A model generated the notes under the pieces. It searched no databases and had not been told where the DNA came from. It saw only the letters and a program-made list of their open reading frames with translations. A program made the position numbers and the translations under genes. From Camelus dromedarius (lineage: Eukaryota), in NCBI RefSeq assembly GCF_036321535.1, contig NC_087436.1, positions 32,242,001 through 32,306,000 on the forward strand: a DNA stretch of 64,000 nucleotides, in the 5' to 3' direction. Every line of letters begins with the position of its first letter. Positions within the stretch are counted from its first letter, which is position 1. This document shows positions 1 through 64,000 of the stretch, piece by piece.

Positions 1-59
1 CTAATTTAATGTGAAATAATGATATCATAAAAATATATATATACAGTGGGTATTTACAG

Positions 60-575
60 AAGAAATAATGCAGTGTTTGAGATTCGTGGGCCATCTCTCG
101 TACATGAACGTTCAAAATAGCATTTTTCATAATAGCCCAAACTGAAAAAAATCCAAATATCCATCAACTGCCATACAGGTAAACAAAATGAAGTGTGTCC
201 ATGCTATAAAACACCACCTCATAAAAAGGAGCGAAGTACTGATCTAAGCAACAACATGGATTAACCTCAAAAAATATATGAACTGAAAGAAGTCAAGACA
301 CATTGATTACATATCACATGATTCCATTTACATGAAATTTCCTGAAGGTAAAAAAAAACATACAGTCAGCAGATCACCAGTTACCTCAGACTGAAGCTGA
401 GTGTTGAGACTTGACTGCAAATGATCATGAAGAAACTTTTAGCATGATGGAATTCTAAAACTAAATCATAGTGCTGGTGTACAAGTATACAAATTTACTG
501 AAATTCATCAAAATATACACTTAAAGTGAGTTAATTTTATGTAAATTATACCTCAAAAAAGCTTTACAAAACAAA
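60..575 (+). mobile_element. Old L1 (L1M/L1ME-type) 3' end fragment
   Basis: aatagcccaaactg..., gcaacaacatggattaacctcaaaaa, tgattccatttacatgaaa, tgtaaattatacctc followed by an A-rich end. Confidence 0.75.
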
Positions 576-690
576 AAGATCAGGCCATCTGCTCTTCAGG
601 GAATCTCAGTTGTGATTGTCTACCATACAGTTTCTGCTAAAAGTAGTATCAAATCAGAGAGGGCTGATATTTCAGAGGATCAAGCTAAAA

Positions 691-875
691 CACTGATTTT
701 GAAAGTACAGTCCCACCAGTGGCATCAGCATAACCTGTGAACTTGTTAAAAATGCATATTCTCAGGTCCCACCTCATTTTACTAAGTCAAGAAACTCTGG
801 GTGCAGAGTTCTTTGATTTGTTTTAACAAGCTTTCCAAGTGAACCTGATGCTTGCCAAAGTTTAATAACCACTGG
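691..875. mobile_element. MER5A-like hAT-Charlie MITE
   Basis: gcatcagcataacctgtgaacttgttaaaaatgca...aaagtttaataaccactg resembles MER5A. Confidence 0.7.
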
Positions 876-1112
876 ACTGAAAGGTATGCTAACTATTCTA
901 CTACTTAAGATTTTCCATATTTTATTGGTACCAAATAATTGCACAGGTGCTTATGGACCTTCTCCATAGCCCCCAATGTCTTTATAGACAGGAATTGCCT
1001 TTATAAAAGCAGAACTTAATATTAAGCTATTGGTGTTCACTGAAGGCTGATAATAAAAATGCTATATAAGGACGGACACTTTATTTTTTATGTAAATAAA
1101 ATGCTACTGAAG

Positions 1113-1309
1113 CAGGACTCAGCAAACTTTTCCTATAAATGCCAGATAGGAAACTTTTTTTTGGTTTTTCAGATCATAAAGTCTCTGATGAAACTATTCA
1201 ACCTTACCACTGTAGCATAGCCACAGACTATAAGTAAATGAAGGATATGGCCAGATTGGACCATGGCAGGCCAGTTCTGGCCTATGGGTAATAAATTTGC
1301 CGATCACTG
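1113..1309. mobile_element. MER58A-like hAT-Charlie MITE
   Basis: Termini caggactcagcaaactttt and tttgccgatcactg. Confidence 0.65.
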
Positions 1310-2879
1310 AACCAGAGCAGTCAGATAGATGGGGATCCAAATACTAGATTTAAATTTGCTTACAAAAAAGTCATTATAACTATATTTCATGTATTCAGTA
1401 AGGTAGAGGAAAGTATGACCACAGCAAAGAGATACAGGCAATAAAAAAGAACCCAATACAACTTCATGAGAGGAAAAACCCAACAGCTGAGATTAAAAAA
1501 AAAAACAAGGAACAAAAACCAAAACAACCCATACTAGATGGGTTTAAAAATAGATTAGACACTGCAGAAGAAAAGTCTAATGAACTTAAAAACATAGGAG
1601 TAGAAATTGTCTAAAACAAAACACAAATTAAAATATGACTGGGGGGGCAGGAGGAGGGCATTAGTGAACTGTGGGAGGTGAAGTAGCTTAATATATATGT
1701 AACTGGAGTCAAAGAAATAATTTTAAAGTACATAAAAATTATTAATTTTTAAAATTTAAAATGCTAATTTAAAATATGGCTAATTTTTTTTTCAAATTTG
1801 ATTTAAAATATAAAAACACATAGGTACAAAAACTCAATAAGCCTAAAGTACAAGAACACTAAGAAATCACAACAAAGCAATCGCAAACTGCTTACAACAG
1901 GTGATAAAGAGAAAATATTAAAAGCAGCCAGAATCAATAGCAGTTATTGAATCTGATCAACAGAGCCAAAAAAAATTGGAAAAATTAATCAAGCCTCAGG
2001 AACCTTTAGAACATCAGTAAGCCTAGGTGAGCAGAAAGAATGCAGAAATAAAACAAATTTTGAAGAAGTAATAGTTTAAAACCTCTGAAAGTTCAGCTAA
2101 AGGCATAAACCTACAGATTCAAGAAACTGAGAGAAGTCTATCCAGGATTTATTCAAAGAAATCAATGGCCAGACACATCATACTCTAATTGCTAACAACT
2201 TCAGACAAATTAAAAAATCTTGAAAGTAGCTAGAGAAAAAGAACTCACTACAAGTGAGAGAAAAATCTGAATGATGACAAATTTTTTCTTTTTATAATCA
2301 TGGAAGCCAGAAAGAAGTGGCCTGACAGTTTTAAGTGCTGAAAGAAAAGAACTGTCAATCCAGAATTCTATATCCAGTGAAAACATCCTTTGGGAATGAA
2401 AGTGAAATAAAGATACTGTCCGATGAAGGAACTACTACTATAAATCACAGTAGAACTGCTCTCAAAGAATTACTAAAGAAAGTACTTCGAGCAGAAGGAA
2501 GTGATACCAGAAAGAAACTTGGAACATCATAAATAAAGAGCAAGAGAAATAAAAAAAAAGTCTTAATATACATAAATATTCTCCTTTTAAGTTCTTTAAA
2601 ACATACCTGATAATTAAAAATAAAAAAATAAACATTGTCTGGTGGGATTTTCAATGTATGAAGATATGACTATAGCACAAAGAAATTTGTATGGAAATAA
2701 AATTTCTGCATTTCTGTTGTAGAAGTAAAACACTAATTCTAAATAAACTGAAAAATTAAGTGTCCCTAGAGCAACTTAATCCCTAGTGGGAGTGCTAAAA
2801 AAAAAAAAATACAAAAAAGATACATACAGCCAAACTCACCCTAGATAAATTAAAATATAATTTAAAAGAATTACAAATA

Positions 2880-3210
2880 TAGTTGACCCTTGAACAACAT
2901 GGGGTTGAATTGCACAGATCAACCTATACGAGGATTTTTTTTTTCAATAAATATAGAACCTGTCTTCACTTTGAAGATCTTTAAATTAAATAGGTATGGG
3001 GAAAAGTTTGTGTTCAATTAGAGATCACAATACACAGAATCAAAAGAACTAGGGTTTGAGTCCTAGTTCTAGTCAATCTGTTTCAGCTTCCTATCCTTGG
3101 GTGAGTCATTTATCAATTCTTTTGTTTTTGAGGCAGAGATGGCAGTACATGACTTTCTGACTGTGTGGGGGTCAGCACCCCTGACTCTTGAATTGCTCAA
3201 GAGTCAACTG
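2880..3210. mobile_element. Tigger2-family MITE (Tigger2a-like)
   Basis: Terminal inverted repeats tagttgacccttgaacaa / ttgctcaagagtcaactg (15/18 match), with TA on the left. Confidence 0.8.
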
Positions 3211-4633
3211 TTACCCAAAAGGGCAGAAAAAGGGAAACAGAGAAGTAAAATGCAGAGAACAGAAAATGAATAGTAAACAGTAAATCTAAATCCAAACATA
3301 TTAAATGTAAACAGTCTAAACACAACATTAAAAGATTGTCAGACTGAATTAAAAAACATGACCAATGTATATGTTGTCTCTGACAAATTCACTTCAAATA
3401 TAATGAAATAGGTGGCTTAAAAGTAAAGGGATAAAAAGATATACCACATACCATACAAAGCGTAATCAAGAGAAAGCTAGAATGGCTGTATCAAAATCAG
3501 ATAAATTAGATTTCAGAGCAACAAAAATGATTGGGAATAAAGAAAGCAGTATATACTAATATAAAGGTCAACTCCTAAGAAGACACAGTAAACCTAAGTG
3601 TAGTACACCTAACAAAACAGCTTCAAAATAAATGAAGCAAGGAAAAATAGACAAACTTTCATTTATAGTTGGAGACTTCAACACTCCTCTCACTAACAGA
3701 GCTAGTAGACGAAAAATCTGCAAGGATATATAACTTACCAACACCATTAACCAATTGAATCTGGTTAAGAATTTGTAAGTCACTCCAAAACAGCAGAAAA
3801 AATATTCTTGTCAAATGTACATGGAACATTCACTACGACCATATTGTGCTTCATAAAAAAGACCTTGACAAATTTAGAAGAACTGAACCATGCAAAATAT
3901 ATTCTCTGATCATAATGGAATTAAATTATGTATCAGTAATATCAGGAACAAAAAGATAACAGGAAAATTTCCAATCACTTACAAATTAAACAACACGTTT
4001 CAAAATAACCTATGGATCAAAGAGGAAGTTTAAAGAGGAATTAGAGAATTTTTTGCAAGTAATGAAAATTACAACATGACATCAAAATCTGTGAAATGCA
4101 GTTAAAGCAGTGCTTAAGGAAAATATATGATTAAGTACTTATATTAGAAAAGTCTCAAATGAATAATTTAAACTTTCCTCTTAAAAAATAAGATATCAGG
4201 AAAATACCCAAATATTTAGAAATTAAACAAAATCACTTCTAAATAACTGATGGGTTAAAGAAAAAATACAAAGAAATTAGAAAATATCTAGAATTGAATG
4301 AAAATGAGAAAACAACATATTGAAAATTCTGAGATGCACCTAAAATAGTGCTTAAAAGGAAATGTGTAGCACTAAATGCTTATAATAGAAAAGAAGAAAG
4401 TTCTCAAATAAATTGTCTAAGCTTCCACTTTGTGAAACTAGAAGAGGAAGAGCAAAGTAAACCCAAACCAGGAGAAAAATGGAAAAGTAAAGATAACAGC
4501 AGAAAATAATACTACTAGGAGAAATAATCACGTAGATCAATGAAAATAAAGGTCTCTAAAAATGTATTAAACTGATCACTTAACAAGAAAAAAAAGAAGC
4601 ACAAATTAAAAATATCAGGGATGAAAGGAGATA

Positions 4634-7011
4634 TGGGGATAATTGATTTATTATACTGTCCTTTATTGTAATTCAAAGTTTTGTTTGTTTGTTTTACAAA
4701 TTGAAGGCTTATGGCAACTCTACGTCAAGCAAGTCCATTGGCACCATTTTCAAACAGCATTGCTCACTTCATGTCTCTGTGTAACATTTTTGTAATTTTC
4801 ACAGTATTTCCAACTTCCCCATTATTATTTGTTATAGTGCCCTGTGATCAGTGATCTTTGATGCTACTATTTTTATTTTTATTCATTATTTATTTATTCA
4901 TTTATTATTTTTAATTGTTTTGGGGTGCCATGAACCACACTCATATAAGCAAACAATCAATAAATGTGTATGCTTTGACTGCTCAACCAACTGACTGTTC
5001 CCCTGTGTCTCTACCCCTTCCTGGGGCTCTGTATTCCCTGAGAAACAACAATATTGAAATTAGGCAAATTAATAACCCTATCAAGACCTCTAAGTGTCCA
5101 AATAAAAGGAAGAGTCACACATTTCTCACTTTAAATCAAAGGCTAAAAATGATTAATCTTAGTGAGGAAGGCATCTCAAAAGCAGAGATAGGCCAAAAGA
5201 TGGCCTCCTCTGCCAAACAGCCAAGTTGTGAATGCAAAGGAAAATTTCTTGAAGGAAATTCAAAGTGCTATTCCAAGTGAACACAGGAATGATAAGAAAG
5301 TGAAATTACCTTATTGCTGCTATGGAGAAAGTTTTGGTTGTCTGAACAGATGATCAAACCAGCTACAACATTCCCTTAAGCCAAAGCTTAATCCAGAACA
5401 AGGTCCTAACTCTTCTCAATTCTATGAAGGCTAAGAGAGGTGAGGAAGTTGCAGAAGAAAAGTTTGAAGCTAACAGAGGTTGGTTCATGAGGTTTACAGA
5501 AAAAAGCCTTATCTCCATAACAGAAACATGCAAGATGAAGCAGCAAGTGCTGATGTAGAGCTTCAGCAAATTATCCAGGTGCTCTAGTAAAGATAGGTGG
5601 CTTCACTAAATAGCAGATTTTCAATGTAAATGAAACATTTTTGTATTGGAAAAAGATGCCATCTGGTGAGGAGAAGTGAATGCCTGATTTCAAAACTTTA
5701 AAGAACAGGCTCACTCTCTTGTTAGGGGCTCATGCAACTGTGACTTTTAAGTTGAAGCCGATGTTCCTTTACCATCCCCAAAATCCTAGGGCTCGTAAGA
5801 GTGATTTCTGTATATACTCTACTTGTGGTCTATAAATGGAATAACAGAGTCTGGATAACAGCACATCTGTTTACAAAATGCTTTATAGTGGGTTTAAGCC
5901 CAATGTTGAGATCTATTGCTCAGAAAAAGATGTTCCTTTCAAAATATTATTCCACATTGACAATGCACCTGGTCACCCAAGAACTCTGATGGAGATGTGC
6001 AACATTTTCATGCCTAATAACACAAAGTCCATTCTGCAGCCCATTGATCAAGGAGTAATTTCAAATTTCCAGTCTTACTATTTAAGAAATACTTTTTATA
6101 AGTCTATAGCTGCCATAAATAGTGATTTTTCTGATGGATCTGGGCAAAGTTAATTTAAAGCCTTCTGGAAAAGATTCACCATTCTAGATGCCATTAAGAA
6201 CATTTATGATTCACAGGAAGAGGTCAAAACATCAACATTAGCAGGAATTTGGAAGAAGTTGATTTCAATCCTCATGGATGACTTTAAGAGGTTCAAGACT
6301 TCAGTGGAGGAAGGAACTGCAGATATGGTGGAAATAGCAAGAGAACTAGAATTAGAAGTGGAGCCTGAAGATGTGACTAAATTGCTGTAAACTCATGAAA
6401 AAAAAAACCTGAATGGATGAGGAGTTTCTTCTTATGGATGAGCAAGGAAACTGGTTTTTTGAGATGGAATCTACTCCTGGTGAAGACAACAAAAGATTTA
6501 GAATATTACATAAACTTAGTTGATAAAGCAGTGGCAGGGTCTGAGAGGACTAACTTCAATTTTAAAGGCTCTATTATGGGTAAAATACTATCAAACAGCA
6601 TTGCAAGCTACAAAGAAATTGTGAAAGGAAGAGTCAATCAATTTGGTGAACCTCACCTTTCTATTATTTTAAGAAATTGCCACAGCCACTCCAACCTTCA
6701 GCAAAAACAATCCTGATCAGTCAGCAGCCATCAACACTGAGGGAAGACTGTCCACCAGCAAAAAAAATTACAACTCGCTGAAGGCTCAGATGATAGTTAG
6801 CATCTTTTAGCAGGAAAGTATTTTTAAATTAAAGTATGTACATTTTTCTTTCAGACATAATGCTATTGCACACTTAACAGACCACAGTACAGTCTAAATG
6901 TAACTTTTATATGCACTGGGAAACCAAAAAACTCACGCGACTTGCTTTATTGTGATGTTTACTTTATTGTGCTGGTCTGGAACCAAAACTACATCTTTTA
7001 AGGTATGCCTG
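4634..7011 (+). mobile_element. Near full-length Tigger1 (pogo-like) DNA transposon with dead transposase
   Basis: Right end aggtatgcctg|TA, degenerate left end after TA at 4632-4633. Peptide remnants [30 protein letters not shown] and QPIDQGVI. Confidence 0.93.
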
Positions 7012-7977
7012 TATCTCTATAGACCCTACAAACATTATAAGAATAAAAAGGGAATATCATCAAAAAACACTCATAAAATGCACAAATTCTTTGCATACAA
7101 AGTACAAAAGCTAACTTAAGATAACCTAGATTATCTAAATAGTCTTATATCTATTAAAAAATTTAATTTGTATTTAAGATCATTCCAACAATTCCAAGCC
7201 CACACAGCTTCACTGGCAAATCCTACCATTCCTTTAAGGAATCAATAATAACAATTCTATACAAACTCTTCCAAAATATAGAAAAGGAAGGAACACTTAC
7301 CATCTCAGTTATGAGGCAAGATTCCCCAATACCAAAACCAAACAAAGATAATCCAAGAAAATACAAACCGAAATTCCTCATGAATATAGTATAAAATCTT
7401 AAAAGAAAAAGGCAAACTAAATCTAATAATGTATAAAGAGGATACTATGTCACTATTAAATGAAGTTTATCCTGGGAATCACAGACTAATTCAACATTTG
7501 AAAACAAATCAAGTAATTTACAATATAAATAAACTAATTAAAACAAACCGTATAATCATTTCAAAAGACCCAGAAAAAAGACTGAAAAAAAAATCAGCAT
7601 CAATTCATGATTCAAAACTCTCAGCACACTAGAAATAAAAGGGGACTTCCTCAACCTAATAAAAAGAATCTATGGAAAACCTACAACTGGTATCATACTT
7701 AATGGTGAAAGACTGAATGCTTTCCCCCGAAAATTAGGAACAAAAAGTAACAAGGCAAGGGTGTTATATCTTATAACTTCTATTCACATCATGTTGGAGG
7801 TCCCAACCAACGCAATAAAGGAAGAAAAGAAAATAGAAAAGTAAGAAAAAGAACTGCATCTAGTCATAGACAACATGATTGTGTAGAAATATATCAGTGT
7901 AGACTATATCAAAGAATCTATTAAAAAGCTGTAAGAACTACTACTAGTAAATTTATCAATGTCACAGGATATAAGGC

Positions 7978-8443
7978 TGTGTTAGTCAGGATTCTCCAGA
8001 GTAAAAGAATCAATAGGATATATAAAAGTAGATTTAATATGAGGAATTGGCTTACAAGATTATGGAGGATGTGATGTCCCATGATCTGCCATCTGTAAGC
8101 TGGAAACTTAGGAAAGCCAGTGGTGTAATTCAGCCTGAGTCCAAAGGTCTGAGACCTAGAGGAGTCGATGATATAAATACCAGTCCGAGATGAGATGTGA
8201 TGTCCCAGCTCAAACAATGAGACAGCAAAAAAGGAGTAAATTCCTCCTTCCTCTGTATTTTTGTTCTATTTAGGCCCTCAGTGGATTGGATGATGCCTAC
8301 CCACACTGAGGATGGCAATCTACTTTACCAAGCTCACCAATTCAGATATTAATCTCATGCAGCAACAGCCAGAAGTAATTTTTAAACAAGATATCTGGGC
8401 ATCCTTTGATCCAGTTAAGTTGACAGATAAAATTAACATCACA
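7978..8443 (-). mobile_element. MLT2B-like ERVL solo LTR
   Basis: Minus strand begins TGTGATGTTAATTTTATCTGTCAACTT and ends CTGACTAACACA. It splits the L1 ORF2. Confidence 0.85.
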
Positions 8444-9496
8444 AAGAATAATATAAAAATCAATCTTATTTCTATATAATAGCAATAAACAACTGGAGAG
8501 TAAAAATTTTAAAGCACCATTTACAACAGCACCAAAACCATAATATACTTAGGGATATAGGTAACAAAATGTGTACAAAATACACCAAAAACTGTAAAAC
8601 ACTGAAGAACAAAAAAGACTTAAATGGAGAAGTATACCATATTCATGGATTAGAAGATTCAATACTGTTAACATTTTAATTCTTCCCCAAATAATCTGTA
8701 GATTCAATGCAGTTTCAATCAAAATACCAGCTGGAGTTTTTATAGACATCAGTAAGGTAATTCTATAACTTATATGAAAAAGCAAAAAAACTAGAATAGC
8801 TAAAACAATTTTGGAAAAAAAGAAAAAAGGTGGAGGACATACTGATTTTAAGATTACAGTTATCAAGTTGTGCTAGCAGCAAAGGGATAAACAGAGATAA
8901 GATGAGAAGAATATTGAGTCCAAAATTAGATATATACACATAGTTAGTTGGTTTTGATCAAACACTAAAAGGCAATTCAATGGAGAATGAATAGACTTCC
9001 CAACAAATGGTGCTGAAATCACGGGATATCCATATCCATACTTCTATCATATACCAATAAGAAAAAAATTAACTCAAAATTGAATAGAAACCTGAATTAG
9101 GTAAAAGATAAAAATATAAAGCCTCTAATAGAAATCTTTGAATTTTGGATTAGGCAAAGATTTCTTACATGGACACCAAAAGCATAAACCATTAAAATTA
9201 AAAAAAATAAATAATTGCCGATCATTAAAAATAAGAAGCTCTGCTTTTTAAAAGGCACAAAAAAAATGAAAAGATAATCTCCATATAGGGAGAAGATATG
9301 TGCAAATTACATATGTAATAAAGACTTGTATCCAGAATAAAGAATTCTTAGAGCTCAGTAAGAAAACAACTCAATAAAAAAGTCAAAATACTTGAGCAGT
9401 CACTCCACCAAAGATACACTCATGTCAAATAAGCACATGAAAAGATGCTCCACATCATCAGTCACAATGAAATACTACTACATACCTATTAGAATA

Positions 9497-9535
9497 CAAA
9501 AACAAAACAAAACAAAAACAAACAAACAAACAAAC
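9497..9535 (+). repeat. (CAAAA/CAAA)n simple repeat
   Basis: caaaaacaaaacaaaacaaaaacaaacaaacaaacaaac. Confidence 0.8.
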
Positions 9536-10199
9536 TTATGATACCAAGTGCTGGTGAGAATATGGAGCAACTAGAATCCTCATACATTGCTGATGGTAAT
9601 GCAAAATGACACAGCCACTTTGGAAAACTGTTAGGAAGTTTCTTATAAAGTTAAACATACATTTACCACATGACCTAGCAATCCCACTCTAAGTATTTAC
9701 CCAAGTGAAATGAAAACTTATATTCTCAACAAAACCTGTAAGCAAATATTTATAGCGTCTTTGTTCATAACCACGAAGAACTGAAAACAACCCCATGTCC
9801 TTCAACTAATGATAAACTGCTTACTTCCATGTAATGGAATATTACTTACCAATAAAAAGGAACAAACAACACACAAAAGTATGGATGAATCTCAAATGCA
9901 TTATGCTAAATGAAGCCAGAGAAAAGGCTATATATGATTCCATTTGTATGATATTCTGGTAAAGGCAAAAATATAAGGGTAGAAAATAGAAAACAGGGGT
10001 TGACTACAAAGAGGCAAGGGAGAATCTGGGGGAAGTAATGGAACTGTGCTGTAATTTGAGTAGGTGGTAACTACATGATTATACATATCTGTTAAAATTC
10101 CCAAAACTATACATGCAAAAAGTGTGAAACTTAATGAATATAAATTATAGCTTAATTCTTTTAAAAAAAGGAAATAAAAAAGTTAACTCTGGATCCTTA

Positions 10200-11030
10200 T
10201 AAGGTAGTCAGAATGAAAGGAAGGAGACACATTAGGAGCTTTTATAATTAACCAATGGGAAAATGATGGTGGCTTTTGCAGGGTGATAGAGAAAGTGAGA
10301 AGTAGTTAGGGTCTGGATATATTTTAAAGGGTTATGGATATAATCTGCTAAGAAATAAGAAACAGAGGTTGAAAAAGAGACGGATCAAAGATGACACCAA
10401 GATTTTTTTCACCTGTAGAAGTAGAAAGATGGAGCTAATATTTACAGAGATGTGGAAGTCTGGAAGAAGTCCTTGGAAAGGGGTGGGAATTCAGACTCTG
10501 GATTTTGGACTTAAGAAGTATGACATGTTTATAAAATATTAAGTGAAACTGTTGACTACACAGTTGGTTATTTATATGGAATACAGGATGGAGTCTGTAC
10601 ATATAAATTTGACACTCATTAGTATAAAGATACTATTTAAACCAATGAAACTAAATATTATTACTTAGAAGTCACTGAGGATCAGAAAGATAAGAAATTT
10701 GAAGACTAAAAAATCCTAAAGCATCCAAAGCTTGGAGAAATGGGGAAAAAGGAAGAACTAGCAAATACGATTCATGAAGTAGAATAAGAACTAACAGGGT
10801 CAAAGAAGAAGAAATGTGTTTCAAGACAGAATGATTGATCTAATGCTGATGTTAGGGAAGAGGAGGATTGATGTGATCCTTCTTAAACACAGAGATCTCC
10901 AGAGTCACTATCAAAAGCTAATTTGCCAGGGTTGAGGAGGAGACCAGATTTGCAGTGTGAGGGGCAGAAGCTTGCTTGAACAAGGTATCAGGGATAAACA
11001 GGAAGACAGATATTAAAGGCAGTAAAAAAC
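10200..11030 (-). mobile_element. L2 fragment
   Basis: Purine-rich L2 antisense motifs: gatggtggc...gagaagtagttagggtctggatatatttt, tcaaagatgacaccaagattttt. Confidence 0.7.
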
Positions 11031-12136
11031 AAACACCTTATTTTTGCCTTAAATTCCATTTTGTAATAGCAATATGAGTTCTTTGTTATTAGTATTGTTT
11101 TATAGCATTTCCCAATCTTTCACCTTTAAATCTTTCTGCATACTTATGACATACAAACAGTATAGAGTTGAATTTTCTTTAAATCCAGTCCATAATTGTT
11201 TTTCTGAGAGTTAATCTATTCAGCATTTCTTATCACAGCAATATATTATATTGATTTCTATCTTCTTAATTTTTGCTTATTTTTTTCTGTTCTTATTTTT
11301 AAAAATTAGAGATTATAGAACACAAAGATTAACAAATGCACATATGCATTTTAAAACAGAATTGATTTAGAAATGAAAATGAGAACAAGAAATTAAATAT
11401 GGAAAAAATTCAAGCTTTCCAAAAACATTATTCAAAAAAAAATCTTTTGGTAAATACCTGAGACTTCACTTAACAGAGCTTAATCATTTATAACCCAGGA
11501 AGGCAAAATTTTAAAGGAACACAGAGCTGGTACCCACAAACCCACCAATTAGACCAATATATAAATTCCAGATGCAGGCAAACCCATGTGCAGATCTTTC
11601 AAATGGGATTCCTCCCTTCTCTCAGGAGTAAACCATTATATAAAATTTCTTTATTAATTTCCCTTGGTCTTCATGATTTCTATGTGCTATGCATGTACCC
11701 ATGAGTTATATACGATGGAATTAAATTGACTGAACTCCTTATTTTACACATCCTCTACTTTTAAGATTAAACCATTTTGTCACATGTAGCTTTAGTTCTT
11801 TCATTTTCCACTGCTGCATATTTTTCCTTAACATGTGTTTCCTTTATACTACATCTTATATTCTACTATAAACAGGCATTTAAAATTTTTCATTTGTTTT
11901 TTATATTATAAACAATTTTGCTATAAATGTTCCCTTTGGTGAGCATTTGCAAGAGTATCTCAAAGTGAAACTGTTAGGTTATAAGATGGTATGTCATTGT
12001 GATTTTAATTGGCAAATCTCGGTAAGAAGTATAGTATCTTTTCATATTAACTGGCCATAGAGTTTTTTTCCCTCTATGTGAAGTTCCAGTTCATGTTTTA
12101 CTACTTTTTCTACTGATCTTAATCTTTTTTTTACAT

Positions 12137-12362
12137 TGATTTTTTTAAAAATCAAAGTAAAGTTGATTTACAATATTATATTAGTTTCAGGTGTACAACA
12201 CAGTGATTCAATATTTTTATACGTTATACTCCATTTAAAGTTACTACAAAACAATGCCTTTATTTCCCTGTATTGTATACTACATGCTTGTTGCTTATCT
12301 ATTCTATATATAGTAGTTTGTATCTCTTAATCGCATATCTATTTCCCTACCCCTTCCCTCTA
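12137..12362 (-). mobile_element. L1 3' UTR fragment (laurasiatherian/artiodactyl-type)
   Basis: gttgatttacaatattatattagtttcaggtgtacaacacagtgattca. Confidence 0.85.
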
Positions 12363-12405
12363 ATTATTTGTTAATTTTATGCATTGTAAAATTCATTTCT
12401 TTGGG

Positions 12406-13000
12406 ATTTACAACTTGAGAAAGTGCCCATGATATGATGACATTAAGTAAAATGAGCAAGATGGAAAATGGTAGATACGGCACAATCCAAAATGTGCATA
12501 TGGGAGAATAATTACTTTTTGGCAATGGAAGTTGCTGATGGTTGACCAGACCGCTGTCTTTAAGAAGGCTCCATTTTTAAATAAATCATATTTATTTTTA
12601 TAGCTGTGAAACGTATCCTTTGATTCTTTTCCTTTGAAATGAAGTGCTCTTTTTTTTTTTTTTTTCCCTTTGCACAGAGCAATTTATCTGCCCAGTTAGC
12701 AGTAAAACTGATTGAGATTATCAGGGGAACAGAGTTTAATTTGTAGTTTATTCAAAGACTTTGCATATTTCTTTAATAATTCTTACAAGGTTTAAAACTA
12801 AATAAAGATGCTAATTTGAAATCTTCGTTTATTTAAAATGTGATCACTTTCTCCTTTTATCATGAAAAAATATACTAACTCTGATTTCAACAATAACTTT
12901 AAATCACTTTGAGTCACTGGATTTTAAATACACTGTATTGTATGGCCTCATTTATTAAGTTAAAAGTGGATCCCTGGGAATTTAAATAAATAAATAAAAT
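12406..13000 (+). other. TSD-flanked retroposed insertion, mostly non-repeat sequence
   Basis: Flanks aaaattcatttctttggg (12388-12405) and aaaattcatctcttggg (13001-13017). A-rich tail at 12984-13000. Confidence 0.7.
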
Positions 13001-13629
13001 AAAATTCATCTCTTGGGTCTTTAATTCTATGATGTGAGGAGCATACATTACCAATTTTATGTACTTAAACAACACAAAAAAATCTTGTAAGCAGACTGAA
13101 AATCCTTAGCAGAATACACTTGAGAATTTTTAAAAGTTTAAAAGTATGAAGTTTTAAAAAGTTTAATCAATTTTAGTATTCATAGTAATATTATTTCATA
13201 GTATTGTTATCCTGAGACTATTATATCATAGCATAAACAAATAATTCTGTGACTGGTCAGGAACAAAGTTTTTTTTCATGTGTAAAAGGTGATAAAAACA
13301 TTAAATCTAACAAATTAAAGTTAAAACCTTTAATCCTAAATTTGAACAAAAAATATAAACATAAATTTATAATGTATTTTTCCTTAGAATAATTTCCAAG
13401 CTCTTTCAATTGAAAAGGCCTAGAAGCACTGACCAACTCAGTAGTAACTGGAGTACTGACAAAGCTTAACATGGAGCCAGCTGGCAAACGAGAAAGCTGA
13501 GTCCAACTCCACTACTACAGAACAAAGTAAAGAAAGGTGGATTTGGAGTTAAAAGTCAATAAACTAAGTATCAAAAACTACTGAGTAAAACCCATCTAAC
13601 ATATTTGTGAGATCATAGTGATAATTTTC

Positions 13630-14135
13630 TTTTTTAAAATTGAGTTATAGTTGATGTACAATATATAAATTACAGGTGTACAATATAGTGATTCACAATT
13701 TTTAAAGGTCATACTCCATTTACAGCTTTTATAAAATATTGGTTATATTCCCCATGCTATACAGTATATCCTTATCCTTATAGCTTATTTTATACCTAAT
13801 AATTTGTACCTCTTACTTTCCTACCCTGATACTGTCTCTCCCACCTTCCCTCTCTCCACTGGTAACTACCAGTTTATTCTCTATATCTGTGAGTCTGTTT
13901 CTTTTTTGTTACATTCACTAGTTATCTGTACTTTTTAGATTCCACATATAAGTTATATCATATAGTATTTGTCTTTCTCTAACTTACTTCACTTAGTATT
14001 CTATCCATCTATTTGTGTAGTCTTCAATTTCTCTTATCAGTGTCTTACAGTTTTTCAAGTCTTTTACCTCCATAAGTAGGTTTATTCCTAGGTATTTTAC
14101 TTTTTTTGATGCAATGGTAAATAGCATTGTTTCTT
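13630..14135 (-). mobile_element. L1 3' end joined to an ORF2 fragment (internal deletion)
   Basis: 3' UTR text at 13630-14000, then gtaggtttattcctaggtatttt ORF2 text. Confidence 0.8.
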
Positions 14136-14169
14136 TTTCTGTCTACTAAATTCAGAAGCAGTGACGAAA

Positions 14170-14905
14170 ACAGAATTATAACCATTTTGCAGCCACTTGT
14201 GAAATAAAAGTTCCAAGCAGTGATTATCAGTGGCTACCAATACCACAAAAAGAGAGACAGTCAAGCATTATGTGCCTCCTAGTGTAAGTATTCATACTAC
14301 ATATGACATATTCTTGCAAAAATTTGAGCCTGAATCAGATCAAGCCTTGGTATCAAAATCACAGTTAAAGAAAATTCAGGACCAGAAAAGTGGTTGAGTA
14401 AAACCATGGAGATGTAATCAGAAAAATCCAGACTGTGAGAAATTCTACAGGACAAACAATCTCATTTCTACAACAGTAATATGGAAGGAAAAAGGACACA
14501 GTGTGAATCTATAGACTAAAAGAGACATATCAACCTATTGCAGTGTTTGGAACTTATATGGATTCTGATTTTTTTTCTTTTAAGTGATGAATGAGGAAAT
14601 TTGAAAACTATTTTATATTAAGGAATTAGTTAATTTTAGATGTGATAATGGTACTCTGTGTTATTTATGTGTTAAAGTAGATAGTTCTTATCTTTTAAAA
14701 ACACATATTCATGAAAAAACATGAATAATATGATTAGGAGTTTGCTTCAAAATAATCCAGTGGGAGGTAAAGAGAATGAGTGGAGTTGAGATAAAATTGG
14801 CTCTAAGATGATTAAGTAGCTAATGGGTAATGAATACATAGGGTTTCATTATACAATTTGCTCTGGTTTTGTTTATGTCTGAAGTTACTCAAATTAAGTT
14901 TTTCT
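14170..14905 (+). mobile_element. Old L1MC/ME 3' region
   Basis: ctgaatcagatcaagcct, aaatccagactgtgagaaattctacaggacaaac, tttgcttcaaaataatccag. Confidence 0.65.
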
Positions 14906-15470
14906 TTAATCTGCCTTCACCAAAGCCTGTAACAACATTAGTTACACTTGCCTGAAAATGTCAGATTCAATTTATGAATCTCCTAAATGTATTTACATTT
15001 TCACACAAAGCTAAGGCCTTAAAACAAAAGAATGATGCTAGTGGTATATTTTAAGGAATCAGGTCAGTGAAAAATTTTCCTTATTTAGAGAAGAGAAGCA
15101 TTCCCAGCAATCTCAAAAATCAAATGAGACACATAAAGAACCAACCAATTCTGTATACTTTCAAGTAAGTGTTTGGGTTTTAGCATGATCTGATGTTAGA
15201 GCAGACAACTTTTAGATCACCTTTGTAACTACTTGCCTATTCACCAAGGGTAAGGTGGGATTCAAACTTTGTCCTTTTACAATTTGTACTTTTAAGTCTC
15301 TAAAATGTTCTGAAGTTCACCAAAGGATTAAAAAAATGCTGAGTTCTAAAATTTCAAGTCTTTTACCAGATACCTAAATGTTTTCCACAAATACAAAAGA
15401 GCAAACTTTAAAAACAATTTGGAACTGCTTAATACTATTCAGACACTTACACAAAAGCAGATTTACATAC

Positions 15471-15594
15471 CTTGCCTGGACTGTGAAGGTGTTACAGGAA
15501 CTTCTTGGTTTGGCTCAAAAGGAAGTTCAGGTGTTAAGTTTTCAAACTGCTCTTTACTAATGAGATTTAGCTTCTTAAAGTTCTCAACTTCTTG
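15471..15594 (-). CDS. LARP1B: LARP1B coding exon, 124 nt, phase 0-1, after a ~29 kb intron
   Basis: ctacttcag|CAA ... CAA G|gtatgt. Translates QEVENFKKLNLISKEQFENLTPELPFEPNQEVPVTPSQSRQ. Not in the ORF track. Confidence 0.95.
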
Positions 15595-17159
15595 CTGAAG
15601 TAGAATGAAGGAATCTAATTACTAAACTGGCTAACAGAGTAACCAACAGACAACAATTGATACCAATCTCAAAAAATGAGTTTTAAAAACATGGATTAAT
15701 TGCAACAGAATAAAAGAAGATGTTCTAATAAAGAATAAAGCATTATACTTAATAACAATTAGTATTCAGTTAAAACAAGCTTGAGAACCCTAAAATATAA
15801 TGAATATTTTATAGTTACACATTATAAGAACATACATTCTTATCATTATTTGTTGAGTATTTACACATAAGATCACTAGAATACTACAGAATAGGCTACA
15901 AAGTAATCTAATACATGTTCCCTACCCTTAAGAAGTGTACAAGTTAAATGAAAAGAAATGTACACAAAAAAATATTAGTGTATGAATAGTGATACTCTTT
16001 GGTATAAGAATTGAGATCTTCTCAATTCTCATAAGGGAGGCATCACAGAAGGGATGGGACAAAAGTAGCTCCTAATGATGACAATTTAGAGAAAGGGAAA
16101 AGTATCCTAAATTTTCAGTAATGTGAGCAAAGATGAGAAGCTTGGAATAAGCAATTATTTATTGAAAGATAATTCAGTGAGAGAAAGTTTCTGTAGAATC
16201 AGTGGCAAAAAGTCCTGATAAGTTGGAGAAAGCTACTAGAAGATCTTTAATACTAAGCCAAGAAGTTTCTACCTTATTTTGTAGTAACGGGAAACATGTG
16301 ACAAAAGATAAATCTAGATGACTCTGGAAGATTCATTTCTAAACCTTTTACAAGCTTGGCAGCAAGGATGCTCAGCAGGTCTGAGTTGTTAGCTCAAAGG
16401 AAAAATGGGCCCATCCATACCCCGGGAGTTCCTAAAGCATCCCCTTTCTAAACTATTGTTACATAGTCACTTAGACATTTCCTGCCCTGACCTACACATA
16501 TGTAAAGCATTACAGAAGTGGAGGCCATTCTCTACTGAAATGTTGTTTGGCCTTAGTGCATAAAGACCATCTATGCCTGGTGTAAGCTATGGTATAAAAA
16601 AAAAAGAGCTTGAGAGATTGCTTGCACTCTACTACATCTTAGAGGTTTTCTTTGGTAAACTGTGTATCATGAACATAACTCAGTGTTAATGGGTCCATGA
16701 CCCTACACAGAGTAACATCCAAAAAGGGTATAAGCAGGTTAGAAAAACAAAAAAGTATTTGTTAGGTGAACCAAATTAAACACCATCATTACAAAATAGT
16801 TATGGTACCTTGCTCTTAATAGCTAACCAAAAAATCTTTTCCTTCTGTCTTTAGCATAAATAATTACTTGTCAGCTCACACCATTTATTAGATCCCATTA
16901 GCCTTTAAATGAGGATTTATTATCTTCTCATGAAAATGCCTTAAATGATTACTTCAGCTCTTGCCCCATACCAAAATTGCTTTCCCCAAAGTCTTTAATA
17001 AGCTCTTCAAGCTAATTCAGAATCATTACTTGTCACTGTCCTTTATAGAGCTTGCTATTAGCACCTCCAACTTCAAAAAACATTTATTGTACATTTATCA
17101 TATGCCAGAGAAGAAGAAACACAATTCTATCCTGATGGAAACACAAATAATGTTTCCTT

Positions 17160-20100
17160 TTATTAAATTTAACTTTTTAATCTAATTAAGGTATAACACA
17201 CAAACATACATATACGTACACACACCTAGAGAAGTGCATAAATCATAAGCATCTATCTCAATGAGTAGTCAAAAGTGAACAGACCTACTGAACCACCATT
17301 CGGGTAAAGATAGAATTGCTAGCATCCTAGAAGTACTCATGCTCCTGTCACTACCCTCTCTTTCTTCCTAAAGATAAGCAATATGCTGATTTCAATTCTA
17401 TAGATTCATTTTCCCTGTTTTTGAACTTTATAAAAAAAAATCATAACGTATGGCTTCTTTCATGGAAACTTATCTTCCTGAAATTCATCTATAGTTTGTG
17501 GCTCTATAGCAGAGGTCAGCAAAGGCCAAAATTTGTTTCTGTAAATGGTTTTACTGGAACAAAACTGCATCCACTTGTTTACATATTGCATATGGTTGCT
17601 TCACTGCTACTGCAGAGTTGAGTAGTTGCCACAGTTAATGTATGATCCATAAAGCCTAAAATATTTATAATGTAGCTCTTTACAAAAAAAAGTTTGTCCA
17701 TCCTTGCTCTATGGTATTCTACTGTATGATCAAATCACAATTAAAAAAAATCCATTCTACTATTGATAAGCATTCAGGTCCTTTCCAGATTACAGCTATT
17801 ATAAATAATGTTGCTGTAAATATGTCTTCCCAAATCAATAATTTTGGTTAACAGACATACATTTTTATTGAGTATTTACTAGGACTGGAGTTGCTGAATC
17901 AGGGAGTACATTTCAACCTTAGTAGAAAATAGCAAATACTTTTTCAGAGTGGTTGTACCTAACTACATTCCCATTAGTAGTATATTAAAGTTCCTATTGC
18001 TCTACATTCTCATCAACACTTGGTATTGCCAGTTTTTAAAAACTGAGTCTTTTTGAAAAGGACAAAACTACAGATGTACACAACAACTCTGGTGGACCTC
18101 AAGGGCATTATGATTTAAAAATATCAGTCTTAAAGGGTAACATGCTGTATGATTCCACTGATAAAACATTCCGAAAATGACATTATAGAGTGGCTACCAG
18201 ATGAGAAACAGAGGGCAGGCAGGTGGATGTGAGTTTAATAGCACAAGGGAGATATTGGTGGTGATAAAACAATTCAGTGTCTTGACTTTAATGGTAGTTA
18301 TGTGAATCTACATATGAGAAAATGACATAGAACTATACACATACATATAAAATAAATGTCAATTTCCTGGTTTTAATATTGTATTTTAATTTTAAGATAT
18401 AACTTTGGAGGGCTCTTGGTGAAGACTACACTGGACCTCTCTGTACTATTTTTCCAATTTCCCCTAAATCTGTAATTATCTCAAAAATTTGAAAAATTTA
18501 AATATGTAGGCACTGATAGGTGTGTTACCTCATTGGGGTTTTAATTTACATATCTCAGATTACTAATAATGATGAAAACTTTTAGTATATTTTATTTGGA
18601 TAGCTTTTTAGGGAAGTGATTATTTCTGTTGCTCATTTTTCTATAGACTTGTCTTTCTCCTTGATTTGTAAGAGCTCTCTATAAAATGTTGTAAATGCCT
18701 TTTTCCACTCTGTAACTTGCCTTTTCACGCTTATGGTGTCTTTTGGTGAAAACCTTCTTTTTAATGTAGTATATTTTATCTATCATTTCCTTCATTGTGT
18801 TATTTCCTGTTTAATAAATCTTTCTGTTCTAAAAGATCATGGAGATAGTACCTTAATCTGTAAGTTTTATTATTTTGAATTTTCATTTAGAACTACAATA
18901 TATCTAGAACTGACTTTTTGTGTATGGTATGAGATAAGGGTCAATGTGCACTTGAAAAGAATGTGAATTCTGCAGATGTTGGATGTAGTATTTCATTTGT
19001 CAATTAAGCAAAGTTTGTTAACTATGTTGGTCACATTTTGTACATCCTTAGTGAGTTTTTCATCTGCTTGCTGTATCTTGCATTTTTCTTGATAACATTT
19101 ATTAAAATCTTCCCTATGATTATAAATTTGACTATTTGCACCTGTCAATTTTTGTCTTATATATTTTAAGGCTATGTTACTAAATGTATACAAAACTAAT
19201 ATATTTTCTGGGGCAACTAAATGTTTTATGGTTATGAAATGTCCCTTTTTATCTTGAATAATTCTTTTTGCCTTAAAAATCTACTTTATCAATAGAGTTA
19301 CACCAACTTTGTTGTGGTTAGTGTCCCTATTTATTTAAATCTACACATATTTACCCTTTCCATTGCTCTTCATTCCTTTATGTACCTTCAACTTCTTTCT
19401 GGAATCATTTTTCTTTGCCTAAAAAACTTCCCTTAGTATTTCTTTAACGCATATCTGCTGAAAATAAATTTTCTCAGTTTTTGTATGTCTGATGGCTATT
19501 TCATTTTTAAATAGCTTAACTGAGATATAATTTACAAACCATAAAACTCACTTATTTTAAATGTATTATTCAATGACTTGTTTATCTTTATTTCCTAACA
19601 TTAGTTCTCTTCCAGTACTGTGATTATACCATCCCATTGTCTCCTGGCTTCCATTATTTCTGCTGAGAAGTTAGCTGTAAGTCTTACTATTGATGCTTTT
19701 AAAGAAATCTGTCTTTTTTCTCTGGCTTTTGTTATTTGTTGTCAGCAATTTTAAATTATGGCCTTGATGTGGTTTTCTTTGTATTTATATTCTTTGGAGT
19801 TTTTAGGACTTCTTGAATTTATCCCTCACTATATGTTTCATCAGTTTTGGTAAAATGTCAGCCATAATCTCTTCAAATAGTACTTCTGCCTTATCCTCTC
19901 CTCCTCTCTTCTGAGAATCCAATCAAATGTATGTTTGAGCTTTTGACTGTATCTCCTACCTCTAACACTCTTTTCTGTATTTTCCATCTTTTTTTGCTCC
20001 ATGCTTCAATCTGGATTTTTGGGGGTTTTTTTTGACTCATCACAGTAATTCTGTATTCAGCTGTATTTTTCTACTGTTAAATTAATTCACTCCACAGAGT

Positions 20101-20885
20101 TACATTTTTCATTTCTGGAATTTCAATTAAATTCATTTTTAAAATTTTCATTTCTTTTATGAAATTCTCCATTTTATCTTTTTAAAAATGCATATTAACA
20201 GCAACAAATTTAAAGTGAATTTTATAACTCTTATCTGGATTTCTATGCATCTGTCTCTATTTTTTGTTGTTCCTTTTTTTTTTTTTCCCATCTTGTCTTC
20301 TTGTATGCCTAATTATTTTTTGAGGGCCACACACTATTACTGAAAATCTGAGGCTTAGGATGGTATTTTACTCCAGAAAGAAACTGTGTTTGCTTCAATT
20401 AAGTAGCTACACACATCAGCCTGTTGATCCAATGAGGAATTAAAATGATTAGAAGCTTACACTACTTCAAGACAAAAATAAATAAATAAAATTTAAAAAG
20501 AAGCAGCTTTCCCTACTGAGATCACATCTTTTTAAGTTCACCCTAATATTCTAGGATATAGGACTTTAGAGTTCCCAAAGCCTGGAAGGCTTACTAGATG
20601 TCCCCCTCTAGTTTCTGAATTCTAAGCCCATGAGTTTTTCAGAAAATTTCTTTTAAGTTTCTCAGTTGCTTCTTCTGGAACTGGCAGATGCCTCTAAGGG
20701 AAGTGCAGACTTGAATGCCAGTCTTATTTCTTTAGATTTCCTTCTTCCAAATTTTGACCACATGATTCTTTACTGTCTTGTTAGTGCCAGTGTGCCTTCA
20801 TGTGGATTTTTAAACCTACTTTTATAGTTCTTCTCAGCAGAAGGGCTGATATGAATTACCTAGTCTAGCACAACCAGATGTACAG
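17160..20885 (-). mobile_element. Old L1 fragments with a nested MER58 (~17509-17706) and a plus-strand L1 3' end (~18050-18500)
   Basis: T-rich L1 antisense motifs: gtggttgtacctaactacattccca, gcacttgaaaagaatgtgaattctgc, tctgctgagaagttagctgt. Confidence 0.75.
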
Positions 20886-21399
20886 CCAAAGTCTAATTTT
20901 TGTTTTTGTTTTTATAAATTTATACCTTGCCTTGCTCAAAAAGGGACCAAAGAGACAATAATCAGTGGATAAGAAAGACTTGTAAACAAGTTAATTACAT
21001 TTCAGTATAAGTTAAAAATAGGCACATATGAGGTAAAAAGTTAGAATTTAAAAAGTGATTTTTTTCCTGAGGTGGATAAAAATAAAAGCTATTGAAGAGG
21101 TATTTCCTGGGAAAAGTAAAATTTGAACTGGGTTTTGCAATCTAAAGGATGAAACGAGTTTGGCAAGTAAACAATGTAAAACAATACTGCAGGCAGAGGA
21201 AATAACACATGCAACTTGGTATTTATGGAGTATAACTTTTAAAACTGAAAGCAGTGGCACAATGAAGATGCATATGTAAGAGCCAAATTATGAACTGTTG
21301 TTTGCCAAGAATTTGAACTTTATCTTGAAGAGAGTAAAGAAGCAATGAAGAACATTAAGAAAATTAGGGAAATGGTCAGATTACTATTTTAGAAATTTG

Positions 21400-21645
21400 A
21401 GGAATTTGCATTATTTTCCTTGGGATCACTTACTTTGAAAATAAAGTAAGCCTGAAACTATCTGCAGCCATCATTGCCACCTCATGGAGAAAGCCTGACT
21501 TAAATGAAGCTAACACAGAGGAAAAAAGACCAAAGACAGGGGTAGAGAAATGCCAAATCATTCTTTGAAGTCTTAGATAAAGACATGCCAGGAAGCAAGT
21601 ACTGCTTCTCGGGCTTCTGGTAGTAAATTCCCTCACTTGCTTGGA
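21400..21645 (+). mobile_element. MLT1 (MaLR LTR) fragment
   Basis: gcagccatcattgccacctcatggagaaagcctgac...aatgaagctaacacagagga. Confidence 0.55.
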
Positions 21646-22329
21646 AGAAGAGAGGAAAGGAGAAAGAAAGGAGGAAGACTACTTGGACAAGAGGAAAGCT
21701 AGAAAGAAATGAACCAGAGCCAAGAGCCTAGGGTACAAACCATATGGAGAGATGGTTCAGGCCAGAACTGTCACATGGCAGGAGGGATGGATAGGAAAGG
21801 ATGGACAGGACCTAGTGACAAATGTTGGAAGTCAGAAATTGATGAAGATTCCTAAGGCACCCAACAAAAATTAAAAAATATAAAAGACAGAATTAGGGTA
21901 TGTTTCCTTTAATTTTTTTAAATGGAGACAAAATATAAATGAGATACCTGTGGAACATGAAAACAGTTGGAATATTGGTTATATAATTCTACTGGTTATA
22001 TAGTTCAAGAGTCCCACAAAGACGTGAGGAAATCATTAGCACATAGTTAATGATTAAAAACCTAGGAGTAAATTCTCTCACTTGTGGACAAGGTAACAAA
22101 GTAATAAAAGAAGCAGGTCAAGGATACAACCAGGGAAAACCACATTTAAAAAGCAATCAAAAATAGTACATTTAAAAATGGTTGAAGTGGTAAATTTTTG
22201 TATGTATATTTTAATACACACACACACAAAACCAGACACCCCCCAGTAAAGGCAAGCAGACCACCTTGTCATGCCATAAGCTATGAAAAGTACTAAAAAA
22301 TGAGGATATAACAGTTGCATATATGACTC

Positions 22330-23420
22330 ATCTTGAGAGAGCTCTAACCTGACCAAACATGAAACACTTTGAACATCAAAATGAATGACAGGAATGGAAT
22401 GGTATACATTTTAGACACCATTTAGTGTCAACGGTATACTGACACTGAAAAGATAAAAAGAAAAGAGAAAGTTAAAATTTTAAAAAAAGGAGTGGAAAGT
22501 TCTCTTTTACAGAAGAATGCTAACTAATTAACATAGAGGGAATAACAAAAAATTATCATCTTATAAACACCATAGTAATAACTGATTCAGGCAAAAATCA
22601 TCAATGGAGGGTAAAACACTGAGTGAAGACTGCTGGGAAACACAGTTTTAAAATATCACTCCAGAGATCGCTTATTAATTACAAAGAAAATCAGGTACCT
22701 TCACCTGTTTGAAGAAATATGAAGAGAAGAAATATGGTGGACACCATGATAACTAAATGACTGATTCTGGAACTGACATCTTATGTCTCCTGAGGTGAAG
22801 TACTAAGTAGGGCACATCAACTATATAATACTCTTGCCAAAAATATTTAACCTGAAACTAATCATGTAGCAACACCAGGCAAACCTAAACTGAGGGACTA
22901 TTGGCCTTTATTCTTGGATTCTTCAAAAATGTCATTGTCGTAAAAAAAAATAAAATAAAATAAAGCCAAGGAACCGTTCCAAATTAAAGAATATTAAAAT
23001 TATACAATTCTAAACATAATGTGTGATTCTTGGAGTTGGTATCGAAAAAATAAAAGTAAGTTTTAAAGGACAATATTAGGACAACTGGAGAAATCTAACT
23101 ATAGACTATATATATTAGATATAGCAGTCTATCAACACTAAATTTTCTGTGTTTGATAGTTCTGGTTATGTAGGAGAATGTACTTGTTTCTGAAAGACAC
23201 AAGCTTTGCATTTGGGGATAAAGTAGCATAGTGTCTACAACTCTCAAGTGGTTCAGAAAAATGTACATATATATTATATACATCTACATATGTATTATGT
23301 AGAGAGAAAAAGCAAATATGGTAAGATGTTAACAAATGTTGAATCCAGGTGAAGGTTATACTGTTGTTCATTATATTATACTTACAACTTTTCTGAAGGT
23401 TAAATAAAGACTTGGAGGGA
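22330..23420 (+). mobile_element. L1MC-type 3' region
   Basis: tttaacctgaaactaatcatg, tcttcaaaaatgtcattgtc, aaagcaaatatggtaagatgttaaca. Confidence 0.7.
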
Positions 23421-25626
23421 ATAAAATATAAATGTATATTTCTGATATATAAATATGTTTATACTATATATAGAAAACTAATACAGGTTAAAAATATCTT
23501 TCAAAAGTATGTATTTTATACTTATTTATAACTCATATTGTCAAGAAGAGGACAAGGGGAAGCTGAACCAGCAAGGAAGGTTTCCCTCAGCCATATTTCT
23601 TTAAAGAACCCTCGGTGCTTCAACTTCCTGACCTCCTATTCATCCACTATATGAACTGCAGTCTAGATGGTAAGTACAATGGGGTAAACATTAGGAAAAG
23701 ACAAATTTTAAGGACAAAGTTGACCTTAGAAAAAGTAAGAAATCAGTGGAGAAAAAAAATTCAAGATATAGATGAGCCAGAATATACCTCTTTATGGATC
23801 ATGATCTCAGAAACCATTTATTTTCTTGCCTTCTTCAAGTAAAACTACAAATAACTACTTCTATTTTTCTCTCCTAATAACCACCAGCAGACATTCCTAT
23901 CTCTTTTGCTCCCTCTCTTCTATTTCTTCAGTGTCTGAAAAGTTTGATCATTCTTTGAGCTTTAGTTCTTCCTTTTATACTAAACACTCTAAAATCTACA
24001 TTTCTGGCTTTCTTATCATCTCTAGTATATAGAGAGATGATAAAAGACATTTTACGTAAATAGACACCATGACACTGACTCAACATTTCCAAATGTGATC
24101 TCGGTATCATTTCCTCCCAGTCTTTTCTTGTTAATGTTTCTATTTGTATCGCATTGGTACAATAAATTGTTTCTTTAAAATCCTTTCCCAATTCTGGCAT
24201 TTCTTCAATTCTCTCAAAGCCTGGAATATAACTGGTTTTTAATAAATACTTGTTTAAAAAAATGCTATTCCTTTGGTTCAGCATTTCACTTTACCCTTGG
24301 ACTATTATAAATAAGTTTAAACTCAACTTCTGCCCTCCCCTGCCTTGACCTACATTAATGCCTCTGTTAGATTAAATCTTATTAAGCCATATTTGGTTAT
24401 ATTCCTTTTCTTTATAAGAAATGCAATCACTCCATATTCTAAATTCCTACACAGCTTAAGAAACTTCACAATCTGGTCCCATCCCACCTACCCAAACAAA
24501 CTTCAATTTCAGTAAAGTGCCGTAGTACTAATGCTTAACTTATAGAAATTTGATTATACTTGTTCAGCAATAACAATTACTTTTTTCAAGTGATTATTTT
24601 TTAATGCAACCACCATCCTACTCAGTGAACATATGCAATGATATAATTAAAACCAAAAGTGTTAACTCACATAAATAAAAATCCAACAAAAGGAAGTATA
24701 CGTTTTAATAATGTCCTGACCACTAAAAGTGTCCAAACAGGTATACACTTTAACCATAACCTCAGGAACCTAATTTTACAACTAAAGGCTTTCATGTTTT
24801 AAAAAAGGGTTGAGAAACACAGAGAAACACTGACTAAAAGTTAAATTATTTTAAAAATCAGCTTCTTAGGAAAAAGATGACCACGAACAGGGTCACCAAG
24901 TTAGAATCTTCACAAATTTGCTAAAATAGTAAGTATTCGAATATTTTACAAATATGATCCTGCTACATTATTATAGATATGATAAATATAATATGCATAA
25001 TATGATGCAGGGCTATACTTAAATTCACATATGTATTTTACAAGTGGCTTAAGGGAGTTTTAAAGAGTATTTTGGCCATACTCAATTTTCAACTTAAAAA
25101 GAACTCTAGAACTAATTCCCAAGTAACATTTAACTCCATTGCATTAGAGAATTCACATACCTAGATCTTCTTAGACCAATCAATGTTGAGCAACTTTTCT
25201 TTACTAAAGAAATAATAAAGATTGTAAACTGTGTATTTTTCATAAATTTTATCTTTATCAGGATATTAATAAGTACATTTGTGTTACACATCACTGCAAC
25301 TCCATCAACGAAGGAGTAGGCTAGAATTTTAGAAATTACAAAGACTGCATTGTAACACTATCTTTGAAGGAGATACTTTAGAAACTGATTTGTTTTTCAT
25401 TTATTGACTTACATATATTGCTTCAATATTGAATTATTGGTCACTCTTCAACACACTTTCTTTGAAACAAAAGATTTTCATCATCACTGTTCTTAGCAAT
25501 AATTATAAGACTTTAACATTTATTCAAGAGATAGTCTACCCACTTCTAGCATCAGAGGTTACTTTCTGTCTTCACCTCTCTTTTCTCCATTTCCCCCCTT
25601 CAAATCAAGCCAACTGGCTGCCTTCA

Positions 25627-25797
25627 CTACTATGTATAAAATAAGCTTCAAGTATATATTATATAGTACAAGGAATATAGCCAGTATTTTTAATAACTTT
25701 AAATGGAGGATAATCTATAAAAAAATTGTGACTCACCATGATATACAACTCAAACTAATACTATAAATCAACTATGCTTCAATTTAAAAAAAAAAAG
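25627..25797 (+). mobile_element. Short 5'-truncated L1 3' end with poly(A)
   Basis: aaggaatatagcca...taaatcaactatgcttcaattt followed by an A-run. Confidence 0.8.
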
Positions 25798-25899
25798 ATG
25801 GTTATAACAACTTAATCTAGCACCAAAAATGGTTTATGAGTTCCTGTTGTACCATTCTTTGCAAGGACTTAATATCGTTAGACATTAATTTTATGATGT

Positions 25900-27055
25900 A
25901 ACAGTTATGATCTTCTGCTTCTGCCTGTGATGGAATAACTGATACAAGCCTACAATTCTAAATAAAAATAACCGTGAACTGATATAAAATAAGTATTTTT
26001 AGCACTGGGTAACTAGCAATGTCAAGACCTTGACCTCTGAGAGAAGAGAAATTCACAAGGTGGACTCCACAATCACCCCAGTTCTCTTTTTCAGTACAAC
26101 TTCCCACCCATGGCACAACACGCTTCAGCCCAAGCAAAGCATGGCTCTCCTGCTGAGCTGTGAAGGTAGTGCTTAGCATTCAGGGAAACTGAAGCTGTGG
26201 AATCTGTGGAGCAGAGCACTGAGGAAGAGGGAACTAATCAGAGTTGGAGGCAATACATTTGAGTAAGGGTCAGACCTCTGTGAATCCTTGGCTGAGGCTG
26301 AGCTACAAATATGGAGGATAAGACTCCCTGAAATATATCTAAAAAGGGTGCCGTAGGGTTGAGCTAAACAGATATATTAAAGATCTAATGGTGTTGGGAG
26401 ATGACAGCATACAGACCCAGCCGAGAATGGAGACCCCCTGTTAACCACTCATTAACACCCAGGGAATCCAGGTGAGACACTCTTTAAAAATTAGGCCATA
26501 CTATAAAGTAAGGCTCACATCTTATAGTAAGACCTATTCTAGATTCCCTAGCAGAGCCTAACACAAAACCTGACAAGATGTTGAGTTTGGAGGTGAAGCT
26601 TTGTCAAGTTAGAAAGGCTTCCCACAGATCCAACATGACAAACAGTAAAACAAAGCCCACAAAATTCCAAGCTGGCCAGCCAATAGAACAAAAAAATCAA
26701 TATTCCTCATAGGAAGATGACATAATCTATAATCTCTACAGTATAATATTTACAATGTCTGGTAAAAAAGGTTTTAAATTATTAGATGTGAAAAGAAACA
26801 GGAAAATATAACACATAGTTAAGAAAACGATGACAACAATAATCAACAGAAACTGTCTTCCAGATGTTTCAAATGTTGGATTTTAAGATATGAACTTTAA
26901 AGTAACTATTATATAGTTAATGTTTGATGAACTGAAAGAAAAGATGGTCTTAATGAGTGAACAAATAGGGAGTCCCAGCAGAAAAAAACTATAAAAAAAT
27001 ATAAATTGTAGAACTGAAACTTTGTACTTGGATGAGATTAAAAACAGAATGGATA
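25900..27055 (+). mobile_element. Old L1M 5' region and ORF1 start (left half of the split host)
   Basis: ORF1-like cagatgtttcaaatgttgga...aatgagtgaacaaataggg...ggatgagattaaaaacagaatgga. Confidence 0.7.
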
Positions 27056-27213
27056 GGGGGTGCCAAGATGGCGGAGCAGGATGCTCTTACCTCATCCTCT
27101 CCCGTGAATATACCAAGAAAGACATCTATGGACCTACCCATTACACTCAGAACACCTGCCAAAATTTGACAGAACATCGCCTACTTCAAAAGACAAAATT
27201 CCTCAAAAATCTG
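27056..27213 (+). mobile_element. 5' terminus of a younger L1 5' UTR (promoter, YY1 site)
   Basis: GGGGG start, then CAAGATGGCGG at 27064 (L1 YY1 motif), then ctcatcctctcccgtgaatatacc. Confidence 0.8.
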
Positions 27214-27574
27214 TAACCCTAAGAGGCAAAAGTCTAAACATTTACTTCAGAAGAAAGAAACCAACACAGGAAAAGCCAAGGATCTACAGACATCCTTACA
27301 CATGAGGATGTCTACTAGAAATCTACAGATGTCTCAAATTTCCTATCTCTACATAAAGTCAGAATCAATGTTGGGAAACCAACACTTCCACATTCTTTGA
27401 AAATAAATTAGAAAGGTCTCAAAAACATAAAATAATACTAAAATTAAATTCTGACTTAAAAGATTCCAACAGGTAACACAATAAGAGCAAGAGGTACTAA
27501 TAAAATCTTGAACTTTCATAACAGAAGGAAAGTAACTGAAATGAAGAGAAGACTGAGACTGATGAACTCAACCT

Positions 27575-27795
27575 GAGGGACGTGTTGAGAGCATGCTCAG
27601 AGTGAAGAGTCAGCAAACCTGATACTACTGGCTCCACCACTGATTGGCTGTGTTAGTTTCATAACCCTTTTCAAATTGTGTAATGCCACCTATAAAATGC
27701 GGACAAAAACTTCCTCCAGAGTTACTATAAGATTGATATAGGAACATGGAAAGCATCTTAGTACATGGTTGGCATAAAGGCTCAACCAAAAAAAC
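27575..27795 (+). mobile_element. MIR SINE (degenerate)
   Basis: gagtcagcaaacctg...ggctccaccactgattggctgtgt...ctataaaatgcgga...aaagcatcttagtacatggttggcata. Confidence 0.6.
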
Positions 27796-27807
27796 TTCAT
27801 TACTCTT

Positions 27808-28652
27808 TTTTTTAATTGAAGTATAGTTGACTTGCAATGTTGTGTTAGTTTCTGGTGTGCAGTATGGTGATTCAGTTATACATTTTTTTTCGTATTATTT
27901 TTCATTATAGGTTGTTGCAGGATGTTGAGTATGGTTCCCTGTACTATACCGTGGGACCTTGTTATTTATCAATTTTATATACAATGGCTGGTATCTGCAA
28001 TTTCTGAACTCCTAACTTGTCCCTCCACTCTCCCTGTCCCACCTGGTGACCATGGTTTTGTTTTCTGTGTCTGTGAATCTGTTTCTGTTTTGTGGATGAA
28101 TACATTTGTGTCCTTTTTTTAGATTCCACTTATGAGTGATGTCATGTGGTATTTTTCTTCTTCTGTCTGACTTGCTTCACTTAGTATGATAATCTCTAGG
28201 TCCATTTATGTTGCTGAAAATGGCATTGTTTGGTTATTTTTTTGTGGCTGAGTATATTCCACTGTATATATGCACTACATTTTCTTTATCCACTCATCTG
28301 TCAATGGACATATGGGTTGCTTCCAGGCCTTGGCTATGGTGAACGGTACTGTGGTGAACATTAGCATGCATGCATCTTTTTGAGTTGGAGTTTTCTCCAG
28401 ATACATGCCCAGAAGTGAGATTGCTGGATCATATGGTGGCTCTATTTTTGTTTTGGGGGGGAACCTCTATACTGTTTTCCATGGTGGCTGCACTGAATTG
28501 CATTCCCGCCAGCAGTGTGTGTGTGTTTGGGGGGGGGGGTTCCCTTCTCTCCACACCCTCTCCAGCATTTGTTATTTGTGGACTTTTTAGGGATGGTTAT
28601 TCAGATTGGTGTGAGGTGGTACCTAGCTGTAGTTTTGATTTGAAATGCTAAC
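27808..28652 (-). mobile_element. 5'-truncated L1 3' portion nested in the chimeric insertion
   Basis: ttttttaattgaagtatagttgac... through gatacatgcccagaagtgagattgctggatcatatgg. Short direct repeat tactctt at 27801-27807 and 28653-28659. Confidence 0.9.
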
Positions 28653-28660
28653 TACTCTTA

Positions 28661-29050
28661 ACATTCAGTTCTGGGCACGATAATTTAAGGTGGGCACTGT
28701 GACCAAATGGGCCTTATGTATGTCCAGGAGTGCAAAAGAGGTGAAAAGAGATCGAAAAATCAAACCATCTGAAAAACACTTGCAACAATCAGGCAGGTTT
28801 AACTTGGACTAGGGACAGTAAAGGAGGCAGGATGACTGAACATCTAAAAGACTCATATGGAAGCAGATTTATTTAGCAGAGCTCAAGGAAACAAAGCTTT
28901 AAAAATCACACAGTGGCAGATTCTCAGCTCTCTGTTAGAAAGAATAACATGTTCAAAAATGGAATAGATGGCTTTTGCAAGTTACTGCAAGTGCTCAAAG
29001 AGAAGAAACAAAAAAATAGGAAACACTTAAAAGGTCTTCCCCAGCTCAGT
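28661..29050 (+). mobile_element. L3/CR1 LINE fragment
   Basis: ttcagttctgggcac, ggcagattctcagctc and tgttcaaaaatggaat match L3 3' region motifs. Confidence 0.65.
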
Positions 29051-29291
29051 AAAGGCATCAGAAATGCCAATACACTTCCTTCTGATATTCTGTTCTCCAT
29101 TACAAACTTACCAAGTAGTAGCCTGATAGAGGCAAAATTAAGATAGTCTGATAATCAGATTAGACTGAGATTATTTTGTTACTGCTAAATTTAGCATTAC
29201 TAAAGAGCAGTTGAATTTCCTGTGTTCCATGGAGGCTCCTTGTGATCCTTATTGTTCAAAATCAAACATGTTTCTTTATCATATGAAAAAA

Positions 29292-31430
29292 AAAAATAGA
29301 ACGAAGATGGCAGACAAAAGTTAGTGAAAATGAAGACAGATTTGTAGACATAATCCGACCTATGAAACAGAGAATATAGATAAAAGAAAACAGAAAGAAC
29401 CTCAAGGGTCACTACTGAATGGTATAACATACATGTAATTAAAATCCCCAAATTAAAAAAAGAGTAAGATTAAGAGTACAAAGAAATAATAGCTGAAAGT
29501 TTCCCAAATTTGAAGAAAAACTCCAAATTCTCGTCCACGAATTTCAGTTATCCCTAAATTGGAAAAAGTTCAAAGAAAACCACACTGAACAGACATCATA
29601 GTAAAACTGCTGAAAATCAGCAGTTAAAGTGGAAATCTTGAAGGCAGCGGGGAAGGGTTGGGGGCGGGGGTGTGGGGTGACAGATTACATACGAAGGAAT
29701 AATACAAATGACTGACTTCTCATTAGAAACAGTAAAGTCCAGAAGACAGTGGAATATCATCCTTAAAATGTCAAAAGGAAAAACTCAACTCAGATTCTAT
29801 ACCTAGTAAAGATATCACTCAAAAATCAGGGTCAAATAAAGATATTATCAGGTAAACAAACAAAAGCTGAGATGACTTGTCAGTGGACTTACACTACAAG
29901 AAATGCTAAAACATGTTCTTTAGGCAAAGAGGGAAATAATATCATATAAAAACTGAAATTATAAAAAGGAATAAAACGGGTAAATATAGAAGACTACGGT
30001 ATTTCTTTTCACAATTTCCTTAAAAGACAATTGTTTAGTTTAAAGCAAAATAATAACATTTTAAGATGGGGTTTAGAGTATGTTTAAAAGGATATGACAA
30101 CACTAGCCCAAAAGTAATACAATTATATTTTTGTAATTATATATTATATATTTGTAAGCCAAAAAGTATTAAATTTCAGACGAGAAGTGAAAAGTGTGAA
30201 ATGATACTTATTGTCACTAAACAGATTTTAAAAAGTTAAGGAGGCATATTATAAGTCCTAGAGTAATCACTAAAAAATAAAAAAAAGTTTAAATAGGCAT
30301 AACTAAGAAGCCAAAAGAGAAAATAAAATGTAATATTATTATAGTGTTTGATAAACTCCAAGAGGTCACAAAAAAAAGATTTTAAAGGAAACAGACACAT
30401 TAAAACTAGTAAGACCTAATTATGTGATGTCTACAAGAAACCCTCCTTTAAAATAAAGGCACTAATAGGATGAAAATAAAAAGATAAAAGGAAGAAAACT
30501 GGTAATGTCAGCTTCAAGACAGGCATTACAAGAAATGATGAGTTGATTCATCAAGAATACATAACTATATATGTACATATGTATACAGCATCTCATAACA
30601 AATGCATATATATGTGTCTAACATATATTTATATATGCATTTAATAACAGAGCTACAAAATTCGTGAAACAAAAACTGACAGCTCTAAAGGAAGAAATAT
30701 AAAAGCTTGAATCATAGCTGAAGATTTTAAATCCCTCTCTGTATTTCATATAAAAAAGAAAAAAAAAGAAAAAAAGTCTACATGATATATAAGAACCACC
30801 ACCTGGTCTAATTGACATTTACAGAAAATCACACTTAAAAATTGCAGATAGTAAATTATTTCCAATGATACATAAAATTCTCCATCAATATGGACCACAT
30901 GTTGGGCCATAAAAAAGGCTCAATAAATTTCAAAAGACACATTTGCAAACATACTCTCTGACCTCAAAGGAATTAAATTAAAAATCAATAAATGAAAGGT
31001 ATCTCAAAATATCCTCAACACTGAATTGTACCTTTAAAAATGGTTAAGATAGTATGGCTATTTTACCACAATAAAAAAATTTTTAATCCCCCAAATATTT
31101 AGAAATTTTTAAAATATACTTCTAAATAATCTATAAGTCAAAGAAGAAATCACAAGGGAAATTATAAAATATTTCAAACTGAATAATAAAAACATAACAG
31201 ATCAAAATCTGTCTGATGCAGCTAAAGTAGTGCTTAGAAAAAAATTTATAGCTTTAAATGCCTATAAAAGAAAAGAAGAAAAGTTTACTAACAAATTGTA
31301 TGTTTCTACTTTAGGAAGCTAGAAAAAAAAAAAAAGAAAGAAAATTAAACCCCAAATAAATAGAAGGAAGAAATAATAAAGAACAGAAATCAATGATACA
31401 GAAAGGAAAATACTGAGAACATAAGACAGT
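29292..31430 (+). mobile_element. Old L1M ORF1-ORF2 (right half of the split host)
   Basis: Resumes ORF1 at agatggcagacaaaagttagtgaaaatgaagacaga. Later ccagaagacagtggaat, and ORF2 gaccacatgttgggccataaaa. Confidence 0.8.
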
Positions 31431-31856
31431 ATTATGCAAATGAAACATTACTCACTGTAACTTTATTTTACAATTTCCTAATTAACCAAGAGGATAAGCA
31501 TTTTTCATTTGTCTATTAGCCACTTGGATTTCCTCTTTTGGAAAACCCTACCCAAGTCTTTAACCTATTTTTTAATATGGCTTTCTGTTCTTGTCTGTTG
31601 AGTCATAAGAATTTTCTATAAATTCTGGATAATCATTTTTGGCTGTATATATGCTCTCAATTTGTAAATTATTTTTAGCTTCCATATTGTATTCTTTAAT
31701 AAATATGCTTATTTTTAACAATATAAAATTCATCAGTAACTTTATGGCCACCTGTTGCTACATGAGTAAGATGTCCTTGGTTCTCTATTCTCTCAGATTA
31801 TTTATAAATGTGTTACCAACATCTTATTATTTTAATTGTTTTAAACACATTTTTTA

Positions 31857-31980
31857 GGGGGGTGGGTATAGCTCAATGGTAGAGTGTTGCTTAGCATGTA
31901 TGGGGTCCTGGGTTCAATCCCCAGTACCTCAATTAAAAATAAATAAATAAGCCTAATTATCTCCCCCCAAAACAAAAAAA
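31857..31980 (+). mobile_element. vic-1-type camelid tRNA-derived SINE
   Basis: A box tagctcaatgg (31869-31879), B box ggttcaatcc (31911-31920), tail aaataaataagcctaattatctcccccc followed by an A-run. Confidence 0.88.
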
Positions 31981-33361
31981 TAAGTATTTTTTATTATTAA
32001 TTTTGTAAAAAGTCTTGACATCTGGTAGGGAAAGCCAACTCTGTGCTTTTTAAGAGTCTTTGCTACTGTTAGTTTTTTACACTTACATATAGATTTTGCA
32101 ATCAGCTCTTCCAATAGAGAGAGAGGGAGGGGAAAAAAAAACGTTAGGAACTGCAATAAATTTCTAGATCAAAATGTTGAGGATTGTCTTTCTAATATTA
32201 ACTCTTGCAACCTACAAATTATCTATTTATTTAGATCTCTTAATATCTTTTTAATAAAGTTTATAATGTTCTCCCAAGGACCTGTACATTTTTTGTTATG
32301 ACTGAGTCCTAGTTCCTTCATACTTCTTGATGCTATTATAAATAGTAGCCTTTTTTGAAGTTTCATTTTGTTGGCTGCTGGAAGAAATTCAAAAAGATTT
32401 TTACACACTGACTTTTGTATCAAGCAACCTTGCTACAGTCTGATAATAATTCTAATAATTTATTTTTTAATTCCCAGGATTTTCCAAATAATTTTTAACT
32501 TCATCTTATTCTTTCCATAAATAAATGCTTTCAAATTTTTACTATTATGCATGATGCTAAATGCTGGTTCCTTTGCAGATATTTTTTATTCACATTATAG
32601 AAATTCATATCTGTTTTGCAAATTCTTTTTTCTAAATCATGTATTAGTTTATCAAATGCTATTGCTACATCCATTAAGTTTATATTTTTCTCTTCTAACC
32701 TCTAAATATGGCAAGTTGGTTTCCTAATATTTCCAAAATTCAAGCCTTACATTCCTGAAATAAACTCAATTTATTAAACTGATTATTTCATGAGTTTTAG
32801 AAAATTTCTAGCCCTATCTCTTCATATATTGCCTCTGCCCCATTCTTTACTTGCTCTTTCTGGAACTATAATTAGATCCGTACATTCTAACCCCATTCCC
32901 TGGACCTCTTTCATACCTTCCCTTTCACTCTGTGCTTTATTCTTGGTAATTTCTGCTGAACTCTTTCAATTCACTAATCCTCAGTGTCTCATTATCTTTG
33001 TCTTATATGCTGTTAAATGAAACCATTGAATTCTTAATTTTAAATCAACTTTCACTATCATAGGAGTTCTGTTATTTTCAAGTCTGCTTTGTTCTTTACT
33101 TTTCCTCTTCACATATTTTGAATCTCATCATTTATTAACTGAACCATGTGAACATTTATTTTATATTCTGTGACTGTTATTGTTTTGGTAATTCCAGCAT
33201 CCAAAGTTATCTATGGGTCTCTTTCTGCTGTCATTTCTGCTACAATAATGCACTTGGTATCTTATTTCCTTGAGTGCTTAATCTTTTTTTTTTCTCTCTG
33301 GAAGCTTAACTTACTTACTTAGAAAATAGCTATGGGAATATTTTTAGGCTTAGAATGAAGT

Positions 33362-33560
33362 CAGTCTACAATCAATGGACCAAATCTGGCCTGCAGCCTG
33401 TTCTTTGTAGAGCCCTCTAGCTAAAAACAGCTTTTACAACAAAGGGTTATATTAAAAAAAAAATTGTAAAACAAAGAACATGATACAGAGACCCTAAATA
33501 GACTGCAAAGTAGAAAATATTTACTATCTAGCTGTGTACAGGAGAATTTGCCAACCTCTG
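33362..33560. mobile_element. MER58-like MITE
   Basis: ccaaatctggcctgcagcctg...aaaatatttactatct...tttgccaacctctg. Confidence 0.7.
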
Positions 33561-35386
33561 AAATAAGTTTCTCTAAAGAGGATATAGGTTTGCTTATGCC
33601 AGGAACCTGATTTTTAACAATCCAGGATCACTTTATTTTCCTAAGTTCCAACTCTTTTCAGACTGAAATGTATTATGAATTTGAACTGCAAATCCATAAA
33701 TGTTTGACCATTGAGTGGTTGCTTCTCAGAGCACTTCCCACTCGCCTCCATTCAGAACCAAGACACAGATATGCAATTTTTCTTGTAGCTTCTTCTCTTC
33801 ACCCCTCAAATCAATTGTAAGTTTATTTTTAGTCCACACTTACATTGAAGATGTATTCCAGTCTTCTATTTTACTTCCTAGCTTGGGTGGATCCCAGGGT
33901 TTCTTATAACATGTTCATTAGGATGTGAATTTCAAAACTGATAATTTAGCTCATTGCCCTGAGTAAATGCCTATTTCTGAACTCAGTTTCTTTTCTCTGG
34001 ATCTCACATTCAGTCAATCTGTAGAATGAGCATAACCTTATTTTTAAGATAATTTTTTCAATAATTCAATCTAAGATTTGTAGTTATTTTCCATAGGAGG
34101 GTTCTCTAGGAACCTAGTCATTCATATACTCACAAACAGAATCTTTGATCAAGCTCCTTAACTTGCATTCTGCTACTATAAAGGTATACATAACTGTGGA
34201 AAGAGCAGGAAATGGGGAACAAAAAAGGATGCTCAAAGAAAGGTGATGCTTGACCAACTCTGAAGTACAAATAGGAGTTTGTGTGGCAAAGATGATGGAG
34301 CAAGAGCATTTTAAGACTTTGGGGTAGTATGAGCAAAAGCTCAGAGATGATAAGAGTATCTTTGGGAAACTCCAAATACTTCAGTGTACAGAGAGAAGAG
34401 TAATGAGATGAGGCTGGATAAGTAGAAATGGGGACATATAGAAGAATTCATGAAATATGAGAGCAATAACAAACAAGACTTAATGTGAGACAAGAGGGAT
34501 ACATCTGTGCCAATGTTTAGGGGCCAGAGAACTAATAACTAAGACAGGAATCATGGACTAACGAGGGAGTTGTGTTTTGTCTGAAAAGGGAAGGGAGCCA
34601 GAGAAGAAGGTTTTGAATGGAGAAATAATGAATTCAGTTCGGGGCATGCTGATTTTTAAAGAACTCTAGGACAAATATAATGAAATGTTCCAGGAGGCAG
34701 CTGACATTCAGGATCAAAATCTAGCCTAAACACCAGGGAGTTGGGATGAAAACAATATACAGTGGCGAATGAAGCTCTGAAAAGAAAGAGTACTTAGGGA
34801 GAGCAGTGAGAGTAAGAATATACAGGTCTTAAGTCTAGGAATCGCTGACATTTAAGGAACAAACAAGATATAACTGAAAAAGAATGGCAACAGAAGTAGG
34901 GGGGAAAAAAGCAAGAGAATGTGCTGTAATGGGAAAGCCAAAAAGCTTTAAGAAGTTAACAGCTTCAAACGCTCATGACCAAGTAAGATCTAGATAGGAT
35001 CTTAACCATCATTTTAAGAAATAAATCAATAATAATCTTGGTATTACTGTCCTCCAATTTCCTATCTGGTCTCTTTGGACTAAAGCCTCTCAAGTAAAAT
35101 TCTCCAAAAGAAACAGCCTGTTGTCTCCCACTGCTCATCAGGAATCTTTGCTTTTTCTAAGAACTTTTATCTCCCATTTTACAAAAATGACTTTTTATCT
35201 TCATCACTCTCGACTCCTCCACCAGCCCTATAACCTGACTCATTTCATTGAGAAAGATAAAATCATGTGAAGAAAATTCTTATTTCCACCACCAAATCTA
35301 CAAACCCATCCACATCCATCTTCTATCTCTATTACCTGCTCTGGGTAAAGAACAGGGTCACTTTGAAAGAACAAAATCTCTATATG

Positions 35387-35577
35387 AATTGTTCTCAACT
35401 AGCAGTGATTTTACCCACAAAACTCTCCTCAAGGTACATTAAAAAATAATTGTCATGGGTGGTCAGGAGCTGCTGGCATCTAGTGGGTAGAGGCCAGGGA
35501 TGATGCTAACCATCCTTTGTTGCACAAAAGAATTATTTGGTTCAAAATGTCAAAAGGACTGAGGCTGACAAACCCTG
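35387..35577. mobile_element. MER20 MITE inside an L2
   Basis: ggcatctagtgggtagaggccagggatgatgcta...caaaatgtcaa...aaaccctg. Confidence 0.8.
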
Positions 35578-38095
35578 ATCCACATGCCCTGAATCCTAGC
35601 CAGTCCCATATTCTCAAGAACTTAGCTCCATTTTCTGTTCCCTTCTATATCTTCAACTCTCCCTTTCCACTAGACCATTCTTATAACCATGTAAAATGTA
35701 CCAGTACATCCTAATCTTTAAAAATATATTAATACACAAATACACATCCCCAAACTTTGATTCCTTATCTCCCTTCAGGTACTGCCATTTCTCTAATACC
35801 TTATACCAAGCTTCACTATTCATATTATATTATAAAATAAAATACTTTACTCATATATATTTGAATGTATTATATTCATATTTCAATATTCATATATTTT
35901 AATGTTCTACATTCATATTCCCATTTGTCATTTCAGACTTTTCCCCCAACTGTTCCACTGCGATAACTCAGCAAGTTTATTCCTTCCAATTTACAAAGAG
36001 GCTCTTAACTAAATCCAAGTGGTCAATTATGGTTGTTATTTATTGTCTAGATTTTCTGGATTAATTATCCTCATCCACCCACCCTACTCCCACCAATATC
36101 ACCATTATGAATTACTTGGAGATTGCATTTTCAATAATCACGTCTACTACCATACTCCCAGCTCCCAGCATAGTCAGGCACTCAAATATATGTTATGAAT
36201 GAATCCCTGGCAGAGAGTTAATTTATTATAATGCTACCATATTTGAAGTAAATGTATTAACATAAGGAACTGATTTGTGCAAGAGATTTTGGCTGGAATT
36301 AAAATAGTGAGGTAAAACCTGAAATTAGGTTTCCTGATTCACTAGTCTCTTCCTCAGGGAGAAATCAAGTCAAAACCACTTCTGAAGGGAGAATGACTTA
36401 AGCTGATGTGGGGCCTCATGTTGCCTGTGAGAGGAAAGCAATCTGAGGAAGTCTTTCAGAAAAAAGTGTTAAGAAGAAGAATTATAGAGCTTTGCATTTT
36501 AAAATTCACAACACAAAAGGACTAATGATGGAAATGTCTGACACTGTCGTGCCTGGGGAAGAACTCCACAGACAGCACTGTGCTGTCACAATTTCTAGAG
36601 TAAAGCCTGAAGCTTCTGTATTTTCTTTAAAATCCTGGTCTCCCCTCCATTTGTATCATTCATCATTCCTGGTCCCACATAATCACATGGCCTTTGTTCT
36701 TTCTTATAAACACCCAGTCTTTTACAGTTTTCAAAAGTTTTCACAAACCACTGAGGTAGAGAAGGACAAGAATGATCCCTATTTGAGGTTCAGAGAAGCT
36801 ACTTTTTGGTCCAGAATTGCACTCAAAGGAATTTGCATAGGTTGACTCCTTGTCAGGAATAGGCCTTAATCATCTAGCAACTGGGTATGTTCTGTCACAC
36901 AATACTAAGTCAGTGAAGCCAAGGAGAACTCTCGGAACTGATGCTTAGACCACCAGTGACAGCTTCACATAATATTCCAAGTACCAGACAAAGCTGACAT
37001 ACTGCACAACAGCAAATGCTATGAGCCTAAAGATGACGTTAACTGACTGACCAATGTGATTCAGAAGCTTCTAATTTGAAGGTTCTTCCTGAAATGCTGG
37101 AAACAAAGGCATGAATATATTTACTTTCCACATAAACAACTTTCAGAGGGTACACTGACTGAGGAACTGATTGAAATGGTTTCTCTCCTTTGTTGTGCAG
37201 ATTCAAACTAAAAATTTCTAGTTAGGGAGAGGTTCATTAGAGATAGTAAACTGGGTAATTCTTGAGCCTCCCAAGTTCAGAGGCCAGCCAGCAATATGAG
37301 TGACAAGATACAGACAGCCAGCAGCACATCTCTTGGACGAAAGTCCTACCTGTATATCCTCTGTCAATAAAGCTGTCAATATTGTACAGGTTTACAACAC
37401 AACCCCTAGCAGACCACTGGATAGGAAGACAAATAGCTATATACAAAAAACAAAGACAGACTCAACCTAACCTCGATTTTAGCCCAAGAACAATAAACCT
37501 GCAGCTCCGAAAACTGAGCAAGTCAGCTTTGGCTTGCCTCTTCTTGTTCTACACAACCCTATTCATGCTAGCAGGTTCTTAACATTGTCATAAAATATAG
37601 TGGACAGGAAAACGTGTTAAATATGCATGTGCAATTTGTTTAGAAAACACTCATATAACAACTACTAGAAACACAGCACTGTTACTATATTGGAACCCCT
37701 CTGTATTATACTCCCTTCCCACAGAAAACAACCCAAATCCTGTCTTACGTGAGAATTATTCCTGGCTATTTCTTTATATTACCTTCTGTGTATGTATGTA
37801 TGTGTAATTTCTGAAAAATACATGTTTGATTTGACCTGTTCTTTAAGCTTTATGGTATATGTAACCTTACCTAACTTCTTACACTCAGCATTGTTTTCTA
37901 GATCCGTTAATAAAAATATGTGTATCTGTCACTCATTTTCACTACCATATAGTATCACATTATTTACTATACCCACAACATATCCAGTCAATTGCTGATG
38001 AACATTTTGGTTATTTACAATTTGTGAATATAATGAATAATTCTGCTATACTGTTATATATTGCTCCTGATGAATACTTCTCAGATTCCTTAGGG

Positions 38096-38371
38096 CAGTG
38101 CTGTCCAATAAAAACGTAATGAAAACCACAGTTTTAAATTTTCCAGTAGCTACAATAAAAAGGTTAAAAAAAATAAAATTTTAACATTTTACTTAGCCAA
38201 ACAAATTATTGTCTCAATATGCAATACTTACTAAAAATCACTGAAATATTTAACAGTATTTTTTCTTAAGTCTTTAAATTGTACATTTAAAGCACATCTC
38301 ATCTCGGACTAGCCACATTTTGAGGCTCAATAACCACATGTAGTTAATGGCTACTATATTTGAACAATGCA
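38096..38371. mobile_element. MER33/MER3-like MITE
   Basis: cagtgctgtccaata...ggactagccacatttt...ggctactatatt. Confidence 0.75.
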
Positions 38372-39338
38372 ACTCAAGAGCATATTCCTGAGTAGAGATG
38401 GTAAGCATAGGGTATGGCTTTACATTTTTTATTACCACCTTGCTCTAAATACTCCCAAATATTTCAGTCTGGTGTTTCAACTTTGCTAGTGTGAATTTTA
38501 TGAAATATTTCATTGACATTTTAATTTGTATTTCTTTATTAATAACTTTGAACACCTTTTCATGATTTTAATTCATTCAATTACTGAACCTTTTGGCGTT
38601 ATTTTTTATTTTACTCCTTTATATATTTGTTTTATAATACCTATCAAATCATGAATGGAAACCATCTTTTCTTCACTTTGTGGGCAATGTGTGCACTTTT
38701 TGATTTTTAATGAAACATTCTTTGTGAATTTTTCAATCTATCCTTTAAGATTGTGCTTTTTGTGTCCACTTAAGAAACCTCTCCCTACTCTGAAAGCATT
38801 AAGACCTTTTACTGTCATCCCTTAACAGCTTTATGCTTTTGCCCTTCACTGGAATAGATCTGAATGACACTGTAAGTCAGAAGTCTGTAACTTCACTTTT
38901 TCTCCCACACAACTACTCCAGCACTATGTATTAAAAATCAGATCTTCTCTTTGATATGCAACCCCACCTGTCATTTACCAAGTGCACATCCAACTGTTTC
39001 TGGACTTTCCATTCTATTCCTATGGTCTATATTATTCCTTTAATCTGCTAGAACAAGTCTCCTTGCTTCTAGGAGTGTGATGAGTTTCTTGACCCTTACA
39101 TTTCCATACAACTTTCAGAATCAGCTTATCACATTCCTAAAAAAAAAAAAAAGCTGTAGAAATATTTATTGAAATTTAATTGAGTTTTGAATTAATTTGG
39201 GGAAAATCATCCTCTTTACCACATTGATTTTTCAAACATGAACTCAGTATTTTTCTCCCTATTTGTGTCTTCACTAATGTTTTTCAATTATTATACCCCT
39301 CTCCTTAAAAGTCTGGTGTATCTTTTTAAAGATCTACC

Positions 39339-39908
39339 TTTTGGTAGGCAGAAGGGCCCCTCAAAGATGTCCAGATTCCAATCCCTGTAACATGTAATTA
39401 TGTTCAATACATGGCAAAAAGAACCTTGCAGATATATCTGAGATTTTTTAATAAGTGATCTTAAGATAGGGAGTTTACTGTGAATTATGCAGAAAACTTT
39501 CTCCAACCACAGGCAGAAGAGATGCAGCAGAAGGGAGATAAATGCAAAGTAGGGCTCCACAAGCTGCTGCTGATTTAAAGACTGGGCAGTGCAATTTGAC
39601 CAAGGTGGTCTGAAGGAGTCTGAGATGCTCCACCCAATCAAAATGGAAATGAAAGACTTTAACTCTACACGTAGCCACAAAGAACCAAATTCTGCAAACA
39701 ATCCGAATGAACTTGGAAGTGATTTCTCACATAAAACCTATAGGTAACAGCCCCAGGAGGAACACCTGAAATTGTCTTGTAGATTCAGAGCAGAGAAACT
39801 GGTTGAGCTCACCCAGATTTCTGATCTACAAAATTAAATAATAAAATCGTGTTGCTTTATAGCTGCCAAATTGTGGTAATTTGTTGTGGCAGCTATAGGA
39901 AATGTATA
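39339..39908 (+). mobile_element. MLT1E-like MaLR solo LTR
   Basis: tggtaggcagaa...caaagatgtcc, aattctgcaaacaa..gaatga, tgtggtaatttgttgtggcagc. Confidence 0.8.
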
Positions 39909-40094
39909 GATCTTTTCTGGTTGTTTTATACTATCAGAAAATGAAATCTTGTAAGTTACTATTTCCAACTAACTGCTGCTATGCATACATTGTCTGGATT
40001 TTTAAAACCGCCTAAAAAACTTATTAAGCACTATGAATTCTAATCACTCATTCATAGGATACTTTTGGATTTTCTATTTACATAGCAAGTTTTT

Positions 40095-41690
40095 ACTTCA
40101 ACTATTTTGTTGAGCTGTTTGTTTTTTTATATATTTGAGAATATCAACTGCTTATTGGTTGTGATAAGCAAATATTTTTCCCTATTTTGCAGGCTGCCTT
40201 TTCACACTGTTTTGTGTCCATTAATACATGTAAGTTTTTGATTTTCATGAATTCCAACTTGTCCATTTGTTTTTATACATGTGCCTTTGGTGTCATATCT
40301 GAGAAATCACTGTCAAATCAAATGTCATGAAACTTCACACCTATATTTTCTTCTAGGAGTTTTAGGTTTTAGGCTGAAGTCTTTATAATCTATTAAATTT
40401 TTTTGGCATATGGTGTTAAAGGATCCATTGTCATTCTCTTGTATGTAGATACCTAGTTTCCCCAACACCACAGCCTCCCCACTATCAGCATCCTGCACCA
40501 AGTGTTACATTTGTTACAATCTATGAACCTACAATGACACATCATCATCACCAAAAGTCCATAGTTTACATTGCTTTCACTCTTAGTATTGTACTTCCCA
40601 TGGGTTTTGATATATGTTTAGTGACATATATCTATCATTGTGTTATACAAAATACTTCTCACTGCTCTAAAATCCTCTCTGCTCTGCCTATTCACCAACT
40701 CCCACCCTCCGCCATCTCTAGAAACCACTAATTTTTTTATTTATTATCTCCTTTCGTTTTCCTTTTCCAGAATGTCAAATAGTTGGAATCATATAGTATG
40801 TAGCCTTTTCAGATGGATCTTTTCACTTAATGTATATGCATTTAAGGTTCCTCCACATCTTTTCATTGTTTGATCACTCATTTCTTTTTAACACTATTAT
40901 TCTATTGTCTTGATATACCACAGTTTGTTTATCCATTTGCCTACTGAAGGACATCCTGATTGCTTCCAAATTTTAGAAATTCTGAATAAAACTGCTATAA
41001 ATATCCAAGTACAGGTTTTTGTGTGGACGTAAGTTTTCAGCTCCTTTGGGTGAGTACCACAGAGGGCGATTGCTAGATTGTATGATAAGAGTATGTTTAG
41101 TTTTATAAGAAACTTCCAAACTGTCTTCCAAGGTGGCTGTATCATTTTGCATTCTTACCAACAATGAATGAGAATTCCCCATGCTCCACATTCTCACCAG
41201 TATTTAGTGTTCTGGATTTTGTCCATTCTAATAGAGGTATAGTGATACGCTGTTCTTTTAACTTGCACTTCTCTGATGATATATGATGTGAAATATCTTG
41301 AGTTAATTTCTGCGTATGGTGAGTTAAGAGTTTTGCATGTGGATATCTACTTGTCCTAATAGCACTTGTTGAAAAGACTATTCTTCCTCTATTAAATGGT
41401 TTAGGCTCCTTCGCTGGAAGTCAGTTGATCACAGACACATGGGTTTATTTCCTGACTTTCAATTCTCTTCCACTGATCTGTATGTCTATCCTTATAGTAG
41501 GCTCAACCCTGTCTTAATATATACTAGTCATTAACACTGTATATGAACCCTTTAATTTTGTTCTCTTTCAAGATTGTTTTGGCTAGTCTGTGTCCCTTGA
41601 ATGTTCATATGAATTTCAGATTAGTTTGTCAATTTAAGGAAAGAAGCTGGTGGGGATACTGACAGGGACTACACTGAACCTATATACTGA
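40095..41690 (-). mobile_element. L1 ORF2/3' fragments, including an L1MC1-like 3' end (~40470-41300)
   Basis: ORF 40897-41145 (LKTYVHTKTCTWIFIA...KLWYI) is the L1 ORF2 C-terminus. Also acatttgttacaatctatgaacctaca. Confidence 0.85.
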
Positions 41691-42975
41691 TTTTGATTTG
41701 TTACTATTTTATGGTATGTATTTCTCCAATCTTTCACTTTCAATCTTTTGGCTTCCTTGTATTTTGATGTGTCACACATAAATAACATAACTGGTTGTAT
41801 TTACATACGAATTCTGACAATATTTATTCATTTTTGCTATTTTAATATTTGGGTTTCAATCTATCACCTTATTTTTATGCTGGAAGCCTCTTTTTCCTTT
41901 TTTCTTGTCTTATTTCACATCTTCTCTTTCTCCTAGTTTCAAGGTTATTCTTTCTAATTTTATTTTTAAATGGGTATCCTTCAAACTACAAAACAAAAAC
42001 CTTAAAAACTAAAATTAATTATCTTCTTTCCAGACACAAAAGTACCTTTAAACACTATTCATTCATTGCTCTCTTCCAGTTTGTGTTAATGTTATATTAG
42101 ATCTGTTAGACATAATTATTGTTTCATGCCATTAAGATTTATTTAGATCTATTATTCACCTATTTATTACTTGCTTTGCTCTTCAGTGCTTTCTGTATCT
42201 CTGGCATCTGGAACCACTTTTATTCCAATTTTGGAAATTCGTTTGATGAGGTTCTGCTACTTGCAATTTCTCTCATTATATTTCACTCTTACTTGAAATA
42301 TACTTTTGCAAGGCATACAAGTATAGGTTGATACTGTCTCGCCACAGTTCAGAAAAGATCCGAGCTATTAAAATACCGGCTCTGCCTAATTTCCTCTCCT
42401 TTCCTTCTAGAATGCCAAATATATACCTTAGACCATGTTTGTCATCCTATATTCCAGTTGCTTTTTACTTTTCTCAAAAATAAAAAGATTTATAATAAAA
42501 TCCACTAGAAGTTAAATTATACAACTTGATTCGAAATATACCAAACAATAGCAAAGACTGTCTAGAATACATTCTATAACCTCTTTTATATAGTCTAACT
42601 CTTTGTCTGTCTGCGTTGATTTCTTGTAAACTGTCTTCCACTGATTCTTTAATGGTATCTAATCTGTTGTTAATCTCCTCAATTGACTGAGTTAATTTTA
42701 GCCTTCACTGTTTTTAATTTCAGGATTTCTAGAATTTCTTCTTCCCTGAAGATATTTTCCTTTAAACACAGTAAGCACTGTTACTCCATATTATGTTTAA
42801 TAACCCCATTATCTAAATTTTTTGAGGGTAAGGTTTTCCTCTCTGTTACTTCTGCTTATTCTCACATGTGGTACTTTATTTCCTTGTTTGATTATTAACT
42901 TTTGAGAGCTGCTCACTTTCCTTATAAAACAATTTGAGTAAATTCTCTGAGGTCTAGAATGAAAGTCAATGTCTT

Positions 42976-43001
42976 CACACACACACACACACACACACAC
43001 A
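42976..43001 (+). repeat. (CA)13 microsatellite
   Basis: Perfect CA run of 26 nt. Confidence 0.97.
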
Positions 43002-44659
43002 AAGCTAGATTTGCTTCTGTTACTTTCTGGGAAATTAACAGGCCACAATCACTTAACATTTATGACTAGTGGTTACTCTAGTCACCCCAGATAGTGTGAA
43101 GCTGGGTTGCACAATTACAACTTCTAAGCCAGTTTTTTTTTCTCCTTATTCTGCTCAGCACAACTAAGGAAACGTGCTTTGTAGCCTCTTAAGAGGAGTA
43201 GGTGAGAAAGCAAGTTAAATTCTCTTTCACTAAGGGTATATTTCCTTAAGTACCAATTTAATGGGAAAGGACTCCTGTTGGAATCCCCAACTTTGGCTGG
43301 GCCATAGGTTTGTGCCTTGTGATTATCTGCTTTAATCACCTACAAACAGCATGTATTTCTTAAGGTGGCCTGAAAGTTTATTACTGGGAACCTTGAAAAC
43401 ATTTTACCACAGAACTAGTATTATACACAGAGGTTAGGTTCCTTTGGTTAGTTCATAATGTTTAATCCATACTTCATTTGTCCATTTTAACAAATATAAA
43501 CTGAGCACTACTTTGTTCCAGAAACTGTCCTAGCAATGGAGATACAGTAGTATACAAAATAAGACAAAAATCTGTATCCTCAAATATCTTACCTCCAAGT
43601 GATCAAAACAGAAAATAAATGAGTGCAATATACAGAATGGTAGATGGTAAAGAACAAAGTAGGGCAGATGGATACGGAATGGAGGGAGTACAATTTTAAA
43701 CTATTGTTAGTTTATTTTCTATTTTTCCTGTTGCCCAAAGGATTTAAGTTCGATGTCACTTACAGAATCTAAGTATCATAAATAAAGTAAAAATGCTTAC
43801 ACAAAAAAAGACTTTCAACGAAGAAATTTTATAAAAACACACTTCCTTTCCCATACCAGTAGGACAGCACTGCTCAGGCTCCAAGTCACTGACAAGCTAC
43901 CATATCCTGACAGTCTCTAAAAAGGCAGTGATCAAAGAGGAAAAAAGTGATGGAAATTTCAAGAAGAAAAGAAATGAAGAGTCAAGAAGGAAAACACACT
44001 TCTTGATGCTATGAAGCTTCATGGACAGACATGTTCAACCACAAGGTGGGTGGCTTTTCTTTCTAGAACAGTAACTTTTTCTGACCAAGATTTCTTTCCT
44101 ATTTGGCATTATTATAGTTATACAATTCCCCCCACACACACACCAATATTCTATCCCCAAAACAAATTATTTAACTTTCAAGGGTTCTCTGATCAACTTA
44201 ACAGCAGATAAAGATTCTTTTTAATCCCTATCTGTAACCATTAAAATTTGTATAAAAGGAATACAGATAGCCAGTAGACTACTCTGGTAGTCTCACGTTT
44301 TACCTTAACAACCAGGATAGGTACCAGGATGTGAGGTGAAATACAAAAAGATAAAAATTGGAACAAGGCTTCTAATAGCACTCTTGGCAACACAGTAATG
44401 ATTGGACAAGGAGAGGCAATCAGCCACTTTAATCTTCTATACTTATCAACAACCAATTCCACTACCACAGAACATGCACCACAGACTAAGGTGAGAAGGA
44501 CAGAAAGGGATACAAAAGTAACTCCTCTCTGAAGCTCTGCTTAAATTGCTGGGGTGATTATAGCCAGGTAAGGAATGAGCATATAAACTAAGCCTGTCCA
44601 TAGCTTCAGTTTTTATTCCTTCTTATGAGGAAGAGCTTTCTTATTATTTTTCACCTTGA

Positions 44660-44798
44660 AAAAAGCAAAAGTTTTAATCAGTGAGTCCTAATATTTTTAT
44701 TGGCATTATTTATTGACTGTCATCTTGATAAAATAATTTCTCAAGTTGTGACTATAAGATATATTTCTAGGAATTTTTCAATTTACATATAATTTATT
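44660..44798 (-). terminator. Candidate intronic poly(A) signal cluster after the 366-nt exon
   Basis: Minus-strand AATAAA at 44793-44798, 44709-44714 and 44696-44701, with U-rich CTTTTGCTTTTTT downstream. Confidence 0.4.
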
Positions 44799-44905
44799 TA
44801 TATTCAAAACTGCATAAAATAAAGCCTCAAGTTTAGGAAAACATAAGCAGCAACATGCAATCAGAACATAGTATCAACAGAAAGATGTTGGCCAGAAACA
44901 ATTAC

Positions 44906-45271
44906 CTTTATGGCTGTGTGTTTGTTTTCATCTTCTTCCATCCATAGATCCTGCTCATAATAATATAAGCCATCATTGATAACTCTAGCAAGTTCAGATG
45001 TAATTTTCGCCCAAGACATGTGGTTGCCTGTTCGATCTCCTCCAGGATGTTTTCTCATGTAAGGTGGTGTCTGAGTTACAATCAAAATCTTGTTTAAATC
45101 CTGGTCATCAATTTCATAATCTGAATCATTGTCAGACCAATCAGTAAATGTGTTTTTTCGCCCTTCTGTTTGTTCCATCTCTTCATCAAATAAAAAATCA
45201 AGTTCTTCTTGATCTTGTTCATCTGGAGAATATAGCTGATTTGATGACTCTTCAGGTAGAGACAGTGATTC
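44906..45271 (-). CDS. LARP1B: LARP1B coding exon, central conserved region, 366 nt, phase 0-0
   Basis: ccttcag|GAA ... ATA AAG|gtaatt. Contains EELDFLFDEEMEQ, KNTFTDWSDNDSDYEIDDQDLNKILIVTQTPPYMRKHPGGDRTG and INDGLYYYEQDLW. Confidence 0.97.
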
Positions 45272-45371
45272 CTGAAGGAAGAAATTGGTATTTTACATAA
45301 AAACATTGTTACCAATTTTATAATAATGTTACATGTCAATGTTAAAAGTAAATATTAAGATTGTATGCTCA

Positions 45372-46020
45372 CCTACACAGCTGGTGGGAATGTAGTTTGG
45401 TGCAGCCATTACGGAAAACAGTATTGAGATTCCTCAAAAAACTAAAAATAGACTTACCATATGATCCAGCAATCCCACTTCTGGGTATATATCTGGAGGG
45501 AACTCTAAATCGAAAAGATACACGCACCCCAATGTTTACAGCAGCACTATATACAATAGGCAAAACATGAAAGCAACCAAAATGTCCACTGACAGATGAC
45601 TGGATCAAGAAGTTGTGATATATTTATACAATGGAATACTATTCAGCCATTAAAGAGAGTAAAACAATGCCATTTGCAGCAACATGGATGGACCTAGAGA
45701 TCATCATTCTAAGTGAAGTAAGCCAGAAAGAGAAAGAAAAATACCATATGATATCACTCATACGTGGAATCTAAAAAAAAAAAAGCACACCATGAACTCA
45801 TCTACAAAACAGAAAACAGATTCACAGACATAGTAAACAATCTTATGGTTATTGGGGAAAGAGGGTGGTAAGGGATAAATTTGGGAGTTTGAGAATTACA
45901 AATGTTAGCCACTATATTTAAAAATAGATTTTAAAAAGTTTCTTCTGTATATAGCACAGGGAACTATATTCAATATCTTATAATAACCTTTAATGAAAAA
46001 GAATATGAAAACAAAGAAAA
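45372..46020 (+). mobile_element. 5'-truncated younger L1 with TSD
   Basis: ORF2 C-terminus ([20 protein letters not shown]). Flanks aagattgtatgctca (45357-45371) and aatactgtatgttca (46021-46035). Confidence 0.92.
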
Positions 46021-46194
46021 AATACTGTATGTTCAATTACTAGTTTAACAATCAAATTGTAAAAGAAAACCAAGTTAGCCTAATAAATATAAAGTAATTG
46101 CTAAACACTAAGTTTAAGACTAAAGAAAAACACAAAGTTGAATAAAAGGACTACATTAAAAGACTCCTTTAGAACTAAAAATGGAGTTAGCTCA

Positions 46195-46330
46195 TACATT
46201 ACAGCACATCAACTCATTTTACAGATGAGGAAAGAAAGGCCTAGAGATGCGATATTATTTGTCCACAATTTCAGAATTTGAACTAAAACAACCAAGGTCG
46301 TCTGACTTCCAGATTCAATGATCTCCCCTA
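46195..46330 (-). mobile_element. MIR fragment
   Basis: ctcattttacagatgaggaaa...ggcctagaga. Confidence 0.65.
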
Positions 46331-47349
46331 GTCTCGATCCTTTTTACCTCACAATTATATTAATATCATAGTTTCTTAGCTAACCTTGCTGCCCAATCCT
46401 CATGCCCATTCAATGTGGCTCAGTTTCATGTTAAATACACTCCAACACTCATCAAATTATTGAATTTCCACCCTTTCTAGAGTAACTTCCTACTCAGTGA
46501 TATAAAAAGTCTGAATTTTTAGATCCTAGATTCTCTAAAATATAACCTAGTCTAGAGTTCTCAAACCCTCAACACAAGGAAACAGATTTCTCAATGTTGT
46601 CATCTTCCCTTGCCATCCTCTGACCGTCATATCCTTAACCTTCAGCAAATACTAACTTTCCTAGGCTTAAAATAAGATAATCCCTCTCTCTCAGAATTCC
46701 TGTTCATGTGGATCCACATTCATTCAATAATTATCTGGGTCCTTACAATGTGAGAGCTGGGCACTGTTCTAGGCACAGGTATACAGCAAAAAATAAAACA
46801 ACAACTCTGTCCTGATGGAGCTAATATTCTAGTAAACAAAAGGCTGTTCATTATGTTTTTACTTAAAAAAAAAAAAAGAAAAAGGAAGTTTTAACACAGT
46901 GTGAATATATTTAAAAACAAAAATGATATATCTTGTTATTCACATTTGTAAGTACGTGAAAAAAGTCTGAGAATAAAGAAATACCAAACTGTTAATAATG
47001 GTAAACCATGAACAGAGTCTTTTACTTTTTACATATCAGTTATATATATATATATTTTTTTAAAATATATATATATTTTAAACATGAAACTTTTTGTAAT
47101 TTGTGAAGAGACGAGAGATTTTGGGTTGAAGATGACTGAGCATACATATTTGCAGTAATGAAAAGAATAAATCCATGTCAATATGAAAACAAGTATAACT
47201 ATCAAAAGATTAGAAAGTTTTATGCCTTTCTGGAAAGCAGAAAGCAAACGGAATTGTATAAATAATAAACAAGACTAGAGGAAAACCTTTTGTAACATTT
47301 AAGTATGTCGTGTTTAACTACTATTGCTAATTAAAAAGTTATCTTTGAT

Positions 47350-47545
47350 CAGGGTTTCTCAAACTCAGAACTGTTGACATGTTGGGCTTGATTCTTTAGT
47401 GTGTGGATGTATGTGGTAGATGTTTACGGGGTTGTCCTGTACACTGTAGGAAGTCTAACAGCATCCCTGGCATTCACTCAAGACACAGTAATACTCTCTC
47501 AGTTTTAAAAATCAAAAATGCCTCCAGCCAATGCCAAATATCCTC
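47350..47545. mobile_element. MER20 MITE
   Basis: cagggtttctcaaactcag...gcatccctggc...caaaaatgcctccag. Confidence 0.75.
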
Positions 47546-48555
47546 TGATGAGGCAAAATATTAACACCTTCCATTTCCCCAAAGGAGAATCACTCTTAAA
47601 TCTAAATCCTTCACGCTTTCTTTCTCCACGCTTTAGCCTTAGGGATAAGGAGCTCTTTCATAATAATCTTCAATATGATAGCCTTCTTCATTCTTCCCAC
47701 ATCTAGACCCAATTATTTTTAGTGGTCTTCTCCTTTTACAGTTTACTTTGAGTATCTGAATTGAGTGGCACTGTTTCCAAGTTTCTTTTTCGTAAACTTT
47801 TTGAGATAATTGTACATTCACATAGGTATAAGAAATGGAGATCTTGTGTATTTTTTAACCCAGTTTCCCCTCAATGTAAACATATTGCAAAACTATAGTA
47901 GAATATCACAAACAAGAGAAATATTGGTGTAACCCACCAATCTTAACTAGCATTTCCCCAGTTTTACAGTACTCATTTGTGTTCGTGATTTAGATCAGAG
48001 CAATTTTTACCACATTTGGAAGTTCACGTATCCAACTACCAGCCAAAAACACAGCAGCTCTACCGAAAGGATCTCTCCTGTTACTTCCTAACCACCTGCA
48101 TCTCACTCCCTTACGTGCCCACAATAAATCAATTCTCTTCTTTTCCTATTGTAAAATCACCAAAACATATATAAACCTGATATGTATCTTCTACAAATAT
48201 TTGTAAAACAACCTTACAAATAATTAACAAAGTTACAAATAATACGGCAAAGTTAAATTCAAAATTTAGAAAAACTTTGTCAGCTTTAAAAGCAGAAATA
48301 ATATTCAAATTTAAACTAATCTCAAAAGACTAAGTCAAAACATTCTGAAATCATATTCAGAAATAAAGGATAAATTTAAAAACTGACACAATATAATTTT
48401 CAGTTATATAGTAACTCGTAAGTTTTAATGAAGGGCAATGGTTCCAATCTTTACAATTTTTTAAACTTTTCAAACTTTATATATATACCTGACAAACAGT
48501 GGCCTTATATTCCACTCAGGATATATCACACTTCACTTGGGTTATAACAACTTAC

Positions 48556-48728
48556 CTTCAGTTTCACTGGGGATGGACAATGTCTCTTTTTTACTTTTAT
48601 CCAAGGTTCTGAGTCCAAGTCAGGCAAACTGGTAGACAAACCTCTAGACATTGCTTGAAGATTACTTGTTTCAGTATTTTTCTTTGGGTTCAGTGGACTT
48701 CCAATTCTTGGAGAATTTGGGGCAGACT
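48556..48728 (-). CDS. LARP1B: LARP1B coding exon, 173 nt, phase 1-0
   Basis: ttttttttag|AG TCT ... CTG AAG|gtaagt. Translates ESAPNSPRIGSPLNPKKNTETSNLQAMSRGLSTSLPDLDSEPWIKVKKRHCPSPVKLK. Confidence 0.96.
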
Positions 48729-49285
48729 CTAAAAAAAATTTTAAGTTAGTTCTACAGTTAAAATAATGATTTTCTTACTTATAAAACACATTTTTTTCTT
48801 TACTTGAGCTTGATTTTTTTTCACAAAAACATGATAAATCAATTCAATTATAACTTTTCCAAACCTTAAGAACTTGTAAGATATATCTAAATGAAGCCAA
48901 TAAATAATAGGAATGTATCAACCCTTATGCAGACACTTTCAAATATCTCAACACTAATGTGAGTCACCTACTAATCATGACAATACATCTATTTGAATCA
49001 ATTTTCTGTGAAATTTTACATTAAAAATCTCAAATGCTATTAAGCCAATCAAATGCATATTCTACTCAAGGCAAAATCAATTTTTCATTGTTCTACTAGG
49101 ATCTATACTAAGACAGTCAAATCCCCTACTTTCCTCATCTCCTTTGCTTAACAAGGTTAACCTAAATGCACTGTGACCCTTAGTCAGTATGTAAAGAGCA
49201 GAATATCACATCATTAAAGTACACTGGCCTGGCAAACACATTTAAAATATTTTACAACTCTGCTGGAATTAAAAATGCTTTTCTC

Positions 49286-49500
49286 AAAATTTGTAGATAT
49301 TGACAGGCTTATGTGGAATAGATAAATAAGATTATACTGTATAGCACAGGGAAATATATACAAGATTTTGTGGTAGCTCACAGTGAAAAAAATGCAACAA
49401 TGAATACATGTATGTTCATGTATAACTGAAAAATTGTGCTCTATACTGGAAATTGACACATTGTAAAATGACTATAACTCAATAAAAAATGTTCTTAAAA
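49286..49500 (+). mobile_element. Young camelid-type L1 3' end with TSD
   Basis: ctgtatagcacagggaaatata...gactataactcaataaaaaa. Flanks aaaatgcttttctc / aaaaggctttctct. Confidence 0.88.
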
Positions 49501-49969
49501 AAAGGCTTTCTCTACACTATCTTTTAATCAAAGTAATTATATGCTCTGTAAATAAAGCCCAAGTCAATCCCTTTATAAAATTTTTTCAAAAGTCAAAGAA
49601 TATTCAAGCTATAATGCAATATGGGCTTGCTTTGGACAAAAAGTGTTTTAAAAAGAAATTTATACTGTAAAATTCTAAACACTATTTACTCCTCAAAGCC
49701 AATTCCTTGAAAATACTGCAAAGTTGAATATTACATAGAGAAAGCTGAAATAAATGAACAACTATCCTTTTAATTTACTAAATGAAAACACAAAGGCACA
49801 TTCTAGGAGTTTGAGAAGACTATTCCAAGATTTTACTTTCATCAACTAGCTGCTAGAATCAGACGGATTATCTTCTCCATGGACACACAGACCCAGGATT
49901 CAACCACCAGACTAGTTTATTACTTTAAAACAAATTATATTGTTTCCTAACAGAAAAGGCTCTAAAACT

Positions 49970-50235
49970 ACACTGTTCAGTACAGTAGACAGTAGTCATG
50001 TGGAGCTACCCAGCACTCAAAATGTGGCTAGCCCTGAAATGTGCTCAGGATAAGTTAAAATACACATCAGATTTCAAAGACTTGGTACAAAAAAAACCCC
50101 AAAAAACAATTATTATAATAATTTTATAAAAATTAAATATATTAAAACTAATTTCATTTGTTCTATAGCTTTTAAGGATTTAAAAATTATAAGGATTCTG
50201 TGTGTGGCAAACACATTTCTTTTGGACATTGCTGC
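49970..50235. mobile_element. MER33-like MITE
   Basis: agtagtcatgtggagctacccagcactcaaaatgtggctag...ttggacattgctg. Confidence 0.65.
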
Positions 50236-51960
50236 TCTACAACTTAATGGTACATGCCATCAATTGACCCACAAATGTAGTATGAGTGAAATACTAGGTT
50301 TGGGCTGTCAGTATTAATATTAAAGTTACAGGAATGGGAAAAACATTAACTCCAGAGAACCTTATTCCTAATACTATGAATGTCGTATATCATGCAGTGA
50401 ATAAAGCTTTAAAAGTAGACTAAGAACCACCACCCTAGTAACCAGGTGAATTAGTATGCATATTTCATGTATACATGATTAGAACAGCACCTGGCACAAG
50501 GCAGGGAAATTAGTATTTATTGTTTTCAACATAGAAATTTAATCTTTAAGCACCTACTTAAGTTCATGATATAATCATCCCTAAATGCTATTTAAACTTG
50601 AATGTTTCTACCATGGAGTCAAGTGTTTCACTACATTTCACAACACATGTACTTATAAATTAAATGACATCAATACCAAAGAATTTGGGTAAGACAAGAA
50701 AATTCAGAAGTCTTAAGAGTTTTTAAAGAGTGTTCACCTTATACACATATGCTCTGTGTGTATATACACATATTTTCTGTACCTGCCTTTTCTCTTACAA
50801 AGATTTTGAAATATATGCATGTAAATTTCAACAGTAATGGTAAAGCCCTAATCTTCCAAGACCAAGTGAGTTTGAGTATGACTGATTACTTGACATTAAA
50901 CTTATAGACAAAAATTAGACACATACTATGACACTTACAGATTCTAATTTGGGAGAACCTAGAAAAAAGGATTTTTCTTTGCTGATTTCATTAATTGCAA
51001 ATTGTCCACATGACTCTCCAGAGATAAATCACCATATATATTTCATGACACATATCTAGTATGACTTTTTAAAATCCGTCTTGAATCACAGCTCTGGTTA
51101 ATTATATAGAGTGTGTTAAAGTGTATTTTATGTGAGGCACATTCAAGAATACTTCTGGATATCAATGTTCAAAAGAAATCCTAAAGCTTATTCAATAATC
51201 ATTAGGGAATCCTCCTACATTTTAAGAAAGCCAAAAACAAAAACAAAAACAAGACTGTCAGGTAACTGACCTTTCAATTCTGGTTAAGTGAAATTCTTTT
51301 ACCTAAGAGTTGATAGTGCAATATTGTATCACTAGAACTGCAAAACCTAAATTTCAGTTCTAATATTTTACCTTTCTCGTATCAACAATTTCTAGTGCAT
51401 TAAGGTCCTCTGTTCAGTGCAAAGGCCAAGTCATGTTAGACAATTCAAACTCTTTAGAGGGAAAAACAGAAACTGTAATTCTTTTGAAGAAAAGGTCCAA
51501 TTAATTTTATTATACAAAGCCTTCAGGAAGTACACATTAAGGGCTATGTTTAAAAAATTTGAGGTCTTCTCATTTGAGATAAAAATATAGATAAAAGTTT
51601 CACTGCTTTTCTCTACCCATGGGTACATATAAATGCAATCATACTATCCTTTATTTACATCTCAAAGTTTTGGTGACATATTACTTTCTATTGCATTTAG
51701 GAAACTAAGGCTTTCTTATCTGAGAGGAATTATTAAGGTCAGAAATGTGGAGATTCATAGGGAAAAGCTGAGTTTGCATATATTTATTCCTATGATGTAA
51801 TGCGAATCAGTATTAGTTCTAAGAACACTCCATCTTTCTACATGTCTTCATTATCCATCTAGTTTCTTATGTATGATCTAAGGAACTTAAAAACTGACAT
51901 TTAAATATACGTTGACTTGTTGCAGGCAGTATGCATGTGTATACAAATGAGTGTATATTA

Positions 51961-52010
51961 AAAAACACAAACATGTACAAACATTGTGACTTTATTCTTG
52001 TAATTTTATT
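51961..52010 (-). terminator. Candidate intronic cleavage/polyadenylation site
   Basis: Two minus-strand AATAAA (52005-52010, 51991-51996) followed by GU/U-rich TGTTTGTACATGTTTGTGTTTTT. Confidence 0.5.
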
Positions 52011-52946
52011 AATAATGCATAAATGGTTCATGGACAGGCATTACCAACCTGACTGACCTATCTTAGTTAAACTTTGGAGAAAGTATTTTCTATTTATCAA
52101 ACTCACCTAATGCCTGTTCATAAGAAGGTTAAAAATATCATCTTGGACCCAATGTTTACACAATAAATTAATCTAATGTATACAATCAGATATTATATTC
52201 CTCTTTTAAAAACCTAAAAAAATGTCACTTGAAGTTCTTCAACTTTTAAAACACCTGCCCAAATTGCTTGTTAGGTTTAGAGGCACAGAGGGCTGACAAT
52301 CAAAGAAACACTAAATAAAAATATCTGAGACTGTCTATCAGTGCTTTATTGATGGCAGGCCTCTAGACTGGTGTATCAAAAATACTTTGAAGAGTTAAAA
52401 AAAATACTCTCTTTCATTTCTTAAGTTTCTTTGCCCTTAGTGTCCACATTAATAAATCTTATAGTCCATGTGAAATATTATGACAACATGTGAGTTATAC
52501 AATGTACACTATACTGAAGGGCAAATCAAATATCAAAGGACCTAACAATCTGGGAAATTCCACTCAAGCCTCTATTTCTGCTTTATTGATCTGGACACAA
52601 GTACATAAGTCTGGAAGGAAAAGACAGACTCTTGCAATATTTTCAGAATGATAATTAACTTTCCCACCATGAATAAAAGTAGCACATGCAGCCCACACTA
52701 ATTACACACAAATGGGCGGCTCCTATAAAAACAACAGCAGTCCTCTGGTCTCTCATCATCACAAAGGTGTTTATCTCCATTGTAGTGTTGGCCCAACATC
52801 CTCCACAAGGAGTTGGGAGTAGACATTCTTGCACAGAAGTCTGGTCGCTTCCATTTCTGCAGCACGATTTGTTCCAATATTTATAATGATATTTCAGTGA
52901 GTCACCTATTCCTCTGCATATTCCAATCAAATGACATCCAAGAGCA

Positions 52947-52966
52947 TCAGCAGATCATCACCCTGA
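52947..52966 (-). CDS. LARP1B: Candidate alternative terminal exon, coding part (VRVMIC-stop)
   Basis: Acceptor ttttttcag|TC AGG GTG ATG ATC TGC TGA, phase-compatible with exon 53550-53724, followed by apparently non-repetitive sequence and poly(A) signals. Confidence 0.55.
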
Positions 52967-53549
52967 CTGAAAAAAGTTTAAGCACACATATTTTTTCCCA
53001 AGAGGGAATGTCTTAAAAATGATCCAGGAAAAGAGTTCTTAACATTAAAATAATTTTTGGAAAGTCTAAATACCACCAATTCTTACACTTGTAATTACAA
53101 TAACTTCATAAGAGATCCCCAATTCTGCATTAGTATATAGGTCATCTTGTCTTTTCAAGACAAGGTTGAAGCATTTTGGTAAAAAATTAAAGGAAAATTA
53201 CCCCCATTCTTGAATATTAAACTTCTAAATTATTCCAATCTTATAAGGAGAAAACTGGCACAAGATACTATGATCATTAAAATTAAGAGAAGATAGGTAG
53301 AAAATCTACACATGACACAGTACACAAATAATTTAAGCATAAATAGAACAGAGCTCCACCCATAACTGTTAAATCCCTATTTAATTTATAGCTCTCTATG
53401 GAAGGCAATACAAATAGAATTTAAAGCATCAAAAGCCACTGAGTTATCTTTAATTGTCCTATTGAATCTGAATAAACTTTAAAAAGGCTGAGTAAACTGG
53501 ACTAAGTAGTCCACTGTTAGGCTGTTTGTTTTAGAAGAAAAGCTGTTAC

Positions 53550-53724
53550 CTGTATGTGAACAAAAGGCTTGACCCGGTACAAACTCTGGGCAATCAATCA
53601 GTTGAGAGAAGTCAGTTTGTGGCACACTACGTGGAGGAGGGCCCGGAATTGGCCATTTTTCGGGTTCTACCTTTTTTCTCATTTTCTCATCCACAATTTC
53701 CACTTCTGTGCTATCTTTCAGTGC
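53550..53724 (-). CDS. LARP1B: LARP1B coding exon, end of La motif plus PAM2-like segment, 175 nt, phase 0-1
   Basis: ttatag|GCA ... ACA G|gtaaca. Translates ALKDSTEVEIVDEKMRKKVEPEKWPIPGPPPRSVPQTDFSQLIDCPEFVPGQAFCSHT. Confidence 0.97.
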
Positions 53725-56499
53725 CTATAAATGGGAATTTTGAGCTATTAACTTTCATTCAAAAAATTTTAATTGTACATCCTACACTTCTAATAACCTA
53801 AAAAATTTTAAAGTCTAAAATCAGCATATAGTATTAGTTAATGTTTCTAAAAATATCCATGAACTACTTAGAATAGGACAAATTTTAAAATCATCTGCCC
53901 CTGTAAAGTAACAAATACCCTGATTTAACACGTAGCAGATAATCTGGTTTTCACAATTAGAATAGTCAAAGATTACTGCATCAATTAGAAGCAAATGATT
54001 TTTACTATAATTTTTATTGTCAATTTTTTTCTTCTCATATTTCCTTTTGTCTTCCCTTAACATAACTAAATAAAACATAGGCATTGTATTTATTTTAATA
54101 ACTACCACCATTGTTGAATAATAAGAACATACATACACAGATTCCTCATAACACCCTGTAAGTGTAAGGTACATTTCATAGATGAGGAAACTGGGGCTTA
54201 AAGAAACAAAGTAACTTGATAAAGATCATAGACTTAGTATGAGGCAATACCAGGGCTCAAATCATTATTTATCCACCACTACAATTCTTAGCCACTAGGA
54301 TATGTGCCTCTCAAAAAAATAAATGTCTTGTAATTTAAGGATAAAACAAAACTAGAACAAAATTTCTTCCAAATAAAAATTAAGAGTCTTATTACCTGAA
54401 TTTTAACTGAAATCCAAGGTACTCACCTTTACAAATTAGGAAAAATACAAATATAAAGACTCAACCTACAAATTTGTTTACTTAAAAAAATTAAAACAGT
54501 ATTTTAGTTCAAGAACCTATTATATGTATTACTTTAAGAATCTTATATTACTATAAATGTTAAGTGATAATGCTGTAATAGTAGTATTGTACTTACTTCT
54601 CAAGTTATATTTTCCATAAATAGACAATTACTTTAAAATTATTTAAATACAAGCTCTTTTGATAAGATTTGGTATATTCACTGAAAGGAAGAGTATGAAA
54701 TACAGAATGAAGGAAATAAGGAAGAATCCTATGGTAAGAGCTTTGAATTGGTGATATGTGTATTTTTTTCCTAATATATTTTCCTAGTTTTGTCCACTGA
54801 ACATTCTAGAAGCAATGACACCCCAGTAGCAAACCAGTATACCCAGCATCCACATCCTGTAAAAATACGGGTGAATTTCAAAAACTATAAATGAAAGAGC
54901 ATGGAGACAGAAGAATTCCATTTACAAAAATGTGAAGAACAGACAAAATGAATCTATGCTAGAAGAACCAGAAAAGTGGTTTGCTTTGGTTTGGTGAGGC
55001 AACGGGTGAGAGGGTAAGGGACTGACTAGAAAGGGCCACTCAAGAAGTTTACTGAGTAATGGACTACATATATCTTGTTTGGAGCAGGTTTATACAATTT
55101 TCAGAATTCAAACTGAATACCTAAGATCCCTGCATTTTACACCATGTTATTTATACCTGAATTTAAAAGGAAAAAAAGCTCCTTGAAATTTTTAGAAAAA
55201 GATTGCCAAAAGTGATGGCTAGGATGTAAAGCAACTCAAATTCTCAGAAATGTTAGTTTTAACTGGTTCAATTCTTTTGAAAAAAATGTTTAGCAGTATT
55301 TACAAAAGCTAAGTGCATATATATATCCCATTACCCACCAATTTCACAGGAAAATAACTGTATATGTCCAACCAAAAATATGTACAATAATGTTCACAAC
55401 AGTATCACGTATTCAAACTGTAGAGAACCCAAATTTCTATTAATAGAAACATGAAAAAATAAATTTGTCATATCATACAATGCAATACTACCCAAAAATG
55501 GAAAATAAACAAATGCCACACACCAAGGAGGATAAACCCTACAGAAGCAATAATGAGCAAATGTCAGATATAAAATAATTCAAATAACTTTCTGTTATGC
55601 TTAAAAAACAGGTGAGGAAGCTCTCTGAGAAGCAACTACCTTTGAGGAGAGCAGTTGTATTGACTAAGATGAAGTACAAGAGAGCCCCTTGGGATGTTGA
55701 AAATGTTCTCTGTCTTAATCTGGGTGACAGTAACACAGGTATATGCAGAGGGGAAAAGTCATCTGTAATCTTACAGTTTCGAATATACAGTGTAAGTTGT
55801 CTCAACTTAAAATTTTTTTCAGGAAAAAATTCAAAGTTCTTTATATACAGCTATCAAATGATCTTCTAATACATGCTATTTTTAAAAAAGGAAGGGGCAT
55901 GACAGTATATGTAGTATAACATGAATACTTCACGAGGAATACACAAAAAAGAAGTAACACTACCTGCCACACCAAGGAAGGTTTAACTAGTTCACTGTTG
56001 CTGAAAGATGAGAAGGAAAATTTTCACTCTATGCCCTTTGAATCCTGAATCACAGAGAATTAAATCCCTATTAGAAAAAAATTCAAGAAGAAAATCAAGA
56101 GAATAGAAAGTGGAAAAGTTGTGATTTAGGCCTTAAAAGAATGATACAAAAACTGTATCAGACGTATATTAAGGAAAAGATCTAGACAAACCAAAGTTAG
56201 ACATATTTTTACTAAAACTTGGTTATCTTGAACTCCTAAACAATGAGATACGGTACACAGTCAATATTTCCAGTTATCTGAGGTTTTTTCCTATTATTTT
56301 TGGCCCTTTTCTTAATGATACCTATTACTATGAATAACCACCAATGCTGGAATACATAGATGTTATATGGTTGGTTCCTGGTCCTATGACTGGCACTAAG
56401 AGAATAAAGACTAGCATGTGTAAAGATCTAGAAGAATAAGAGCAGCACACATTCTGTGAAACCACAAGGTCAGCCAATTTGGGAAACAAGGCTTCAAAT

Positions 56500-56680
56500 G
56501 ACACAGTACTAGGCACAGTTCTAAGGACTTTACAGTTATTATGTTAATTACTCCTCTAAGTCCACATACTCCACAATAGCTTATTTGTCCTATTTTAATG
56601 AGAAAATTGAGCATGAGGAGGTTAAATAACTTGCATACAGTTATACAACTGATCAGTTGCAGAGCAAGGATCAACTTGAT
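56500..56680 (-). mobile_element. MIR
   Basis: taggcacagttctaaggactttaca...gaggttaaataacttgc. Confidence 0.65.
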
Positions 56681-56744
56681 CTAACAAAAAAGGAAGACAC
56701 AAATGGCTTTCAGTTGTAGACCAAGTACCAAAAATGCAGTAAGC

Positions 56745-57310
56745 TGAGTCGAACCAGCAATTCCACTCACTTCTGGGTATCCACTCAAAGGAAATAAAAA
56801 AGTTTTCAGAGATACATGCACTCCTATGTGTACTACAGCATTACTTACAGTAACCAAGATATGGAGACTATGTAAAGCCCTTTAATAAGTGAATGGGTAA
56901 GAAATATGTGGTATATATACACAAGAGATTATTCAGCTGTGAGAAAAGAAGATAATCCTGCCATTTCTGACAACATGGATGGATCTTGAGCACATTATGC
57001 TAATTGAGATACATAAGACAGAAAGATAAATACTGTATAGTATCAATTTTATGTGGAATCTAAAAAAGCCAAACTTGTAAGTAAAAAAAAAAAAAAAACA
57101 GTAAAATGGTGGTTACCAGGGGATGGGGGAGAGGATAAGATCAATGTTGTTTAAAGTACAAACTCAAACCAGTAGTAAAAAAGCCTTGGAGATCTAATGC
57201 ACTGTATAATGGCTATAAACAACAATATTGTACTATAAATATGTTAAGTGATAATGCTATAATAGCAATCATATTACAATATACATGTATCAAAGGAAAA
57301 AAACAGAAAA
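56745..57310 (+). mobile_element. L1MA-type 3' end
   Basis: ccagcaattccact, acaacatggatggatcttgagcacattatgcta, ggtggttaccagggg. Confidence 0.8.
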
Positions 57311-58479
57311 AAATGCCGTAAGAAAAAACATAAATGGGAGAGGAAAAAACAGACTCACTAAATTTGGCTGTGTAGATCTACTCAACCAGGGTAGATATCG
57401 GTGTCAGCTAAAGTATACTTTGATTCTTTTGATAGTTTTTTCAAGAAAGGAAAGACCTGAGCATATTCAAACACATTTAGGAAAAAGCTGGTAGAAATGA
57501 ACTGAAGATAGAAGGCGTGATCAAGAGAAGCACATTCTTGAAGACTAATAGCAACAGTAAACTCTTATTTAGAGCCAGATACTGCCATTACATATTTCAT
57601 ACTCATGGCAAGCCTATGAAGTTATGCATTGTTACAATTTCCACTTTACAGAAGTCTCAGGACACTGCCAGAAGTCCCCGAGCTACGAGGATATATGTAT
57701 GCAAGTTCAAGTGCATGCTCTAAATTAGCATGTTTATACTACAAAGCCTAATGAAGCCTTGCCACCTTAAGGGAAAAGACATCTTTCCCAGTGCAATAAA
57801 TGGTAGGTACATATAAATGTTAAATGAATGCAGGCCTGTGTTGTTCTAAATCACTATGCTTGTGTTTTTCTGCATTTCAGAGTACTACTATTTCTTACTG
57901 TAAATCAGCCACTATGTATTAATGCTAACCCATGTCAGTAACGCAATAGTTTTATTAAATATCCCTTCCTTACTGATAAAAGCTTTAGAAACATAATCAG
58001 CGCTCTGAAAATCGTGTTTGAAGACTTAATGGGAATACACACAGACCAAAAAAGCATGCAATGAAGTTACCCGTTCCTACAGAAGTACAGAGATTGGGGG
58101 AAATCAGTAACTTTTTCAAAAATGACAGTGAGCTGGATCTTTGCTATTGCACAAAGTCCATAGTTAATAATCTCATTCTACTATAAGCATAATTATAGTA
58201 CTTTTTTCCAAGGATAAACTCTGCAAGAAAAAAATTTAACTTTCTTCAAATTAAAGTATACAGAAACTTTTAAATAAACTTATTGTCTATAAATAAATAT
58301 AATAGTGGTATTGCTCCAAGTAATTTTTTTCATAAAACAAAGAATCATTAGTTTTATAACAAATCACTAGTTAATAGTGTTTTAAAAACCTAGACTTTCC
58401 TATAGCTGGTTTTTAAAATATAGAGCACATGTGTTCAAAATATTTGCCAAAATAGCCAGACTTTCAAAGAGTTTTTAAG

Positions 58480-59325
58480 AAAATTAAAAGATGAACCAAA
58501 GACTGGAAAAAAAAAATTGTAAAATACACTTAAAAGACTTATATCCAGAAAAAACTCTTACAGTGATTAAATAAAACCCAAATACTCCAATAAAAATGAG
58601 CAGGTGATTTGCATAGACATTTCAACAAATAAGGTACACTGACAGCAAATAAACACATAGAACATAAAAAGATGCTCAACATCATTAGTCATTAGGGAAA
58701 TACAAATTAAAACCACAATGACAAACCACTACATATCTATTATTCAAAAAATTGACAATACCAAGTGATGAGGCCATGGAGCAAATGGAACTTTCATACA
58801 AAATGGTGGCATGCAAAATGGTTAAATCCACTTTGGACAATAGATTGGCAATTTCTTACTGTTAAACATATACTTACCACACATTCCAGCAATCTCAATC
58901 CTCAATATTTACCCAACAGAAATGAAAACATAGGTACACGCAAAGATCCATGCTTTATTCATAATCTCAAAAAACTGGAAACAATCTCAATGTCTATCAA
59001 GTGACTGAATAAATTATAGTACATCCTTACTATGAAATACTAGTCAACAACAAGAAAAAACTACTACATGCAATAACACGAATGAATCTCAAAAGCACTA
59101 AGCTGAGTCAAGGAAATCAGAAACAAAAGGCTACAAACTGTGTAATTTATTTATAGGATATTCTGGAAAAGGCAAAACTAGAGGGACAAAAAATCAGATC
59201 AGTGGTTCCCCGGGGGCTGTTAGTGGGGAAAGTGACTGGTTACACGGGAGGCACAAGTGTCTAAGTCTGTCAAAATTCATAGAACTATACAGCAAAAAGG
59301 CAAATTTGATTGTATGTATGTAGCA
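58480..59325 (+). mobile_element. L1MB/MC-type ORF2 end and 3' UTR
   Basis: aaagatgctcaacatcattagtcattagggaaa...caaattaaaaccacaatga, and ttctggaaaaggcaaaacta. Confidence 0.8.
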
Positions 59326-59796
59326 AACAGAAAATCAAAAACTGTAAGCATTTCTAGAACAGGACAGACAAGAGATTCAATAAAATCATCAAGAATGCTG
59401 GAAATACTGGAAATACTATTTTAAGTCAGCCCTTCTGTAGCACATGAAAAATTCTCAAAATTTTAATGGGAATATATGCTATTTTATAGCAATCTGAAGA
59501 CTAGAGGACCAAGAATACCCCAGTAAGTTCAAGTCTGTGTTGGTGTTCAACCCATCCAAAGATCTAGTTAAAAACATGTGAAAACATCATTAGTAATTCT
59601 TTGAAGGGTTTCCAAGGTTAGACATTTATTTGGGTTTTACAAAATAGAAAAAAGCCACGATGCAGTCTAAGCCTTAGGCAACTACAGACTTGTTTTTGCT
59701 TTTTTCTTAAAAATTTTTAATAGACTTTACTTTTCAGAACAGTTTTAGGTTCACAGCATTAATAGAAAGTAGACTGTTTTGTAAATGAATAATTAC

Positions 59797-59941
59797 CTCT
59801 AAAATGAGATTAAGGTTTGTAGTGAGAGCCTGAACACGGTGGAAACCAGCAATCAGGGAAATAGGCAAGAAACCTTGCTCATCCATCTTTCTCCTAAGAA
59901 AGAAGTCCCGTTCCAAATTTTCTATACTGAAATAATATTCA
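59797..59941 (-). CDS. LARP1B: LARP1B coding exon, La motif core, 145 nt, phase 2-0
   Basis: ttttcag|T GAA ... TTA GAG|gtaatt. Translates [48 protein letters not shown], a La-motif signature. Confidence 0.98.
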
Positions 59942-61290
59942 CTGAAAAGAGAAATAGAGAAGTAAACAAGTTTCACCAATCTATTCGATAGGAAATAAAA
60001 ATGTCTATTGCTTATAGTATCAATTGCTATAAAACTACTTTATTAATAACATTATATACACTTAATTAAATAGGTAGTAAGGTAAATACAGTAACAGCAA
60101 AACCCTACTAAGTTAGTAATTTCTCTTCCACATAAGTAGAAAGAAATTTAGAATACCGATTATCTTTCCGAAAACTAACATTAACTTCTACCTATGTATG
60201 AAGAATTAACCAGCATTATACTTTAAAATAGTTCAATAATTAACTTTTTCAATGAGTCAATTCAGTGAAAAATTTCATTTCAAAGCTAGTTTAATTTACT
60301 TCATTTAAACACTAAATAAAAAAGCTAAACACATCTCAAAAGACTGCCTTCCAACTTTTTCCAATCACTGAGAATAATGATATACTGGAAGTATTCTTTG
60401 TCAAGTTTACAGAGTAGTTTGTTTTGCTTTCTATAGTGGCAGGGTACTGACATTGTTTAATACTTCTGAACTTTAGCAATCAGCACAATGCTTAGTAAAA
60501 ACTAAGCGTTAGTGAATACATAGGCACAGGTGTACACACACAATTTTATATTCAAATCATTCAAGATTTCCCCCTTTGATGGGCTCAACTGTAAAAGATA
60601 GTAAGAGTGAACAGAATATAGCTAAACAAAGAATATATACAACACCATGAGGTATTTACATGGCAGGGAAATACAAAAGCAACTTATACACAAAGTGTAT
60701 GACCAATAACTATAAGTTTCAAAATAAAAGATAATATGAAGAATACATTTAATAATGGCATTTGAGAAACAAGTGTTCAAATTCAGCCTGTGAATAGAAA
60801 AATGAGAACAAGATTCTAGAGAGAGAGAACAAGAGGATAAATGAGGGAAAATGCAGAAAATACAAAATATATGACATCAAATGATATGGCCTACAGTTTA
60901 ATAATCCTATACTGTTTCTAAATCACAGAGAAAGATTTCAAAGATGGGTGGCAAATTATGAGAAAGCACATCAGCTCATATATTTGGGTATAAGGCTGGA
61001 TAACTAAAGATACCCTTGAAGTATTTAGATCGAACTCTAACTTTGAACAAAAAAATCAACTATGAGTGAAAACTGGCTTTGAGCTACTTTCCACTGGGTG
61101 GGAAAAAATCTTATTTTAGAAATTTAAATACCCAAGTTGTTTCTTTATACTCTGATATTTACCCAACTATCAAAGTGCAAAGCTCCCTTAGATCAGTGAA
61201 GTACTACTGACATCTCAGTAACACTAGTAAATCATTTACTCTTCTTAAACACAGAAGAAAAAAATATAAGGCTTGAAGAATTGAACAATC

Positions 61291-61430
61291 TGATTTTTGT
61301 TACACCTCAAAAGCCCTTTTCACAGTGCCTGGCATGTGGTGGGCACATAATATGTGTGTTCTAATTTTTGTTATACTTCAAAAACCCTTTCACAGTGCCT
61401 AAAATGAGGTAGGCATATAATACATATGCT
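61291..61430 (+). repeat. Diverged ~70 bp tandem duplication
   Basis: Units begin at 61291 and 61362, both reading atttttgtta..c.tcaaaa.ccctttcacagtgcct. Confidence 0.85.
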
Positions 61431-63269
61431 TAAATTCTCAATTTTCAGACATTAAGACATTTGATTTAATCATAAGTTAAAACTGTTCTTGGACAAAAAC
61501 TTCTCTGACTGTAAGATGTCTTTTTAACCTAGTACTTTGTGTAAATAAATTCATAAATCACTCTATTACCTATAGTAAATACTTTTTGAAACTTCTAGTG
61601 GGCTGCAAACATACTTATGTCTAAATCTGAATGCCAAGAGATTGTCCCAGCTAGAAATAATCAAGATCTTAAATTTTTAATACCTTGACATCAAAAAGTC
61701 AAATTATTAATATGCATCTTCAGTTAACATGACTTAAAAAACTCAATCATCCATAATACAGGTAAGCCTCTTACATCAAAATATTTTTGAATAATATTCC
61801 ACAAGTGCAAAGAAAGTTTTCAGTAACTTCTCAAATATGAAAATTTAAACCTAATGAATAAGCCTATCTATGTATGAGAAACTTCAAAGACACAGAATCA
61901 AAAGCATGACTCCTCAAATCCAGATGTCCAGTAATCAGAGAATGTAACAGTAAAGAGCCATTCTAAACCAGCCTGGTTCTCTAACATCTGCCAAAACTCT
62001 ATTGCTAAACAATAACAAAAAAAGGAGTCGTGCCCAATGCTATGTCTGACATTTTGTTCAGTGTCCTAGGGGACATTATCATGTCCTACCTTAGAAGCTC
62101 TGGATACTACACTGCATGATCAGAAATTTTGTCAACACTGAAGTAGCTCTGCTCCTCCCTCACTTGTTATGAGCACATTGGAGGCCGATTATCCTGACAT
62201 GGAGTTGTATGTCCACTGTCAGGTTTCAGAAGGGACCTGGCAGCAAGAGTTAAAAAAAAAAGGCAGGAATAGTGCTCTGAAGTTGATAGCCACATGCCAG
62301 GCACTTTCTGCCCATTAAAAGGCCCTTTTCTTCAGTGTTTGCGTCAACTGTAACAAAAGAAGCAAGAATAAAATAAACAGGTTGCTTCATCTTGTAAGCC
62401 AATCAAATCCACCATGAAGGCATCCGAGGAAGATACCTGGCTGATGCTGATGAATAAATGATTTTCTAGTAACAGAGTATGGTTCATTTTCATTTTTAAA
62501 TAAAGGTAGATGTTTTTAAAATGCTTATGCCCTTTCAAAAATAGCCTTTTTCCTTTCCCTTGTAGACAAAAAAAAGGGTCAAATTTCAGCAAATTACTTA
62601 TGCAAATCACTTGGGAATATTTTTCTCAACACTACATAAACACACTATATAAATATGCAAAACCTCCTACACAATACTAATATGCAGAGAGGTTATTTTT
62701 TCCTTAAAGATAATAGAATAAACTAACATCCTCCTAACCTCAACTTTAGTATTCAGGTAGTAACTATTATAAGAACTAGAGCAAAAAAGCCTAAATAATA
62801 TGTCACAGAGAAAGAGAACTTAAAAGTTAAAAAACAAACTTAGAATGCTGAAACTAACTGTTAAGAAAGCCAGACAGCAACATTTTCTGCCATTTATATT
62901 CATTTTCAAATTTTAATAGAAACATTTATTTGAAAATAAGCCAAGTTTCATTTGTTCAATTTCAAATATATGTAGCAGTTTTACATTCTTATTATTTAAT
63001 CACTCATATTATACCATGACATTACAATATTCTTTAGGCAGAGAAAGACCTCAGTAGAGAAAGCACTATTTTTATGTAAATAACATGAACCAAATATGAA
63101 TTTTTAAAATATTTTACATATTTTACTAACATTTCCTAGAAAAAAACTACTAAAATCCTTCAATTTTACTAATAAACAGCTTAGAAAATGTGTTATATAT
63201 TCATTGTCAATGACATTCAAGTATGATATTGCAACAGATTCTCCTATCCCATCTGTCTGTTCGACTTAC

Positions 63270-63435
63270 ATTTGGCGCTTAATATACTCTTTAAGCAATG
63301 CTTCTTCCACTGGATACACCTGCACGCCTGTACCATCATCATAGTAATACATCATACTGGTATTAAGTTCTGTTTGAAATGGTTGGTCAGACCTTTCACC
63401 ATGTTCTTGATAACCATATGAATAATCAAAGTTCA
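63270..63435 (-). CDS. LARP1B: LARP1B coding exon, start of La motif, 166 nt, phase 1-2
   Basis: ttaag|TG AAC ... CAA AT|gtaagt. Translates LNFDYSYGYQEHGERSDQPFQTELNTSMMYYYDDGTGVQVYPVEEALLKEYIKRQI, in frame with both neighbours. Confidence 0.96.
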
Positions 63436-63669
63436 CTTAATGTGAAAAAAGAAAAAGAAAAAAATAATCAGATTTTTTAAAAAGGAGGTACTATAAAGAA
63501 AAATCCAAAGTGAAGTATTTCAAAAGGTAACAAATATAAAACCATCTTTATTATCAGACAAATAAAATCAGTTAAAACATTATATGGGATAGTGGGGAAA
63601 ACTAACAGAAGTCTTGCATACTTTTCTCAAAGTTCATCTAATTTAACAAAACAAGAAATCATGTCCTAC

Positions 63670-63813
63670 ATCGAGAATTTCCTCTGCCTCGTCCTCTTCC
63701 CCGACCTCGGCCTCTTCCTCGGGCTCTAAAAGAACCTCGGACATTACCACCCTCACTTCTCACACTGGAAACTTCATCTTGATCATCTCTCTTTTCTCTT
63801 TCACGTCTCCAAC
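63670..63813 (-). CDS. LARP1B: LARP1B internal coding exon (RG-repeat exon), 144 nt, phase 1-1
   Basis: Acceptor aaaaag|GT TGG, donor CGA T|gtagga. Translates WRREREKRDDQDEVSSVRSEGGNVRGSFRARGRGRGRGRGRGRGNSR, matching recalled LARP1B. Confidence 0.95.
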
Positions 63814-64000
63814 CTTTTTAAAATAAAAATATTTTAATACATTTCAATCTGTGACTGTTAATAACATGTTTATCTTTACGAAAATGTGGTAACCACTTCT
63901 CCCCACTTGGTAACTAGTTGTTAATAACCAGGCATTCTTCAGAAAGATACAAACTTAAGAGATCCCAGAGGAATTTCGTCAAAATGTGTCCAGCATAAAA

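Follow-up and report, generated by a model that had tools for sequence, protein, structure and literature searches.

A spliced retrocopy with an L1 5' leader in the dromedary genome that appears to preserve RNA hyper-editing

Processed pseudogenes mobilised in trans by L1 come from a single parent, have lost its introns, carry poly(A) and lie between target-site duplications (TSDs) at TT/AAAA, all of which hold for the insert described here. In L1 3' transduction, read-through from an L1 promoter to a downstream poly(A) site moves flanking DNA, again as seems to have happened here; 'orphan' transductions arise by 5' truncation and are without the L1 5' end. In the available text on spliced integrated retrotransposed elements (SpIREs; Larson et al. 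2018, PMC5860796), the retroposed RNA begins with the L1 5' end and is spliced from a donor early in the 5'UTR, a likeness to the present insert. Splicing of L1 to genes to give hybrid RNAs is also known (Belancio 2006, as cited in the accessible part of PMC2896524), as are gene-exon/L1 chimeras, which share with the present case TSDs, splice sites at the junction and, in many instances, a gene locus without L1, as far as the available text goes (Law and Burns 2025, 10.1101/2025.02.02.635956).

When ADAR hyper-edits inverted repeats in pre-mRNA, clustered A>G changes appear on the RNA strand and are limited to a repeat that has an inverted partner nearby. ADAR avoids a 5' G and favours a 3' G. 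A 2015 review by Knisbacher and Levanon reportedly covers the DNA and RNA editing of retrotransposons. In the accessible parts of the papers concerned, truncated L1s in 3'UTRs are known ADAR substrates (PMC5224506), Orecchini et al. found no editing of ectopic full-length L1 RNA, and Goodier 2016 (PMC4982230) regards as undetermined what editing contributes to retroelement evolution.

The insert lies in a 64,000-nt stretch of Camelus dromedarius DNA (the window) and appears, from its pattern of substitutions, to be a case of RNA editing permanently written into inherited DNA. The literature searched, mostly open-access main texts, holds no report of an ADAR-edited retrocopy fixed in DNA, which does not establish absence from print. 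The case rests on one insertion in one genome.

Insertion site and structure of the insert

The insert interrupts an older L1 (Table 1) within a LARP1-family gene, recognised by a La-domain exon on the minus strand at 59737-60039. The first-pass annotation had named a LARP1B intron; the family assignment stands, and LARP1B rather than LARP1 is the presumed member. The split that it saw in the old L1, between 27055 and 29292, is real, since the element runs on across the site once 16 nt are removed. In a profile built from seven homologous old-L1 loci, removal of exactly 16 nt gave the top score (263.3 bits, against 249.5-256.1 bits for eight other registers), although only three of the same seven loci preferred this register in pairwise join tests. 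The ORF1-type motif in the right flank is weak (E 0.026), and Pfam found no domain in 10 short frames from the old-L1 flanks. The duplicates at the join, also proposed earlier, hold up against background: just one of 1594 16-mers in flanking old-L1 sequence fits either duplicate as well as they fit each other. As in L1-mediated processed retrocopies, this TSD lies at an L1 endonuclease site.

Table 1. Features of the insert and of its insertion site (positions in the window)
Feature	Position	Strand	Remarks
Older L1 (ORF1 region), left target part	26687..27055	+	Colinear with right part; homologous old-L1 loci are 61-67% identical
L1 endonuclease site TT/AAAAA	27038..27044	+	TT at 27038-27039
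Left target-site duplicate	27040..27055	+	12/16 identical to 29292-29307
Exon 1, first 158 nt of younger L1 5'UTR	27056..27213	+	84-90% identity to 19 family copies; stops at family splice donor
Exon 2	27214..27415	+	From C5:91,809,126-91,808,928 (minus), 82% identity; TTGCAG before, GC donor after at source
Exon 3 (last exon)	27416..29286	+	From C5:91,808,086-91,806,212 (minus), beyond 841-nt GC-AG intron
Antisense L1 3' fragment in exon 3, A>G segment	27803..28641	-	Polarised sites 27834-28571; carried over from source
Poly(A) signal variant	29260..29265	+	AATCAA in copy, AATGAA at source
A-run, poly(A) remnant merging with right duplicate	29286..29296	+	Source not A-rich past cleavage point
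Right target-site duplicate	29292..29307	+	12/16 identical to left duplicate
Older L1, right target part	29308..30280	+	58-71% identity to homologous loci; ORF1-type motif

The insert opens GGGGG...CAAGATGGCGG from 27056, which is indeed the 5' end of a younger L1 family, and its similarity to the L1 5'UTR ceases at 27213, in agreement with the roughly 158 nt first reported. The two bases that follow this breakpoint in 19 family copies are GT in 13 and GC in two. The L1 side of the junction ends in CTG, with GT next in 11 of the 15 other copies that have the exact motif, so that the L1 5'UTR contains a donor, as in SpIREs. There is no sense L1 body in the insert. Divergence of exon 1 from the family majority is 0.082 (0.034-0.089 for family members), about half the copy-source distance of 0.143, so the donor L1 family was active around the time when the insert arose.

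The search for a source, which had been recommended, led to a second locus at C5:91,809,126-91,806,212 on the minus strand, antisense in an intron of RCOR1. Each unique part of the insert has one other match in the genome, all candidates (3/3 and 2/2) being the insert itself or C5, and the L1 breakpoint motif has 16 exact matches, of which 15 go on as ordinary L1 and one breaks off. The sibling copies or non-autonomous family envisaged at first are therefore not found. Judged from these sequence matches, the insert is a processed retrocopy of a single source, neither captured genomic DNA nor a family member.

What had been taken for contiguous captured DNA consists instead of spliced exons. 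At junction 1, the source has the acceptor TTGCAG, with 1 nt of microhomology and a pyrimidine tract that is weak, at 10/20, and matched by 450 sites in 29 kb. At junction 2, the copy lacks 841 nt that begin with GC and end with AG; 17 of the 20 bases before this acceptor are pyrimidines, a richness equalled at only seven sites in 29 kb, while the +5 base of the GC donor departs from the consensus and the gap is flanked by 3 nt of microhomology. Taken by itself, junction 2 might be a deletion instead of a splice. However, YAG and GT/GC occupy only 3.1% and 8.0% of positions on the source strand, and a fit of both junctions to splice sites by chance is thus unlikely. A single parent locus and precise intron removal are features of processed retrocopies. 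The reverse relationship, with the window as source and C5 as copy, is ruled out, since C5 keeps the intron and is without TSD and A-tail, and since the A>G changes discussed below are derived in the window. Pfam searches of 125 + 24 frames from C5 identified RCOR1 pieces and nothing else. A CpG island is present at 91.884 Mb on C5.

At the 3' end, the AATCAA and the run of 11 As are where the first-pass annotation placed them, but the source has AATGAA as its signal, with cleavage 21 nt further on, and six of the As are accounted for by the right duplicate (five) or by the template (one). About five As lie outside TSD and template, and a tail of this kind, absent from the template and preceded by a poly(A) signal, is likewise expected of a processed retrocopy. 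The longest ATG frame, of 93-95 codons, lies inside the antisense L1 piece; no coding potential is evident in the insert and the copy gives no sign of function. It is most likely a one-off, inert fossil. The junction stretch is present, whole or in part, in 19 of 24 listed sequencing runs, five of which are on record as RNA. Four RNA runs of low depth over the junction region have 2, 3, 5 and 10 records (20 in total), with no spliced joints or loose ends listed, and these records can be explained by intronic RCOR1 RNA or by DNA.

The A>G cluster in the antisense L1 segment

The most unusual feature of the insert, overlooked in the earlier reading, is a strand-specific cluster of A>G changes. 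The antisense L1 segment that carries it had been regarded as a later, nested insertion, but the same fragment is found at the C5 source with its own target duplication and must therefore have arrived inside the RNA.

In this segment, 50 of the 191 source As are changed to G, compared with 14/429 in the unique parts (p 1.7e-16); exon 1 is without enrichment (1/48 As). When the differences were polarised with eight other L1 copies, which left 20 unpolarised, A>G was found at 40/156 ancestral As in the copy lineage and 4/156 in the source lineage (p 1.6e-9). The change is also asymmetric between strands, T>C in the copy lineage affecting only 9/294 sites (p 1.1e-12). All eight 100-nt bins in 27800-28599 have 9-47% A>G and the eleven outside have 0-12%, and the rate of 28% here exceeds the 0-14% of eight control L1 copies. 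As to neighbouring bases, 1/21 As after G is changed but 23/60 after T, a 5'G depletion (p 0.015) like that of ADAR editing, whilst the 12/29 changed before G give a borderline p of 0.056, a badly aligned G-run at 28519-28541 being left out of these counts.

Two inverted L1 partners, 79-81% identical, lie 6.3 and 13.6 kb upstream at the source and cover 27805-28567 and 27808-28588. A cluster of A>G changes that arose in the copy lineage, on the RNA strand and only in the bins 27800-28599, with inverted partners upstream, is the pattern of ADAR hyper-editing, and from this mutation signature we infer that A-to-I hyper-editing of about a quarter of the segment's adenosines preceded retroposition. 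Decay of CpG at the source does not explain the seeming A>G, since only 8/38 polarised sites follow C. A sense/antisense duplex with RCOR1 pre-mRNA is rejected as the editing substrate because the unique exon parts would then also be edited.

Origin of the edited transcript

It is quite probable, on the sequence evidence, that a pre-mRNA started by an L1 underwent A-to-I hyper-editing, splicing and polyadenylation and was then retroposed over its full length, some 25-50 Myr ago. This agrees with the earlier proposal of an L1-promoter hybrid RNA that lacked the L1 body and yielded a full-length copy through target-primed reverse transcription (TPRT). A full-length L1 of the then-active family would have started the transcript at its own 5' end, and the RNA would have run antisense through the RCOR1 intron, the location and strand being those observed at C5. 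The antisense L1 3' fragment could then pair with a sense L1 3' end, either that of the inverted fragment 6.3 or 13.6 kb upstream or the donor's own, allowing ADAR to deaminate the segment in the pre-mRNA. Splicing at the nt-158 donor of the 5'UTR into a cryptic acceptor, as the junction sequences show, would remove the L1 body and a second splice the 841-nt intron. After cleavage 21 nt past AATGAA and polyadenylation, L1 ORF2p acting in trans would reverse-transcribe the RNA end to end into the TT/AAAA of the older L1 in the LARP1-family intron, inosines being copied as G and subsequently fixed.

The donor L1 would have been upstream in cis and may since have been lost, may never have been fixed or may lie beyond 130 kb. 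A profile of the donor 5'UTR, which recovered 2/2 positive controls, found none in C5:91,790,001-91,939,000, the 130 kb upstream included, contrary to what the first-pass annotation had hoped to see there. No donor L1 was present on distal C5 among the motif matches listed (100 of 165; 65 of 65); another L1 5' motif, which mostly matched other L1 5' types among the matches listed (100 of 225), was left out. The sense L1 fragments at C5:91,814,717 and 91,822,031 are not donor remains, each having its own TSD, and the 5'-truncated L1 at C5:91,895,245 is without a 5'UTR.

This lack of a donor L1 speaks for an alternative that is nevertheless unlikely, in which the 3' end of an L1 RNA from any place in the genome annealed to the antisense L1 of a separate RCOR1-antisense transcript, editing took place in this duplex, and the 5'UTR donor, tethered by the pairing, was spliced in trans to the acceptor; ORF2p could come from this L1 RNA as well. 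The donor family carries this type of 3' end too (L026 element), with 73-78% identity to the edited segment, and in the available text of Law and Burns (10.1101/2025.02.02.635956) trans-splicing is proposed for gene-exon/L1 chimeras at loci without L1, albeit in the opposite order. However, the local inverted partners account fully for the edited span, past their end 0/4 clearly ancestral As are changed (too few to test), and 25+ Myr is ample time for loss of a cis donor. Intronic L1s of full length frequently disappear or fail to become fixed, which also counts against splicing in trans. The further idea that an ADAR-marked intermolecular duplex guided the donor to be spliced across molecules, with the partner L1's ORF2p retroposing the product, is rather improbable; if true, antisense L1 exons would be 'hooks' drawing L1 leaders and L1 machinery to host RNAs.

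Very unlikely is an origin of the A>G cluster in a spliced retrocopy at the DNA level, by an error-prone polymerase such as pol eta, by gene conversion from another L1 copy or by GC-biased conversion. The segment is a repeat with many possible conversion donors, T>G is mildly higher in the copy lineage (7 vs 2), and pol eta likewise favours A>G after T or A. Yet the changes are strictly of one strand, unlike those of GC-biased conversion, and are limited to the segment with an inverted partner. The copy of this segment is closest to its source (0.82) and not to six other L1 copies (0.71-0.75); the host gene lies on the minus strand, and its transcription bias would show on the insert strand as more T>C and not as more A>G; and APOBEC gives the wrong substitution type, G>A (PMC2873906, in the part accessible). 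Template switching or DNA recombination, joining the L1 5' end to a transduced segment with the 841-nt gap as a microhomology deletion, is the least credible, because the short microhomologies at both junctions, the non-canonical GC donor and the absence of spliced reads from the four low-depth RNA runs are outweighed by donor and acceptor dinucleotides in the same orientation at both junctions, by an L1 5' end that comes first where TPRT template-switch chimeras, in the accounts available, end with the L1 3' end, and by an editing signature that requires an RNA stage anyway.

Comparison with known systems

If an L1-initiated pre-mRNA was indeed edited, spliced and retroposed, then a heavily edited transcript, with ~40 inosines over 750 nt, can avoid being retained in the nucleus or degraded, can serve L1 ORF2p as a template from end to end and can become fixed in a mammalian germline; thus, ADAR could be an indirect DNA mutator of repeats. 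Its neighbour preferences would also have been unchanged over tens of millions of years. This touches the open question of whether RNA editing feeds into retroelement sequence evolution, and A>G changes on one strand, in those parts of retrocopies that have inverted partners, provide a simple signature for genome-wide use.

Whereas ADAR hyper-editing is normally visible only in RNA, here it would be fixed in genomic DNA. Processed pseudogenes have an mRNA as parent; the parent here would be a cryptic transcript, antisense and intronic, whose first exon derives from L1 and which contains a hyper-edited segment. L1 3' transduction differs in that here the L1 5' end is kept and the body and 3' end are spliced out, and a source L1 directly upstream is absent within 130 kb in the present genome, although it may have been lost since the event. 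In the available account of gene-exon/L1 chimeras (10.1101/2025.02.02.635956), host exons are 5' and L1 is 3', the reverse of the order in the present insert, and the pipeline used screens sequence 5' of L1. In SpIREs, as far as the accessible text describes them (PMC5860796), the donor is G98U99 in human elements, as against nt 158/159 here, and the acceptor lies inside the same L1, in the 5'UTR or ORF1, with the body kept, whereas here the acceptor is unique, non-L1 sequence on C5 and the body is gone. Exon capture would here use a SpIRE-type 5'UTR donor from an L1 family outside the primates. Each step is known separately; one insertion here appears to preserve the entire course of an RNA, from its start through two splices, editing and cleavage to its reverse transcription.

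Exons of the insert and their source

The first 158 nt of the insert come from an L1 family, of which they form the outermost 5' end; two long members of this family continue into ORF1- and ORF2-like sequence. A search with this leader exon gave 1795 candidates; 40 matches were scored and 19 non-self loci examined. The L1 continues past the breakpoint in 18 of the 19, and the two bases that follow are GT in 13, GC in two and something else in four. Exact matches to the breakpoint motif occur at 16 places, 15 of which run on as L1 (GT 11, GC 2, other 2); only the window breaks off from L1. At the source, the sequence directly before exon 2 is TTGCAG, an acceptor with a weak pyrimidine tract, and exons 2 and 3 are separated by 841 nt that start with GC and end with a pyrimidine tract (17/20) and TAG, an ending of a strength found at 7 sites in 29 kb. 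Microhomology at the two junctions is 1 nt and 3 nt. AATGAA lies 21 nt before the end point at the source and is not followed there by an A-run, which means that the A-tail of the insert was added to RNA. The insert thus reads, from its sequence, as three exons joined by two splices and ended at one cleavage site. The first-pass annotation had described an L1 5' UTR fused to captured genomic DNA; an L1 5' end is indeed joined to DNA from another locus, but the joins are splice junctions. In sequencing data, 19 of the 24 listed runs contain all or part of the junction stretch, and the few records aligned there in four runs (2, 3, 5 and 10) include no joints and no loose ends, a result that speaks neither for nor against the splice sites.

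In the 2.3-Gb assembly, the 5' unique part of the insert has three matches from three candidates (itself and two on contig C5) and the 3' unique part two from two (itself and C5). The second locus that had been anticipated is therefore the C5 source, and the idea of a non-autonomous family falls, since the unique parts match only the insert and C5. Plus-strand exons encoding RCOR1 residues 118-146 and 283-354 (at about C5:91,805,030 and 91,832,100) lie on either side, which places the source in an RCOR1 intron, in antisense orientation. Downstream of RCOR1, GC-rich DNA holds a 496-codon stop-free frame with no Pfam match (L033:784-2271, plus strand), which could be either a genuine exon or an artefact of the high GC content.

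Exons of the insert aligned to the source on contig C5
Feature	Window	Source	Strand at source	Basis
Exon 2	27214-27415	C5:91,809,126-91,808,928	minus	alignment
Exon 3	27416-29286	C5:91,808,086-91,806,212	minus	alignment

At C5:46,019,428-46,021,560 (L026/L056), a TSD-flanked bipartite L1 of the donor family consists of about 1.47 kb, covering the 5'UTR and the start of ORF1, and a 0.66-kb 3' end attached to it without intervening sequence; it could have arisen by splicing, as SpIREs do, or by internal deletion. A 156-nt 5' piece of this family stands alone at C37:7,845,424-7,845,579 (L018), ends 2 nt short of the same donor site and lies within the 3' end of an older L1. A 13-nt repeat flanks it on both sides. 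From C2:91,875,162 onward (L017/L051), a long member of the family passes, just ahead of where its 3'UTR would begin, into the 5'UTR of a second, related L1 that has the same orientation. From C37:54,428,272 downward (L015), about 570 nt of 5'UTR of another member are followed by a short inverted ORF2 piece and, after it, by the end of ORF2 and the 3' part, an arrangement that resembles twin priming with the 5' end kept. On many small contigs (C22, C25, C42, C67, C87, C92, C98, C112 and others) the L1 motif turns up in identical variants, a sign of a large segmental repeat that was amplified recently.

Insertion site and age

The positions of the sequence features in the first-pass annotation all hold. 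The 16-mers flanking the insert match at 12 of 16 positions, a level reached by 1 of 1594 background 16-mers of the same old L1. Eleven homologous old-L1 loci were fetched, and a profile of the seven that span the insertion site scores the join best with exactly 16 nt removed (263.3 bits, against 249.5-256.1 for eight other registers); taken singly, three of the seven favour 16 nt, three 0-8 and one 24, in comparisons made noisy by identities of 60-67%. On these register results, noise included, the target L1 is continuous across the insert and the target-site duplication is probably real. A La-domain exon at 59737-60039 (minus strand) has LARP1 as its best match among solved structures; the host gene is presumably LARP1B. 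The window also carries a Tigger/pogo-type DNA transposon relic (4915-6150, plus strand; CENP-B_N, HTH_Tnp_Tc5 and DDE_1 matches) and a tandem 70-bp unit (61289-61422; 1.9 copies, 82% match).

Copy and source differ by a K2P distance of 0.143 over 1201 unique sites; without CpG, exon 3 gives 0.11-0.13, and the short exon 2 gives 0.20. At assumed rates of 1.2-2.5e-9 substitutions per site per year, the retroposition would be about 23-54 Myr old. In this camelid genome it would then predate the Camelini-Lamini split, placed at 16.3 Ma in PMC12337305.

A>G changes and the donor L1

The antisense L1 fragment within exon 3 (27803-28641) had been taken for a later nested insertion. The alignment to the source runs through it, and it has a duplication of its own at both loci, so it is older than the retroposition. 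Of the 191 source As within it, 50 are G in the window; in the unique exon parts the figure is 14 of 429 (p 1.7e-16). When the changes are polarised with eight other L1 3' copies, which leaves 20 differences unpolarised, the lineage of the window has A>G at 40 of 156 ancestral As and that of the source at 4 of 156; T>C affects 9 of 294. Between 27800 and 28599 each of the eight bins shows the excess (9-47%), and none of the eleven bins outside does (0-12%, the highest being 5/41 at 28700). The same count on eight control copies gives 0-14% A>G, against 28% for the window, and the L1 leader exon shows no enrichment (1/48). After removal of a badly aligned G-run (28519-28541), 38 edited and 110 unedited As remained for neighbour analysis: 1 of 21 is edited after G (p 0.015), 23 of 60 after T and 12 of 29 before G (p 0.056, borderline). 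This avoidance of 5'G, with a preference for 5'T and, at borderline strength, for 3'G, resembles the ADAR pattern. The cluster appears to be hyper-editing frozen in the DNA of the copy, and is statistically strong. A>G clusters are the hallmark of ADAR, and G>A that of APOBEC (PMC2873906).

Two inverted L1 3' fragments, the candidate duplex partners, are 81% and 79% identical to the edited segment. They lie 6.3 and 13.6 kb upstream along the transcript path, which in a cis pre-mRNA would be within intron 1, and cover 27805-28567 and 27808-28588. At 0.13, their tip branches exceed that of the source since the split (0.085), which weakly suggests that they were already present at the event. Within the window, the edited segment has gained a new inverted partner in the host intron, a sense L1 3' fragment at 45370-46011 (plus strand) that lies 17 kb from the insert; present-day host pre-mRNA may therefore be edited there.

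An L1 5' end had been expected upstream of the source, but neither BLAST nor a profile that picked up both positive controls (2 of 2) found a donor-family 5'UTR in C5:91,790,001-91,939,000, which takes in 130 kb upstream of the acceptor. Motif searches of distal C5 gave no donor among the matches listed (100 of 165; 65 of 65). The plain reading, overall a fairly probable one, is a donor L1 in cis, upstream on the same transcript, that has been lost or was never fixed. The bolder reading, that L1 RNA from a separate molecule was trans-spliced under the guidance of the same duplex, is improbable.

Relation to known chimeras and edited elements

The insert is a real, single-copy, non-coding fossil and a processed retrocopy, with all three of the features examined for that class present. 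As a chimeric retrocopy it is a modest addition to known kinds; the surprise lies in the frozen hyper-editing. Truncated L1s in 3'UTRs are known to be edited at the RNA level (PMC5224506), and what role editing plays in retroelement evolution is called undetermined in PMC4982230. No earlier report of an ADAR-edited retrocopy fixed in DNA was found in the part of the literature covered. Low levels of L1-gene hybrid transcripts have been described (PMC2896524 and PMC13221650). The insert resembles a SpIRE (PMC5860796) at its 5' end, but differs in that its acceptor is outside L1, and so it is not a SpIRE. Set beside the L1 chimeras of Law and Burns (10.1101/2025.02.02.635956), which are exon-first, it is a mirror image.
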